Of a DNA stretch of 64,000 bases, positions 1 through 64,000 are shown piece after piece. Where the stretch lies: the NCBI GenBank assembly GCA_965232465.1, contig OZ246977.1, positions 580,649 through 644,648 of the forward strand. The letters run 5' to 3'. The notes beneath the pieces are model-generated. The model saw nothing but the letters and a program-made list of their open reading frames with translations. It was not told where the DNA came from and did not search any database. A program made the translations under genes and the position numbers. Within the stretch, counting starts at the first letter, position 1. The number at the start of each line of letters is the position of its first letter. This stretch comes from Alphaproteobacteria bacterium. GTDB lineage: Bacteria > Pseudomonadota > Alphaproteobacteria > JAQWUY01.

Positions 1-372
1 GTATTTGATGGGTATATGGTGGGATATGTTATTGATGTATTTAATACCATCAGCCGTGCCATACCATTGACCAATATTAACGCATCGGTACCGGTAATGG
101 ATATGGATGGGGATAAGCATGGATTGATTTTAGGGGATGGACCAAAGTTGCCTAAATTTATATATGCGGATGCGATTACAGATTTTCAAAAACAGGATAT
201 TTTATATACTTCGGGCATTGGGGGAACATTTCCCCGTGGTTTGCCCATTGGATCTATACAAGCGATTTATAACCACAGCAATGTACGGGTATTGCCATTC
301 GTGTATAACAGGCATATGACATTTGTATATATTTTTCACCATAAACCAGAATTGATTTTACAGGCACAATAA
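1..372 (+). CDS. mreC: Rod shape-determining protein MreC, C-terminal part (5' end is outside the window)
   Basis: The frame is open from base 1. The C-terminal motif '...SGIGGTFPRGLPIG' is typical of MreC, and the gene lies directly upstream of mreD-mrdA-rodA. Confidence 0.65.
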   Translation, partial: VFDGYMVGYVIDVFNTISRAIPLTNINASVPVMDMDGDKHGLILGDGPKLPKFIYADAITDFQKQDILYTSGIGGTFPRGLPIGSIQAIYNHSNVRVLPFVYNRHMTFVYIFHHKPELILQAQ

Positions 373-846
373 ATGGGCGTACTTCCATATATTATTGTTA
401 TCTGTATTTGGTTTTTTAATATTACCGGAGTATTGTTTTTACAGTATGTGGATGCGATAGTGATCGCCCTAGTATTATGTGGCATTTATAAACCACATAG
501 TTTGGTGTTATCCGCTGTGTTTGTATTGGGGATACTGAGTGATGTGATATTTAATACAGTGTTTGGGATTCATTCAGCCGTATATTTGGCGGCATCTGTG
601 TTATGGATGAACCAATTTTACAAGCGGTATGCCACACATGAAATGGGATATTATCTTATTTTAGTGGGCTTTATGGTTGCGACACAATTGGTATTTGGCG
701 TTGAACGATATATATCTTTGTGGACATTTGGGGTGCTTTTTGAATATGTTATTAAGGGAATATATACCGCATCTTTGCTGGTGTTTATCGACATCTGGAT
801 ACCCCGCTTGACCCCACAGCAAGTAAGGCAAAGGGAGGCGGTATAA
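373..846 (+). CDS. mreD: Rod shape-determining protein MreD (small polytopic membrane protein)
   Basis: It is a 157-aa very hydrophobic protein. It starts 1 nt after the mreC stop and lies immediately before mrdA, the conserved mreBCD-mrdAB position. Confidence 0.6.
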   Translation: MGVLPYIIVICIWFFNITGVLFLQYVDAIVIALVLCGIYKPHSLVLSAVFVLGILSDVIFNTVFGIHSAVYLAASVLWMNQFYKRYATHEMGYYLILVGFMVATQLVFGVERYISLWTFGVLFEYVIKGIYTASLLVFIDIWIPRLTPQQVRQREAV

Positions 847-847
847 T

Positions 848-2695
848 ATGCGGTCATTAAAAGGCTTTAATCGTCGGGTTTTTTTGTATATGGGCGGGAT
901 TACTATGGCGTTTATAGTCGTACTTTGGCGTTTGTATATGTTACAATTATCCCAATCGCAAAGATACCGTACCCGGTCGGAAGATAACCGTTTGCGTCAG
1001 TGGGTTTTCCCCCCGCTAAGGGGTATTATTCGTGATGATAATAATAAAGTATTGGCCAGTGGACGACGGGTATTCCACTTGTATATTATGAAGGAAAAAC
1101 CTAATAACATGTTGGTAAGTTTACGCAAATTACAGGCACTTATTACTTTAACCGACGATCAGATAGAAGAGATTGTAAATTTAAAGAAGGACGATGACAA
1201 CAAAAAAAGCTATATTTCTGTTCGTAAAAATCTTAGCTGGGAAGAAGTATCACGCATATATGTGAATAAAACGCATATACAAGGCATTCATATTGCCCCA
1301 GGGGAACGGCGTGAGTACTTCTATAATGAATTGTATGCTCATATTATTGGATATGTGAAGAAAGTACCCATCAAAGATAACAAAAATGAAAGTGAATATC
1401 CATATTTGGGATCTGAAATTGGTGAATCTGGGTTGGAAAAAGGGTATGAATATTTATTAAAGGGTCAACAGGGTTGGAAAATAGAGGAAGTCGATGTCCA
1501 TGGTCGTACAGTCCGAGTGGTGGAAGAAAATACTAAATTGCCCACCAGGGGGGATTCAGTAGCGTTAACTATTAACACAAAATTACAAGGGTATATCGCC
1601 CAAATATTAAAAATACACAAAGCCGCATCAGCTGTTGTGATGAATATACACACAGGTGAAATTAAGGCTATGGTCAGTCATCCCAGTTTTGATCCCAATT
1701 TATATGTAAGGGGTATGAGTCCCAAAGAGAATCAAATAATGCAAGGTGATCCATATGGTTCGCAGGTAAACAGAACCATTGCCGGGTTGTATGCCCCCGC
1801 ATCGATTTTTAAGGTGCCGGTGGCTATGGCGGCCCTTAAAGCGGGGGTTGACCCGGCATTTCGTGTGCATTGTACCGGGTCCATAGAAATGTTTGACAAA
1901 CAGTGGTATTGTTGGAAAAAAAGGGGACATGGCAGGGTGGGGATTGTCAAATCGCTTAGTGAAAGTTGTGATATTTGGTATTATGAGGTGTCGCAAAAAG
2001 TTGGTGTCGATAATATTGCCCATATGGCACGAAAGTTGGGATTGGGGCAAAAATATGATTTTGGCTTGCCATTTGGAAAAGGTGGAGTGATTCCTGATAA
2101 AAAATGGAAAAAGGAAAAGCTTAGGGAACCTTGGTACAAGGGGGATACCGTTAACACTTCGATTGGACAAGGGGAGGTGAAGGTATCGCCATTACAACTA
2201 GCGGTGATGACCGCCCGTATTATGAATGGGGGATATGCGGTGGTGCCTAGATTAACCCATATCAGCGTATATGGCGAACCCTACCCAACCACATTTCCAT
2301 CTTTAAATTTAAACAAAAATCATATCAAAATCGTGCAAAAAGGGCTTTATGAAACGGTAAACAGTTCCCTTGGTACAGCACATAAATTAAAAGGGGGGTG
2401 GTGGAAAATGGGCGGAAAAACCGGCACAGGGCAAGTGCGTGACATCACCGCCGAAGAACGTGAACAGGGGGTTACCGAAAATGAAGATATGGAATGGAAA
2501 TATCGGGATAATGCGTTGTTTGTGGGATATGCTCCTGCGGAAAATCCGCAATTTGTGGTATCTGTGGTGGTGGAACATGGGGGATCCGGAGCCCGCATTG
2601 CCGCCCCCATTGCCCGGCAGATATTTGATTATATGGCGTTGTTGGATTTTTTGGGTAAAGACACGCCGAAATTTGTGGCAAAGGGGGCATCCTGA
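848..2695 (+). CDS. mrdA: Penicillin-binding protein 2 (peptidoglycan D,D-transpeptidase)
   Basis: It has an N-terminal membrane anchor, an SxxK motif (SIFK) and a KTG motif (GKTGTG). An AGGGAGG Shine-Dalgarno lies upstream. It is 615 aa and is followed by rodA with a 1-nt overlap. Confidence 0.9.
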   Translation: MRSLKGFNRRVFLYMGGITMAFIVVLWRLYMLQLSQSQRYRTRSEDNRLRQWVFPPLRGIIRDDNNKVLASGRRVFHLYIMKEKPNNMLVSLRKLQALITLTDDQIEEIVNLKKDDDNKKSYISVRKNLSWEEVSRIYVNKTHIQGIHIAPGERREYFYNELYAHIIGYVKKVPIKDNKNESEYPYLGSEIGESGLEKGYEYLLKGQQGWKIEEVDVHGRTVRVVEENTKLPTRGDSVALTINTKLQGYIAQILKIHKAASAVVMNIHTGEIKAMVSHPSFDPNLYVRGMSPKENQIMQGDPYGSQVNRTIAGLYAPASIFKVPVAMAALKAGVDPAFRVHCTGSIEMFDKQWYCWKKRGHGRVGIVKSLSESCDIWYYEVSQKVGVDNIAHMARKLGLGQKYDFGLPFGKGGVIPDKKWKKEKLREPWYKGDTVNTSIGQGEVKVSPLQLAVMTARIMNGGYAVVPRLTHISVYGEPYPTTFPSLNLNKNHIKIVQKGLYETVNSSLGTAHKLKGGWWKMGGKTGTGQVRDITAEEREQGVTENEDMEWKYRDNALFVGYAPAENPQFVVSVVVEHGGSGARIAAPIARQIFDYMALLDFLGKDTPKFVAKGAS

Positions 2696-3828
2696 TGTGG
2701 TTTTTGACCCTATTGGATAAATTAAAAGCCATCGATTGGCTATTATATTTTGCCATATTATTGTTGGCAAGTATCGGCACTGTGGCATTATACTCTGTTG
2801 CTGATGGGTCGATGAACCCATGGGCGAAACCGCATATTATTCGATTTATTGTGGCATCGGTGTTGATGATAATTGTGGCGGTGATACCACTTCGTTTTTG
2901 GTATAAAATGGTATGGTTGGCATATGTGGTGGCATTATTGTTATTGGTATATGTGGGAATCGCAGGGGAGATGGGTAAGGGTGCACAGCGGTGGATTGAT
3001 TTAAAAGTATTTAATCTGCAACCCTCCGAAGTTATGAAAATTGTTCTTATATTGGTGCTTGCCCGATTTTACAGCCGATTATCGGAACACCAAGTATCCT
3101 ACCCATTTTTTTTGGGCTTGGCAATTTTTATTATTTTTTTACCTACTATATTGGTGCTGCGACAGCCTGATTTGGGCACAGCAATTTTAATTTTTGGGGG
3201 GGGTGTCAGTATGATTGTGGTTGCGGGCGTATCGTATAAATGGATGCTTAGCGGATTGGTGCTAGTATCGGCGACGATTCCCGTGGCGTGGTTTTATGTG
3301 TTACGCCCATATCAGCAAAAACGCATTAGTGATTTTTGGCAAAATGAAGATGAATGGCAGATTAAACAAAGTAAAATAGCCATTGGATCCGGCGGATTTA
3401 AGGGGCGGGGATATACGGATGGGACACAAACCCAATATGGATTTTTGCCCGAACCCCATACAGATTTTATTTTTTCGGCAATTGCCGAAGAATTTGGTTT
3501 TATTGGGTCTGCGGTTATTTTATTATTGGTAATGTTTATTTTATTACGCATATTTTTAATAGGTTTTTCTGTCCGTGCATATTATAGCAAAATTTTATGT
3601 ATTGGCATCGGGGTAACTTTCTTTTTGTATGTGATTATTAATACGGGTATGGTTATGGGGTTGTTTCCTGTGGTGGGTGTGCCATTTCCATTGTTGTCAT
3701 ATGGGGGAACGGTGATGTTAACGACTATGATCGCCTTTGGGTTTGTACAAAATGCGTGGGTACATAAAATGGATATTCCCATTTTGTTAAGCCCAACCTT
3801 AAATCAAGTCAATAAAGAACACAGATAA
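2695..3828 (+). CDS. mrdB: Peptidoglycan glycosyltransferase RodA (FtsW/RodA/SpoVE family)
   Basis: It is a 377-aa polytopic membrane protein with FtsW/RodA hallmarks (…GSGGFKGRGYTDGTQTQYGFLPEPHTDFIFS…). It is translationally coupled to mrdA. Confidence 0.9.
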   Translation: MWFLTLLDKLKAIDWLLYFAILLLASIGTVALYSVADGSMNPWAKPHIIRFIVASVLMIIVAVIPLRFWYKMVWLAYVVALLLLVYVGIAGEMGKGAQRWIDLKVFNLQPSEVMKIVLILVLARFYSRLSEHQVSYPFFLGLAIFIIFLPTILVLRQPDLGTAILIFGGGVSMIVVAGVSYKWMLSGLVLVSATIPVAWFYVLRPYQQKRISDFWQNEDEWQIKQSKIAIGSGGFKGRGYTDGTQTQYGFLPEPHTDFIFSAIAEEFGFIGSAVILLLVMFILLRIFLIGFSVRAYYSKILCIGIGVTFFLYVIINTGMVMGLFPVVGVPFPLLSYGGTVMLTTMIAFGFVQNAWVHKMDIPILLSPTLNQVNKEHR

Positions 3829-4006
3829 AAATGTGGTATATTATACCTTGACAGCTCATATGCAATATAAATGTGGTATGTAGTATTTCCGCTTGTGTTT
3901 TTTTGAAATAGGGCGTATAAATCGCCTTGTGAATATACATCTTAATATTATAATACATATTTAATAACACTTATAATAACACTGGTTGGATGAAGGAGAA
4001 TATCAT

Positions 4007-5443
4007 ATGCATACCATCACCAAGTATTTAGGGTTTAAGTATTTTGCGTTTTTATTGGCAATACCCTCTGTATTAATCCCCTCTGTGGCATTAGCTGGCG
4101 AGGTCGTTGGCGATTTTACCACAACTATTTATGGATTTATTGCGGTGGCAATTTTTATTGTTGCATATACTTTTGTCATTATGGAGGAACGATTACACCT
4201 GAAAAAATCTGTGCCAGTCATTATTGCGGCGGGGTTAATTTGGTTTATTATTGCCGCCGCTTTGGCACAACAGGGGGATACGGATTCGGCGGCGAAAAAC
4301 TTGCGTCATGCGATTATTGAATTTACCGAATTATTCTTATTCTTGTTGGCGGCGATGACATTTATTAATTCGATGCAAGTGTTTGGCGTGTTTGAGGCCA
4401 TTCGGGCAAAAATTATCCGTATGGGATTATCGTTGCGGGGTATTTTTTGGACAACAGGGATGTTGGCATTCTTGTTATCCCCCGTTGCCGATAACTTGAC
4501 CACCGCATTGGTGATGGGTACGATTGTCATGGCGGTTGCCAAACACAACAAGGCATTTATTGCCATTGCCTGTATTAACATTGTGGTTGCGGCGAATGCA
4601 GGGGGGGCGTTTTCCCCATTTGGGGATATTACCACTTTGATGGTATGGCAGGCGGGTAAAGTACAGTTTATTGAATTTTTCGCCTTGATTATCCCCAGTG
4701 TTGTAAATTGGTTGGTGCCTGCATTGCTTATGAGCTTTGCCATTAAAAATGAAAAACCCGAAGGGTTTGTTGGGGATGCGACCGTTGCCCCCGGTGGTTT
4801 TACGGTGATTGGATTGTTTATATTTTCCATTTTTATGGCTGTATCCGCCCACAATATGTTTCATTTGCCCCCTGTACTGGGTATGATAACGGGATTGGGA
4901 TTGTTACAGCTGTATTCTTGGGCATATGACCGGGATTTACGCTTTACCCGTTTGTCCCATGTGGAAACAGATGGTGACGAACAACGCCACTTGGAACGGG
5001 CAAAACGGAAGTTTGATGTGTTTCACGAAGTGGAACGGGCGGAATGGGATACTCTGTTGTTCTTTTATGGTGTTGTAATGTGCGTTGGGGGTTTGGGTAC
5101 ATTGGGGTATATGGCGGTGCTGTCTGATGCCATGTATACGCAACTGGGTGTTTTTCCAACCAATATTTTGGTGGGTATATTGTCGGCGATTGTCGATAAC
5201 ATTCCCGTGATGTTTGCCGTATTAACCATGAACCCATCGATGAATGTAAACGAATGGTTGTTGGTGACTTTGACCGCTGGTGTGGGCGGAAGTTTATTAT
5301 CGATTGGTTCTGCCGCAGGCGTTGCCATGATGGGGCAAGCCCGTGGTATTTACACTTTTTTTGCCCACCTAAAATGGTCATGGGCGATTGCATTGGGATA
5401 TGGTCTGAGTATATGGGTACACACCATGGTAAATGGTATATAA
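4007..5443 (+). CDS. NhaD/ArsB-superfamily Na+/H+ antiporter-like permease
   Basis: It is a roughly 478-aa highly hydrophobic polytopic protein with NhaD-like composition. The start was chosen at the second ATG, 4007, because the GAAGGAG Shine-Dalgarno sits 9 nt upstream. Confidence 0.6.
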   Translation: MHTITKYLGFKYFAFLLAIPSVLIPSVALAGEVVGDFTTTIYGFIAVAIFIVAYTFVIMEERLHLKKSVPVIIAAGLIWFIIAAALAQQGDTDSAAKNLRHAIIEFTELFLFLLAAMTFINSMQVFGVFEAIRAKIIRMGLSLRGIFWTTGMLAFLLSPVADNLTTALVMGTIVMAVAKHNKAFIAIACINIVVAANAGGAFSPFGDITTLMVWQAGKVQFIEFFALIIPSVVNWLVPALLMSFAIKNEKPEGFVGDATVAPGGFTVIGLFIFSIFMAVSAHNMFHLPPVLGMITGLGLLQLYSWAYDRDLRFTRLSHVETDGDEQRHLERAKRKFDVFHEVERAEWDTLLFFYGVVMCVGGLGTLGYMAVLSDAMYTQLGVFPTNILVGILSAIVDNIPVMFAVLTMNPSMNVNEWLLVTLTAGVGGSLLSIGSAAGVAMMGQARGIYTFFAHLKWSWAIALGYGLSIWVHTMVNGI

Positions 5444-5466
5444 ATACTTAAAACCTTAATACAAAC

Positions 5467-5498
5467 AAAAAGCCCTGCTAACAAGCAGGGCTTTTTTT
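5467..5498. terminator. Rho-independent terminator, bidirectional between convergent genes
   Basis: The sequence is aaaaAGCCCTGCTaacaAGCAGGGCTttttttt, a perfect 9-bp stem flanked by an A-run and a T-run. Confidence 0.75.
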
Positions 5499-5519
5499 AG
5501 TAAGATTTTATAAAAAGAA

Positions 5520-6791
5520 TTATTGTTTTTCAGCGGCGTATCCACCTATCATCATACTGAATGGATCACCATTTTTTGACATTGTGACGGCACCTGCGGT
5601 TTCTTCGGCGTTGGGACCAAAGAAATTTCCTTCAAATTGTGCATCCCATTTTCCAGATTGCCCAGCACTCCCGCCGCCTTCAGTCAGGGTGCCTGTATAA
5701 ACACCAGTATTATCATACTTAATGGCATTGCCCCCCTGTAATTGCAATTTTGCACTGTTGCTGATAAAGGGTGTATCGTTTCCCGTACCGCTGATCGCCA
5801 TTGTGTTATATTTCATATTATTTACATCAAATTGTGTAATTTCTTGATTTGAAACATCAATTTTTATGTCCACATCCCCACGCATATAAACTTCCTGAGT
5901 GTTAATGCTCCCCATGGCGTGATACCCCCCTGTTTTTTTATAATTTGCCCCCACTTTGCTTAGGTTCGCAGTCGTTGTATAATCGCCTGTGATATTGGTA
6001 AACATAGCACTTCTTAACTTTGTATCAAGCATCGCAAAAATACCTAATCTGGCATGTTTGGCAAAAACATTTTTCTTGCTACTGATAACCATTATGATCG
6101 TATGTACCTTATCCCCATCTTTTAAATGTACACCATCCTTATGGAAATAATACTTAGCAGACGAATCGTGGAATACATCTTTTTTGCCATTTACCACATC
6201 TATCCAACTTGCCCCTTTTAAACTAGAACGATTACCTGTACTTAAACCTGCGGTGTTTAAAAGGTGCATATCAAAGGTATTTGCTAAAGCCCCAAACGCA
6301 TTTTTTACAGTAAGTGTTGGTATTTTTTGATTATCTGATACAGTCAGAGCCCCCCTTGTATATACATCGCTGGTATCAGCTTTTTTATAATCAGAATCCT
6401 TCATTCCTTTAATAAGCAAGGTACCGCCTTTTAAAACAGCTTCTCGTATTTCTTGGCAATCATTGGCACTTGTAACACACGATTCATAGTTTAAGGTAAT
6501 CCTGCCATCGCTATGAAATTGCATGGTGCTGTTACCCTGTATTTTTGCATTTGCAACATCTACTTTATAATTTGGATTATAACTAGGCGATATTGATTTT
6601 TGCGGCTTAGATAAAGTGGACTTATTGCCATTTTGTATCGCCCCCAATGACTCGTCAGAGAGCTGCAAATCACTGCGTTGTAATGTTGGGGATGTTGGGG
6701 CAGCCGTAGTCTTTTCAGCACTTCCACCGCCCCCGCCGCCACAAGCGGAAATATACACAGCAATAAGCGTTGTTAATAATATTTTTTGCAT
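5520..6791 (-). CDS. Surface lipoprotein candidate of the TbpB/fHbp type (lipobox, poly-Gly linker, C-terminal 8-strand barrel signature)
   Basis: The N-terminus MQKILLTTLIAVYISAC-GGGGGGS has a lipobox followed by a Gly linker. The C-terminus '…EGNFFGPNAEETAGAVTMSKNG…IGGYAAEKQ' follows the G-F(F/Y)G-x-x-A-E-E-x-AG … (F/I)G-x-x-A-x-K/R-Q pattern of the TbpB/fHbp/Lipoprotein_5 barrel. Confidence 0.6.
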   Translation of the reverse strand: MQKILLTTLIAVYISACGGGGGGSAEKTTAAPTSPTLQRSDLQLSDESLGAIQNGNKSTLSKPQKSISPSYNPNYKVDVANAKIQGNSTMQFHSDGRITLNYESCVTSANDCQEIREAVLKGGTLLIKGMKDSDYKKADTSDVYTRGALTVSDNQKIPTLTVKNAFGALANTFDMHLLNTAGLSTGNRSSLKGASWIDVVNGKKDVFHDSSAKYYFHKDGVHLKDGDKVHTIIMVISSKKNVFAKHARLGIFAMLDTKLRSAMFTNITGDYTTTANLSKVGANYKKTGGYHAMGSINTQEVYMRGDVDIKIDVSNQEITQFDVNNMKYNTMAISGTGNDTPFISNSAKLQLQGGNAIKYDNTGVYTGTLTEGGGSAGQSGKWDAQFEGNFFGPNAEETAGAVTMSKNGDPFSMMIGGYAAEKQ

Positions 6792-6989
6792 AACTTCAAT
6801 TCCTTTCCTTAACTTCTTAAATTTTATGCACCTTTGCCATGTATAACATACCTTGGAGTATTATGCAAATTGTTTTTTTATTTTTGATGGGATATCATAT
6901 TTAAAAACCTGTGCTTTACAGAGCGGGCGATTCGTATTATAGTACTGTAAAAGTATATGAAAATTTTTATCATAAAAGGAGATGTTTTT

Positions 6990-7961
6990 ATGAAAGTACA
7001 ATTAGTTAAAAAATTTGGCGATGCATCTGTATTTTGTTTCGAGGATATGCATATGCCCACCCCCCAACAAAATCAGCTGTTGGTAAAGGTGTATGCCACT
7101 TCTGTAAACCCGATTGATACCAAGATTCGGGCGGGTTTATTGGGGGGGGATTTGCCCCTGTTACTGCACAGCGATGTATCAGGTGAAATTGTTGCCCTAG
7201 GCGATGGTGTGGATTCGTTTGCGGTGGGGGATAACATATACGGATTTGCCGGTGCATGGGGCGGTGGCACCGGGTCGGCTGCGGAATATGCGTTGGTCGA
7301 TTATCGTTTGATTGCCCATGCCCCCAAAAATATATCTGTACAGGATTGTGCTGCGCTGCCATTGGTAGCTTTGACGGCGATACATGGGTTGCAACGGCTG
7401 CATGTAAAACCCCATGATGTGGTGTGTGTACAATCGGCAACCGGGGGGGTCGGATATATGGCAACCCAAATCGGGATTGCCAAAGGGGCAAAAGTGATCG
7501 GTATTACCAGTGATGATGCAAAATGCAAAATGATTACAGATACCGGTGCCATTGCCCTTAATCGTAACAGTCAGGATCAATATGTTTATGCCCAACAACA
7601 AGGCGGATTTGATAAGATATTTAATACAGTTGGCATGCAATCTTTGGACGATGCGTTTGAAATGGCAAGTACATATGGTACAATTGTCGGTATTGCCGGG
7701 CGGAGCGATCATAATTTGGGAATATTACATATGAAAAACCTGACTTTGTCCTTTGTATTCTTACGGGCGTATATTGCTACGCCTGAATACCGCCACAAGG
7801 TGGGGGATATGCTAACCAAACTTACCGAGTGGGTGGAGCAGGGCAAAGTAAAACCCGCCATTCACAATCAGCGATTTACCCTTGCCACCCTTGGGGATGC
7901 CCATGCGTGCTTAGAATCCGGTGTGCATAATGGTAAAAAAGTTGTTGTGGATATTTTATAA
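6990..7961 (+). CDS. NADPH:quinone oxidoreductase / Zn-dependent alcohol dehydrogenase family (MDR) protein
   Basis: The sequence 'MKVQLVKKFGDASVFCFEDMHMPTPQQNQLLVKVYATSVNPIDTKIRAG' is the classic quinone oxidoreductase N-terminus. The start was set at 6990 after an AAAGGAG Shine-Dalgarno. Confidence 0.8.
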   Translation: MKVQLVKKFGDASVFCFEDMHMPTPQQNQLLVKVYATSVNPIDTKIRAGLLGGDLPLLLHSDVSGEIVALGDGVDSFAVGDNIYGFAGAWGGGTGSAAEYALVDYRLIAHAPKNISVQDCAALPLVALTAIHGLQRLHVKPHDVVCVQSATGGVGYMATQIGIAKGAKVIGITSDDAKCKMITDTGAIALNRNSQDQYVYAQQQGGFDKIFNTVGMQSLDDAFEMASTYGTIVGIAGRSDHNLGILHMKNLTLSFVFLRAYIATPEYRHKVGDMLTKLTEWVEQGKVKPAIHNQRFTLATLGDAHACLESGVHNGKKVVVDIL

Positions 7962-7970
7962 GGTGCAACA

Positions 7971-8753
7971 ATGGATATTACCAACAGTCGTATTTTAATA
8001 ACAGGGGGTACAGGGGTACTTGGTAGTGCTTTGGTGCGGGCGTTATCCGCCCATACCCCCCATATAACTATTGTGGGGCGTAATCAACAGGTATTGACCG
8101 AGATGCAGTCCCAATATGATATAACCTCACTCATTGCGGATTTATCATTGGTACAAGATCGTAAAATCGTATGTACCCATATTGCCAAAAATCCCGTTGA
8201 TATGGTGATTCATTGTGCCGGTATTTTGACCATAGAACCCTTTGAAAATACCGATTTTGATGCCATACAACAGACCATTGATATAAACTTGACTGCGGCG
8301 GTGCAAATCAGCCAACAGGCAATAAAAACCGCCCTTGTTCGTAATCGCAAGGTGAAAATTGTACCCATTGCATCGGTGGGGGCGGATATGGCGATGCCAT
8401 TTTTTGGGTCATATGGGGCGACGAAATTTGGCGTAAAGGGGCTGTGCCAAGGGTTGACACGGGAATATGATAAAACCGCTGTGTCCATATTGTTGGTTGC
8501 CCCCCGTACCATTAAAAGTGATACCATGGATGTAAACATTAAACATATTCTTAACGCCATGATGGCAGGGGCGGATACCCCAGAATATATTGCCAAACGG
8601 ATTATAAAAGCCATAAAATCGGATAAACGCCGTTTGTATTTTGGGCGTATGGAACGCATCGGTATTATCGTAAACGGGGTTATGCCGATTATAACAGACA
8701 TGTTATTTAAGGTATGGACGCCGATTATAAAACGCCATATTACACCCAAGTAG
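7971..8753 (+). CDS. Short-chain dehydrogenase/reductase (SDR) family oxidoreductase
   Basis: It has the Rossmann motif ILITGGTGVLGSAL near the N-terminus and is 260 aa. Confidence 0.7.
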   Translation: MDITNSRILITGGTGVLGSALVRALSAHTPHITIVGRNQQVLTEMQSQYDITSLIADLSLVQDRKIVCTHIAKNPVDMVIHCAGILTIEPFENTDFDAIQQTIDINLTAAVQISQQAIKTALVRNRKVKIVPIASVGADMAMPFFGSYGATKFGVKGLCQGLTREYDKTAVSILLVAPRTIKSDTMDVNIKHILNAMMAGADTPEYIAKRIIKAIKSDKRRLYFGRMERIGIIVNGVMPIITDMLFKVWTPIIKRHITPK

Positions 8754-8823
8754 CTATCCTGAAAAATTCAAAAAAGTATATCCATGGGTAAAAATGTGAT
8801 ATTGTGTGCTGGCTATAAGGTTT

Positions 8824-9672
8824 TTATTGCATTGTTTCATATACTTTTGCCAGTCTGCAAAATTGTTCGATGTGTAATTCTTCCGCCCGTTTTGTGGGGG
8901 CAATGTGGCATATATTTAGCAATGCCCGTGTATCCACCCCCAATGATTTTAAGGATGATCGCAACATCTTTCTGCGTTGTCCAAAGGCGGACTTTGTGAT
9001 ATTTTCCAAACAGTGTACATTACAATCATATAAGGGGTGTTTCCGGGGGATAAGGGTTACCACGGCACTGTCCACCTTAGGGGGGGGGGTAAACACTGTT
9101 GGGGGCAGGGTCATTTTCAGTTGCGTACGACACGCCCAATTACATAAAACAGCCAATCTGCCATAGTGTTTATGTCCTTGTACAGCGGTTATGCGTTCGG
9201 CAACTTGTTTTTGAAACATCAGGGTCATTTTGGAAAAATGCTGGCGGTGATATATCCATGATAGCAACAGCTGTGTCCCCACATTATATGGCAGATTTGC
9301 AATAATTTGACGCGGGGGTGTGCCCATATGCCAAATGTCTGTTGTGGTTGCATCGCCTTGTAGTATCTGCAAAGCATTTTGGCTGGCATCGACCAAAGGC
9401 GACAGGGCATGTATTGCCCGTGTATCCATATCAATGGCAATTACATCCGTTGCTCCCGCCATTAAAATAGCACGGGTCAGCCCCCCCGGACCAGGTCCTA
9501 TTTCGATGATTGTACCCTTTGTTACATCCCCTGCATGGTGGACAATCTTATGGGTGATATTCATATCGTATAAAAAGTTCTGCCCTAATTTTTTTTGTGG
9601 ACTCAGGTCATAATCGTATGCGGTTTGTTGCAGACTGGGCAAGGTGTGTATATTTTTTATAATATCTGTCAT
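8824..9672 (-). CDS. rsmA: 16S rRNA (adenine1518/1519-N6)-dimethyltransferase RsmA/KsgA
   Basis: The sequence 'KKLGQNFLYDMNITHKIV…IIEIGPGPGGLTRAIL' carries the KsgA SAM-binding motifs. The start was placed at the internal Met (MTDIIKN), giving 282 aa. The longer ORF would overlap the end of lptD. Confidence 0.85.
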   Translation of the reverse strand: MTDIIKNIHTLPSLQQTAYDYDLSPQKKLGQNFLYDMNITHKIVHHAGDVTKGTIIEIGPGPGGLTRAILMAGATDVIAIDMDTRAIHALSPLVDASQNALQILQGDATTTDIWHMGTPPRQIIANLPYNVGTQLLLSWIYHRQHFSKMTLMFQKQVAERITAVQGHKHYGRLAVLCNWACRTQLKMTLPPTVFTPPPKVDSAVVTLIPRKHPLYDCNVHCLENITKSAFGQRRKMLRSSLKSLGVDTRALLNICHIAPTKRAEELHIEQFCRLAKVYETMQ

Positions 9673-9688
9673 ATAAAAACCAGTGGTG

Positions 9689-12600
9689 TTAAAACTGTCT
9701 TTGAATATTGCCGATTTCACGAAATTTGAATTGTACAAACAGGGATTTTTCTGGGGCACTGCGGGATTTGGAATAATCCTGCTTATATTCAATATCGGCA
9801 CCAAAACAGCCACAACTGGTGTTGTATTCAAAGCCTACGGATTGACGAACAAGTCCTTTTTTGCTTTCTTCAAATTCATAACTGTGTTCTGTGCGTATGT
9901 GCCAACGGTTATTGATTTTGTATGCTATCCCAAATTTTGTTTGTGCCAGGGGGTCTAGTTGTGAATTTTTCCGAGGTTCAATTTTTGTGTATCCCATGTC
10001 AATTTTATATGTATCACGCGTATATGCAACATTTGATTCCAATTTTCGGGTGCGAAAACTATGGCTGTCCAGTTCAAAGTTAGCATATATATTGACATTG
10101 TCCCAATTGGCATATAGATTGCCAATAAAATCCGATGCAATGTTATTATCCCCTTGTGTGATATTTTGCCCCAAGAATGCTTGGACATAGGTATCGTCTT
10201 GCCATATTTTTAAACGGCTTCCATAGGATATGCGACTACCTGTGTCTATTTTATCCACGCCTGCGTATCGGTTGTTGGCAAATAGTGTGGATTCGTCTAA
10301 TTCAAAATCCACACTGTCATTATTGGGTAACCCATCGGGATTTTCATAGAATTTTGATATAAAAATGCCCGCTATAGGTTCCAGGATAATGTGACGGTTA
10401 AGTGCAGGCCTTGAGTTTTGTGGGCGAATCGACAAGGGATATGATACGACCATACTTGCCATCGGGGTAAAACGATTTAAACGGCCATTGGTATGGTCTT
10501 TGCCATTGACAGTAAATTCTTTAAAATATCCGAATTTGTATGCATCCGCCCGTCCGATAATGTCGGTTTTTACCAACATGCCTTGCTGGGTAACAAAAGG
10601 ACGGGAATATGTAACCGTTGTGGATATTGTATGGGATTTCAAAGTGCCTTTTTTTTGTATCGAACGGGCAATCGAAGTAATGTTTACATTGCTGGTGCCT
10701 GCTGGGCTTTGAAAAGTTCGTTCGTATTGTATACTGGGGAATAAAGTGGTTACAGGACGATCGTTTTGGCGGATGTCACGATAGGATGCGGAATCTATTT
10801 CCAGTGTGGAACTTGGGGTAATTTTCGTGGCTGTTGCCCCCGTTCGCAAGGTGTCTTTTGTGGCTTTGTTCAACAGCGTGTAGGTCTTTAAATAGGATTT
10901 TTCGGTGACATTTTGATGGTTTAATCTGTATTGCCACCCTGTGTGCGTATTTTTTACATAAGATGCAAACCAATGTCCCTGTATTTCGCCCCCAGTATCG
11001 TCCTCTCTGATAAAAGACACATTATGTCGCAGGATGGTTTTGCGGGTATCATTGTTGTTACGGTATAAAAATTCCATCCCTTGTCCCTTGCGGGTAGTGT
11101 AAATGGGGCTGATAAGAATGTCGCTGTTATCTGTCAGGGATTTATAATAATGTCCCTGTACAAACAGCCCCAATACATTAGTGGTACCTGTATCCGGTAC
11201 CAACCAACCATCTTTTTTGACCGCATCTGGTGTGGGTTGTTCCAAATTTGACCCGAAATACGGTAGCGGAATACCCAACAGTTCCATACGGGAATTGGTA
11301 AAAGCAATATTTTGGTTTTCTACATCTAGTGTAACTTTGTCTGCCCGCATTAGCCATGTGGGGGAATTTTCGCCTTCTGGTACCCTACAGGATGTATAAG
11401 TAGCTTTTTCCGCTTGTATATTGCCATTGGCATAAGTTTGGAAAGTTTGGGCCGATATTTGTACATTATTTTGTAAATTGCGTTGCAGGTTGGTACCGCT
11501 TATGGTATCGAAGGCGATATTTGACCGCAAAGTATCCATGGTGCTCACATCACCAGTAGGGTCCGTGTACGATACATTCCCTTCTGCTTGTACCAAGTCC
11601 AAGGATTCGTTATATATGATTTGATTTGATTGTATTTCCCCATGTATCCCCTTGGCGACGGTATTGTTACGGATTGTTAATTGGCGAATATTATCGTCAT
11701 ATGTTGCCATATCCCCCGTTAATATCATATTATCTTGCAGGGTTGTGGTATATTGTACCCCCCCGCTGGCGTTCATAATATTTTCAGATTGTGTATATAC
11801 AATGGTATCAGAAGTCAATATGCCATTTCCATTTTTGGCACTTGCCCCTTTGCTGAGGGTTATAAACTGTTTTTTCCTGTCATATATGGCATGATTCCCT
11901 GTTAAAGTGATATTGTCAGATTTTGATACAAATATGGTATTTTCTGTTGTTTCTATTACCTCCTGTTTTTGATCGTATTGTAAGCGGTCCGATTTTAATA
12001 TGGCTTGATCGTTTTCCGCTTGGGCGTTTTTATCCAAAACCAAGGACTGTTTTTTCCTGTCATATATGGCATGATTCCCTGTTAAAGTGATATTGTCAGA
12101 TTTTGATACAAATATGGTATTTTCTGTTGTTATTACCTCCTGTTTTTGATCGTATTGTAATCTGTCCGATTTTAATATGGCTTGGTCGTTTTCTGCTTGG
12201 GCGTTTTTATCCAAAACTAAGGTTTGTTGCATGCCATTATATAAGGCATTTTTGCCTTGTGCCACCAAGGGTGAAATTTTTGATGTAAACACAGTATGCC
12301 CTTGTGTTTGGATAATATCCATATTCTGATTATATTGCATGTTGTCTGATTGTATAACCGCTGCATTATTTTCTGCACGGGCATTTTTGTTTAACATTAA
12401 AACATTATTTTTTGGGTTATATATTAAATTTTGTGATTGTAATATTATGGGGCGATTTGTGTTTGTGGTGGTAAAATATGCATTACCTGTGGCGGTTGTG
12501 ATTTGGGTGGTTTGGTCGTATTTAATGGAATCAGATCGCAATATCCCTTGGGTATTTTTGGCAATTGCGTTGGTATCCAGTGTTATTGTTTTTGATTGCC

Positions 12601-12772
12601 TGTTGTAAACCGCACTGTCGCCTTGTAATTGTATGTCATCGGCATATGCGGCGGCGGTGGCGATGTATATACTGAGTATAAGTTTTGTTGTGTGTGCCAC
12701 GATTATCCCACTTTTTCCGATGATAAAGTTAAAAAACCGCCTAATAACAGTATAATAATGGTGGGTAACCAC
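9689..12772 (-). CDS. lptD: LPS-assembly outer-membrane protein LptD (OstA/Imp) with an expanded repetitive N-terminal domain
   Basis: It is 1027 aa. The N-terminal half is built from repeated OstA-like units and the C-terminal half is a large beta-barrel with the LptD_C signature. It lies immediately upstream of rsmA as in other proteobacteria. The true start may be an alternative codon downstream, because the annotated ATG overlaps lptG by 70 nt. Confidence 0.8.
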   Translation of the reverse strand: MVTHHYYTVIRRFFNFIIGKSGIIVAHTTKLILSIYIATAAAYADDIQLQGDSAVYNRQSKTITLDTNAIAKNTQGILRSDSIKYDQTTQITTATGNAYFTTTNTNRPIILQSQNLIYNPKNNVLMLNKNARAENNAAVIQSDNMQYNQNMDIIQTQGHTVFTSKISPLVAQGKNALYNGMQQTLVLDKNAQAENDQAILKSDRLQYDQKQEVITTENTIFVSKSDNITLTGNHAIYDRKKQSLVLDKNAQAENDQAILKSDRLQYDQKQEVIETTENTIFVSKSDNITLTGNHAIYDRKKQFITLSKGASAKNGNGILTSDTIVYTQSENIMNASGGVQYTTTLQDNMILTGDMATYDDNIRQLTIRNNTVAKGIHGEIQSNQIIYNESLDLVQAEGNVSYTDPTGDVSTMDTLRSNIAFDTISGTNLQRNLQNNVQISAQTFQTYANGNIQAEKATYTSCRVPEGENSPTWLMRADKVTLDVENQNIAFTNSRMELLGIPLPYFGSNLEQPTPDAVKKDGWLVPDTGTTNVLGLFVQGHYYKSLTDNSDILISPIYTTRKGQGMEFLYRNNNDTRKTILRHNVSFIREDDTGGEIQGHWFASYVKNTHTGWQYRLNHQNVTEKSYLKTYTLLNKATKDTLRTGATATKITPSSTLEIDSASYRDIRQNDRPVTTLFPSIQYERTFQSPAGTSNVNITSIARSIQKKGTLKSHTISTTVTYSRPFVTQQGMLVKTDIIGRADAYKFGYFKEFTVNGKDHTNGRLNRFTPMASMVVSYPLSIRPQNSRPALNRHIILEPIAGIFISKFYENPDGLPNNDSVDFELDESTLFANNRYAGVDKIDTGSRISYGSRLKIWQDDTYVQAFLGQNITQGDNNIASDFIGNLYANWDNVNIYANFELDSHSFRTRKLESNVAYTRDTYKIDMGYTKIEPRKNSQLDPLAQTKFGIAYKINNRWHIRTEHSYEFEESKKGLVRQSVGFEYNTSCGCFGADIEYKQDYSKSRSAPEKSLFVQFKFREIGNIQRQF
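11866..12228. repeat. Near-perfect tandem duplication (183 bp + 180 bp) inside lptD
   Basis: The unit 'ctgttttttcctgtcatatatggcatgattccctgttaaagtgatattgtcagattttgatacaaatatggtattttctgttgtt…' occurs twice head-to-tail. It encodes the repeated 60-aa segment LVLDKNAQAENDQAILKSDRLQYDQKQEVI…NHAIYDRKKQ. Confidence 0.9.
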
Positions 12773-13803
12773 CCCAATACATATGGGGGCAGGGGGGTCA
12801 AGAATACCATTGCTTGTGTCAAGTTTAAGAAAAAGAATAATACAAAAGCGGTTATCATGCCAATACCAATTAACTTCGACGGTATCACCCGTGCATACGG
12901 ACGCATGGTAAAGTACGCAGCAAACAGCACTAATGCTATAAACATAAATGGCATCGACAATAATTTATGGTATGTAAAGGTATACTCGTCCGCATTTAAG
13001 CCCCCCTTGCGTAAAGATTGAATGTGCGGGGGTAATTGCCAAAATGACATCTCGGTCGGTTTAGTAATCATATTTTCGATTAAGCTATTATTGACTGTGG
13101 TCGACATCATCATATTTTGTATGGGCGTACTGACATTATCCAAGGTACGCATATTACCCTTATGTAATAAAAATCCTTCTGGTTGCAGGGTCATTTTATC
13201 CACACGATATGTCCGTTGTATTTTTTGTTGCGAATCCAATTCCAAAATTTGTACTTGGTACAAAGTAATGGGAATGTTGATGGCGAGGGAGCTGTTGATA
13301 ATACGGTATCCGTCGGGAATTTTTTCACGTAACCATAAATTATTACGACTCAGTGTAATTTCCGCTGTATTTGTGGTATCCCCATAAAAATTCCAGCGTT
13401 TTTTATATTGGTCATATGTGATGCTGGCAATGGGATTTAATATGGATGTGTGTAGCACACCCAGTACAAATGCAATGACCATAGACGGAATAAGAATTTG
13501 CAGACTGCTCAGCCCAATGCTAAGTTGAATGGTCGTTTGTTTTTCCCGATTCATATGAAAGAATGTATACATAAATGCAAACATCACGACATAGGGTAAG
13601 GCGGTGGTAAACAAGGTGGAAAAATTCAAAATCTCCATTTCCAATAATTGCATAAAGGTTAAATGGGGCAATCGGGATGCGATACCCATAATGTCCAAAA
13701 AGGCAATTAAGATCGACATGGCAAGGGCGATAACCCATAATCCATGTATATTTCTTCGCAAGATATAAAAAAACATGGTTTTGCCCATTTTTAAAGACTT
13801 CAT
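12703..13803 (-). CDS. lptG: LPS export ABC permease LptG (YjgP/YjgQ family)
   Basis: It is a 366-aa permease with YjgP/YjgQ topology, membrane segments at both ends and a periplasmic beta-jellyroll region. It is translationally coupled (ATGA overlap) to the upstream paralogue lptF. Confidence 0.7.
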   Translation of the reverse strand: MKSLKMGKTMFFYILRRNIHGLWVIALAMSILIAFLDIMGIASRLPHLTFMQLLEMEILNFSTLFTTALPYVVMFAFMYTFFHMNREKQTTIQLSIGLSSLQILIPSMVIAFVLGVLHTSILNPIASITYDQYKKRWNFYGDTTNTAEITLSRNNLWLREKIPDGYRIINSSLAINIPITLYQVQILELDSQQKIQRTYRVDKMTLQPEGFLLHKGNMRTLDNVSTPIQNMMMSTTVNNSLIENMITKPTEMSFWQLPPHIQSLRKGGLNADEYTFTYHKLLSMPFMFIALVLFAAYFTMRPYARVIPSKLIGIGMITAFVLFFFLNLTQAMVFLTPLPPYVLGWLPTIIILLLGGFLTLSSEKVG

Positions 13804-14885
13804 TGTATCCGTCCTGTGCGTTTATATGCGTTTGATTTTATAATCAATCCCCCCAACAACATGGTCAAAAAGCTTATGATAAAGAAAGCATTATAATACA
13901 GATAGGTGGAATTTTCGATGGATTTTGTCGACAAAGTCATGGCAACCGATATACAAAACACCATGACAATTGACCCAACAATTGTATATTTGGGGTTTGT
14001 CATACGACTTATCGGTTTAATAATAACTGTTATTGCCCCTAATACAGTTAACAACAAGGGCAACACAGAATCGATAATGCGGCGGGCAAATTCGCTTATG
14101 TATTTACCATTTTCAGGCTGTTTCCGGCTGATAAACCATAATTCTGTATTGGTCAATTCGTCTACTTTTTGTTTACCTGAGTATTCTTGGGCAATAGTGT
14201 TAAACGATATTTCATATTCTTCAAAAGAAATAATGGGGGGTTGGGCGTTGCCTTCCAGACTGCTTTGTTGTGTCCCATTTTTTAATATTATTTTGGTGGT
14301 ATTGGGGGCGTCGATAATTTCCCCTTGTGTGGCGGTTAATATAATTTTATCTGTGCCATTGTAAATAAAGATATTACCGATACGGTTGCCATTTGCTGTT
14401 TCCACAAACATCGTGCTGTCATTACCAATATTTTGAAATTTACCGGCGATAACCTGTTTTGATAATAACGATTGATTGGTGATCTGGTGTTTTTGCGATT
14501 GAAACCTATGCCATCCCTCAGGCATTAAGTATCCATATCCTATAAGGCTGATGATACTGCATACCAAGCCTGCATATAGGCTTGGGCGTAAGATTTGTAA
14601 TGGTGACCTGCCAATGCTTAGTAATATGGTTAATTCCCGTGATTGTGATAAACTATTATATGTATTTAAGGTGCCGATAAATACTGTAAAGGGTAATGAC
14701 ATTATCATATATTGGGGTATTAAATATACAATCATAATTAAAAATTCTGTGCCTTTAAGGGATCTGTTGACCAAAAATTCCAATAACTTGATGGAATTTA
14801 TCATGGCAACGATCATACAGACGATAGCTGTTAAAAAAGCTGTGCGTTGTAAAATTCCCTTGAATATGTATGTTCGTATTATCAT
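13800..14885 (-). CDS. lptF: LPS export ABC permease LptF (YjgP/YjgQ family)
   Basis: It is a 361-aa paralogue of the downstream gene. The lptF-lptG pair lies divergent from pepA-holC, the usual alphaproteobacterial arrangement. Confidence 0.7.
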   Translation of the reverse strand: MIIRTYIFKGILQRTAFLTAIVCMIVAMINSIKLLEFLVNRSLKGTEFLIMIVYLIPQYMIMSLPFTVFIGTLNTYNSLSQSRELTILLSIGRSPLQILRPSLYAGLVCSIISLIGYGYLMPEGWHRFQSQKHQITNQSLLSKQVIAGKFQNIGNDSTMFVETANGNRIGNIFIYNGTDKIILTATQGEIIDAPNTTKIILKNGTQQSSLEGNAQPPIISFEEYEISFNTIAQEYSGKQKVDELTNTELWFISRKQPENGKYISEFARRIIDSVLPLLLTVLGAITVIIKPISRMTNPKYTIVGSIVMVFCISVAMTLSTKSIENSTYLYYNAFFIISFLTMLLGGLIIKSNAYKRTGRIQ

Positions 14886-15006
14886 AATATATGTAATACC
14901 AGAAAAGTACTTTTAAATCACCCCTAAATCTTATATAATCTTTTTTGCTGTATTATTATACACAGAACTATTACATGCAAGAATATTATTAAAAAGGCAA
15001 AAATTT

Positions 15007-16419
15007 ATGTTAAAAATTTCATTTAGTACCGCCCCCCCCACATACAAACACCTTGTGCTGATAAAGCCAAGCACAGGCGGATTTACCCATATGTATACAG
15101 AATTAAATCCTTTGTGTGATGCACTTGATGTGCAATCATCAGCTGTGTTTGTCAATGTGTGTGGGGCACAATCTGTAACAGTTGTGGTGCATAAAGAGGG
15201 CATTTCTTACCGGGAATTGGGCAGTATCATTTATCAAATGGTAAAAACACTTGAATCTGTGCATATCGATACCACCCTTCTTAAATCTGAGGCGGTCGTT
15301 GATGTGGCGGTGGGGATACAGTTAAAGTCGTATGCGTTTGATCGCCATAAAACCATTACCAAAGAAAGTGATTCTTTAAAACAAGTTATTTTTGTTACAA
15401 ACCAAGTGGATGTTACACAGGATATATATGTCCGACATGCGGCAATTGTCGACGGCATTTTTGCCGCCCGTGATGTGGCGAATGAGCCGGCAAATGTGTT
15501 GACCCCGATTGCATATGCAAATCGTGCCAAGGGTTTGGAAAAACTGGGTGTAACAGTAAAGGTGTTGGAACCAGATGTTTTGCATGAAATGGGTATGGGG
15601 GCATTGTTGGGCGTGGCACAGGGGTCTGTGAATCCCGCCCGTGTGGTGGTTATGGAATATGCTGGGGGGTATGTAGGTGATGCCCCATTTGCGTTTGTGG
15701 GCAAGGGGGTAACTTTTGACACAGGCGGAATTTCCATAAAGCCATCGGTGGGTATGGAGGATATGAAATTCGATATGGGCGGGTCGGCTGCTGTATATGG
15801 TGCCATGCACACGGTGGCGATTCGCAAAGCCAAGGCGAATGTGGTCGGTGTTATTGGATTGGTGGAAAATATGGTTGATGGCAACGCCCAACGCCCCGGG
15901 GATATTGTGACTTCTATGAGTGGACAAACCATTGAAGTATTAAATACCGATGCGGAAGGTCGGTTGGTTTTGGCGGATTGTTTGACATATGTGCAACGGA
16001 CATATAAACCTAGGTCTATTATTAACTTGGCAACTTTGACGGGGGCAGTGATGGTGGCATTGGGTACGGATTATGCGGGTTTGTTTTCGAATAACGATAA
16101 TTTTGCCAATCAAGTGCTCAGGGCTTCTGCACAAGTGGGGGAACGCTTGTGGCATATGCCGGTGGGGGATGTGTTTGATAAAATGATTGATTCCCCGTTT
16201 GCCGATATGAAGAATATTTCCAATGGGCGATGGGGCGGTGCGTCTGTTGCGGCCGCATTCTTGGCACGATTTGTCGATGATTGTACCCCTTGGGTACACT
16301 TGGATATTGCCGGTACCGCATCCACCAATAAGGGCAATGCCTTTGCCCCAACCGGGGGCACAGGATTTGGTGTTGCCACATTGGATCAGGTCATATATGA
16401 TTTTGAAACCGCCCAATAA
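15007..16419 (+). CDS. pepA: Leucyl aminopeptidase (M17 family)
   Basis: It has the M17 signature 'NTDAEGRL' and conserved metal-binding region (…VGKGVTFDTGGISIKP…). It is 470 aa. Confidence 0.9.
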   Translation: MLKISFSTAPPTYKHLVLIKPSTGGFTHMYTELNPLCDALDVQSSAVFVNVCGAQSVTVVVHKEGISYRELGSIIYQMVKTLESVHIDTTLLKSEAVVDVAVGIQLKSYAFDRHKTITKESDSLKQVIFVTNQVDVTQDIYVRHAAIVDGIFAARDVANEPANVLTPIAYANRAKGLEKLGVTVKVLEPDVLHEMGMGALLGVAQGSVNPARVVVMEYAGGYVGDAPFAFVGKGVTFDTGGISIKPSVGMEDMKFDMGGSAAVYGAMHTVAIRKAKANVVGVIGLVENMVDGNAQRPGDIVTSMSGQTIEVLNTDAEGRLVLADCLTYVQRTYKPRSIINLATLTGAVMVALGTDYAGLFSNNDNFANQVLRASAQVGERLWHMPVGDVFDKMIDSPFADMKNISNGRWGGASVAAAFLARFVDDCTPWVHLDIAGTASTNKGNAFAPTGGTGFGVATLDQVIYDFETAQ

Positions 16420-16465
16420 TCTGTGCAAGGGCACATAATTTGTATAAGAGGTCGAAAATACATAT

Positions 16466-16903
16466 ATGCAGATATCTTTTTATAATGTAAAATCCACCCC
16501 TATTGACAGGGCATTACCTGTGTTGTTACAAAAAGCCCTCGATGCAAATATGACCCCGTCTGTGTTGGTGCCACAGGGACAAACCGCCACATACAGCACG
16601 ATTTTATGGCAAGGGGGCGGGGTGGAATCTTTTTTGGCACACGACATTGGCGACAAGGCCGATGAAAAAACGCCGATTAAGGTTACGGATACCCCTGATT
16701 TTGACCGTGATATACGCTTTTATGTTAATCATTTACAAATGGATTGGATACAAGGGGCAAATGCCATATACTTTGTATTTGACAGCGATACTCCCACCAT
16801 TGTTGAAAATGCCCGTAGTGTGTGGCGGACATTGCAACAGCAATCAGAATATACCCTGTCATATTATCAACAGCATGAAAATGGCAAATGGGTAAAAAAA
16901 TAG
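16466..16903 (+). CDS. holC: DNA polymerase III chi subunit
   Basis: It is a 145-aa protein directly downstream of pepA, the conserved pepA-holC pair. The N-terminus matches chi-subunit proteins. Confidence 0.65.
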   Translation: MQISFYNVKSTPIDRALPVLLQKALDANMTPSVLVPQGQTATYSTILWQGGGVESFLAHDIGDKADEKTPIKVTDTPDFDRDIRFYVNHLQMDWIQGANAIYFVFDSDTPTIVENARSVWRTLQQQSEYTLSYYQQHENGKWVKK

Positions 16904-16964
16904 TTGACATCCCCCCATAAATACTGTATCAAGCAGTATTATTTATTACATTAGGAGAATAATT

Positions 16965-17147
16965 ATGGCTGTTCCAAAAAGAAAAGTAAGCTCCCATCGC
17001 CGTGGCAACCGTCGTAGCCACGACAGTTTGGGTGTCACCGGATATGTGGAAGACCAAAATTCTGGTGAATTGCGCCGCTCACACCATATTGATTTGTCCA
17101 CGGGTATGTACCGTGGCAAAAAGGTTTTAATTGCAAAAGATGGGTAA
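16965..17147 (+). CDS. rpmF: 50S ribosomal protein L32
   Basis: The sequence '[20 protein letters not shown]' is the canonical L32 N-terminus. An AGGAGA Shine-Dalgarno lies upstream. Confidence 0.9.
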
Positions 17148-17286
17148 ACACACTATATACCGAAGATAAAGTGAGTCATTTAACGAATGAAAAATGGCTT
17201 GCTTTGTTTTCGATAAAAATGTTGTATCTAATATGCAGTTTTACACATTTTAAAAAAGATTTATATATTTCAAATGGGGAAAAAAT

Positions 17287-17709
17287 ATGACTGTACAACG
17301 CACTTTTTCTATTATTAAGCCAGATGCAACGCAACGCAACATAACTGGTGCGATTAATACAATGATTGAAGATGCGGGATTACGCATTATTGCACAAAAA
17401 CGCATTCATATGACCCGTACCCAAGCGGAAACTTTTTATGGCGTACATTCAGAACGCAGTTTTTTTGAAGAATTGGTGGACTTTATGATTTCCGCCCCGG
17501 TGGTTGTGCAAGTTTTGGAGGGGGAAGACGCCATTGCCAAATACCGTAAACTTATGGGGGCGACCAATTTTAAAGAAGCCGAAGTGGGTACCATTCGTGA
17601 AAAACACGCAGAATCCCTAAGTTGTAATTCTGTACATGGTTCTGATTCCCCCGAAACCGCCACAGAAGAAATAGCATATTTCTTTGCAGGTATTGAATTA
17701 GTGGGATAA
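17287..17709 (+). CDS. ndk: Nucleoside diphosphate kinase
   Basis: The sequence 'TFSIIKPDA…' and the active-site 'NSVHGSDS' are typical of NDK. It is 140 aa. Confidence 0.9.
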
Positions 17710-17738
17710 ATTTTTTAAATATTATTTTCGATAAAAAT

Positions 17739-17770
17739 AAAAAAGCCCTCTGTTTTTAGGGCTTTTTTTT
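17739..17770 (+). terminator. Rho-independent terminator after ndk
   Basis: The sequence is aaaaAGCCCTctgtttttAGGGCTtttttttt. Confidence 0.7.
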
Positions 17771-17798
17771 ATGCTTAGAATAAGGTAAAATACATATT

Positions 17799-18881
17799 AT
17801 GAATCGATTTATGGCATTATATTTGTTTTTATTGTTTGTCGGCGGGGCGGTTGCAAACCCCCTATACACATCGGGGGTAATTACCATCGATGAACAAGGG
17901 GCATCGGCTGATATAGCCAAAATCAAGGGACTTGAACAGGCAAAAGACATTTTTTGGCAACAGGTTATTAGAAAAATCCTGATCGATCCACTCGAAGCCA
18001 ATAAAGTGACTAAATTGGAAAGAGATTCGTTTATCAAAAAGACAGATTTTTTATCAGAAAAAACCCATTCGAATCGCTATAATGCGGAAATTATTATATA
18101 TTTTGATCCATTGCGGATTCAAGAATCCTTGCGAACCAAAGGGATTGCATTTGTTGAAGATAGGGGATTTCCCGCATTGATTGTACCTGTGTTTATGTAC
18201 AAAGGGATTATGCAGATATATGAATATACCAACATGTGGCAAACCGCTCTGCAAAACATAGAGTATTCTGGGGGGTTGTTACCATTGTATGTTTCGGACG
18301 GGGGGATGCAGGATTCTTTGAAAGTGGATCGTCATGTGCTGATCAACCGGGATAAGATGTTGAGCGTGGGCTTGTCGTATGATGCGGATACAGTGCTGAT
18401 TGCCCGTGCACAGGTAATCCCCGATGCGGTGGTGTTGCAATATGAGGCTATCGGTGGTATCTTGGATGGAATTCAGCATACCATGGTGGAAAAATTTCCC
18501 CATCCGTTAATTATGGGGCAATCGGATGCGGATGATATGGTTTTAAATGCTTTGGGTGATTTGGCTGTGCGGTTTTTCCAAGATGCGGAATTACAATGGA
18601 AAAAACAACATGCCCTTGCCGAAAAACAAGGTACTAAGATTATATACACGGCATTTTCCCTGAATAATTTAGACGATTGGCGGGCATTAAAAACCAAATT
18701 ACAGTCATATCAAATGGTACGGGGCGTGGAATTGTACAGTGTACAGGGTAATATTGTAACCGCTGCCATACAATATACAGGTGTATTAAAAAACTTTTTT
18801 TTATTTTTAGAAGAAAAACAGTATAGTATAAAAAAATATGATACAGTATGGATCGTGGATCATACAAAATCGGAATCTTAA
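17799..18881 (+). CDS. Hypothetical exported protein with a signal peptide
   Basis: The N-terminal signal peptide is MNRFMALYLFLLFVGGAVA-NP. It is a 360-aa non-repetitive protein with no family recognised by eye. Confidence 0.5.
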   Translation: MNRFMALYLFLLFVGGAVANPLYTSGVITIDEQGASADIAKIKGLEQAKDIFWQQVIRKILIDPLEANKVTKLERDSFIKKTDFLSEKTHSNRYNAEIIIYFDPLRIQESLRTKGIAFVEDRGFPALIVPVFMYKGIMQIYEYTNMWQTALQNIEYSGGLLPLYVSDGGMQDSLKVDRHVLINRDKMLSVGLSYDADTVLIARAQVIPDAVVLQYEAIGGILDGIQHTMVEKFPHPLIMGQSDADDMVLNALGDLAVRFFQDAELQWKKQHALAEKQGTKIIYTAFSLNNLDDWRALKTKLQSYQMVRGVELYSVQGNIVTAAIQYTGVLKNFFLFLEEKQYSIKKYDTVWIVDHTKSES

Positions 18882-18945
18882 ACATGCAGGTTGTACCCCC
18901 ATGGGACAGATTCAAAGCATAATACATGTATTTTAAGGAAAAAAC

Positions 18946-19980
18946 ATGCAAGGCATTATAGCGATACGATTGTTATTATTGGTGGTAATGGGGTCTGCTC
19001 TGTTTTATGTATTGGGGGCGGTGCAATCTGTATTATGGCCATTTATTATATCGGCGATTATTGCCTATGTCCTGACCCCTGTTGTCAATATTTTGGAAAA
19101 ATATGGTCTACCACGGGGGGTGGGGGCATTGATATTGGTATTGTGTTTCTTGGGTTTAATTGCGGGTTTTGTGGCATTGATATTGCCTTTGGTATTGGAA
19201 CAAACGCAACAAATTATTGCCTTATTGCCGACCGCTTTTGCACAAACGCAACAGATTTTGGCGGGATATGGGGTGGAAATCCCTGATATTAGCCATATCG
19301 CCACGCAAATTCAAGGGTTGTTAAATCAATACTTAGGGCAAGGCTTACAGCTGGTGGCAAAACAGTTCGGCAATATTGTCAACATGGCATTTTTGTTGGT
19401 GTTGGTACCAGTATTAATGTTTTATATGCTCAAAGATATTTATCGGGTTAGTTCAATTTTATTAACTTGCATACCGGTAAAATATCGGGCGTTTGCTGTG
19501 GAATGGATTGGGGCGTTGGATGCCACTGTATCGGCGTTTTTCCGTGGACAGCTTATTGTTATGGTTGTCTTGGGCGGTTTGTATATGTTGGGATTATCAC
19601 TGTTGGGTTTACAATATGCGGTTGCCGTTGGGATATTGGTGGGATTGCTGAGCTTTATTCCTTATGTGGGGTCGTTTGTGGGGTTATTTTTGGCAACTTT
19701 GTTGGCGGTGGTGCAATTTACGGATTTAACCACAGTATTATTGGTATGGCTGGTGCATGGGGCTGCTCAGACCCTTGAAGGTATGGTTTTGACGCCCAAG
19801 ATTGTTGGCGATAAGGTGGGGTTAAATCCTGTTTGGCTGATTTTTGCCCTTATGGTGTTTGGGGTTTTGATGGGATTCTTGGGCGTGTTGTTGGCGGTAC
19901 CTTTGGCGGCGATTATTGGCACTTCGACACAGGTGATATATAAACATTATGTGCAATCGGCATTATACAAGGGGGAATAA
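18946..19980 (+). CDS. AI-2E family transporter (PerM/YdiK-like, UPF0118)
   Basis: It is a 344-aa polytopic protein with the AI-2E architecture (…ISAIIAYVLTPVVNILEK…). An AAGGA Shine-Dalgarno lies upstream. Confidence 0.7.
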   Translation: MQGIIAIRLLLLVVMGSALFYVLGAVQSVLWPFIISAIIAYVLTPVVNILEKYGLPRGVGALILVLCFLGLIAGFVALILPLVLEQTQQIIALLPTAFAQTQQILAGYGVEIPDISHIATQIQGLLNQYLGQGLQLVAKQFGNIVNMAFLLVLVPVLMFYMLKDIYRVSSILLTCIPVKYRAFAVEWIGALDATVSAFFRGQLIVMVVLGGLYMLGLSLLGLQYAVAVGILVGLLSFIPYVGSFVGLFLATLLAVVQFTDLTTVLLVWLVHGAAQTLEGMVLTPKIVGDKVGLNPVWLIFALMVFGVLMGFLGVLLAVPLAAIIGTSTQVIYKHYVQSALYKGE

Positions 19981-19981
19981 A

Positions 19982-20650
19982 ATGGCACAAATTCCCTTAG
20001 ATTTTGCCTTTGACACAGATTATAGCCTCGATTCATATTTTGTCGATAAAAATATGGTGCCAAACCCACTGCATATGATTTTAAATCCGCAATTATGGGG
20101 GGATAATCTGTTGTTGGTATGTGGTAAAACTGCATCGGGAAAAACCCACCTTGCCCATATTTATGCCACCTATTATAAAATCCCCATATGGGACGGAGCA
20201 ACGATGACCATGAACGATTTATCGCACATGGTATACTGTGTTATTGATAATGTGGATAATATGTGCGAAGAAACCTTGTTTCATATGCTTAACCATATAA
20301 AACAAGTGTACATAAAATGTATGTTGACCAGCACCTGTGCGATACAAGGCATGCCATTTACCACCCCTGATGTTATATCCCGATTGCAACAGGCGATGTT
20401 GTTACCCTTAAAAAAGCCTTCTGATATGGTGTTACAAAATATTTTGTTAAAAACTTTACGGGATTATGGTTTGTTTTTACATACCGATGTTGTGTCGTAT
20501 ATTATTCCCAGACTACACCGTTCCTATGCGTCGGTGCAGGAATTTATAAATATCTTAAATACAAAATCATTATCAGAAAAAAACAATGCCACCATACCCT
20601 TTGTTAAAAAAATACTCGATGACTTAAACGCCCCACAATTTAAAATATAA
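19982..20650 (+). CDS. hdaA: DnaA-homologous regulatory protein HdaA (truncated AAA+ DnaA paralogue)
   Basis: It has a Walker-A-like motif 'LLLVCGKTASGKTHLAHI' and a DnaA domain III-like remainder, and is about 222 aa. The start was placed at the Met of MAQIPLDF, which overlaps the upstream stop. Confidence 0.65.
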   Translation: MAQIPLDFAFDTDYSLDSYFVDKNMVPNPLHMILNPQLWGDNLLLVCGKTASGKTHLAHIYATYYKIPIWDGATMTMNDLSHMVYCVIDNVDNMCEETLFHMLNHIKQVYIKCMLTSTCAIQGMPFTTPDVISRLQQAMLLPLKKPSDMVLQNILLKTLRDYGLFLHTDVVSYIIPRLHRSYASVQEFINILNTKSLSEKNNATIPFVKKILDDLNAPQFKI

Positions 20651-20663
20651 GGAAATGAAGCCG

Positions 20664-20861
20664 ATGCGTAAAATATATATATTGATATTATTGTCCAGTA
20701 TATACCCCAGTACCATTTTTGCGGATATACAGATTGTCAGCAAACAACAGATCATAACATCCAGCAATACAACAGATTTGGATAAAATCGATTTTTTATT
20801 CGTTAGGCATGATAGGATTACATTTGTAAATCCGCAAAAATCTATGCAGGATATAAAATAA
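20664..20861 (+). CDS. Hypothetical small secreted protein
   Basis: It is a 65-aa protein with the signal-like N-terminus MRKIYILILLSSIYPSTIFA. It is translationally coupled to the next ORF. Confidence 0.3.
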   Translation: MRKIYILILLSSIYPSTIFADIQIVSKQQIITSSNTTDLDKIDFLFVRHDRITFVNPQKSMQDIK

Positions 20862-21490
20862 TGCGAAAATTTTATGTATTTACTGTATCCATTATTTTAT
20901 CAGGCTGTATGGGATCTTCGATGGTGGATAGCACTGTACAACAGGTACAACCACAATTTTCCGCACTTGTATTACCTTTGACAGAATCGCAAACACAAAC
21001 GCAGGTTATTAAATCCCAAACAGGCGAAGGGGGCAAGGTTAGGGTGGAACAACATGCTTTTAAAGGGGGGCGGGTAACGGCTATTTTTGATTCCCGTTAC
21101 ATTGGCACCAGCTATCGTACAGACAAAACCCTTCTGCAAAAAATTATGAACAGCCCATATGTGGTGAATTTTATGGGGGAAAACCGCACATTAGGTACTA
21201 TTAAACGCCATAGACAAAGCAGTATTATTAACTATTTGAATCCTAATATTCTTAGCGACGATGCGGGTATTGCCCATTATGCAATGATAACAAATACGGC
21301 AAAAACAAAAATTTGCGGGGCATTTTCCATGTCCATATTACAAATGGAAACAAATGTGATTTTGGGTGTATCTGTCAGTAATTATAGAATTGTCGTCGAT
21401 GGCGTACTATGCACCAACATACATGACAAAAACGCCATACAAATGGAAGAATATACGCAACAATTTATAACCGCCATTAATCAAAGGTAA
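20861..21490 (+). CDS. Hypothetical lipoprotein
   Basis: The N-terminus MRKFYVFTVSIILSGC has a lipobox. It is 209 aa. Confidence 0.4.
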   Translation: MRKFYVFTVSIILSGCMGSSMVDSTVQQVQPQFSALVLPLTESQTQTQVIKSQTGEGGKVRVEQHAFKGGRVTAIFDSRYIGTSYRTDKTLLQKIMNSPYVVNFMGENRTLGTIKRHRQSSIINYLNPNILSDDAGIAHYAMITNTAKTKICGAFSMSILQMETNVILGVSVSNYRIVVDGVLCTNIHDKNAIQMEEYTQQFITAINQR

Positions 21491-21492
21491 AA

Positions 21493-21732
21493 CTATTTTT
21501 CATCGTTTGTATCCTTAATAAGATTCATAATCTGATAAGGATTGGTCTTCAACACATCACAAATAATAAAAAATTCAACAACTTCTAGTTTTCGTTCGCC
21601 TGTTTCGTATTTGTTAACGAAAGATGATGCTTTTTTTAAAATTCTGCTTAATTCTGTTTGCGTTAAATCCTGCCTTATCCTTGCAATCTTTAATTCCTTG
21701 GCAAGTTTCATCCGCTTTTCATATGTATTCAT
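21493..21732 (-). CDS. XRE-family helix-turn-helix transcriptional regulator
   Basis: The sequence 'LKIARIRQDLTQTELSRILKKASSFVNKYETGERK' is a Cro/C1-type HTH. The start was set at MNTYEK, giving 79 aa. Confidence 0.6.
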   Translation of the reverse strand: MNTYEKRMKLAKELKIARIRQDLTQTELSRILKKASSFVNKYETGERKLEVVEFFIICDVLKTNPYQIMNLIKDTNDEK

Positions 21733-21894
21733 TATACCACTCTTTATATGTGTTTGAAAATATATGAAAATAATACTATATAGATACATAACAGCAAAAA
21801 CCCTCTTTAAAAAACCTATTTTAGTATTTTTATATTGATATTAGTTTTTTATGTGATATAATAATGACTTTAATTATAGAAAGGAATTTAGTTT

Positions 21895-22137
21895 ATGCAA
21901 AAAATACCATGTATTCTAATAGTCGCTATTTTGATAAGTGCATGTACGCAACAAAATGTACCTAAGAAAGTTGATTCTGGCGTTAAAAATACCTTAACAC
22001 AAGGTGCTGTACAAATGACTGTTAAAGTAGGACAAACCACTAAAACAGATGTTATCGAAAACTTAGGTCCACCCAATATTACTAGTTTAGATGGTGATGG
22101 ACATGAAGAGAAGTGGCCCCCAAAAACTGGACAATGA
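21895..22137 (+). CDS. Hypothetical small lipoprotein; its 3' end runs into the IS3 left inverted repeat
   Basis: The N-terminus MQKIPCILIVAILISAC has a lipobox. The C-terminal residues '…EEKWPPKTGQ' are encoded by the IS terminal repeat, so the native 3' end has probably been replaced. Confidence 0.3.
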   Translation: MQKIPCILIVAILISACTQQNVPKKVDSGVKNTLTQGAVQMTVKVGQTTKTDVIENLGPPNITSLDGDGHEEKWPPKTGQ

Positions 22138-22189
22138 TTTAAGTTTCATTTATATTTCATTTATATATAGAAATAAGGAGATTTATTAA

Positions 22190-22501
22190 ATGAGTAAAAT
22201 ACGGAAGAATTACCCTGCTAAATTCAAAAAAGAGGTTGTTTTGGCAGTATTGCGTGATGACACGCCGATATCGGAATTATCGTCTCGTTTTGGAGTGCAT
22301 GCTACGGTTATTCAAAGGTGGAAGCGAGAGGCTGTTTGCTCTATTGAGGCAGGATTTTCAGGCAATCTTGACAAACAAAAGCATGATAGCGAAGCCCATG
22401 TTAAAGAGCTTCATGCCAAGATAGGTCAATTGACGATTGAACGGGATTTTTTGTCGGACATTTCGGATCGTTTAGGATTACAGGTTAAAAAAAAATGGTA
22501 A
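22190..22501 (+). CDS. IS3-family transposase OrfA (HTH)
   Basis: It has an HTH_Tnp_1-like N-terminus 'NYPAKFKKEVVLAVLRDDTPISELSSRFGVHATVIQRWKRE' and a leucine-zipper tail. Confidence 0.85.
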   Translation: MSKIRKNYPAKFKKEVVLAVLRDDTPISELSSRFGVHATVIQRWKREAVCSIEAGFSGNLDKQKHDSEAHVKELHAKIGQLTIERDFLSDISDRLGLQVKKKW

Positions 22502-23349
22502 ATTCTAATTCCCCCGATTTAAGTATTGTGCGTCAATGCGAGTTGCTTGGAATGAACCGTTCAAGTTATTACTATCAATGTAAAGAAGAGAGTGATTTTA
22601 ATGTGGAGTTGATGGAACAGATAGCCCAGCAACATTTACAAACGCCTTTTTATGGTGCGAGGCAAATGATGCGTCATTTAATCCGCCAAGGCTATAAGGT
22701 CGGCAGAAAACGCATCCGCAGGCTGATGAAGGTACTGAGGCTAAAAGCAATTTACCAAGAGCCAAAAACATCTACTATAAACCCGCAACATAAGGTGTAT
22801 CCGTATTTGTTGAGAAACTTGGATATTAACCGTCCTAATCAGGTTTGGTGTACAGATATTACTTATATCCCGATCAAACGAGGGTTTTTATATTTGGTTG
22901 CTGTTATGGATTGGTATAGTAGGAAGGTACTCTCATGGCGTTTATCTAATACGCTGGATAGTAGGTTTTGTGTTGAAGCGTTAAATGATGCTTTGGCAAA
23001 ATACCCCACCCCAGAGATATTTAATACAGACCAAGGCAGTCAGTTTACTTCCCTTGATTTTACGGATACCTTAAAAGATAATGGTATTCGTATATCTATG
23101 GATGGTAAAGGGTGTTGGAAGGATAATGTCATAATTGAAAGATTTTGGAAATCATTGAAGTATGAATGTGTTTATTTGCAAGCATTTACCAGCGGTGTAA
23201 TGGCTAAGGAAAGCATAAGAAAATGGCTTAAATTTTACAACCAAGATAGACCCCATTCACATTTCGGTTTGACAACACCCGCAGAAACATATACAATGCA
23301 TTCTCATGCAAAAGAAGTTCCGCCTACGGCTACACTTACTTTTACATGA
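22495..23349 (+). CDS. IS3-family transposase OrfB (DDE integrase core)
   Basis: It has an rve-type DDE core (…VWCTDITYIP…NTDQGSQFTS…). It is probably expressed as an OrfAB fusion by a -1 frameshift at TTAAAAAAAAATGG (22486..22496). Confidence 0.85.
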   Translation: MVNSNSPDLSIVRQCELLGMNRSSYYYQCKEESDFNVELMEQIAQQHLQTPFYGARQMMRHLIRQGYKVGRKRIRRLMKVLRLKAIYQEPKTSTINPQHKVYPYLLRNLDINRPNQVWCTDITYIPIKRGFLYLVAVMDWYSRKVLSWRLSNTLDSRFCVEALNDALAKYPTPEIFNTDQGSQFTSLDFTDTLKDNGIRISMDGKGCWKDNVIIERFWKSLKYECVYLQAFTSGVMAKESIRKWLKFYNQDRPHSHFGLTTPAETYTMHSHAKEVPPTATLTFT

Positions 23350-23422
23350 GAATATACATATTTAACCACATAAGTGAAGCTTAAAATAGGCTTAGTACTG
23401 TCCTAACAAAGGGGACCACCTC

Positions 23423-24116
23423 TCACAGCTAGGTAAACCGCCTTGTTGATAATAACATGGGTATCACGGGTTTTAATGTGTATACAGTCCAGATAAACAA
23501 TGGGATAAATACTATTAAGCGGTCTGTTTTGCCATGCGTTAATGTCATCTATGACTTTGTCCGTAACAGTTGAAATCAATTCATGGGACACTTCTGTTCC
23601 ATAAATCTCATAAATATATTGCTGTATTTCCCGCATAGTCATGCCACGGGCGTACATGGATATAACTTTATCATCAAAGCCATCAAATCGCCGAGCATTT
23701 TTTGGAATAAACTGGGGTTCATAATCGTTATCTCTGTCCCGTGGTATGCGTAAATTTAAACTATCATTGTCACTGATAACGGTTTTGGAGTAATGTCCAT
23801 TACGGCGATTTGTAGTACTTTTGGGGGATTTATCATGCTTTTGATAGCCAAGGTGATGTTCCATTTCCCCGTCAAGGATACCGTTGGCAAGGCTTTGTTT
23901 CAAAGATTGAAAAAAGCCATCAGCACCAAACAATTCCTGCCCTTCGGCTTGTTGCAATAGTTGCTTGATCAAATCAGGGTTAATCTCTGGTCTAGTATTT
24001 AACTTCTTGGTTCTTTTCGTCATAAGTAAGTCTCCTTAATTCTGTATGTGTTATATTGGGAATATTCCCAATATAACACATGGGTTAATAAAGTCTACTT
24101 ACACAAACTTTCTGAC
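23423..24116 (-). pseudogene. 5' fragment of an IS256-family element with a truncated transposase, interrupted by the IS3 'a' insertion
   Basis: ORF 23403..24023 is essentially identical to the first roughly 200 aa of the intact IS256 transposase at 34640..35881. It diverges exactly at the IS3 terminus. The IS256 left inverted repeat 'gtaagtagactttattaac…' lies at 24070..24116. Confidence 0.8.
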
Positions 24117-24186
24117 ATACCCGTATTATTTATATTTTTTAGTATTTATACTTTCTTTTTAATTTTTTCACATATCTGCAATGTAA

Positions 24187-24388
24187 AAATAGAAGAAATA
24201 GAGTGTATATTTATTGTAGCAGTAGCAGTTGTAGCGATATTTATTTTTATTTTATACTTAAATCTTTTGAATACAATGTGTATGAGAACTAAAAAAATGT
24301 CAGATTGTAATGTAAATTATAAATTTGAGACACGGAAGGCAAAAAATAACATTCATAAAAAATGTTAAGATTTTACAGAATAATACAG
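24187..24388 (+). repeat. 200-bp direct repeat, copy A, flanking the IS cluster
   Basis: It is about 90% identical to 26027..26230. It contains the small ORF '…MSDCNVNYKFETRKAK…'. Confidence 0.8.
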
Positions 24389-24756
24389 AGGTGGTTCCCC
24401 TTGTTAGGACAGTACTAAGCCTACTTTAAGCTTCACTTATGTGGTTAAATATGTATATTCTCATGTATAAGTGTAGCCGTAGGCGGAACTTCTTTTGCAT
24501 GAGAATGCATTGTATATGTTTCTGCGGGTGTTGTCAAACCGAAATGTGAATGGGGTCTATCTTGGTTGTAAAATTTAAGCCATTTTCTTATGCTTGCCTT
24601 AGCCATTACACCGCTGGTAAATGCTTGCAAATAAACACATTCATACTTCAATGATTTCCAAAATCTTTCAATTATGACATTATCCTTCCAACACCCTTTA
24701 CCATCCATAGATATACGAATACCATTATCTTTTAAGGTATTCCGTGACCAGCCCCA
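24389..24756 (-). pseudogene. 3' fragment of a second IS3 'a'-type copy (orfB C-terminus), truncated by insertion of another IS
   Basis: ORF 24445..24708 is more than 95% identical to the C-terminal 85 aa of OrfB of IS3 'a'. The terminal repeat 'aggtggttccccttgttaggacagtactaagcc' lies at 24389..24421. Confidence 0.8.
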
Positions 24757-24799
24757 CTGATTTGGTCCATTTTTAGGTTAGCACTTTTTTGCTCTATTG

Positions 24800-25675
24800 T
24801 CAATGATATTTGTCATGTAGCGTAGCGGAATGACGGATGTCATTGACAATGGGCTGCGTTTTTGGCACTGGTGGATTGTACCCCAACGCACTATGCGGAC
24901 GGATATGATTGTATTCATACCGCCAGTTTTCTATGACAGCTTGTGCCTCAGTTAAAGTATCAAATATCTCCCTGTTCAAGCACTCATCCCGAAGTTTACC
25001 ATTAAAACTTTCATTATAACCATTCTGCCATGGACTGCCCTTATCAATATATGCTGTATCCACCTGCATACGCTTCAACCAACCTTGTAGCATATGGGCT
25101 ATAAATTCGGATCCATTGTCAGAACGGATATGCTTAGGCATACCTTTTGTGATAAACAACCTGCCCATAATATCCAATACATCCGTACTGTTCAGTTTAT
25201 GCCGAACATCAATGGTTAAGCATTCTCGGCTATGTTCATCTATAACCGTTAATATTTTAATGCTTTTACCACTTCTGAGTTTGTCATGCACAAAATCATA
25301 ACTCCATATATGATTTTGATACTCAGGACGAAGTTTAATACAGCTCCCATCACCAGCATTTGAACTGCGGGGTTTGGGTATTTTCTGTGGCACTTGTAGT
25401 CCCTCCTTCTTCCAAAGCCGTTCAATCCGTTTATGGTTTACACACCAACCATAATTTTTTAATAAGGCACATATCCGCCGATAACCATATCTAGGGTATT
25501 TTTGTGCTAGACGGTGCATATCTGATATTAAACGGCTTTCCTCATCAACATCTCGTTTCACATAACGAACCGTAGAGCGATGTGTCTTGAATAAACTACA
25601 TAAACGCCGTTCTGATACATTGTAAAAAAACTTGGCTTTGCCAATAAAGCTTTTTACCCCGCCAGCACCTACCAC
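24800..25675 (-). CDS. IS3-family transposase OrfB (DDE integrase core)
   Basis: It has an rve core with '…[11 protein letters not shown]…' and 'SDNGSEF' motifs. It overlaps orfA by 7 nt. Confidence 0.8.
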
Positions 25676-25953
25676 TTTCCCGAGTTAAATTCCTTTAAGA
25701 TTTGATTGTCTAAACTCAAATCAGCAACAAGCTTCTTTAAACGGGCATTCTCATCCAATAATGCTTTTAAATCTTTGGCATGATTAACATCCATACCACC
25801 ATATTGTTTGCGCCACTTGTAATAAGTCGCATCTGATATGCCTAAATCACGGCACATAACACTGACTGTCATACCTGATGATAACTTAATCTCTGCATCC
25901 CGTAATATACGGATAATTTGTTCTATACTCCGGGCTTTCCTATTCTTTGACAT
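25669..25953 (-). CDS. IS3-family transposase OrfA
   Basis: The sequence '[45 protein letters not shown]' is the IS3/IS2-group HTH. Confidence 0.8.
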
Positions 25954-26026
25954 CTTAAAATCCTTTCATAATTTAGATAAAGCAATACTAACTTATTTTT
26001 GGACCAATTTATAGGGGGCAGGTCAA

Positions 26027-26230
26027 AAATAAAAGAAATAGCGTGTATATTCATTGTAGTAGTAGCAGTTGTAGCTACATTCATTTTTATTTTATACTTA
26101 AATCTTTTGGATATAAATATGATATGTATAAAAACCAAAAAAATGTCAGATTGTGATGTAAATTATAAATTTGAGACACGGAAGGCAAAAAAACACTCAT
26201 AAAAAATGTTAAGATGTTACAGAATAATAC
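26027..26230 (+). repeat. 200-bp direct repeat, copy B
   Basis: See copy A. It begins 16 bp beyond the IS3 'c' terminus. Confidence 0.8.
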
Positions 26231-26265
26231 AATTTTACTTTATAAAGTGAAATAAGAGATGTCCT

Positions 26266-26604
26266 TTAATTCCCTTCGCCCGGTTGTTTACTAAAATATT
26301 TTTCGAATTTGCCTTCGACACCATTCATTTCGTCTGCGTTGGGGAAGGGATCTCTTTTTTCGCTGATATTAGGCCAGATTTCTGAAAATTCTCGGTTCAT
26401 TTCCAACCATTGTTCCGCTTGTTCGTCTGTGTCGGAAAATATGGCTTCGGCGGGGCATTCTGGTTCACAGACGCCACAGTCTATGCATTCATCAGGATGG
26501 ATAACCAGCGTATTTTCCCCCACATAAAAGCAATCGACGGGGCATACATCGACACAATCCGTGTATACGCACATGATACAATTTTCGCCCACTACATATG
26601 TCAT
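26266..26604 (-). CDS. fdxA: 7Fe ferredoxin (FdxA type, [3Fe-4S][4Fe-4S])
   Basis: The sequence '[31 protein letters not shown]…[17 protein letters not shown]' has the canonical cysteine spacing of Azotobacter-type ferredoxin I. Confidence 0.85.
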
Positions 26605-26629
26605 ATTTGTATTCCCCGTGGGTATTCCT

Positions 26630-28216
26630 TTAATGTTTAAAGTGTCGCATATTTGTAAACACCATGGTGATACCAGCTTTGTTGGCCGTGTCTATGACTT
26701 CTTGGTCGTTGCGGCTGCCCCCTGGTTGGATAATGGCGGTTGCCCCCGATTGCACACATAATTCCAATGCATCTTTAAATGGAAAGAACGCATCGGATGC
26801 GACCACAGAGCCCATACAGCCTAAGAACTTATTACCTTTTTCTGCCCCCAGTCTTGCCGAATCTATACGGGACATTTGCCCCGCCCCAATGCCGACAGTT
26901 TGCCCATTTTTTGCATATACAATCGCATTTGATTTTACATGCTTACACGCCTTCCACGCAAATATCAAATCCGCCCACTCCCTATCCGTCGGGACACGGT
27001 CGGTTACCACTTTACAATCGCCCTGTTTTACCATGCCACAATCCCGTGATTGCACCAACAGACCACCAGCAAGGTGTTTTATCACATTCCCCCCATCGTG
27101 GGTATTACAGATGGCACCTGTTGCTAACAAGCGCAAATTTTCCCATGAGGATAAAACCTCAATCGCTTCGTCGGTGAACGATGGGGCAATAATGACTTCC
27201 AAGAAAATTTGCCCCAAATTATTGGTAAAATCCATATCAACAGTCTTGTTAAACGCCACAATTCCCCCAAAGGCCGACTCAGGGTCACAGGCTAATGCCT
27301 TTTGCCACGCATCGGCAACCGATTCCCCAATGGCAATGCCACAGGGATTGGCATGCTTTATAATTGCACATGCAGGGGTCTTTTTGTATTCACACACCAT
27401 TTCAAACGCCGCATCCGCATCGTTTAAGTTATTATATGACAATTTCTTGCCTTGTAATTGTTTTGATTTTGTTACTCCATGGCGGTTTTCATGGGTTTCA
27501 TACAAAGCCGATTTTTGATGGGGATTTTCCCCATATCGTAATTGTTGTTTTAATGTTCCCACCGCAAAAATAGTTTGAGGCGTGTCCTCCCCCATACTTT
27601 TACACATCCAATTGGCGATATGGCTGTCGTACATTGCCGTGTGGCTGAACGCAGATAACGCCAATTTACGGCGTGTTTTTAAAGTGGTCGCCCCATCGTT
27701 GTTGTGCATTTCGTTTAATATGGTTTGATATTGGCTATTATCGGTAATAATGGTTGTATGTTTATGGTTTTTTGCACACGAACGTACCATAGAGGGTCCG
27801 CCAATATCAATACTTTCAATACAGTCTTCGAAACTGGCACCAGATTCCACCATATGCACAAATGGATATAAATTAACCACCACCATATCGATCGGTGATA
27901 TGTAATGTGCCTCCATTGATAGCATGTGTTTTTGATTGTCCCTGTCCGCTAATATCCCCCCGTGCACCAAAGGGTGTAAAGTTTTAACCCGTCCATCCAT
28001 AATTTCCGGAAATCCCGTATAGGATGACACATCGGTAATCGGAATATTAGCTTCTTTTAACGCCCGTGCTGTCCCCCCAGTCGACAAGATATGCACATCG
28101 TGTTTTATCAACCCTTCGACAAAATCAATAAGTCCCATTTTATCGGATACAGATATAAGTGCCCGTACAATTTTAACATTTGTGCCTTCAACTTTAACAT
28201 CTTTGTTTTCAACCAT
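26630..28216 (-). CDS. purH: Bifunctional AICAR transformylase / IMP cyclohydrolase
   Basis: It has an MGS-like N-terminal domain (…[10 protein letters not shown]…) and an AICARFT domain. It is 528 aa. Confidence 0.9.
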
Positions 28217-28307
28217 GTAATATATTCCTTATTATTGTATATAGCCTGTGTCCTTGTAGTATACTGTTTGATTTTAATATCCATATATACCACATTTCAC
28301 AGAAAAA

Positions 28308-29933
28308 TCACCCTTTATCTAAATGAAAAGACCAGTCGATGTGTATTTGTTTTTCCCCCAGTATTTCTGGGGTAAAATGTTGTTTTAAAACAATCTGTTG
28401 CGTAGGTTTATACATATGATTTTCATCGATATAATAACTTTTTTCAATATAAATTTGGCAATTTTTCGCTTTAAATATAAGAAAATGTTTCGCCTTGTTT
28501 AAAATCAAAACCACCTGTCTGGATTCTAATATTGTCACTCGTATATTGGGGTGTAGGTGAAATCGCACGGCAATATCCATCGGCTGGACCAAGGAAAAAT
28601 CGTTCTTAAATACCACTGAATCCCGTCCGCACATGATATGTCCATTTGTGTGCATCCCGATGTGGCGTTCGACTTTGACCCCAAACACTTTTTCGTATGC
28701 TGTGTGGGCGGTTTTAAGTACTTTCCAATCGCCTATATCTTGCGATTTTGTGTTGATCACATGGGGGGTATAGTCCTTTTTTCTGAAATTTTTGTGTTGT
28801 AATTTATGAATGGGTATTGTATTGGTGTTGTTGATAACCAATACATTGTGGGCGGCAGAATACTGGCACTTAATCCCCATACTTTGTGTATATCCACAGG
28901 CAACACATATGGGGTGTCCTTTATAATACAGGGTGATACCCAGTATGCCCCCATTATCGGTGGAATGCCCCATACGAGTTTGGGCGTCAAGGTATACATT
29001 AAGTGCAGGCGTTTTGTACATAAAATATCCACTGTGATATAACGCAGGTACAATATGGCGTTCTTTTTTAAATGAGTTTTCTATCATATGATATGCATAA
29101 TTTAAGGCACTGGTCCCCGCCATATGGGAAAAATCCTTATTTACATTATAAAAAAATCGCACCACTTGCCACATTTTATCCACATATGAATCCAGTATTT
29201 CTGGAACATCAGCTTGCATTTTATGCAGGCTAGCACGCACATATACACAGATTTTTAATACTTCTAGGTGCGTAGGCAAATGTCCTCGAACAAATCCATC
29301 TTCGTCGATAATAGTCTCTAAAATCGTTGTAAATTTTTTTAATAACTGGGAAATGGGCAAGTCTTCATCACCAATACTTAATCCCGTACAAATAATCGCC
29401 CGTAAATTTTGTAATTGTTGTATATGCGTTTGGGGGGGGTGAAACATAGACGCATTGGATACATATTGCAAATACTGATAATGTATGGCGATGATATGAT
29501 GAAAGTGTTGGCGATCCGTATGTGATATGCCCATGACTAACGATTCATAATGGCTCAGCCATGTACATAGGCGTTTTGCGGTAATATCTGTGTGCCATGC
29601 GGAAAAATCCATTTTGTAAGTTGTATGCCACTGCATAATCCATGACATACATTTTTTAAACTCGACCGACGATCGAATATGTAACATCCATTCAAAACTG
29701 TGGGCATGTTGTATCCATGCGTCGGGGGTTTGTGGGGGGTATGCAAAGGGGGTATCATGGGTGATAACCGTGTGCCCTTGCCATGTAAAAGTACCTTGTT
29801 GATACAAATCTCCTTTATTGGCATCTGACGACCAACACTTGGGTAACTCCTGAACTTTTTGCACAAGATTCTTATGAGACTTAAACGCCCGCCACAGGTT
29901 AATTTTATATAAAAAGTGGTGAAATATGGACAT
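28308..29933 (-). CDS. Heparinase II/III-like family protein
   Basis: It is 541 aa. A gene of this family is conserved immediately downstream of purH in many Alphaproteobacteria. The assignment rests on position and general composition only. Confidence 0.5.
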   Translation of the reverse strand: MSIFHHFLYKINLWRAFKSHKNLVQKVQELPKCWSSDANKGDLYQQGTFTWQGHTVITHDTPFAYPPQTPDAWIQHAHSFEWMLHIRSSVEFKKCMSWIMQWHTTYKMDFSAWHTDITAKRLCTWLSHYESLVMGISHTDRQHFHHIIAIHYQYLQYVSNASMFHPPQTHIQQLQNLRAIICTGLSIGDEDLPISQLLKKFTTILETIIDEDGFVRGHLPTHLEVLKICVYVRASLHKMQADVPEILDSYVDKMWQVVRFFYNVNKDFSHMAGTSALNYAYHMIENSFKKERHIVPALYHSGYFMYKTPALNVYLDAQTRMGHSTDNGGILGITLYYKGHPICVACGYTQSMGIKCQYSAAHNVLVINNTNTIPIHKLQHKNFRKKDYTPHVINTKSQDIGDWKVLKTAHTAYEKVFGVKVERHIGMHTNGHIMCGRDSVVFKNDFSLVQPMDIAVRFHLHPNIRVTILESRQVVLILNKAKHFLIFKAKNCQIYIEKSYYIDENHMYKPTQQIVLKQHFTPEILGEKQIHIDWSFHLDKG

Positions 29934-29947
29934 TTGTTTGGGGCATC

Positions 29948-30595
29948 TTATGCGGTACGCATATTATATATGGCACTTTGGTAACATGGGGTATTAAATA
30001 TGGCCGTACCAGCAACCAATACATTTGCCCCAGCGGCTTTGACAAATGGCGAGGTATCAATGGTAATGCCCCCATCCACTTGAATATCAATGGGGCGGTT
30101 TTGCGTATCTGCCATATGGCGAATGGTGCGGATTTTATCACATTGATTATACATAAATTTTTGTCCACCAAACCCGGGGTACACAGTCATAACCACAATA
30201 TAATCCACCACATCGATTATGGGCAATAAGGCTGTGGCGGGTGTATCAGGGGAAATGGCAACCCCCCCCCATAAACCCGCATGTTTGATTTTTGCCAAAC
30301 ATTTTTCAATGTCATCCGTTTCAATGTGGGCGGAAATACTGTCGGCACCTGCGTCGATAAACGCATTTAAGTATGGCATCACAGGGTCAATCATCAAATG
30401 TACATCCATGCGTTTTTTGCTGTGCGGTTTTATTGCCTGTAACACACATGCACCAAATGAAATATTCGGCACAAAGTGTCCATCCATAACATCGATATGA
30501 ATCCAATCACACCCCCCCATATCAATGGATTGTATTTCCTGTTGCAAATTGGCAAAATCACAGGCTAAAATAGAAGGGGCAATTTTAATATCCAT
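29948..30595 (-). CDS. rpe: Ribulose-phosphate 3-epimerase
   Basis: The sequence 'IAPSILACDFANLQQEI…IHIDVMDGHFVPNISFG' matches the Rpe signature. It is 215 aa. Confidence 0.9.
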   Translation of the reverse strand: MDIKIAPSILACDFANLQQEIQSIDMGGCDWIHIDVMDGHFVPNISFGACVLQAIKPHSKKRMDVHLMIDPVMPYLNAFIDAGADSISAHIETDDIEKCLAKIKHAGLWGGVAISPDTPATALLPIIDVVDYIVVMTVYPGFGGQKFMYNQCDKIRTIRHMADTQNRPIDIQVDGGITIDTSPFVKAAGANVLVAGTAIFNTPCYQSAIYNMRTA

Positions 30596-30613
30596 AAAAC
30601 ATATTTCAAATAC

Positions 30614-31510
30614 TTATTTTGCGGTTGGGATATGTTTTGGATTTACCAATTGTACATGGCAAATCCGTCTGGGGTCGCTTTTTTCAATGACGAATTGTAA
30701 CCCAGAATGTTCGTGGGTAATCACTTCGCCCAAATTGGGTACCCGTGCACTGATAAATACTAACAATCCCCCTAGCGTGTCAAAATCTTCGTCTTTTTCA
30801 TCATCGGACAGCACCAATCCGAAAGTATTTTCTAAATCCACCAATTCCATACGGGTATCCATGCTGACGGTACCATCAGGATTTTCAATATACATCACTT
30901 CTTGGACATCGTGTTCATCAATAATATCGCCAACAATTTCTTCCACCACATCTTCAATGGTTACAAGCCCATCGACCCCTCCAAATTCATCGATAACAAT
31001 CGCCACATGTTGGCGATTTATCTGCATCTTCAGCATTAAATCCAATGCCCGCATACTAGGCACAACAAATATAACCGGTCTAAGCAAAGCGGTAATAGGT
31101 GTATGTTTTTTGGATATGGCGGATAACAGCATATCTTTAATATGCACCATGCCAATCACATTATCCAAATCACCATCATACACAGGATATCGGCTGTGGG
31201 GGTGTTGGGCAACAAAACGGGCGGACTTTTCCACCGACCATTTCGAATCCACTTGGCGTATCTGTGCCCTTGGAATCATAATATCTTTGACCGTACAATC
31301 CCCAATATTTAAAATATTTTTAATTAAGGCTTGTTCATCATGGCTGAGCGGTTCATCCCGTTCATCTTGTTCGATAAGTAAATTTTCCAAACTTTCACGA
31401 CGAACCCCATCGTTATTATCCCGTCCGATAAGGGACCTAAGCAATGCAAATACACCGCTGTTTTTTTGCGAAGGGGCGGTGGGGGGCTGCATATGTGATT
31501 CTGTGTTCAT
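30614..31510 (-). CDS. CorC/TlyC-family protein (CBS pair plus CorC_HlyC transporter-associated domain)
   Basis: It has tandem CBS domains and a C-terminal CorC_HlyC domain. It is positioned after ybeY as in the phoH-ybeY-corC operon. Confidence 0.8.
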   Translation of the reverse strand: MNTESHMQPPTAPSQKNSGVFALLRSLIGRDNNDGVRRESLENLLIEQDERDEPLSHDEQALIKNILNIGDCTVKDIMIPRAQIRQVDSKWSVEKSARFVAQHPHSRYPVYDGDLDNVIGMVHIKDMLLSAISKKHTPITALLRPVIFVVPSMRALDLMLKMQINRQHVAIVIDEFGGVDGLVTIEDVVEEIVGDIIDEHDVQEVMYIENPDGTVSMDTRMELVDLENTFGLVLSDDEKDEDFDTLGGLLVFISARVPNLGEVITHEHSGLQFVIEKSDPRRICHVQLVNPKHIPTAK

Positions 31511-31582
31511 ATATTTTGTAATGCTCCTAATGTATCATATGGGTATTTTATGATATTTTTATCAAATTGTAAAGGGGAGTAT

Positions 31583-32083
31583 TTACAAAGCATCCACCAA
31601 AGCGTTAAAATAGGGATCCCCAATCTGCATTTTTGCCAATATAAACCGTTCCAGATCTTCCATTTGTTCCGCTTTATCGTCTGTTTGATGGTCAAATCCA
31701 AGCAAATGCAACATACCATGCACCACCAAATGAATACAGTGGCTTAGCGGGGTTTTGCATTGGGTTTCTGATTGTTGAATCAAGGTATCGTATGATATTA
31801 TAATATCCCCCAAATTTTCCACCATATCCGCCATCATATACTTGTCACGGGCGGGAAAAGATAATACATTTGTCGGTTTGTCTGTGTGGCGGTATGTGTT
31901 GTTCAGGTCTTGGACAAATGAATCGTTTGCCAACACCACGGACACTTCGCACATCCCCATATCAAATAAGGCGATGGTGGTTTTAATGGCGTGCACGATA
32001 TGGGCGTGTAGCGAATCTTTTATCCCCCAGTCGTGCGTATTCCATGCGGGGTGTTGTATGGTGATATCGACAGTTATGGTCAT
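31583..32083 (-). CDS. ybeY: rRNA maturation endoribonuclease YbeY
   Basis: The sequence 'HGMLHLLGFDH' is the zinc-binding H-x3-H-x5-H motif. It is 166 aa. Confidence 0.85.
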   Translation of the reverse strand: MTITVDITIQHPAWNTHDWGIKDSLHAHIVHAIKTTIALFDMGMCEVSVVLANDSFVQDLNNTYRHTDKPTNVLSFPARDKYMMADMVENLGDIIISYDTLIQQSETQCKTPLSHCIHLVVHGMLHLLGFDHQTDDKAEQMEDLERFILAKMQIGDPYFNALVDAL

Positions 32084-32086
32084 GGC

Positions 32087-33034
32087 TTACTGTGTATCTG
32101 CGGTTTCGTATGCGGATACGATTTTGCCGACCAATGGATGCCGTACCACATCCGATGCTTGAAAATATGTGATATGTATATCGTTGATGTCGGATAATAA
32201 ATCGGTGGCTTGTCGCAACCCAGATATGACTCTGGGGGGTAAATCCACTTGCGATATATCACCGGTTATAACCATTTTTGTCCCCCGTCCCAATCGAGTT
32301 AAAAACATTTTCATTTGCATGCTAGTGGTATTTTGGGCTTCGTCCAAAATAACACAGGCATTTTTTAAGGTACGCCCACGCATATATGCAAGGGGGGCAA
32401 TTTCAATATCAGTACTTTCCATTTTACGATGTACCAAATCCACCGACATACAATCATATAACGCATCGTATATGGGGCGTAAATACGGATCGACTTTTTC
32501 TTTTAGGTCCCCCGGCAAAAACCCAAGATTTTCCCCCGCCTCAACCACCGGTCGGGTGATAATGATTTTATCCACATGATTACGATTTAACAACGACACA
32601 GCGTGTGCCACCGCTAAATATGTTTTTCCGGTACCCGCCGGTCCAATACCAAAACATAATGTATTGGATTGCATGGCTTGGATATACGATACCTGCCGTG
32701 GGGAACAGCCTTTAATCGTTTTTTGTGGGGTGATGATTTGGGCATTTGCAATATCACCCAATACATCCGATTCTGTGTGGGCAAAACGAAGGGCGGTGTC
32801 CACATCAGATGGGTCAATTTCACCTGTGGATTTTGCTTTGTCATGTAGAAATTTTATGGCATTTATAGCATGCCTGACCTGTACATCAATACCCGAAAAG
32901 GTTAACACACCGCCACGGCTGTGAATACGAATATTAAAATATTTTTCCAATTGGGATATGTGGCTGTTACAACACCCCATTACCAATGGTAACAATCGGT
33001 TATCTTGTATTTCAAAGCGTTCTGTGTATGGCAT
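32087..33034 (-). CDS. phoH: PhoH-like ATPase (YbeZ)
   Basis: It has the Walker A motif 'GPAGTGKTYLAVAHA' and PhoH family conservation. It is 315 aa. Confidence 0.85.
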   Translation of the reverse strand: MPYTERFEIQDNRLLPLVMGCCNSHISQLEKYFNIRIHSRGGVLTFSGIDVQVRHAINAIKFLHDKAKSTGEIDPSDVDTALRFAHTESDVLGDIANAQIITPQKTIKGCSPRQVSYIQAMQSNTLCFGIGPAGTGKTYLAVAHAVSLLNRNHVDKIIITRPVVEAGENLGFLPGDLKEKVDPYLRPIYDALYDCMSVDLVHRKMESTDIEIAPLAYMRGRTLKNACVILDEAQNTTSMQMKMFLTRLGRGTKMVITGDISQVDLPPRVISGLRQATDLLSDINDIHITYFQASDVVRHPLVGKIVSAYETADTQ

Positions 33035-33337
33035 ATGTTTATAAAATGTAGGCTCTACTATTTTGGCTTATTTATTTTTTCCATAAACTATGTAATACCA
33101 CATTTAAATCGTTTTGTCTATTATTAAACCGCCACCGCCACTTTTTTAAGTGAAAAATGAACATATCATCGGTTTGTTTAAGGATTTTCCTATTTTCCTA
33201 ATTGACAAACTATAGAGAAGATGGTACAGTGCACTGGTTGTGTGTATTTTGCTTGCGATTACATGCAATTTTACATATGTTAACTCAGAAGTATTAAGAG
33301 AGTTGTATGGATCCCAATGTTGTGCTATTATGGGTAA

Positions 33338-33748
33338 ATGCGTTTGTCATTTATGTGTTGTGGGTTACCTTTTCAGGGGTATTTAAAAAGCCACCCGAAT
33401 CTAAAACCGGTGTGCGAGACTGGTTTAAATCAAGCCTGTTTGTGTCGATTTTTTAGCAAAGAAAAACGGGATATTATTTTTCATAATGTGGTAACTCTGA
33501 TAGCGTTTATTTTACCGATGTTTGTATCCCGTTATGTGGTTACCTTTGTCCCGAATATCGTGGAAGTGTTACACTCTGCATTTAATCTGCAATATGCTTT
33601 TATCATTAAAGGTGTTATATTTTATATATTGGCAATTTTACCATTTATTGGATTTCACATACTGTTTGTCATATCCCCTATTTTTAAATGGCTGAGTATT
33701 ATAATTTTGTTGGTAATTCCCTTGATCAAAAGGTTTAGCCGCAGGTAA
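33338..33748 (+). CDS. Hypothetical small membrane protein; the start is uncertain
   Basis: It has a hydrophobic C-terminal two-thirds and lies 36 bp upstream of the tandem-repeat protein gene. Coding status is unverified. Confidence 0.25.
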   Translation: MRLSFMCCGLPFQGYLKSHPNLKPVCETGLNQACLCRFFSKEKRDIIFHNVVTLIAFILPMFVSRYVVTFVPNIVEVLHSAFNLQYAFIIKGVIFYILAILPFIGFHILFVISPIFKWLSIIILLVIPLIKRFSRR

Positions 33749-33784
33749 AAAAGTTGTATTTAAATTTGTACAAGAAAGAGAATT

Positions 33785-34579
33785 ATGTTTAAGAGAATGA
33801 AAAAAATGGTGTCAGGTGTGGGCAAAACTGTTGGTAAAACCGCATCAAGCGTAGCCGATACAGCCGGCACTGTGGCATCAGGTATAGGTAAAACCGCCAG
33901 TAAGACCGTATCAAGTGTAGCCGATACAGCCGGCACTGTGGCATCAGGTATAGGTAAAACCGCCAGTAAGACCGCATCAAGTGTAGCCGATACAGCCGGC
34001 ACTGTGGCATCCAGCGTAGGTAAAACCGCCAGTAAGACAGCATCAAGCGTAGCCGATACAGCCGGTACTGTGGCATCAGGTATAGGTAAAACCGCCAGTA
34101 AGACCGCATCAAGCGTAGCCGATACAGCCGGTACTGTGGCATCAGGTATAGGTAAAACCGCCAATAAGACCGCATCAAGTGTAGCCGATACAGCCGGCAC
34201 TGTGGCATCAGGTATAGGTAAAACCGCCAGTAAGACCGCATCAAGTGTAGCCGATACAGCCGGCACTGTGGCATCCAGCGTAGGTAAAACCGCCAGTAAG
34301 ACCGCATCAAGCGTAGCCGATACAGCCGGTACTGTGGCATCCAGCGTAGGCAAAACCGCCAGTAAAACCGCATCAAGTGTGGCAGATACAGCAGGCAATG
34401 TAGCAACCAGCGTAGGCAAAACCGCTAGTAAGATCGCATCAAGTGTAACCGATACAGCTGGTACTGTGGCATCAGGTATAGGCAAGACCGCAAAGGATGA
34501 TGGCAATAAAAATACAGAAAATCAATCATCGCCCACACAATGGGTATATCAGAAAGTTTGTGTAAGTAGACTTTATTAA
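33785..34579 (+). CDS. Tandem-repeat protein with about ten 22-aa repeats (consensus ASSVADTAGTVASGIGKTASKT); the 3' end runs into the IS256 terminal repeat
   Basis: The plus frame is open across the whole array. It has a Met start after a purine-rich Shine-Dalgarno and a Lys-rich N-terminus. The last 9 codons (QKVCVSRLY*) lie inside the IS256 left inverted repeat. Confidence 0.55.
   Translation: MFKRMKKMVSGVGKTVGKTASSVADTAGTVASGIGKTASKTVSSVADTAGTVASGIGKTASKTASSVADTAGTVASSVGKTASKTASSVADTAGTVASGIGKTASKTASSVADTAGTVASGIGKTANKTASSVADTAGTVASGIGKTASKTASSVADTAGTVASSVGKTASKTASSVADTAGTVASSVGKTASKTASSVADTAGNVATSVGKTASKIASSVTDTAGTVASGIGKTAKDDGNKNTENQSSPTQWVYQKVCVSRLY
33838..34492. repeat. 66-bp tandem repeat array, about 9.9 copies, more than 90% identical
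   Basis: The unit is 'accgcatcaagcgtagccgatacagccggcactgtggcatcaggtataggtaaaaccgccagtaag'. It explains the long spurious ORFs on the opposite strand. Confidence 0.95.
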
Positions 34580-35908
34580 CCATGTGTTATATTGGGAATA
34601 TTCCCAATATAACACATACAAAATTAAGGAGACTTACTTATGACTAAAAGAACCAAGAAGTTAAATACTAGACCAGAGATTAACCCTGATTTGATCAAGC
34701 AACTATTGCAACAAGCCGAAGGGCAGGAATTGTTTGGTGCTGATGGCTTTTTTCAATCTTTGAAACAAAGCCTTGCCAACGGTATCCTTGACGGGGAAAT
34801 GGAACATCACCTTGGCTATCAAAAGCATGATAAATCCCCCAAAAGTACTACAAATCGCCGTAATGGACATTACTCCAAAACCATTATCAGTGACAATGAT
34901 AGTTTAAATTTACGCATACCACGGGACAGAGATAACAATTATGAACCCCAGTTTATTCCAAAAAATGCTCGGCGATTTGATGGCTTTGATGATAAAGTTA
35001 TATCCATGTACGCCCGTGGCATGACTATGCGGGAAATTCAGCAGTATATTTATGAGATTTATGGAACAGAAGTGTCCCATGAATTGATTTCAACTGTTAC
35101 GGACAAAGTCATAGACGACATCAACGCATGGCAAAACAGACCGCTTAATAGTATTTATCCCATTGTTTATCTGGACTGTATACACATTAAAACCCGTGAC
35201 ACCCATGTTATTATCAACAAGGCGGTTTACCTAGCTGTGGGCATCAATATGGAAGGCAAAAAAGAAGTACTTGGCATGTGGATTGCCAAAACCGAAGGGG
35301 CTAAGTTTTGGTTACAAGTGATAACAGAACTTAAAAACCGTGGCGTTACTGATATATTCATAGCCTGTATCGATGGACTAACTGGATTTGAAGACGCCAT
35401 CTGTTCCGTATTTCCACAAACCACCGTGCAGCTGTGTATTGTGCATATGGTACGCAACAGCCTAAAATTCGTCCCTTGGAAAGATAAAAAGCAAGTGGCT
35501 GATGATTTAAAAGCCATTTATAACGCTTCATCTGAGGACATGGCATTGCAACAGTTAAAGGCATTTCGGCAAAAATGGGACAGTACATATCCAACCATCG
35601 CCAGCAGTTGGCAGAAAAAGTGGGCGAGTATAGCACCGTGTCTAGCCTATCCCGAGCATATTAAAAAGGTCATTTATACCACAAACACCATAGAATCCAT
35701 CAATCGGCAGATTAGAAAAATCATTAAAAACAAAGGGGTATTCCCAAATGATACGGCTGTCAAAAAATCTTTATTTTTAGCCTTGCAAAATGCAGAAAAA
35801 AGATGGACAATGCCCATTAGGAATTGGAAACAAGCTTTAAACCAATTCGCTATTATGTTTGACGATAGAGTTAAACTTTAAAATACTATTTACACAAACT
35901 TTCTGATA
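34546..35908 (+). mobile_element. Intact IS256-family insertion sequence
   Basis: The inverted repeats are 'cagaaagtttgtgtaagtagac…' on the left and '…tatttacacaaactttctga' on the right. There is a single 413-aa transposase at 34640..35881. Confidence 0.85.
34640..35881 (+). CDS. IS256-family transposase (mutator type)
   Basis: It is 413 aa with the conserved DDE region of IS256/MULE transposases (…YLDCIHIKTRD…, …ACIDGLTGF…, …ESINRQIRK…). Confidence 0.9.
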   Translation: MTKRTKKLNTRPEINPDLIKQLLQQAEGQELFGADGFFQSLKQSLANGILDGEMEHHLGYQKHDKSPKSTTNRRNGHYSKTIISDNDSLNLRIPRDRDNNYEPQFIPKNARRFDGFDDKVISMYARGMTMREIQQYIYEIYGTEVSHELISTVTDKVIDDINAWQNRPLNSIYPIVYLDCIHIKTRDTHVIINKAVYLAVGINMEGKKEVLGMWIAKTEGAKFWLQVITELKNRGVTDIFIACIDGLTGFEDAICSVFPQTTVQLCIVHMVRNSLKFVPWKDKKQVADDLKAIYNASSEDMALQQLKAFRQKWDSTYPTIASSWQKKWASIAPCLAYPEHIKKVIYTTNTIESINRQIRKIIKNKGVFPNDTAVKKSLFLALQNAEKRWTMPIRNWKQALNQFAIMFDDRVKL

Positions 35909-36458
35909 GCCTCCACACAATCTGTATTACAAGATACACACAAAATTGTCTATGTTTTAATGTATTGGTCTAACGCCATAATTCTATATGCTATTTTTAT
36001 CGAAATGCATGTGCGAAGCACAGATGGTCCCGAATGGTGGCAATCTTTTGTAAAAATATGGCATTTAATAACATATATAATCCCACTTGTCATAACTGCT
36101 ACCATGGGCAAATACATATGGAACGCCTTAAATACATGCCGTTCACTTACAAGGCGATGCCTATATTTTGAAATAGCTTTAATTACAATATTTACAATTT
36201 TTTATCTGTTGTACACATATACACCATTTGACACCATTACCATAAATATTCTTACACGCATTGGTAATTTATAAGGCTCTAGACTATTTTGACTTATTAT
36301 AATATCTATTGATAGTATTACGATTTATTCCAAGTAAACGACCCGTTTTCGTAGCGTCAATGTTAGCCCCAAATATTTTACTATGTAAACGCCATTCAAA
36401 GCTTAAAAAAAATGATATTCATCTTAAACATGGTATTATATTTAAGGAGGAAAAATAT

Positions 36459-37082
36459 ATGGTACACATAGACAAACACATATTGATTGACACCATTAAA
36501 CAGCACGCCTACGGTAAATCCCGTATATTGGTGGCGATTGTTGGGGCACCAGCATCGGGGAAATCTACTTTGGCGGAATCTTTGCAACATGCATTAGGGG
36601 AAAACAGTTGTGTGTTGCCTATGGATGGTTTTCACTTGGATAATACTATTTTAAAGAACAGGGGAATATTCCACCGTAAAGGGGCCCCATATACTTTTGA
36701 TGTGACAGGGTTTACACAATTGGTCAAGAACATAAAACAAACAACAGGGGATATTTTTCACCCCACTTTTGATCGCAGTAAGGATCGTGTGATACCTGAT
36801 TCAGCGTGCATATCCTCAACAGCAAAATACATTATCGCCGAAGGCAACTATTTACTGTTAAATACGAATGGCTGGGCGGATGTTATCGATTTATGGGATA
36901 TAAGCGTATACTTACAAGTTCCTGAACACATCCTATACAGTCGTCTAATAGGAAGATGGCTGTATTATGGATTGTCCCACACCGATGCAGTAAAACGGGC
37001 GGAAAGCAATGATTTAAAAAATGTCAAAACTATTATAAAAGACTCTGCCCCTGCGGATTATACACTGGTCCTTAGCAAATAA
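36459..37082 (+). CDS. P-loop nucleoside/sugar kinase-like protein (FrcK-like 'fructose transport system kinase' family)
   Basis: It has the Walker A motif 'IVGAPASGKSTLAE'. It is about 207 aa from the MVHIDKH start, which has an AAGGAGG Shine-Dalgarno. It has a uridine-kinase/FrcK-like fold. Confidence 0.6.
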   Translation: MVHIDKHILIDTIKQHAYGKSRILVAIVGAPASGKSTLAESLQHALGENSCVLPMDGFHLDNTILKNRGIFHRKGAPYTFDVTGFTQLVKNIKQTTGDIFHPTFDRSKDRVIPDSACISSTAKYIIAEGNYLLLNTNGWADVIDLWDISVYLQVPEHILYSRLIGRWLYYGLSHTDAVKRAESNDLKNVKTIIKDSAPADYTLVLSK

Positions 37083-37177
37083 CCCCGCTGATTTTTCATG
37101 GAAATCTGGATGTTAGGCACAGTTATCCCTTTGGGGGAGGCTAGGTGAAAAGAAGTAGCTCTTGGGAATACTGCGTA

Positions 37178-38425
37178 TTATTGCACCCATCCGGTAGCTT
37201 GATAATAGCGGTGTATAGATTGCTGAATCTTCTTTTCCACAATTTTATGTGCAGAATACTCTCTCTCTAAATCCATATCATTACAGTATTGATTTATTAA
37301 AGAAATAGGTATTTGCGTATTTTCTAAGTTTGTAAACAATTTTTGCAATGCTTGCTGTACAGAGGGATAATCCCAATAATATCGTATTCTGTCACTAAAA
37401 CTATATATTTTAAAAAATTCAATTTCTTCTTGTGTTCCTTGATAATAAGATTGCCAATCTTTGGGATTATCCTGCATGACCTTAGCAATGGTGTCCATAA
37501 TATGACTAGGAGATTTTATCCCCAATGTCTTTTCTATATTACTGAGGATAATGATGGCTTCCCTCAATTTAAAGGTTAATTCGGGTCCAACTTTTAAAAT
37601 AGCCGAATAATCAGCAACTAAAGCTCGCAAGTTTTCTGTGTTCTGATAATCGGTGGAATGTGCTTCAAAAGAAAATTGCTTGTGCTTTGTCAAGGCTTGT
37701 GTCAACTTCTTGGACTTTGCAGTGTCATAATGAATAATATCATTATTAGAAAAATCAACCCCCGGCTGAACCACCACAGCAACCGCCCGTTTTAATCCAT
37801 GATCCAGTCCCCTGTTTGCAAACGCATACTGATGCGTTTTAATAGTCTCGTCAAGTCGCTTTGGTGTGGTAATTGCAATACTCGACATATCGTCAGTTTC
37901 ACCCCCTGGAACGGGCACCTCGGTGCCGATGACATAGCATAATTTGTCTGCATCAGGGGCGTATTTTTCTGCCACCTCACACAATTGAGCCGATCGGTCT
38001 GCTACCATATCAAAACTGAGTGGGGCTTCACCGCCACATGCCATACTGGCGTCTAAGTGTATTTTGGTAAAACCCGCCTCGACAAAATTTTGAATCAAAT
38101 CCTTTGCGTGTTGCATGGCAATATCAGCATTTTCAGATTTCCATGGATTGGGACCTAGATGGTCGCCACCCAAAATGATATTGCCTATATCCACCCCATA
38201 ACGCTTGGCTTTTTGCCTAATTTTATCGGCAAAATCCTTAGGTTTCATACCACTATATCCGTTAAATTGATTCACTTGATTACAAGTTGCCTCAATCAAA
38301 AGTGGGACTTGATAGTCTTTGGCATAGGCAAACAAAGCATCCATAACAAAAGTGTTTGATGTACAAAAACTTGGAATACCGATTTTTTCATGGTTGCGGT
38401 TTCGTATACCTATATTTTGAATCAT
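37178..38425 (-). CDS. GatZ/KbaZ-family protein (candidate D-tagatose-6-phosphate 4-epimerase or tagatose-bisphosphate aldolase accessory subunit)
   Basis: It is 415 aa. The N-terminus '…IGIPSFCTSNTFVMDALFAYAKDYQVPLLIEATCNQVNQ' matches the GatZ/KbaZ signature. It overlaps the upstream PfkB kinase by 4 nt. Confidence 0.7.
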   Translation of the reverse strand: MIQNIGIRNRNHEKIGIPSFCTSNTFVMDALFAYAKDYQVPLLIEATCNQVNQFNGYSGMKPKDFADKIRQKAKRYGVDIGNIILGGDHLGPNPWKSENADIAMQHAKDLIQNFVEAGFTKIHLDASMACGGEAPLSFDMVADRSAQLCEVAEKYAPDADKLCYVIGTEVPVPGGETDDMSSIAITTPKRLDETIKTHQYAFANRGLDHGLKRAVAVVVQPGVDFSNNDIIHYDTAKSKKLTQALTKHKQFSFEAHSTDYQNTENLRALVADYSAILKVGPELTFKLREAIIILSNIEKTLGIKSPSHIMDTIAKVMQDNPKDWQSYYQGTQEEIEFFKIYSFSDRIRYYWDYPSVQQALQKLFTNLENTQIPISLINQYCNDMDLEREYSAHKIVEKKIQQSIHRYYQATGWVQ

Positions 38426-39348
38426 ATGCCTTGTCCATGCTGAATAAATTTTTTGATAGTTTCCAAAGTCGGATTATATTCCATAGGTCCCACTTTTGTC
38501 ACATGTAACGCCCCCGCCCCATTGGCATATTTTAGGGCATCTTCTATGGACACACCGCATTCAATAGCCCCCAAAAATGCACCACAAAAACAATCGCCCG
38601 CCCCTGTTGGGTCAACCTCGGCAACAATATGCCCCGATAAATCAAAAATGGTATCCACTGTACCCCCTATCACCCCTAATGATCCCCGTTTAATGGCAAC
38701 AATTTCCTTGCCCGATTGAAACATTTTATCTATAACTACATCATAGGAGGTGTTGGGAAACAAAAAGTCCACATCATCTGCACTGGGAACAAAAATATCC
38801 GTTTTTTCCAAGATATAAAACAAAGCATTGCGGGTATTATCATCATTGATAAGCTCTTTGCGAATATTGGGGTCAAAACTGACTTTACCATGGATACTTG
38901 CTTCTTCCACTAACTGTAAAATCACAGAGCGGATTTTTGCATTCCCTAATGATGCCCCAGACACATGTACTTTATCACCTTTGTTGAAGCACCCCTCTTG
39001 GTAGTGAATATCATCAGCAGCGGTGCCATCTAGGTGAAATACAAAAATACGATCCCCATTGTCATAATAAGATACAAACGCTGTTCCTGTTGTATGTATC
39101 GCATGAGTGCGAATAAACGATACATCAACCCCATCTTTTTCTAGACGATCGGTGATGACCATACCAAAAGGATCCTTGCCAATGGTGCCAATCATGCAAG
39201 ACTCCGCCCCCATCTGTGCCACCTGATTAGCAAAAATAGCCGCTGCTCCACTAGGAAATGGTCCCGAAAAAGTGGTTTTTTGCCGTAACCCGCAATTTTT
39301 TTTGAAGGATACAAACTCCACCAATAATTCGCCAGCTGTTATTATCAT
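38422..39348 (-). CDS. PfkB-family sugar kinase (fructokinase/tagatose kinase-like)
   Basis: It has the ribokinase-like fold with the C-terminal 'DPTGAGDCFCGAFL' anion-hole motif. It is 308 aa. Confidence 0.8.
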   Translation of the reverse strand: MIITAGELLVEFVSFKKNCGLRQKTTFSGPFPSGAAAIFANQVAQMGAESCMIGTIGKDPFGMVITDRLEKDGVDVSFIRTHAIHTTGTAFVSYYDNGDRIFVFHLDGTAADDIHYQEGCFNKGDKVHVSGASLGNAKIRSVILQLVEEASIHGKVSFDPNIRKELINDDNTRNALFYILEKTDIFVPSADDVDFLFPNTSYDVVIDKMFQSGKEIVAIKRGSLGVIGGTVDTIFDLSGHIVAEVDPTGAGDCFCGAFLGAIECGVSIEDALKYANGAGALHVTKVGPMEYNPTLETIKKFIQHGQGI

Positions 39349-39396
39349 TTTATCTTTTTGCCCTTTCGTCCTTTTGCATTGTTTCGCGTTTAAGCC

Positions 39397-40869
39397 TTAA
39401 TAATGTTCCAAAATATACTGTTGTAGTGTTTTTTCAACACCTTGTTGCCAAATCATGTCTAGCCACATAGAAAAAGTATCTTTAAGTGTTTGTGATTGCC
39501 CCCATTTTCCATAAATATGATGCATTCGTAGCCACACGGCAGGATTGTTTTTTGCTAGTTGTGATTGATGTTGCAAATACGCCCAATTGGGATCATTGGG
39601 CTCAATCACTTGCTCTGTTTCGGTTATGCCATAACAGTACCGACACCACATGGCAGAAGATAAGGCAAGACCTGCAATACTTTGATTTTGTTCCAATCTT
39701 TCCGCAATAGACGGCACAATAAATTTTGGTTGTCGGTTCGATCCATCAAAACATAACCGCCGACTAGTATCGGCAATCTTATCGTTTAACAAACGGTTTT
39801 CCACAATGGTATAATATTTATCCGGAGACATATCCACAATAGACGGCACAAGGGGGCAAATTTCTTCTTTTTCTACTTTTCTAATAAAATCACGGATACA
39901 TGTATGGTTTATGGCATCATGAACAAAATTAATATCTAATAAAGCAGACGGGTACGCCAAAACGGCATGCCCCCCATTCAAAATACGAATCTTCATTTTT
40001 TCATAATCGCTCACATCATCGACTAATTTTACACCAACGGTTTCCAGTGGCGGGCGTCCCATACTAAACGAATCTTCTAATACCCATTGGTGAAAGTGTT
40101 CACAAAATACAGGTTTTTCATCCATAATACCGTATTGGTTTTTAACAAAATCTTTTTCTCTTGCCCCAGTGGCACAGGTGATACAATCAACCATACTGTT
40201 GGGAAAAGCCACATTTTCAGCAATCCAATTTTCTAGCCTCTGATCCAGAAAACCAGCAAGTTGCATCACCACATTACGGATAATATTACCATTGTGAGGC
40301 AAATTATCACAGGACATCACTGTAAATGGAGGAATACTGTTTTGCCACCGTTTTTCCAATGCCTTTACAATAAAACCAAACACGGTCTTAGGGGTATCGG
40401 GGTTTTCGATGTCATGTTGAATATGCGGGTGGGTGGTATCAAAATTGTCATTAGCATCTAAAAAATACCCCCCTTCTGTTACCGTTAAAGACACAATACA
40501 AATATCTGGATTGGTTAATCTGCGGATTATGGCGGTGCCATCATTGGGGGAAATAAAATCTACCATCCCCCCCAAAATCGACACATCCAAACTATCAGGG
40601 CTTTGACATACCAATGTTGTTAAATAATCTTGTTGCTTTAAAATGTGATGGGTTTTTATATCGTGTTCTGTAACGCCCGTACCAATAATCCCCCAATTAT
40701 GTGCTTTGCCCTGATTAAACAACTGGTTCAAGTACCACTGCATATGCGAACGGTGAAAATTACCAACGCCAAAATGCACAATAGCCGGTTTTATATCCCC
40801 CTGAGTATATTTGGGAACAGCCACATCATCGTTGAAATAGGGTAAGTTTTTATAGGATAGTTTTCTCAT
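39397..40869 (-). CDS. Long-chain mannitol-dehydrogenase-family polyol dehydrogenase (mannitol 2-DH / D-arabinitol 4-DH / altritol DH-like)
   Basis: It is 490 aa with an N-terminal Rossmann fold 'IVHFGVGNFHRSH' and the C-terminal domain typical of the mannitol dehydrogenase family. Confidence 0.8.
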   Translation of the reverse strand: MRKLSYKNLPYFNDDVAVPKYTQGDIKPAIVHFGVGNFHRSHMQWYLNQLFNQGKAHNWGIIGTGVTEHDIKTHHILKQQDYLTTLVCQSPDSLDVSILGGMVDFISPNDGTAIIRRLTNPDICIVSLTVTEGGYFLDANDNFDTTHPHIQHDIENPDTPKTVFGFIVKALEKRWQNSIPPFTVMSCDNLPHNGNIIRNVVMQLAGFLDQRLENWIAENVAFPNSMVDCITCATGAREKDFVKNQYGIMDEKPVFCEHFHQWVLEDSFSMGRPPLETVGVKLVDDVSDYEKMKIRILNGGHAVLAYPSALLDINFVHDAINHTCIRDFIRKVEKEEICPLVPSIVDMSPDKYYTIVENRLLNDKIADTSRRLCFDGSNRQPKFIVPSIAERLEQNQSIAGLALSSAMWCRYCYGITETEQVIEPNDPNWAYLQHQSQLAKNNPAVWLRMHHIYGKWGQSQTLKDTFSMWLDMIWQQGVEKTLQQYILEHY

Positions 40870-40902
40870 ATGGTACCTGCTATATTATTATTGAAATTTT
40901 GA

Positions 40903-41694
40903 TTAGCTCATACAAGCCCCGCCATCCACATTATAGGTTTGTGCCACCACATAATCCGCATCATCAGATGCCAAAAAAACCGCCATACCCGTTAAATCAT
41001 CCGCCACGCCCATGCGTCCATAAGGTACAGATTTACCCACTTCTTGCTTCTTTTGCCCCAACGGCTTGTTTTCATATTTTGCAAAAAAGGCATCCACACC
41101 ATCCCAATGTTCACCATCCACAACCCCAGGAGAAATAGCGTTGACATTGATACCATATTTAATCAAGTCAAGCCCTGTGGATTGGGTGATGCTGATGATG
41201 GCAGACTTTGATGCACAATACAGCGAAACCAAAGGTTCGCCCTTTCTGCCCGCTTGGGATGCCATGTTAATGATTTTCCCGCCCGTACCTTGTTCAATCA
41301 TAATCTTTGCCACCGCTTGCAACATAAATAATGACCCGGATACATTGATGTCAAAAATTGAATGAAAATCCTCTCTTTGTACTTCTATTGTCGGTGCCGC
41401 AGTAAATATAGCAGCATTGTTAATAAGAATGTCTATCTTTCCAAAATTCTCGAGAACAAATTTTACACACGCATCGATACTGGTTTGTTGCGTTACATCC
41501 AAGTATATTGGTACTGCATTATCACCCAGTTTTTGGGCGGTTACTTTGGCGACATCGAAATTAATATCGGCAATGATAACCGTCGCCCCCTCAGATATAT
41601 AGCGTTCCGCAAATGCTGTGCCAATACCACGGGCACTTCCCGTTATAATCGCAATTTTATTTTCTAATCTTTTCACTTTACAGAGCCTCTCCAT
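40903..41694 (-). CDS. SDR-family polyol dehydrogenase (sorbitol/galactitol dehydrogenase-like)
   Basis: It has the motifs '[20 protein letters not shown]' and 'YCASKSAI' (YxxxK). The start was set at MERL (41694), which gives a GAGAGG Shine-Dalgarno and a 13-bp gap after the ATPase gene. Confidence 0.8.
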
Positions 41695-42676
41695 TGTTAT
41701 TAAATCTGTATATTTTGTTTTTTTCGAAGGCAATATATATCATATCCCCTATGTTCACATCGCTATCTTCTGACGCCCGTACATTGATTTTTCCAATACT
41801 TTCCACATCAATATGCAAATATGTATCTGAACCCAAATGTTCTGCAACAATTACAACGCCAGCCAAATCTGCTGGTACTTTAGAAATACACATATGTTCT
41901 GGGCGAATACCAATGGTATCAGCGTTATATTTTTTTGCCAAATTTCCCTGAATAAAATTCATTTTTGGGGATCCAATAAAACCTGCCACAAAAATATTTT
42001 TTGGATTTTTGTATAATTCTAAGGGTGTACCAATTTGTTCAATATACCCATCTTGTAACACCACAATTCTGTCTGCCATTGTCATCGCTTCCACTTGGTC
42101 GTGCGTCACATAAATCATAGTGGTTGCCAATTTTTTATGAAGTTCCAATATTTCCAACCGCATATTTACCCGTAAGGACGCATCGAGATTGGAAAGCGGT
42201 TCGTCAAATAAAAACACCTTGGGTTCCCTTACAATCGCCCGACCAATCGCCACCCGTTGCCTTTGCCCCCCTGATAGCTGAGCGGGTCGGCTGTCCAAAT
42301 ATTTTGACAAGTTTAAAATTTTGGCAACATCTTCTACTTTTTTGTTTATATCAATCTTATGTAAACCAGACATCTTTAAGGGAAAAGCAATATTTTTGCG
42401 AACAGACATGTGCGGATATAACGCATAAGACTGAAACACCATTGCTAATTGTCGCAGTGCGGGTCGTATGTATGTTGCCTCATGTCCATCAATGTGGATC
42501 GTACCTGATGTTACATCTTCCAATCCCGCAATAAGGCGTAACAAGGTGGATTTGCCACATCCTGACGGTCCCACAAAGACTGTAAATTCGCCATCTTTTA
42601 TATCCAGATTCAAAGATTTAATGACTTCTGTATTATAAAAAGACTTGGTAATATTTTTAAGTGTAATACTTCCCAT
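41678..42676 (-). CDS. CUT1-family ABC transporter ATP-binding protein (MalK/UgpC/SmoK-like)
   Basis: It has Walker A 'GPSGCGKST', the ABC signature 'LSGGQRQR', Walker B '[11 protein letters not shown]' and a C-terminal TOBE-like regulatory domain. It is 332 aa. Confidence 0.9.
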
Positions 42677-42685
42677 ACTTTCCCC

Positions 42686-43516
42686 CTATTTTACTGCACC
42701 GAATGTCAATCCACGCACCAGTTGCTTTTGGCTGAACCACCCCATAATAAGAATGGGGGCAATCGCCATAGTAGATGCCGCCGAAAGCTTGGCGTAAAAT
42801 AGCCCCTCAGGACTGGAAAAACTAGCGATAAATGCTGTTAATGTTGCTGCATCTGCGGCTGTCAAATTTAATGTCCAAAACGCTTCATTCCAAGCCAAAA
42901 TAATATTTAATAAAACCGTAGAAGCAATGCCTGGTAATGCAATGGGCGTTAATACATAATATATTTCTTTCCACAATGTGGCACCATCCATCCGAGACGC
43001 CTCTAAAATTTCACTTGGAATTTCCTTGAAATAAGTAAACAGCATCCAAATAATAATTGGTAAGTTTATCAAGGTCAGAACGATCACCAACCCAATTCGA
43101 GTATCCAAAATACCCAGTTCACGAAAAATCAAATAAATGGGAACAAGCACCCCAACAGGCGGTAGCATTTTGGTCGATAGCATCCACATTAAAACATGTT
43201 TCGTATTCTTATTTGGGACAAAAGCACACGCCCAAGCCGCAGGAATAGCAATACATAAGCCTAATAATGTTGACCCCAAAGACAATATCACCGAATTCCA
43301 TAAATAATGTACATAATCTGAACGGCTATTGACTTCCACATAATTTTCCAATGTCCATTCAAAAAATAAAAACTTGGGGGTGGCTGCAATGGCATCTGCT
43401 TCTGTTTTAAAACCTGTCAAAATTGTCCACAGAACGGGAAAAAATATTATACTCGCCACAGTCCAAGCAACAATCGTAACGATAATTTTTTTGTTTTTTT
43501 TAGTATTTTTACCCAT
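42686..43516 (-). CDS. CUT1 ABC transporter permease (SmoG/UgpE-like)
   Basis: It has six predicted transmembrane segments and the EAA-like loop '…EILEASRMDGATLWKE…'. The start was set at MGKNTKK to avoid overlapping the upstream permease. Confidence 0.8.
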   Translation of the reverse strand: MGKNTKKNKKIIVTIVAWTVASIIFFPVLWTILTGFKTEADAIAATPKFLFFEWTLENYVEVNSRSDYVHYLWNSVILSLGSTLLGLCIAIPAAWACAFVPNKNTKHVLMWMLSTKMLPPVGVLVPIYLIFRELGILDTRIGLVIVLTLINLPIIIWMLFTYFKEIPSEILEASRMDGATLWKEIYYVLTPIALPGIASTVLLNIILAWNEAFWTLNLTAADAATLTAFIASFSSPEGLFYAKLSAASTMAIAPILIMGWFSQKQLVRGLTFGAVK

Positions 43517-43517
43517 G

Positions 43518-44396
43518 TTACACCTGCAAGTTTTTACCAATCATCCGCATTAGAAAAATAGCCACAATATTTGCCAAAATAACCGCAATAATACCGCCTG
43601 CTGAACCACCACCCACATCAAATGCCAGTAGAGATTGGGCATATACAAGATAAGTAATATTCGTTGATGCATACCCCGGTCCACCATTTGTCGTCACCAA
43701 TATTTCCGCAAAAATTGACAACAAAAATATTGTTTGTATTAAAATAACAACCGTAATCGCTGATGCCAAATGTGGTAAAACAATATAATAAAATCGTTTA
43801 AATTTGCTTGCACCATCCATTTTTGCCGCTTCCATTTGATCCTTGTTTAAGGATTGTAATGCTGTTAAGAAAATCAGGGTAGCAAAAGGTAACCACTGCC
43901 ACGCCACAATAATAATAATTGACATCATCGGTGAATGGGCAAAAAAATCATAAGATTCAAACCCTAGAAAATTCGCCAAATGGGCAAACAACCCATGTAT
44001 AGGATTCATAAACATATATTTCCAAACCAATGCGGAAACGGTTGGCATCACCAAAAAAGGAGCAATCATCATGATGCGTACAATCCCTTGCCCAAACATA
44101 GGTTGATCCAACAAAATAGATAATGCCACCCCGCCAATGATAGTAATGCATAACACCCCACCAACCAACAACAGCGTATTATAAAACGCTTCGAAAAACG
44201 CAGGGTCAGTTAAGAAAAACTCATAATTCATCCAACCAATAAATTGTTCCGTGCCGGGGGATAATAAAGTATAACTTTGAAACGAAAACCAAAGGGTCAT
44301 AGACAAGGGAACAATCATCCAAACCAACAGCACAATGACCGACGGGGCAATCATGACACGGCCTAGCATTTTTGAATGTTTTGTAATCATTATCAT
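43518..44396 (-). CDS. CUT1 ABC transporter permease (SmoF/UgpA-like)
   Basis: It has the EAA loop '…MEAAKMDGASKFKRFYYIVLP…'. It is 292 aa. Confidence 0.8.
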   Translation of the reverse strand: MIMITKHSKMLGRVMIAPSVIVLLVWMIVPLSMTLWFSFQSYTLLSPGTEQFIGWMNYEFFLTDPAFFEAFYNTLLLVGGVLCITIIGGVALSILLDQPMFGQGIVRIMMIAPFLVMPTVSALVWKYMFMNPIHGLFAHLANFLGFESYDFFAHSPMMSIIIIVAWQWLPFATLIFLTALQSLNKDQMEAAKMDGASKFKRFYYIVLPHLASAITVVILIQTIFLLSIFAEILVTTNGGPGYASTNITYLVYAQSLLAFDVGGGSAGGIIAVILANIVAIFLMRMIGKNLQV

Positions 44397-44494
44397 CTTC
44401 TTTCAAAAAAGTTAGAACAAAATACTTGTATACAAAAACAGACATTAAATCCAAATAATACTTTATTTGGATTTAATGTAGTTTGCAGAAAATA

Positions 44495-45799
44495 CTACTT
44501 ATAGCCTGCTTTTTTCATTGTCCGTGTTGTTACATTTTGAGAGTTATTCAATGCTTCATCAACAGAAATTTTACCCGCTAATGCTGCAGAGAATTGTTGA
44601 CCAACCGCCGTTGCAATGCCTTGAAATTCTGGAATTGCCACAAACTGTACACCCACATATGGAACAGGTTTCACTGCGGGGTTTGTCGGATCGACGGAAT
44701 TTATGCTATCCAGTGTCAACTTGACAAAAGGCACCTTTTGGTATTCTGGGTTCGCATACAACGATTTGCGGGTACCGGGGGGAACATTTGCCCAACCTTC
44801 CTTAGATGCAACCAATTCTAAGTATGCCTTATTTGTCGCCCAGTTAATGAACTTCTTAGCAGTATCTGTTTTCTGAGAACTTTCTGGAATTGCCAAGCTC
44901 CAAGACCACAACCACGCCGCACGACGACCCAAGCCTTTATCGGGTGCTTGTGCAAAACCAACATGATCTGCAACTGTACTCTCACGGGGGTCGATGATAA
45001 ACGATGCAGCTGTTGTCGCATCAATCCACATACCACATTTACCCGTTTGGAATAGGGCTAGGTTTGCACTGAATCCATTAGATGAAGCCCCCTTGGGACC
45101 CGCCTCTTTCATCAGGTCTAAATAGAAAGTTAATGTATCTTTCCATTCTTTTGTATCAAACTGAGCACGCCAGTTTTCGTCAAACCAACGCGCACCGAAA
45201 GAGTTTGCCATGGCGGTAATAAATGCCATATTCTCGCCCCAACCTGCTTTACCCCGCAGGCAAATACCATTAATACCTTGGGAACGATCAGTCATTGCCC
45301 GTGCTGCTTTGGCAATAAAGTCCCAAGTGGGGGCTTTGGGCATTGTTAAATCCGCTTTTGCCATCAAGTCTTTACGGTACATTACAAAAGAACTTTCCGC
45401 ATTGAAAGGCGACGCATACAGATTACCATTTACAGTCAGCCCCCCTCGTACAGCAGGCAATAAATCATCCATATCATAAGACGCTGGCATATCATTCAAT
45501 GATTTTAACCAACCTTTTTGACCCCAGATTGGTACTTCGTACATACCGATTGTGATAATGTCATACTGCCCCCCTTTGGTGGCAATATCTGTTGTAATTC
45601 GTTGCCTTAAAACATTTTCTTCCAAGGTTACCCATTTTACATTAATATCAGGATGTTGCTTGTTAAATTCACTAGTCAATTTTTGCATACGAATCATGTC
45701 CCCATTGTTCACGGTCGCAATGGTAACCGTTTCTGCTGAGGCGTAACTGATACTTGCCCCCATCATTAGGGCTAATAATGTTTTAGAATTAATCTTCAT
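44495..45799 (-). CDS. Periplasmic polyol/sugar-binding protein of the CUT1 ABC transporter (SmoE-like, SBP family 1)
   Basis: It has a signal peptide 'MKINSKTLLALMMGASISYASA' and is a 434-aa SBP_bac_1-type protein. It is the first gene of the cluster, downstream of the SorC regulator gene. Confidence 0.85.
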   Translation of the reverse strand: MKINSKTLLALMMGASISYASAETVTIATVNNGDMIRMQKLTSEFNKQHPDINVKWVTLEENVLRQRITTDIATKGGQYDIITIGMYEVPIWGQKGWLKSLNDMPASYDMDDLLPAVRGGLTVNGNLYASPFNAESSFVMYRKDLMAKADLTMPKAPTWDFIAKAARAMTDRSQGINGICLRGKAGWGENMAFITAMANSFGARWFDENWRAQFDTKEWKDTLTFYLDLMKEAGPKGASSNGFSANLALFQTGKCGMWIDATTAASFIIDPRESTVADHVGFAQAPDKGLGRRAAWLWSWSLAIPESSQKTDTAKKFINWATNKAYLELVASKEGWANVPPGTRKSLYANPEYQKVPFVKLTLDSINSVDPTNPAVKPVPYVGVQFVAIPEFQGIATAVGQQFSAALAGKISVDEALNNSQNVTTRTMKKAGYK

Positions 45800-46033
45800 A
45801 GATCTCTCTCCTTTTCTCTAAATAGTGTAGTCATAATCAATTAATGTGTATATGATTCATGATAATCTCTAAAAATGAATATTTACTCACTAATTAAATT
45901 ATTATTCGCATAAAATTTTTTAAATGTCAACAAAAAATTTACATAAGCACATATATCTATTGTAAAAATCGTATATAAGACAAAGATTTTCCCATGTAAT
46001 AAAATAAAAATCTGTATTCAAGAAGTAAAAAAT

Positions 46034-46987
46034 CTATAATAATAATTGAGTAGCGGTGAATTCATCGGTTATCAATCCAGAAATCCATCTCCCTTTCAGA
46101 CATGCTTGAATTGCTGGTAATTTGTTGATACCCTTTGCAACCCCAATAATGGGCATAGATATGTGGGGGGGAAATTGTACACTAGACACACGGTCATTGG
46201 TTAATCCGCTAATAAATTTTCCATTGACATCATACGCCCGTCCCAAAATTTCCCCCAAGGCACCTGCGGATTGTAGGGCGTGCAACTCAGAAGATGTTAA
46301 AAAACCATCTTCCAATAAAGGTGGATTATTATTTAGTTCGCCTATACCAATAAACGCCACATCAGCAGACAATGCCAATTCATAATTGCGTTGAATCGGA
46401 GCTTGCGATATCAAAACATCTCGTTCTTGTTTATTTGATGCAAATAAAGGTATGGAAAGGGGGTGGCGGGGGGCTTGGGTTAAATCCCCAATACGCATAA
46501 TAGGATCATTGACATTGGCACTGCCATCAGGTGTCATATTGCCAACCAAGGCGACAATGCGATGATGGGGGCAAGATATAGGGGGCAAAATATCCACCGC
46601 CCGTTTTATTTCTTTACCCGTACCAAGGGCGATGACCTTGGGTTTTTTGGAGCGTAAATACTTTTCGATTTCATCGGCGGCTATTTCGGCAATACCTTGT
46701 GCCGGATCGTCAGAAGTCGGGTCTGTCAAGGTGACCTCACAATACGACAGTCCATATTGGGATTGTATGTTTTCTCCCAATCGTAAACAATTTTCTGTGG
46801 GGTGGTTCAGCCTAAAACTAATAAGATTTTGTTGTACAGCCAAGGCAATAAGCCGTTGTGCAGCCGCCCGTGAAATACGCATTTGCTTTGCCACTTCGTC
46901 TTGGGAATTTTGGGCAATAAAATATAACCACCCTGCACGGGCGGCGTCATTCAAGCGTTTATTATATAACAATGGGTTATTTTCCAT
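46034..46987 (-). CDS. SorC/DeoR-family sugar-binding transcriptional regulator
   Basis: It has the N-terminal HTH 'LYFIAQNSQDEVAKQMRISRAAAQRLIALAVQQNLI' followed by a sugar-binding domain. The start was set at MENNPLL. Confidence 0.7.
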   Translation of the reverse strand: MENNPLLYNKRLNDAARAGWLYFIAQNSQDEVAKQMRISRAAAQRLIALAVQQNLISFRLNHPTENCLRLGENIQSQYGLSYCEVTLTDPTSDDPAQGIAEIAADEIEKYLRSKKPKVIALGTGKEIKRAVDILPPISCPHHRIVALVGNMTPDGSANVNDPIMRIGDLTQAPRHPLSIPLFASNKQERDVLISQAPIQRNYELALSADVAFIGIGELNNNPPLLEDGFLTSSELHALQSAGALGEILGRAYDVNGKFISGLTNDRVSSVQFPPHISMPIIGVAKGINKLPAIQACLKGRWISGLITDEFTATQLLL

Positions 46988-47405
46988 ATTGTATCCTAAA
47001 ATTAAAAATATCTCAATACTATACATATAAATAAAAAAGTTCAATACTTTAACTTTACTTTTATTAAAATCATGAGTTAAAAAATACATTTTTAAGCATT
47101 CTTAAAATAAAAAATAACAAATTTATGACTTTATAAGTATTGACATTGAAAATATTATATGCTAAAAATTATTCAGTTGATGGGCAAATGTTCGTACTTT
47201 TTGTCATAAACACTATAAGTCCATCAATTAAACTTTTGTTTCAACACTCTTAAGGGTGCGACGACTTCATCGTAACAGTAAGTTTGTTGTTTCGATTGTT
47301 TATGTAAGTAAATTTGTAATGTACAGAAGATACATTTATTTTGCACTTTAATGTGAATAATACCTTAAAATTAAAAAATTTTTTGAGAAGAAAGGACCAA
47401 AGAAT

Positions 47406-48383
47406 ATGAAAACTTTTAAAATATTACCTAAAATGTTAGCTGTGGCAACTGGCATAGTTCTTATGACTGCGACAGCGTTTGCTGATAAGGTCAAAATTGC
47501 TTTGATTCCAGGGCTAACGGCTGATGCCTTTTATGTGACCATGCACAAAGGGGCAAAAGCAGCAGCAGAAGCTGTTGGTGCTGAATTGATTTACCAAGGG
47601 GCAGCCGAATGGAATGTCAGCTTGCAAGTCCCTGTACTAGAAGCTATAATTGCCAGAAAACCGGATGCGATTTTAATTGCCCCCAACGATTCTAAACAGT
47701 TGATAGAGCCCTTGCGTAGGGCTGAAAAAGCAGGCATAAAAGTAGTTACCGTTGACACATTTATCGGCAATGGTGTTTATCAAACAGGTTCGGGTCGGGC
47801 TGATTTCCCCGTTTCTTATGTTGCTTCTGATAATGTGTTAGGGGGTAAAATGGCGGGTCGTGCCTTAGCCAAATCCATCGGTGAAAAAGGCAAAGTTTAT
47901 GTTGCCCACCTGAAACCTGGTGTTTCAACTATGGATCAACGGGAACAGGGGTTCAAAGAGGAAATGGCTAATTACCCAAACATTACCGTCTTAGAAACAC
48001 AATACAACAACAATGATCCCGCCAAAGCTGCGGCACAATTCCAAGCTGTATTAGGGCGTACACCTGATTTGGCTGGTGTTTTTGGGGCAAACCTATTTTC
48101 CGCAATGGGTGCCGCTAATGGTGCCAAACAAGCGGGTGTAACAGGCAAAGTGAAAATCGCAGGATTTGATGCCCCTGAATCCATAGTCAATGATATAAAA
48201 TCGGGCATTTTGGAAATGACTGTTGCACAACACCCTGCTGAAATTGGGTATTTTGGTGTAATTTCTGCCTATGCTGCTGTAACAGGAAATCCTGTTCCCA
48301 CAGCAATCGGTACAGGATTTACGGTTATTGACAAACAAAATGTTGATACCGCCAAAGCAAAAAAAGCATTGTACAGTAACTAA
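47406..48383 (+). CDS. Periplasmic monosaccharide/polyol-binding protein (RbsB/FrcB-like, CUT2 ABC system)
   Basis: It has a signal peptide 'MKTFKILPKMLAVATGIVLMTATAFA' and a Peripla_BP_1/4 fold. It is 325 aa. Confidence 0.85.
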   Translation: MKTFKILPKMLAVATGIVLMTATAFADKVKIALIPGLTADAFYVTMHKGAKAAAEAVGAELIYQGAAEWNVSLQVPVLEAIIARKPDAILIAPNDSKQLIEPLRRAEKAGIKVVTVDTFIGNGVYQTGSGRADFPVSYVASDNVLGGKMAGRALAKSIGEKGKVYVAHLKPGVSTMDQREQGFKEEMANYPNITVLETQYNNNDPAKAAAQFQAVLGRTPDLAGVFGANLFSAMGAANGAKQAGVTGKVKIAGFDAPESIVNDIKSGILEMTVAQHPAEIGYFGVISAYAAVTGNPVPTAIGTGFTVIDKQNVDTAKAKKALYSN

Positions 48384-48518
48384 AAAAACATTCATGTAAC
48401 GGTCTTTCAAAGGTGAGCATCCTAATTCCCTTTGAAGGGCTGTTTTGGATTTTGTTATTGACCTTGTGTCTGTTATCGAAATATAAGGCTCTGCCCTGAT
48501 TTAAGGAATTGATATATA

Positions 48519-49502
48519 ATGCTTTCTCTTGCAAGTATAATGAAATTTAGAGCATGGCTATTTCTTGCTGTTCTAATTGCGGTCTTTGAAATATGTTCAC
48601 ATTTCCTGTATGAACGATCTTTTATTGTGAGTGGCTATAATTTACGGTCATTAGCTGTATTTGCAGCCATTCCTTTATTGTTAGCATTGGGGCAAACCTT
48701 TGTAATTATTTCTGCTGGGATTGATTTATCCATTGGCTTTGTCATGGGACTGGCGGCGGTCGTTACAGCACATACGACAAATTATCTAATGGAAGCGGGC
48801 ATGGGGGATGTGATGTCTGCCCTGATTGGTATTGTTTTTGCCTGTATCATCACTGTTGTTCCTGGTCTTTTTAATGGATTATTGATTGCACGCTTAGGGG
48901 TGCCACCCTTTATTGGTACACTGGGTATGTATGGTGTTGCAAGGGGGGTGGCATTCCTAACGGCGGCGGGCATAACCGTCCCCGTTTCAAATTCATTCCT
49001 AAGTTTCATGGGCAATGAAGATATTTTGTTTATGCCTGTTTTGGTGTTAATCGTTATTGGATTCTGTTTTCTATCCCATTATTTACTGAAATATACCAAA
49101 TTTGGACAGCATGTTTATGCACTGGGGGATAATGAAGCGGCAGCTAGTCGATCTGGTGTGAATATTCAAAATTTAACCCTAAAAATCTATATCCTTGCGG
49201 GTTTCTTTGCAGGGGTTGCAGGGGCACTTTATACGGCACGTTTTTATGCAGGGGCTGCCCAAGCGGGTGAACCCCTGTTACTGATTTCAGTAGCCATTGT
49301 TGTCATTGGTGGGGCGAGCCTGTTCGGGGGGAGCGGAACCATCACAGGAACAGTTGCAGGGGCATTAGTGATTGCGGTTATTCAATATGGTTTGGTTTAT
49401 ATCAATGTGGAACCGTTTTGGCAGTTTATTGCCGTGGGTGTTGTGATTATTCTATCTGTATTATTGGATCAATTTCAAAATAGAGCGGGATCCACAAGAT
49501 GA
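48519..49502 (+). CDS. CUT2 ABC transporter permease (RbsC/FrcC-like)
   Basis: It is a 327-aa polytopic protein of the BPD_transp_2 type (…LAGFFAGVAGALYTARF…). It overlaps the ATPase gene by 4 nt. Confidence 0.85.
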   Translation: MLSLASIMKFRAWLFLAVLIAVFEICSHFLYERSFIVSGYNLRSLAVFAAIPLLLALGQTFVIISAGIDLSIGFVMGLAAVVTAHTTNYLMEAGMGDVMSALIGIVFACIITVVPGLFNGLLIARLGVPPFIGTLGMYGVARGVAFLTAAGITVPVSNSFLSFMGNEDILFMPVLVLIVIGFCFLSHYLLKYTKFGQHVYALGDNEAAASRSGVNIQNLTLKIYILAGFFAGVAGALYTARFYAGAAQAGEPLLLISVAIVVIGGASLFGGSGTITGTVAGALVIAVIQYGLVYINVEPFWQFIAVGVVIILSVLLDQFQNRAGSTR

Positions 49503-50242
49503 CAAAAGTAATTTTCCAAGCAAAAAATATTAAAAAACACTTTGGATCTGTAAAGGCTGTTGATGGTGTTTCTTTTACACTAACAAAGGGGGAATGCGTT
49601 GCTCTAGCTGGTGATAATGGTGCAGGCAAAACCACTATGGTAAAACTAATATCAGGTGTATATAAGGCAACATCGGGTGAAATGATTTTTAATGATCAAA
49701 CCATGAATTTTCAATCCCCAGAAGAGGCTAGATATAAAGGTATTGAAACCATTTACCAAGACCTAGCCTTAGCCAATAATTTAACCATTGGTGAAAATAT
49801 TTTCTTAGGCAGAGAGCCCATGAAAAAAATCTTTGGTTTTATCCCTGTACTCAATCGTGAAACCATGGCTTATGAGGCAAAAAAAGTCATGGAAAGCTTG
49901 GATTTCCATACGGAAAGATTTAATGATGCCGTATCTGGTTTTTCCGGTGGGCAAAGGCAGGCTGTTGCCATTGGTCGGGCTGTATACTGGAATGCAAAAA
50001 TCCTGATTATGGATGAACCTACTGCGGCTTTGGGGGTACCAGAACAAAAAAAAGTTTTGCAACTCATTAAAAGATTAAAGAAACAAGGACATGCCATCTT
50101 GTTTATTTCACATAATTTACATGATATTTTTGAAGTATCTGACAGAATTATCGTCATGCACCAAGGCAAAGTGGCAGGGGAAAGAAAAATATCTAATACC
50201 CACAGTGATGAAGTTGTCAGATTGATGATTGGAGGGGCGTAA
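49499..50242 (+). CDS. CUT2 ABC transporter ATP-binding protein with a single nucleotide-binding domain (FrcA-like)
   Basis: It has Walker A 'GDNGAGKTT', the signature 'FSGGQRQAVAI' and Walker B 'ILIMDEPTAAL'. It is only 247 aa with one nucleotide-binding domain, unlike the two-domain RbsA. Confidence 0.85.
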   Translation: MTKVIFQAKNIKKHFGSVKAVDGVSFTLTKGECVALAGDNGAGKTTMVKLISGVYKATSGEMIFNDQTMNFQSPEEARYKGIETIYQDLALANNLTIGENIFLGREPMKKIFGFIPVLNRETMAYEAKKVMESLDFHTERFNDAVSGFSGGQRQAVAIGRAVYWNAKILIMDEPTAALGVPEQKKVLQLIKRLKKQGHAILFISHNLHDIFEVSDRIIVMHQGKVAGERKISNTHSDEVVRLMIGGA

Positions 50243-50970
50243 TGTTCAAATTTACCAAGGGGTCTATTTTGGTCACAGGAGCAAGTGGTGGCATTGGTGG
50301 GGCTACGGTACGCCAGCTTTGTGACGCAGGGGCAGATGTGATTGCAAATGGCCGCAATCTTGAAGCATTGAAAAAACTGACAAAAGAAACGGGTTGCAAG
50401 ATATTACCATTTGAACTTACATCTGAAGACAGCGTTCGTGAAGCTCTTGAAGGACTTAATCTTTGGGGTGTGGTTAATTGTGGTGGTTTCGGTGGTGAGA
50501 TTGCAACACCGATGGATACCGATATTGACATTTTTGACAAAGTCATCAGCATTAACGCCCGTGGTGCCTTATTGGTCACCAAATATGCGTCCCAATCCAT
50601 GATTCGTTTAGGTAATGGCGGGGCAATTGTCAATGTATCTAGCCAAGCCTCTCTTATAGCACTCAAAGGTCATATTTCTTATGGGTCATCTAAGGCCGCA
50701 TTAGATAACATTACACGGGTGTCTGCTTTGGAATTGGGTCCTTATGGTATCCGTGTCAATAGTGTAAATCCTACGGTGGTAATGACCCCTATGTCTGCTT
50801 GGTATTGGGGACGACCCGAAATTGAAGGTCCATTTCTAAATACCATGCCACTGGGACGCTGGGCAACCGAAGACGAAATTGCAACACCAATTATATTTCT
50901 TTTGAGTGAAGGTGCTTCTATGATTTCAGGTGTCTCATTGCCCATTGATGGCGGTTTCACCGCTGTGTAA
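50242..50970 (+). CDS. SDR-family dehydrogenase co-transcribed with the CUT2 transporter
   Basis: It has the motifs 'ILVTGASGGIGGATVRQL' and 'YGSSKAAL'. Its start overlaps the ATPase stop (TAATG). Confidence 0.8.
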   Translation: MFKFTKGSILVTGASGGIGGATVRQLCDAGADVIANGRNLEALKKLTKETGCKILPFELTSEDSVREALEGLNLWGVVNCGGFGGEIATPMDTDIDIFDKVISINARGALLVTKYASQSMIRLGNGGAIVNVSSQASLIALKGHISYGSSKAALDNITRVSALELGPYGIRVNSVNPTVVMTPMSAWYWGRPEIEGPFLNTMPLGRWATEDEIATPIIFLLSEGASMISGVSLPIDGGFTAV

Positions 50971-51251
50971 GTATTCCGAATCCCATATGGTTGTGGTAAT
51001 AACGAGATCCATATTTTAATACATATATAACCACCCTTATACCACAAAAGTGCGTTCTACACCCGACCTTAATAATGACAATTTCCGCCATAGATTTAGC
51101 ACTAGCTCCAAAGTGTTATGCACGCTCTTTTAAATATGCATCAGGATACGCCTTAACATCTTGTAGTAGTTTAACCATATCAATCTTAGTTGCTGGTTTA
51201 TTTGTTGTACGCAGAAGTGGACCCCATTGTTTGGACCATTAACCATTAAAG

Positions 51252-64000: not shown

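Follow-up and report, generated by a model that had tools for sequence, protein, structure and literature searches.

The 64,000-nucleotide stretch of DNA analysed here (the window) encodes, on its minus strand, a 423-amino-acid protein whose C-terminal domain is a distant but real homolog of the TbpB_B_D/fHbp-C/NHBA-C barrel, recognizable with sensitive methods only. We consider it fairly probable that the protein is a lipoprotein of the Slam-cargo type, which would be exported by Sec, lipidated on Cys17 and displayed in a Slam-dependent manner, with an N-terminal domain that binds a ligand. An earlier note on this DNA had proposed a TbpB/fHbp-type surface lipoprotein. The architecture of lipobox, tether, N-domain and barrel held up in hhalign, a reverse HMM search, a PDB profile search and a structural model, but the cut-offs of the curated families were not reached.

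Gene, signal peptide and tether

The gene, its N-terminal elements and its flanking signals were located at the following positions:
5520..6791, minus strand: coding sequence of the lipoprotein with the C-terminal TbpB-type barrel (ORF list and sequence)
6741..6791, minus strand: signal peptide with lipobox, residues 1–17, MQKILLTTLIAVYISAC (read from the sequence)
6648..6740, minus strand: flexible tether, residues 18–48, Gly6 and then a S/T/P/A-rich segment (GGGGGGSAEKTTAAPTSPTLQRSD...; pLDDT <50)
6936..6963, minus strand: candidate sigma-70-like promoter, TTTTCA-16-TATAAT (consensus scan, 10/12 matches, ~145 nt upstream of the ATG)
5467..5496, minus strand: intrinsic terminator-like hairpin (13-bp stem, 6 G-C pairs, T-run)

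The window's ORF list contained the gene as one complete reading frame with an ATG start and 423 codons before the stop. The protein starts with MQKILLTTLIAVYISAC, followed directly by GGGGGGSAEK, and ends with ...FEGNFFGPNAEETAGAVTMSKNGDPFSMMIGGYAAEKQ. It thus combines an ISAC lipobox with Cys17, a run of six glycines and, at its C-terminal end, the motif GNFFGPNAEETAGAV…IGGYAAEKQ, a combination that is more than chance. Among the six-frame ORFs of the window, no other protein had a lipobox with poly-Gly behind it. An identical protein (P0001) was recorded on a 2.63-Mb NCBI contig; its entry in the public protein collection carried no name and no Pfam domain.

The succession of lipobox and poly-Gly described in the earlier note was confirmed by the sequence. 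The lipobox pattern [LIVF][SA][AG]C was kept in 9/9 aligned family members with C17 invariant, and the paralog P0004 gave a weak match to LPAM_1. Cys17 (codon at 6741–6743) is the predicted lipidation site. Residues 1–48 had a pLDDT below 50 in both AF2 models. The Gly run was conserved in close family members only, and a Gly-rich tether was also present in Slam-adjacent proteins of Erwinia and Sagittula and in P0011.

A Shine-Dalgarno-like sequence, AGGAAAGGA, lies ~10 nt upstream of the ATG. The promoter candidate is a consensus match from a scan that gave 8 sites versus 5.8 expected in shuffles, which is weak. The terminator-like hairpin (read 5496..5467) lies ~25 nt downstream of the stop codon, between the lipoprotein gene and a convergent CitMHS transporter gene. 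Since a promoter-like site is found upstream and a terminator-like hairpin downstream, the gene looks monocistronic from its sequence context. Besides the CitMHS transporter gene, its neighbours were genes for Zn-ADH, SDR, RsmA and LptD. The region upstream of the gene showed no Fur-box-like motif and no other shared regulatory motif. The best matches of GroEL (68–75% identity) were all from Alphaproteobacteria, in agreement with the origin suggested in the earlier note. Horizontal acquisition of the gene was considered, but its base composition (GC 39.9% versus 40.3% in the window; GC3 somewhat low at 0.335) was not compelling.

The C-terminal barrel

The C-terminal domain and its best-conserved part were delimited as follows:
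5523..5954, minus strand: C-terminal eight-stranded barrel domain, residues 280–423 (sub-threshold HMM matches, hhalign, reverse HMM, AF2, Foldseek)
5586..5630, minus strand: signature motif GNFFGPNAEETAGAV, residues 388–402 (best-conserved part of the barrel)

The search against PF01298 (TbpB_B_D) that the earlier note had proposed gave a sub-threshold match only (19.9 bits, E = 0.0011, residues 288–420; gathering threshold 26 bits). The same was true of PF08794 (FHBP_C), with 16.9 bits over residues 373–402 only (cut-off 28.1), and of the slam_lipo equivalog NF041636, with 17.7 bits and E = 0.0034 (cut-off 80). Three related curated models therefore matched the same C-terminal region, all of them below threshold. 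Because the scores fall below the cut-offs, the protein is not a member of PF01298 or slam_lipo by curated criteria. The sub-threshold match to PF01298 recurred in every family member (16.9–22.4 bits).

More sensitive comparisons agreed on the relationship. Aligned with true PF01298 barrels by hhalign, the domain matched across its whole length (96.3%, E = 1.8e-9, 129 columns), whereas the N-domain, used as the negative control, gave 0.1%. When six unrelated true PF01298 barrels were made into an HMM, this ORF alone among 339 matched it (E = 4.7e-11). The family profile, run exhaustively as an HMM against 1.84 billion representatives, reached P0011 (E = 1.7e-4) and P0012 (E = 2.9e-4), which are true PF01298 proteins (Pfam E = 1e-16 and 1e-33, respectively), and the P0012 alignment covered positions 9–159 of the C-terminal domain. 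The score of another match, P0009 (E = 1.8e-24), was rejected as evidence: the protein is a periodic 733-aa repeat that probably arose as an artefact of assembly, and since only a ~40-residue motif of it matches, the score is inflated. Searches of PDB sequences with the single sequence and with the full-length profile returned nothing significant; the profile of the C-terminal domain alone succeeded, and 21 of its 22 matches were TbpB, LbpB, hemophilin or NHBA. Within the signature motif, G388, F390, G392, A395 and G400 were invariant in the family, and the motif aligned to G(G/H/N)F(F/Y/M)GP.A.E.AG of TbpB, LbpB, P0011, P0012 and the Erwinia lipoprotein.

Structure prediction, also proposed in the earlier note, agreed with these results. 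A first AF2 run with 5 sequences reached a pLDDT of 44.6, which rose to 69.7 with P0007, P0008 and P0010 added; the pTM of the model was 0.74. The model predicts a closed eight-stranded antiparallel beta-barrel in the C-terminal domain, with strands at residues 283–296, 299–312, 317–330, 349–351, 365–371, 382–391, 397–406 and 413–422 (pLDDT ~85–97). Foldseek returned 28 matches at E < 1e-3, including TbpB (E = 4e-8), fHbp (E = 1.3e-6, TM 0.58), the C-terminal domain of NHBA (TM 0.70) and hemophilin. All but three belonged to the TbpB/fHbp/NHBA/hemophilin superfamily, the exceptions being chains of BFA1, a two-barrel chloroplast protein. The barrel of TbpB/fHbp type that had been read from the C-terminal residues was thus borne out by alignment, reverse HMM, PDB profile and model.

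The N-terminal domain and the protein family

Between tether and barrel lies a second predicted domain:
5955..6647, minus strand: N-terminal domain, residues ~49–279, mixed alpha/beta (AF2 model)
6456..6479, minus strand: C-x-T-x3-D-C motif, Cys105...Cys112 (invariant in the alignment)

The N-domain was modelled with moderate confidence (pLDDT mostly 66–83) as 3 helices and ~15 strands. A profile search found no significant relatives of it in the PDB, and no Pfam family was consistent across members. CBM39 was tried as an assignment (E = 0.0015–0.003) and rejected, being below threshold and found in only one of six members. C105, T107, D111 and C112 were invariant in 9/9 members, including the 23%-identical P0010, and a Cys105–Cys112 disulfide is probable from this conservation. 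In comparison with the paralogs of a relative, the N-domain was 38–44% identical and the barrel, which is better conserved, 53–61%. The ~230-aa N-domain is presumed to be a ligand-binding or effector domain and is a candidate new ligand-binding module.

The family has about 10 members in all public data, all of which conserve the lipobox, two further cysteines and the C-terminal motif. No member was found when GTDB species-representative genomes and JGI metagenome contigs were scanned with family patterns. The 9-sequence alignment was too divergent for pattern design, and a second word-indexed search with it returned nothing new.

In a sister genome, at least five copies have a promoter cassette of ~230 bp in common. 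The spacer between its -35 and -10 elements is a poly-C tract of 17, 18 or 19 nt, with one uninterrupted C13, and a 22-bp palindromic site flanks some of the copies on both sides. The differing spacer lengths resemble Neisseria-style phase variation. It is possible, if rather unlikely, that the window protein is a single-copy member of a new lineage-restricted T11SS-type surface family with a new ligand-binding N-domain, of which the sister genome would hold a phase-variable, cassette-borne surface lipoprotein repertoire. If the poly-C cassettes truly switch expression, they would bring to an alphaproteobacterium a mechanism known chiefly from Neisseria and Haemophilus.

Proposed surface display, alternative readings and comparison with known systems

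All predicted Slam-dependent lipoproteins share an eight-stranded barrel that follows a variable N-terminal handle (PMC5449769), and the barrel has been proposed to direct cargo to the T11SS (PMC12282271). Adjacency to Slam is given for Slam2 and HpuA only (PMC5449769). Most described cargo genes adjoin their own Slam, an arrangement that is common, not universal, for the class. As the earlier note had stated, the 64-kb window contains no Slam/DUF560 gene, as judged from all large ORFs and from a tblastn search that used a verified Slam of an Erwinia plasmid. Likewise, no Slam was detected by tblastn in 178 kb of DNA from the lineage (~7% of one of its genomes), nor within 10 kb at seven family loci. 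A five-Slam profile search of a large protein database gave, among the best 120 of 895 matches, Sphingomonadales-type proteins only and none from this genome or from the 2,630,883-bp and 2,583,227-bp contigs, a result of little weight.

The reading that we favour is that of a stand-alone lipoprotein of the outer membrane, built like the cargo of the type 11 secretion system (Slam). After export by Sec, it would be lipidated on Cys17 of the ISAC lipobox and hang from a flexible tether of Gly6 and Ser/Thr/Pro/Ala of ~30 residues. It would then be delivered to the outer membrane and flipped to the surface by a Slam whose gene lies in another part of the genome. In characterised relatives, the ligand is bound by the N-terminal domain, and we infer that the N-domain would bind a ligand at the surface, most likely by the same mechanism.

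The absence of Slam from the window, the 178 kb of lineage DNA and the seven loci would also fit an ordinary Lol-sorted lipoprotein on the periplasmic face of the outer membrane, with the barrel as a structural or ligand-binding module instead of a secretion signal. Such a protein would stay inside because the genome would have no Slam. The score far from the slam_lipo equivalog cut-off and a barrel divergent enough to miss the Pfam threshold point the same way. The Slam search, however, covered <10% of the genome, and meningococcal TbpB, LbpB and fHbp rely on a Slam1 encoded at an unlinked site. In addition, the long flexible Gly/Ser/Thr/Pro tether recurs in Slam-adjacent lipoproteins, and the sister-genome paralogs have multiplied behind variable poly-C promoters, as is typical of surface-exposed antigens. 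We therefore regard a periplasmic location as the less likely option, albeit one with some weight. A chance match of a motif in a beta-rich protein, with a C-terminal domain not homologous to the TbpB barrel, is very improbable. The sub-threshold direct HMM scores, the empty single-sequence PDB search and the inflated score of P0009 would agree with it, but it is contradicted by the hhalign match over the whole domain with its clean negative control, the reverse HMM specific to this ORF, the extent of the P0012 alignment, PDB profile matches almost exclusively to this superfamily and the independent structure prediction.

A role in nutrient capture, in which the protein would act as a co-receptor or in the manner of a hemophore (TbpB, HpuA or hemophilin type) and pass a metal- or haem-loaded ligand to a TonB-dependent receptor encoded at another locus, appears improbable, although less so than a chance match. 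The structural and sequence matches do include TbpB, LbpB, HpuA and hemophilin, and genes of T11SS cluster 1 are found together with TonB and haem pathways (PMC12282271). Yet the protein has one barrel and not the bilobed TbpB/LbpB layout, its N-domain has no sequence match to handle or clamp domains, and the TM to handle-plus-barrel structures (0.41–0.47) was below that to the barrel alone (0.70). None of the seven family loci had an adjoining gene for a TonB-dependent receptor, TonB or haem oxygenase, and the best upstream Fur-box match (13/19), in an AT-rich region, was not distinctive. Within the favoured Slam-cargo reading, the protein looks nearer to the stand-alone binding or adhesin type (fHbp, NHBA, NilC, PmSLP) than to a TbpB/HpuA-type co-receptor, because the gene is apparently monocistronic, no TonB-dependent receptor gene adjoins it and its relatives form a dispersed paralog family.

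The taxonomic surprise implied in the earlier note was overstated, because TbpB-like lipoprotein and Slam gene pairs are routinely annotated in Alphaproteobacteria. They are found in Novosphingobium, Sulfitobacter and Alloyangia, where the lipoproteins are annotated as 'transferrin-binding protein-like solute binding proteins'. Slam/T11SS occurs in all proteobacterial classes (PMC5449769), and a Sphingomonadaceae subcluster has been described (PMC8406197). As regards the window gene, the gain is incremental, since the architecture is known and similar proteins already carry annotations in this class. The TbpB/fHbp barrel superfamily gains a very divergent branch, which the curated models of Pfam and NCBIfam overlook. 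In lineages with little sampling, cargo of the T11SS type can thus escape notice, scoring below threshold and lying far from any Slam gene, and co-occurrence surveys would therefore miss it.

Among known systems, the window protein shares the lipobox Cys, the Gly-rich tether, a variable N-domain and one C-terminal eight-stranded barrel with the motif G.F.GP.A.E.AG ... (F/Y)(G/A)A.K with the single-barrel Slam/T11SS lipoproteins (Erwinia, the Pasteurella PmSLP class, Novosphingobium, Sulfitobacter, Alloyangia). The genes of the latter lie directly upstream of Slam and their products pass the PF01298 threshold, whereas the window gene has no adjoining Slam and its product scores below; the N-domains are unrelated. 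The Slam-adjacent plasmid protein WP_212408330.1 of Erwinia sp. E602, named 'Slam-dependent surface lipoprotein' by PGAP, has a similar layout (LTAC and Gly14 ... GHFMGPAAEELAGV ... FGATKQ, with a variable N-domain) and matched the window protein in BLASTP (E = 6e-5). This agrees with the Cys-Gly-linker architecture of Slam cargo that the earlier note had recognized.

The best superposition of the barrel was with the C-terminal domain of NHBA (GNA2132; PDB 6cuj, 2lfu, 5o1r), at a TM of 0.70 normalised to the target, with marginal sequence similarity (E = 0.2–0.6, PDB profile). NHBA, a lipoprotein encoded by a stand-alone gene, has an N-terminal part that is long and flexible. Its N-terminal region is largely disordered and contains an Arg-rich heparin-binding stretch, unlike the folded ~230-aa domain predicted by the model for the window protein. 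The similarity to fHbp (PDB 8bk2, 4ayi) consists of the weak FHBP_C match and the Foldseek match given above, together with a seemingly monocistronic gene without a linked receptor. The window protein is ~170 residues longer, has no similarity to the N-terminal domain of fHbp, and nothing suggests that it binds factor H. TbpB/LbpB were the top matches in Foldseek (E = 4e-8) and in the PDB profile search (E = 4.5e-4) and share the barrel signature motif and the lipid anchor, which is predicted for the window protein. They are bilobed, with two handle-plus-barrel units, and act with an adjacent TonB-dependent receptor (TbpA or LbpA). In contrast, the window protein has a single PF01298 stretch at its C-terminus, one barrel in the model, an N-domain of another kind and no gene for a receptor in its vicinity.

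The lipoprotein gene and its C-terminal barrel

In the ORF listing, the query gene filled exactly the minus-strand frame 5520..6791 and encoded 423 aa, with the N-terminus MQKILLTTLIAVYISAC-GGGGGGS and the C-terminus ...GNFFGPNAEETAGAVTMSKNGDPFSMMIGGYAAEKQ. The ORF and sequence reading confirmed the lipobox, the poly-Gly run and the C-terminal motif described in an earlier note on this DNA. The query was the only one of the window's 339 six-frame ORFs with a lipobox plus poly-Gly. Since the neighboring genes, for a CitMHS transporter and a Zn-dependent alcohol dehydrogenase, were convergent and divergent, respectively, the gene looks monocistronic. An identical protein was on public record from a 2,630,883-bp NCBI contig, and this record carried neither a name nor a Pfam domain. 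The candidate signals were:

Ahead of the query ATG, minus strand: Shine-Dalgarno-like AGGAAAGGA
6963..6936, minus strand: sigma-70-like site TTTTCA-16-TATAAT, candidate promoter by sequence match
5496..5467, minus strand: terminator-like hairpin, 13-bp stem, ~25 nt beyond the query stop

The earlier note had proposed a barrel of the TbpB/fHbp type. The PF01298 (TbpB_B_D) model matched the C-terminus (aa 288–420, E = 0.0011), but below threshold (19.9 bits, cut-off 26). PF08794 (FHBP_C; 16.9 bits, cut-off 28.1) and NCBIfam NF041636 'Slam-dependent surface lipoprotein' (17.7 bits, cut-off 80) also scored under their cut-offs, so that the query is no member by curated criteria. The sub-threshold C-terminal PF01298 match was common to every family member. 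When 1.84 billion representative proteins were searched exhaustively with an HMM of the family, nine proteins in all were retrieved, and the distant ones, P0011 and P0012, were genuine PF01298 members (Pfam E = 1e-16 and 1e-33). Aligned with hhalign to six true barrels, the family C-domain matched over the whole domain (96.3% probability, E = 1.8e-9, 129 columns), whereas the N-domain control reached 0.1%. In a reverse HMM search built from these six barrels alone, the query was the sole match in the window (E = 4.7e-11). Among all PDB sequences, 21 of the 22 chains matched by the C-domain profile were TbpB, LbpB, hemophilin or NHBA (best E = 4.5e-4).

Another protein from the search of representative proteins, P0009 (4,685 aa), consisted of a perfectly periodic 733-aa unit with two TbpB_B_D barrels each. 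The protein probably reflects an artefact, either of assembly or of read-through, on a contig that is repeated or circular, and the repetition inflates its E-values. Its high score, aligned only at the motif, was discounted as homology evidence.

AlphaFold2 with eight sequences (pTM 0.74) predicted eight strands within residues 283–422 (pLDDT about 85–97). Foldseek against the PDB ranked TbpB first (E = 4e-8), and the 28 matches with E < 1e-3 comprised TbpB, the TbpB C-lobe, fHbp (TM 0.58), hemophilin, the NHBA C-domain (TM 0.70) and BFA1; BFA1 (5yvf) accounted for three of these chains and is a chloroplast protein with two barrels that does not belong to the superfamily. An earlier, weaker model had already retrieved the same families. 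The predicted structure agrees with the barrel homology, which five independent lines show to be real at the level of sequence. We hold the fold assignment with high confidence: profile methods and the model bear out the proposed barrel, though its direct matches lie below the curated thresholds.

Tether, N-terminal domain and genomic setting

The lipobox [LIVF][SA][AG]C was kept in 9/9 aligned family members, and the Gly run was limited to the closer ones. Residues 18–48 (Gly6, then a Ser/Thr/Pro/Ala-rich stretch) were predicted to be disordered. For residues ~49–279, the model predicted a domain of mixed alpha and beta structure (pLDDT mostly 66–83). Its motif C-x-T-x3-D-C (C105...C112) was invariant in the family alignment and probably forms a disulfide. 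Profile searches for relatives of this domain gave no significant PDB match, and no Pfam family was common to the family members there.

Across all public data searched, the family comprised about 10 proteins; pattern scans of JGI metagenome contigs and of 185,579 genomes representing GTDB species found no member. Each of ten housekeeping proteins was alone in its 90%-identity cluster in a set of 15 billion proteins, which indicates a very sparsely sampled host lineage. The best GroEL matches (68–75% identical) were all alphaproteobacterial among the matches listed, placing the host in this class on sequence grounds, as the earlier note had suggested. The gene order lptF-lptG-lptD-rsmA and the cluster mreBCD-pbp2-rodA were consistent with a Gram-negative envelope. 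The GC content of the window was 40%, and Rfam at gathering thresholds detected no RNA family, tRNA included, in the whole 64 kb. Other features of the window were:

22495-23349, plus strand: insertion-sequence transposase
34640-35881, plus strand: insertion-sequence transposase
51252-52450, minus strand: insertion-sequence transposase
28308-29933, minus strand: 541-aa protein with heparinase II/III-like C-terminal domain (E = 2e-20), adjoining purH
53808-59699, plus strand: two-partner-secretion exoprotein, 1,963 aa, with TPS domain, FG-GAP repeats and YDG domains

The transposases, at least three in 64 kb, included two of the IS3 family (rve/HTH_21) and one of the Mutator/IS256 family, a fairly high load for a 2.6-Mb genome. 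The exoprotein gene was flanked by the IS3-family ORFs at 51252-52450 upstream and groEL downstream, with no TpsB transporter gene adjacent. In the sister genome, a similar 2,215-aa TPS/YDG protein was encoded on L086, 2.5 kb from the paralog P0003. The heparinase-like protein may be a lyase of glycosaminoglycans or alginate, a possible sign that the organism lives with a host or degrades polysaccharides.

Possible surface display and function

By analogy throughout, the query would be exported by Sec, lipidated at Cys17, chaperoned across the periplasm and flipped to the cell surface by Slam, the outer-membrane translocon of the type 11 secretion system (T11SS). TbpB needs Skp for periplasmic transit (PMC9090332). 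As the earlier note had stated, the window held no Slam: no SlipAM protein was found among its large ORFs, and tblastn with an Erwinia Slam gave no match in the window or in 178 kb of lineage DNA. The neighborhoods of seven family loci, taken out to 10 kb, contained neither a Slam nor a TonB-dependent receptor. In a five-Slam profile search of a large protein database, the best 120 of 895 matches were all Sphingomonadales-like. Non-adjacency is not decisive, since in meningococci the genes for TbpB, LbpB and fHbp are not linked to that of Slam1, which serves all three. In PMC5449769, gene adjacency is reported for Slam2 and HpuA only. We lean slightly towards putative Slam-dependent display, and consider a lipoprotein facing the periplasm unlikely.

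A co-receptor role of the TbpB/HpuA type is less likely because the gene is solitary, lacks a receptor partner and a distinctive Fur-box upstream (best match 13/19, in AT-rich DNA), and encodes a single barrel; we regard it as improbable. A stand-alone binding protein or adhesin, of the fHbp, NHBA, NilC or PmSLP type, is more likely. Surface display, Slam dependence and host capture are each putative and plausible, and the full best explanation for the query is moderately favored.

Sister-genome paralogs and comparison with Slam-linked lipoproteins

The most interesting lead lay outside the window, in a paralog system with poly-C promoters. The sister genome (ENA ERZ25067870 and ERZ25067872) held at least five family copies at scattered loci, two in tandem. 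The duplicated unit ran from ~230–270 bp upstream through the stop codon, with 82–94% nucleotide identity between copies.

L002:7900-8225, L002:9680-10006, L003:9680-10006, L085:8790-9116, L086:2000-2325: paralog upstream promoter cassettes (~230 bp)
L085:8781-8803 and 10476-10498; L086:1980-2011 and 3698-3729; L003:9722-9741 and 12976-12995: near-palindromic 22-23-bp motif GGGAAC-N10-GTTCCC, as GGGAAC-TATATACAAT-GTTCCC

All copies had an A-tract, TTGAC., a spacer and TG.TA[CT]AAT, which reads as a strong sigma-70-type promoter; it was not found at the window gene. The -35/-10 spacer was a poly-C tract of varying length: three copies had 17 nt, a fourth 18 nt, and a fifth 19 nt that included an uninterrupted C13. 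These spacers resemble the promoter-spacer homopolymers whose phase variation is known from Neisseria, and might confer phase or graded variation. We keep this as a hypothesis because the tracts of one locus were identical in two samples and some of the contigs come from low-coverage assemblies that carry indel errors, which also call for caution with homopolymer lengths in such ENA contigs. The PBP2 gene, intact in the window (848-2695, 615 aa), was broken into four or five pieces at L001:11311-13159, on a 2.46x-coverage ENA metagenome contig from the same organism.

The near-palindromic motif flanked the promoter-plus-gene cassette in L085 and L086, occurred at a few further sites in the sister genome and was absent from the window with 3 mismatches allowed; it may serve as a site of recombination or belong to the REP-like elements. 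In the paralog P0004 (L002:10001-11377), the lipobox region was partly duplicated (…LLSAC-GGGGD-LSLSCYLLPSKVSILLSDC-KGGGGG…), suggesting that copies have recombined with each other.

Starting at P0011, we reached an Erwinia plasmid gene named 'Slam-dependent surface lipoprotein' by PGAP. Its product passed PF01298 (E = 1e-14), and the gene that followed encoded a genuine Slam, with matches to PF04575 (E = 6e-68) and TPR_Slam. The lipoprotein sequence, ...LTAC-G14-...GHFMGPAAEELAGV...FGATKQ, is laid out like the query, and BLASTP aligned the two over query residues 299–400 (E = 6e-5). Alphaproteobacterial plasmids also carry Slam homologs. Gene pairs were annotated in Novosphingobium, Sulfitobacter and Alloyangia, where the gene for a 'transferrin-binding protein-like solute binding protein' immediately preceded that for a 'surface lipoprotein assembly modifier', and in a Slam-adjacent protein of Sagittula the lipobox Cys was closely followed by a long Gly-rich tract. 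Slams are present in all proteobacterial classes (Hooda 2017, PMC5449769), and one T11SS subcluster is composed largely of Sphingomonadaceae (Grossman 2021, PMC8406197). Given these annotated pairs and the literature, an alphaproteobacterial TbpB-type barrel lipoprotein is not unusual, and the earlier note overstated the taxonomic surprise.

The alphaproteobacterial Slam-adjacent proteins have only the barrel in common with the query. For Slam/T11SS cargo, the described pattern is conservation of the C-terminal barrel and variability of the N-terminal domain (PMC5449769; PMC12282271). The query is alike in this respect, with 53–61% identity to the sister genome's paralogs in the barrel versus 38–44% in the N-domain, and is a highly divergent addition to this known protein class, with a new N-terminal domain.

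Follow-up and report, generated by a model that had tools for sequence, protein, structure and literature searches.

A repeat-built, predicted membrane-tethered helix protein whose gene is split by an IS256-family insertion

An ATG-initiated ORF at 33785-34579 (+ strand, 264 aa) encodes ten 22-residue repeats in the window, the 64,000-nucleotide stretch of DNA that was analysed as a whole. This raises the questions of what protein the repeats belong to and what such a protein could do. A first-pass annotation had taken the ORF as a gene in its own right, read the 22-mer as two amphipathic 11-mers and likened it to helices that bind lipid or membrane surfaces. We followed these points through the repeat array, the sequence surrounding it, the helical periodicity of the product and searches for relatives.

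The repeat array and the split gene

Tandem Repeats Finder (TRF) reported a single array at 33834-34491, with a period of 66, 10.0 copies, 91% matches, no indels and a score of 1015, bearing out the earlier description of a 66-bp array in frame in a Met-initiated ORF. No other long-period coding array of this kind was found in the 64-kb window, nor any paralogue. The ten units from 33842 translate as ASSVADTAGTVASGIGKTASKT or near variants, with GI changed to SV in four of them, and match exactly the repeat sequence given in the first-pass annotation. Its statement that repeat identity exceeds 90% holds on the TRF average and in the array core, with pairwise identities of 86-98% among units 1-8, but fails at the 3' edge, where units 9 and 10 share 68-86% identity with the others.

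The bases that differ between units lie mostly at third codon positions (32/50). Codon differences between units comprise 24 synonymous versus 17 non-synonymous changes in the ORF frame, and the same comparison gave 1/36 and 5/32 in the other + frames. GC3 is 0.377 versus 0.39 in the rest of the window, and codon usage is alike. Horizontal acquisition of the repeat gene was considered and set aside, there being no codon-usage signal for it. An ENA metagenome contig, long-read-style and with 2.15x coverage, encodes an identical 264-aa product, and this second assembly has 0 mismatches to the window across 10.6 kb. Short-read collapse therefore does not account for the number of repeat copies.

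The ORF as called is not a complete gene, however. Its last 12 codons and stop are insertion-sequence DNA, and the remainder makes up the first 68% of a 369-codon gene that is split by an IS256-family insertion. The parts are as follows.

33338..33748, + strand: upstream orphan ORF of 136 aa with ~3 hydrophobic helices, ending 37 nt ahead of the repeat gene
33785..34541, + strand: native 5' part of the split gene, codons 1-252 and the first base of codon 253 (from the ORF and junction analysis)
33812..33841, + strand: degenerate N-terminal half unit SGVGKTVGKT, residues 10-19 (from translation)
33842..34501, + strand: ten 66-bp units, in frame, each a 22-residue repeat of two 11-mers (from translation and TRF)
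34502..34541, + strand: start of the polar linker between repeats and membrane anchor, GNKNTENQSSPTQ (from translation)
34533..34541, no strand: target-site duplication CCACACAAT, 9 bp, left copy (direct repeat)
34542..35912, + strand: IS256-family insertion sequence, 1371 bp (from the second copy, inverted repeats, target duplication and transposase)
34542..34579, + strand: IS-derived ORF tail, residues 253-264 WVYQKVCVSRLY and stop, foreign to the original protein (from the IS boundary)
34582..34617, no strand: perfect palindrome of 36 nt inside the IS, 5' of the transposase start, shared with the second IS copy (24046-24081)
35913..35921, no strand: target-site duplication CCACACAAT, right copy (direct repeat)
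35922..36274, + strand: 3' part of the split gene, with the remaining linker, three predicted transmembrane helices and the stop (from the restored frame)

The boundaries of the element are fixed by a second copy in the window with 98% identity, whose alignment begins exactly at 34542, and by the flanking 9-bp duplication. Its terminal inverted repeats (34547-34574 and 35881-35908) are imperfect, and the transposase ORF (34640-35881, 413 aa) matches the Mutator/IS256 family PF00872 in Pfam with E=1e-119. The element thus combines the Mutator-type DDE transposase, terminal inverted repeats and 8-9 bp target duplication that define the IS256 family, and elements related to it carry that annotation. 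It is typical in transposase, length, inverted repeats, duplication and multicopy state, and nothing about it is unusual. Its closest plasmid-borne relatives, from Rickettsia endosymbionts and Candidatus Megaera, have only 65-67% DNA identity. The 413-aa transposase occurs at full length at least four times in the same 2.63-Mb contig, and the genome is abundant in IS elements.

Deletion of 34542-35921 in silico gave one open frame of 369 codons. Past the junction only the restored frame is open, for ~116-117 codons, and the chance of 116 open codons from composition is 2.4e-4. The gene begins at the ATG at 33785, with AGAAAGAG five nt upstream. A separate 104-aa ORF is recorded at 35960-36274, and its ATG falls within the first hydrophobic helix. 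For annotation, the lesson is that a single gene, split by the IS256-family element, has been recorded as two, with calls of 264 aa and 104 aa for its halves, and that 12 residues of the recorded 264-aa 'protein' are transposon sequence. Only one strain was found, carrying the insertion, and the 24-nt empty-site junction TCGCCCACACAATCTGTATTACAA (...TCATCGCCCACACAAT joined to CTGTATTACAAG...) had no match among JGI metagenome contigs; for these reasons the intact allele has never been observed. Since the insertion swaps the anchor for 12 IS-encoded residues, the present ORF is a pseudogene of recent origin or, in the best case, encodes a truncated protein without its tether, and the split gene has probably lost its function in the sequenced strain.

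Helical periodicity and the predicted C-terminal membrane domain

The 22-mer does behave as two 11-mers sharing the same hydrophobic register. On three hydrophobicity scales, 59-70% of the spectral power of the repeat domain lies at a period of 3.67, a level reached by 0/20000 shuffles, and the power at period 2 is nearly nil. The hydrophobic moment is coherent across all 217 residues, with a value of 0.42 (Eisenberg scale) at 98.2 degrees (98.18) per residue, whereas at 95 or 100 degrees it does not exceed 0.04. All ten units preserve the amphipathic register. The 3-11 periodicity that the first-pass annotation had proposed to check is therefore present, and the in-phase period of 11/3 = 3.67 places the domain in the 3-11 amphipathic-helix class, which is a physical class and not one of homology.

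The repeat domain has no aromatic residue, Leu or Met and a net charge of +1 per unit, and the Heliquest-type values are 0.34 for the moment, 0.37 for the hydrophobic fraction, 0 for the aromatic fraction and 0.13 for the charged fraction. The hydrophobic face is very weak, and bilayer binding may be absent. Because Ser, Thr and Gly make up ~49% of the domain, it could stay disordered, and the prediction for the free domain is disorder or weak helicity. AlphaFold2, run on the single sequence, gave one helix over residues 2-242 with a pLDDT of ~70-80, though no alignment went into the model, and predictions of that type lean towards helix when given repeats. The pTM was 0.26, with a dip in confidence at residues 126-128 in the middle of the array. 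This modelled helix is only suggestive of a switch from disorder to helix on a lipid surface.

In the restored C-terminus, transmembrane helices are predicted at residues ~261-279, 296-318 and 331-352, with Kyte-Doolittle hydropathies of 1.98, 1.54 and 1.78 for three 19-residue windows, the second segment being borderline. All three segments are helical in the AlphaFold model, at low confidence. Hydrophobic helices of this length (~19-23 residues) characterize an integral inner-membrane protein. The restored protein has no signal peptide, and the charge is +4 in the loop that joins helices 2 and 3, against about -1 in the one joining helices 1 and 2. The lack of a signal peptide and the loop charges place the repeat domain in the cytoplasm, a topology that we infer from the positive-inside rule only. 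Given the three-helix anchor, the original protein would have been a tethered cytoplasmic helix rather than a soluble lipid-binding protein.

Relatives and likeness to known helical proteins

Neither the Pfam nor the NCBIfam threshold was reached by the repeat domain, and PHROGs likewise gave nothing at its curated threshold. The first-pass annotation knew of no bacterial family with this exact repeat. Among known repeat families, phasin, ice nucleation, LEA_4, YtxH, perilipin and synuclein were all below threshold. No phasin family (PF09361 Phasin_2 and relatives) was found for the repeat protein at Pfam E<=1, and DUF3618 (PF12277) gave no match. Ice-nucleation repeats have a periodicity of 8/16/48 and a Tyr octapeptide; here the period is 22, the array has no Tyr and there is no Pfam match. 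The best Pfam scores came from apolipoprotein profiles, at 29.4 bits (E=7.9e-7) for Apolipoprotein A1/A4/E (PF01442), whose gathering threshold is 90 bits, and 20.4 bits for Apolipophorin-III (PF07464), whose gathering threshold is 36.3 bits. The exchangeable apolipoproteins of these two families also have amphipathic 22-mers of 2 x 11 residues but, unlike the repeat domain, are Pro-punctuated, rich in Leu/Glu/Arg and ~35% charged.

Six weak matches of the repeat protein (E 2e-10 to 3e-4) have in common only VADTA-type 11-mers, and their architectures are unrelated (peptidase-like, macro domain, DUF3618), so that homology is inseparable from convergence. In four weak relatives (P0002, P0003, P0004 and P0006) VADTAG-type 11-mers adjoin transmembrane segments. 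Metagenome relatives amounted to three loci, two YtxH-like of another lineage and one high-GC DUF3618-type, and the 22-mer was in none of them. An exhaustive phmmer search of 1.84 billion representative proteins gave no relatives of the transmembrane domain, two added matches being spurious multi-repeat proteins, and a word-indexed search with the C-terminal membrane domain returned the self match only. As both domains are orphans, conservation provides no argument for function.

The proposed likeness to synucleins and perilipins holds as a measurable resemblance in chemistry and residue order and not as family membership, there being no Pfam Synuclein or Perilipin match. The top PDB sequence matches are to the 11-mer region of alpha-synuclein and are marginal (E about 0.006-0.02, 19 bits). 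The local score against alpha-synuclein is 105, compared with 55.5 +/- 12.2 for shuffles of the unit, and was reached by 2/2000 of these, so the similarity depends on residue order, beyond composition. The two proteins have a common register of small apolar residues, Lys and Thr, with ASKTASSVADTAG here and AEKTKQGVAEAAG in synuclein (KTKEGV repeats). Alpha-synuclein has seven imperfect repeats, a NAC region and an acidic tail, whereas the membrane anchor belongs to the present protein. Significant homology to the Synuclein family was not found in Pfam, and synuclein is known only from vertebrates.

Perilipin 4 offers an analogy, and not a homology, that extends to the construction of the repeat. 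Both proteins are exact tandem arrays built of 11-mers without indels and are predicted to form a 3-11 helix (PMC5889406), both are nearly without aromatic or large hydrophobic residues and enriched in Thr, Gly, Val and Ala, and both have a net charge of +1 per repeat. Published values for moment/hydrophobic/aromatic/charged fractions are 0.257/0.35/0.002/0.15 for Plin4, 0.35/0.37/0.01/0.23 for Plin3 and 0.30/0.47/0.02/0.24 for alpha-synuclein (Table 1, PMC5889406), and those of the repeat domain fall beside them. Moment and charged fraction are low in both perilipin 4 and the repeat domain, at 0.257 and 0.15 versus 0.34 and 0.13. Plin4 is poor at binding bilayers (PMC5889406). The unit of perilipin 4 is 33 residues (3 x 11) in a helix of ~970 residues, as against 22 residues and ~230 residues here, and its PAT domain/four-helix bundle is absent from the bacterial protein, which has a three-transmembrane-helix tether instead.

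Among bacterial proteins, the closest in design are membrane-anchored helical stress proteins, namely YtxH (PF12732), the C-tail-anchored DUF883 proteins (ElaB/YqjD/YgaM) and DUF3618 proteins, in which a cytoplasmic helix, often with 11-mer periodicity, is joined to one or more transmembrane segments, as in the restored protein. The DUF3618 proteins P0002, P0004 and P0006 contain ASSVADTASNA-type 11-mers that are 8/11 identical to the first half unit here, although the DUF3618 domain itself lies outside the 11-mer region in common. A protein encoded in the metagenomic locus L083 has an N-terminus similar to that of the present protein and matches YtxH with 48 bits. The repeat protein itself matched neither YtxH-like nor DUF883 families, YtxH being unlisted at E<=1 in Pfam. 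The families also differ in having one tail anchor, where this protein has three C-terminal helices and near-identical 22-mers. One preprint describes ElaB/YqjD as acting on ribosomes (bioRxiv 10.1101/2024.08.16.608256).

A candidate function, its competitors and the genomic setting

We put at about even the chances that the 264-aa ORF encodes the N-terminal portion of a 369-aa, lineage-specific, membrane-tethered helix protein that would bind a lipid surface and that has been inactivated or truncated by the IS256-family element. In the original protein, residues 1 to ~240 would comprise ~21 uninterrupted eleven-residue repeats (ten 22-mers and the half unit), followed by a polar linker of ~20 residues and three C-terminal transmembrane helices, and the insertion would have struck the linker of this inner-membrane protein gene. 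At an interface the repeat domain would fold into a single ~34-nm 3-11 amphipathic helix, with a narrow apolar stripe of small residues only (Ala, Val, Ile, Gly, Thr) and a polar face of Ser/Thr/Lys/Asp with net +1 per 22 residues. It would most probably act by spreading flat against the inner membrane, over its anionic cytoplasmic leaflet, or against the surface of another lipid or polymer inclusion, the anchor holding it there and many weak contacts contributing, as in alpha-synuclein, perilipin 4 and bacterial YtxH-/LEA-like proteins. A narrower proposal, which we regard as rather unlikely, is an independently evolved prokaryotic counterpart of perilipin 4/alpha-synuclein, tethered to the inner membrane, whose task would be to cover or detect a lipid surface, with packing defects, curvature and a lipid/PHB inclusion that buds from the membrane as examples.

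The composition of the domain (Ser/Thr/Gly/Ala/Lys-rich, no large hydrophobics) and an 11-mer periodicity like that of group 3 LEA proteins would also suit a hydrophilic protectant, acting as a disordered molecular shield or as a desiccation, cold or osmotic stress protein with non-specific protection of proteins and membranes. The related-looking repeat protein of the L083 locus matches YtxH and, weakly, LEA_4. Typical LEA3 proteins, however, have far more charged residues than the 13% of the repeat domain, no match to LEA_4 (PF02987) or YtxH was obtained for the repeat protein at E<=1, and an anchor of three helices argues for a fixed site of action. LEA-like proteins are documented in bacteria according to one report (PMC8096337), and we assign a low probability to the protectant. 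The apolar stripe occupies positions 1, 4, 5, 8 and 11 of the 11-mer, which are hendecad core positions, and is kept straight by the exact unit length and lack of indels. A hendecad coiled coil in which Ala, Val and Ile at a, d, e and h form the core, arranged as an antiparallel hairpin or homo-oligomer and serving as a membrane-anchored fibre or spacer, could account for this, and the AlphaFold dip at residues 126-128 could mark the hairpin turn; yet each 11-mer would bring just one beta-branched residue to a core that is otherwise nearly all Ala/Gly, a poor basis for a stable coiled coil, the pTM is just 0.26, and such a scaffold seems to us improbable.

It is likewise doubtful that the gene never had a selected function and is an orphan ORF, either young or in decay, in which repeats grew by slippage or unequal recombination and which is now being lost, the IS marking one step. 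Orphan domains among billions of proteins, a location in AT-rich lineage-specific DNA and disruption in the sole strain known, in an IS-rich genome, would fit this account. It sits poorly with the synonymous excess between units, the register retained in all ten, the 117 codons still open 3' of the IS with three well-formed hydrophobic helices, and codon usage that matches the host genome. A secreted effector of a host-associated bacterium, with the helix targeting host vesicles or lipid droplets and the C-terminus entering a host membrane, is very unlikely. The repeat chemistry is like that of eukaryotic proteins, the Rickettsia endosymbiont and Candidatus Megaera relatives of the IS (65-67%) hint at a host-associated alphaproteobacterium, and there is a marginal PDB match to the Chlamydia effector CT622 (E=0.006), but that alignment is low-complexity, no secretion signal was recognised, the adjacent genes include no secretion system, and the sugar catabolism and complete housekeeping operons mean that the organism is not obviously obligate intracellular. 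We give hardly any credence to a phage tail tape-measure fragment or other prophage remnant. The PHROG phrog_167 (tape measure) matched residues 3-129 with E=7.5e-12, and tblastn aligned tape-measure proteins of Lactobacillus phages at ~27% identity over ~240 residues (E 1e-9 to 1e-5) in Gly/Lys-rich helical repeats, in which KMFSGLGKTGIGKSVGK resembles the N-terminus here. The phage repeats are nevertheless Trp/Phe/Lys-rich, unlike the array, there are no nearby phage genes, a scan of viral contigs gave no relative, and the restored gene has a start and a stop of its own and gives a protein of 369 aa, where tape-measure proteins run from several hundred to thousands of residues within a tail module. 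The similarity was judged to be compositional, being confined to Gly/Lys-rich helical repeats and fitting a common helical-repeat composition.

If binding of the tethered helix to a lipid surface is confirmed, the protein would be a compact bacterial model of low-hydrophobicity, repeat-built helices comparable to perilipin 4 and alpha-synuclein, in which ten near-identical 22-mers and a built-in anchor would represent the same design with an independent origin. The immediate importance is limited because this is an orphan, disrupted gene in one strain.

The 136-aa ORF that precedes the repeat gene is a possible operon partner; its comparison with the C-terminal domain gave E=0.13, which is not significant. 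A promoter-like site at 33202-33230 is a consensus match only. No rRNA or tRNA was found within the window. A scan of genome contigs with PhoH gave Hyphomicrobiales-type matches only, at 50-53% identity, and the source is probably an AT-rich alphaproteobacterium. The repeat gene sits in AT-rich, lineage-specific DNA between housekeeping blocks, its neighbours including phoH-ybeY-corC, purH and a nucleoside kinase, and sugar catabolism and complete housekeeping operons are encoded in the window.

The tandem array and its reading frame

A single tandem array with a 66-bp period occupies 33834-34491 (10.0 copies, 91% matches, zero indels) and lies within the following ORF.

33785-34579, plus strand: repeat ORF, ATG start, 264 aa, enclosing the 66-bp array

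The first-pass annotation had proposed a Met-initiated ORF carrying the array in frame as 22-mers, and this is confirmed by the translation of the ten units, cut in frame from 33842: ASSVADTAGTVASGIGKTASKT. Unit variants are scarce, with GI replaced by SV in four units and single A/V, S/N, T/N, S/T, A/T and T/I changes. Residues 10-19 (SGVGKTVGKT) form a degenerate half unit, so nearly the whole of residues 1-240 is repeat. Pairwise identity is 86-98% among units 1-8, and 68-86% between units 9-10 and the rest. The best-match pairs (1/4, 2/6 and 3/7, each 98%) suggest from their sequences that a multi-unit block was recently duplicated.

Base differences between units fall mostly at third codon positions (32 of 50), and the codon differences are 24 synonymous versus 17 non-synonymous in the ORF frame, compared with 1/36 and 5/32 in the other two plus-strand frames. 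AGAAAGAG sits 5 nt upstream of the ATG, and codon usage is like that of other genes in the window (GC3 0.377 versus 0.39). Thus, the plus-strand frame of the ORF is coding, and given the GC3 match, the array's 53% GC is due to amino-acid composition.

An identical 264-aa product is encoded on an ENA metagenome contig (L081; long-read-style name, 2.15x coverage), which differs from the window over 10.6 kb by 0 mismatches and nine single indels. Two assemblies of this strain thus agree on the number of repeat units, which does not stem from a collapse of short reads. The nine single-base indels look like long-read errors rather than biology; purH is called as four fragments in L081 (2845-4498) and is intact (528 aa) at window 26630-28216.

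Insertion of an IS256-family element

Features of the insertion at the 3′ end of the repeat ORF, and the second IS copy
34542-35912: IS element, 1371 bp
34533-34541 and 35913-35921: 9-bp direct repeat, CCACACAAT
34547-34574 and 35881-35908: imperfect terminal inverted repeats of the IS
34640-35881: transposase ORF directly downstream of the repeat ORF, Mutator/IS256-type (PF00872, E=1e-119)
24122-23424, minus strand: second, truncated IS copy, 98% identity, alignment beginning exactly at 34542

The limits of the element follow from the start of the second-copy alignment, the terminal inverted repeats and the 9-bp repeat. IS sequence supplies the last 12 codons of the 264-aa ORF, WVYQKVCVSRLY, and its stop. 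With the IS and one copy of the 9-bp duplication taken out, 369 codons read as one open frame. Beyond the restored junction only the frame of the repeat gene is open, and the probability of 116 open codons arising by chance at the local base composition is 2.4e-4. As no stop occurs from the repeats to 36272 in the pre-insertion sequence, the ancestral ORF must have been continuous across that stretch. The 104-aa ORF at 35960-36274 is the 3′ part of the split gene, its own ATG lying inside the first hydrophobic helix. It is thus very likely that the repeat gene was split by IS insertion: the annotated ORF is real, as are its repeats, but it is not a complete gene: a transposon has truncated it, and the orphan membrane-protein gene to which it belongs is known from one strain only.

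At least four full-length transposase copies with at least 90% identity are present in the same 2.63-Mb contig, so the IS family is active and probably inserted here only recently, in agreement with the undamaged 3′ half. The nearest plasmid-borne relatives of the IS occur in Rickettsia endosymbionts and Candidatus Megaera (65-67% identity). Inside the element, after the left inverted repeat and ahead of the start codon of the transposase, is a 36-nt perfect palindrome (34582-34617), conserved in the second copy (24046-24081). It may be a hairpin, either protecting the transposase gene against read-through transcription or regulating transposase translation. The truncated copy (transposase shortened to 206 aa) lies in an IS nest at 22495-25675, between two IS3-family (rve) transposase ORFs at 22495-23349 (plus) and 24800-25675 (minus).

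Regions of the restored protein
Residues 1 to about 240: repeat domain
Residues about 240-260: polar linker, KDDGNKNTENQSSPTQSVLQDTHK
Residues about 261-279, 296-318 and 331-352: hydrophobic segments, Kyte-Doolittle means 1.98, 1.54 and 1.78

The restored protein has no signal peptide. Four basic residues sit in the helix 2-3 loop, against a net charge of −1 for the helix 1-2 loop, and the positive-inside rule would thus put the repeat domain in the cytoplasm. AlphaFold2 run without an alignment gave one helix for residues 2-242 (pLDDT about 70-80) and three to four helices at the C-terminus (pLDDT about 50), which is suggestive only.

The predicted amphipathic repeat helix

The earlier reading of the 22-mer as two amphipathic 11-mers proved numerically sound. 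The 22-mer concentrates 59-70% of its spectral power at a period of 3.67 on three hydrophobicity scales, a level reached by 0 of 20000 shuffles. Power at period 2 is at most 1%, which argues against beta structure, and a beta-solenoid or ice-nucleation-like fold was excluded by this periodicity. The Eisenberg hydrophobic moment of the whole 217-residue domain reaches 0.42 for a turn of 98.18 degrees per residue but falls to 0.02-0.04 at 95 or 100, so the apolar stripe is exactly in phase for an 11/3 helix alone. The stripe comprises positions 1, 4, 5, 8 and 11 of each 11-mer (A, V/I, A/G, A, V/T), and the opposite face is Ser/Thr plus Asp or Lys. The domain (A 48, S 41, T 39, G 26, V 25, K 19, D 10, I 7, N 2) lacks Leu, Met, Phe, Trp, Tyr, Pro, Glu and Arg, and each unit has a net charge of +1. 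A helical, amphipathic repeat domain is accordingly likely.

Helix properties, with residue definitions and comparison values from Table 1 of Copic et al. 2018 (PMC5889406); the moment of this protein was computed as in Heliquest (Fauchere-Pliska scale, 3-11 helix)
Protein: moment; hydrophobic fraction; aromatic fraction; charged fraction
This protein: 0.34; 0.37; 0; 0.13
Plin4: 0.257; 0.35; 0.002; 0.15
Plin3: 0.35; 0.37; 0.01; 0.23
Alpha-synuclein: 0.30; 0.47; 0.02; 0.24

The chemistry is unusually close to that of perilipin 4 and alpha-synuclein, although the sequence is unrelated. Plin4 repeats are also free of indels between them, enriched in Thr, Gly and Val, and net +1 per repeat (PMC5889406). 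Setting aside CT622, which gave one low-complexity alignment, the best match among 177,635 PDB sequences was the alpha-synuclein 11-mer region (E 0.006-0.02); this is not evidence of homology. Five units scored 105 against synuclein residues 1-100 (a query consistent with the fragments in the PDB alignments), whereas unit-shuffled arrays scored 55.5 ± 12.2 and 2 of 2000 reached 105, so the similarity depends on residue order.

Relatives, rival readings and surroundings

The repeat protein is, by sequence comparison, an orphan. Against 5.8 billion clusters the repeat domain found six weak matches and no others; these share only VADTA(G/S)-type 11-mers within unrelated architectures. Of these, P0002, P0003, P0004 and P0006 have transmembrane segments as well, and a DUF3618 domain is present outside the repeats in three of this set of four. 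Such arrays are N-terminal in the otherwise unrelated P0001, P0003 and P0005 (one papain-like peptidase-related, one with a macro domain, one membrane-anchored), and the 11-mer may be a widespread, uncurated bacterial module. The three-helix C-terminal domain matched only itself in an indexed search, and exhaustive phmmer against 1.84 billion representatives gave no true relative. In Pfam only sub-threshold scores were obtained (Apolipoprotein, 29 bits versus a cut-off of 90; ApoLp-III, 20 versus 36), and NCBIfam gave nothing, in keeping with the original statement that no described bacterial family was known with this exact repeat.

A helical repeat protein of another lineage that scores to YtxH was found at two JGI metagenome loci, L083 (4908-5924; Ga0256832) and L084 (1283-2179; Ga0256831), with a similar N-terminus (MLGFLKKLFGSGKNVVNKA against MFKRMKKMVSGVGKTVGKTA). 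On these sister contigs it is 338 and 298 aa, exactly one 40-residue unit apart and otherwise almost identical, so arrays of such analogous proteins vary in copy number. The next protein along in L083 is a membrane protein with weak resemblance to PAP2.

In the best-supported reading, the restored protein would be a cytoplasmic helix about 34 nm long, tethered to the membrane, that folds on, and stretches out over, the anionic inner leaflet or some other surface of lipid or polymer, held by many weak contacts; the IS would have untethered or inactivated it. Surface binding as its function, with lipid binding predicted, is a tentative proposal. Membrane-anchored 11-mer amphipathic repeat proteins are already known in bacteria and eukaryotes, and what is new here is a sequence-unrelated protein of that type.

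We also considered a LEA-like shield protein, a hendecad coiled-coil scaffold, a secreted effector and an orphan without selected function that is being lost now. At E≤1, Pfam gave no match to LEA_4, YtxH, Phasin, Perilipin, Synuclein or ice-nucleation families, so the strong phasin or ice-nucleation-like match that could have overturned the first-pass annotation is absent. Descent from a phage tape-measure gene would fit the PHROG and tblastn similarity to tape-measure proteins, but is effectively excluded by genomic context: no phage context surrounds the gene. Viral contigs yielded no relatives, and the similarity appears to reflect Gly/Lys-rich helical repeats, the phage ones also containing Trp and Phe.

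One side of the locus is a minus-strand housekeeping block, phoH-ybeY-corC-rpe-(heparinase-like)-purH, whose PhoH is 50-53% identical to Hyphomicrobiales PhoH; the other has a nucleoside-kinase-like gene and sugar-catabolism genes. The source is probably an AT-rich alphaproteobacterium whose chromosome measures 2.63 Mb. A further ORF lies immediately upstream.

33338-33748, plus strand: orphan membrane ORF, 136 aa, about three hydrophobic helices, ending 37 nt before the repeat gene

This ORF lacks family matches, forms a singleton cluster, and shows weak, non-significant similarity (E=0.13) to the membrane domain encoded by the 3′ part of the split gene. It may be co-transcribed with the repeat gene; the sole promoter-like site is upstream of it, in a scan without enrichment over shuffles. 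Elsewhere, lptD (9689-12772, minus), encoding the essential outer-membrane LPS-assembly protein, contains a 177-bp tandem duplication (11880-12249; 2.1 copies, 90% matches), in frame, internal and of about 59 residues. A 1963-aa exoprotein (53808-59699, plus) combines a two-partner-secretion (TPS) domain with FG-GAP repeats and YDG domains, and adjoins a minus-strand ORF of 546 aa (59801-61441).
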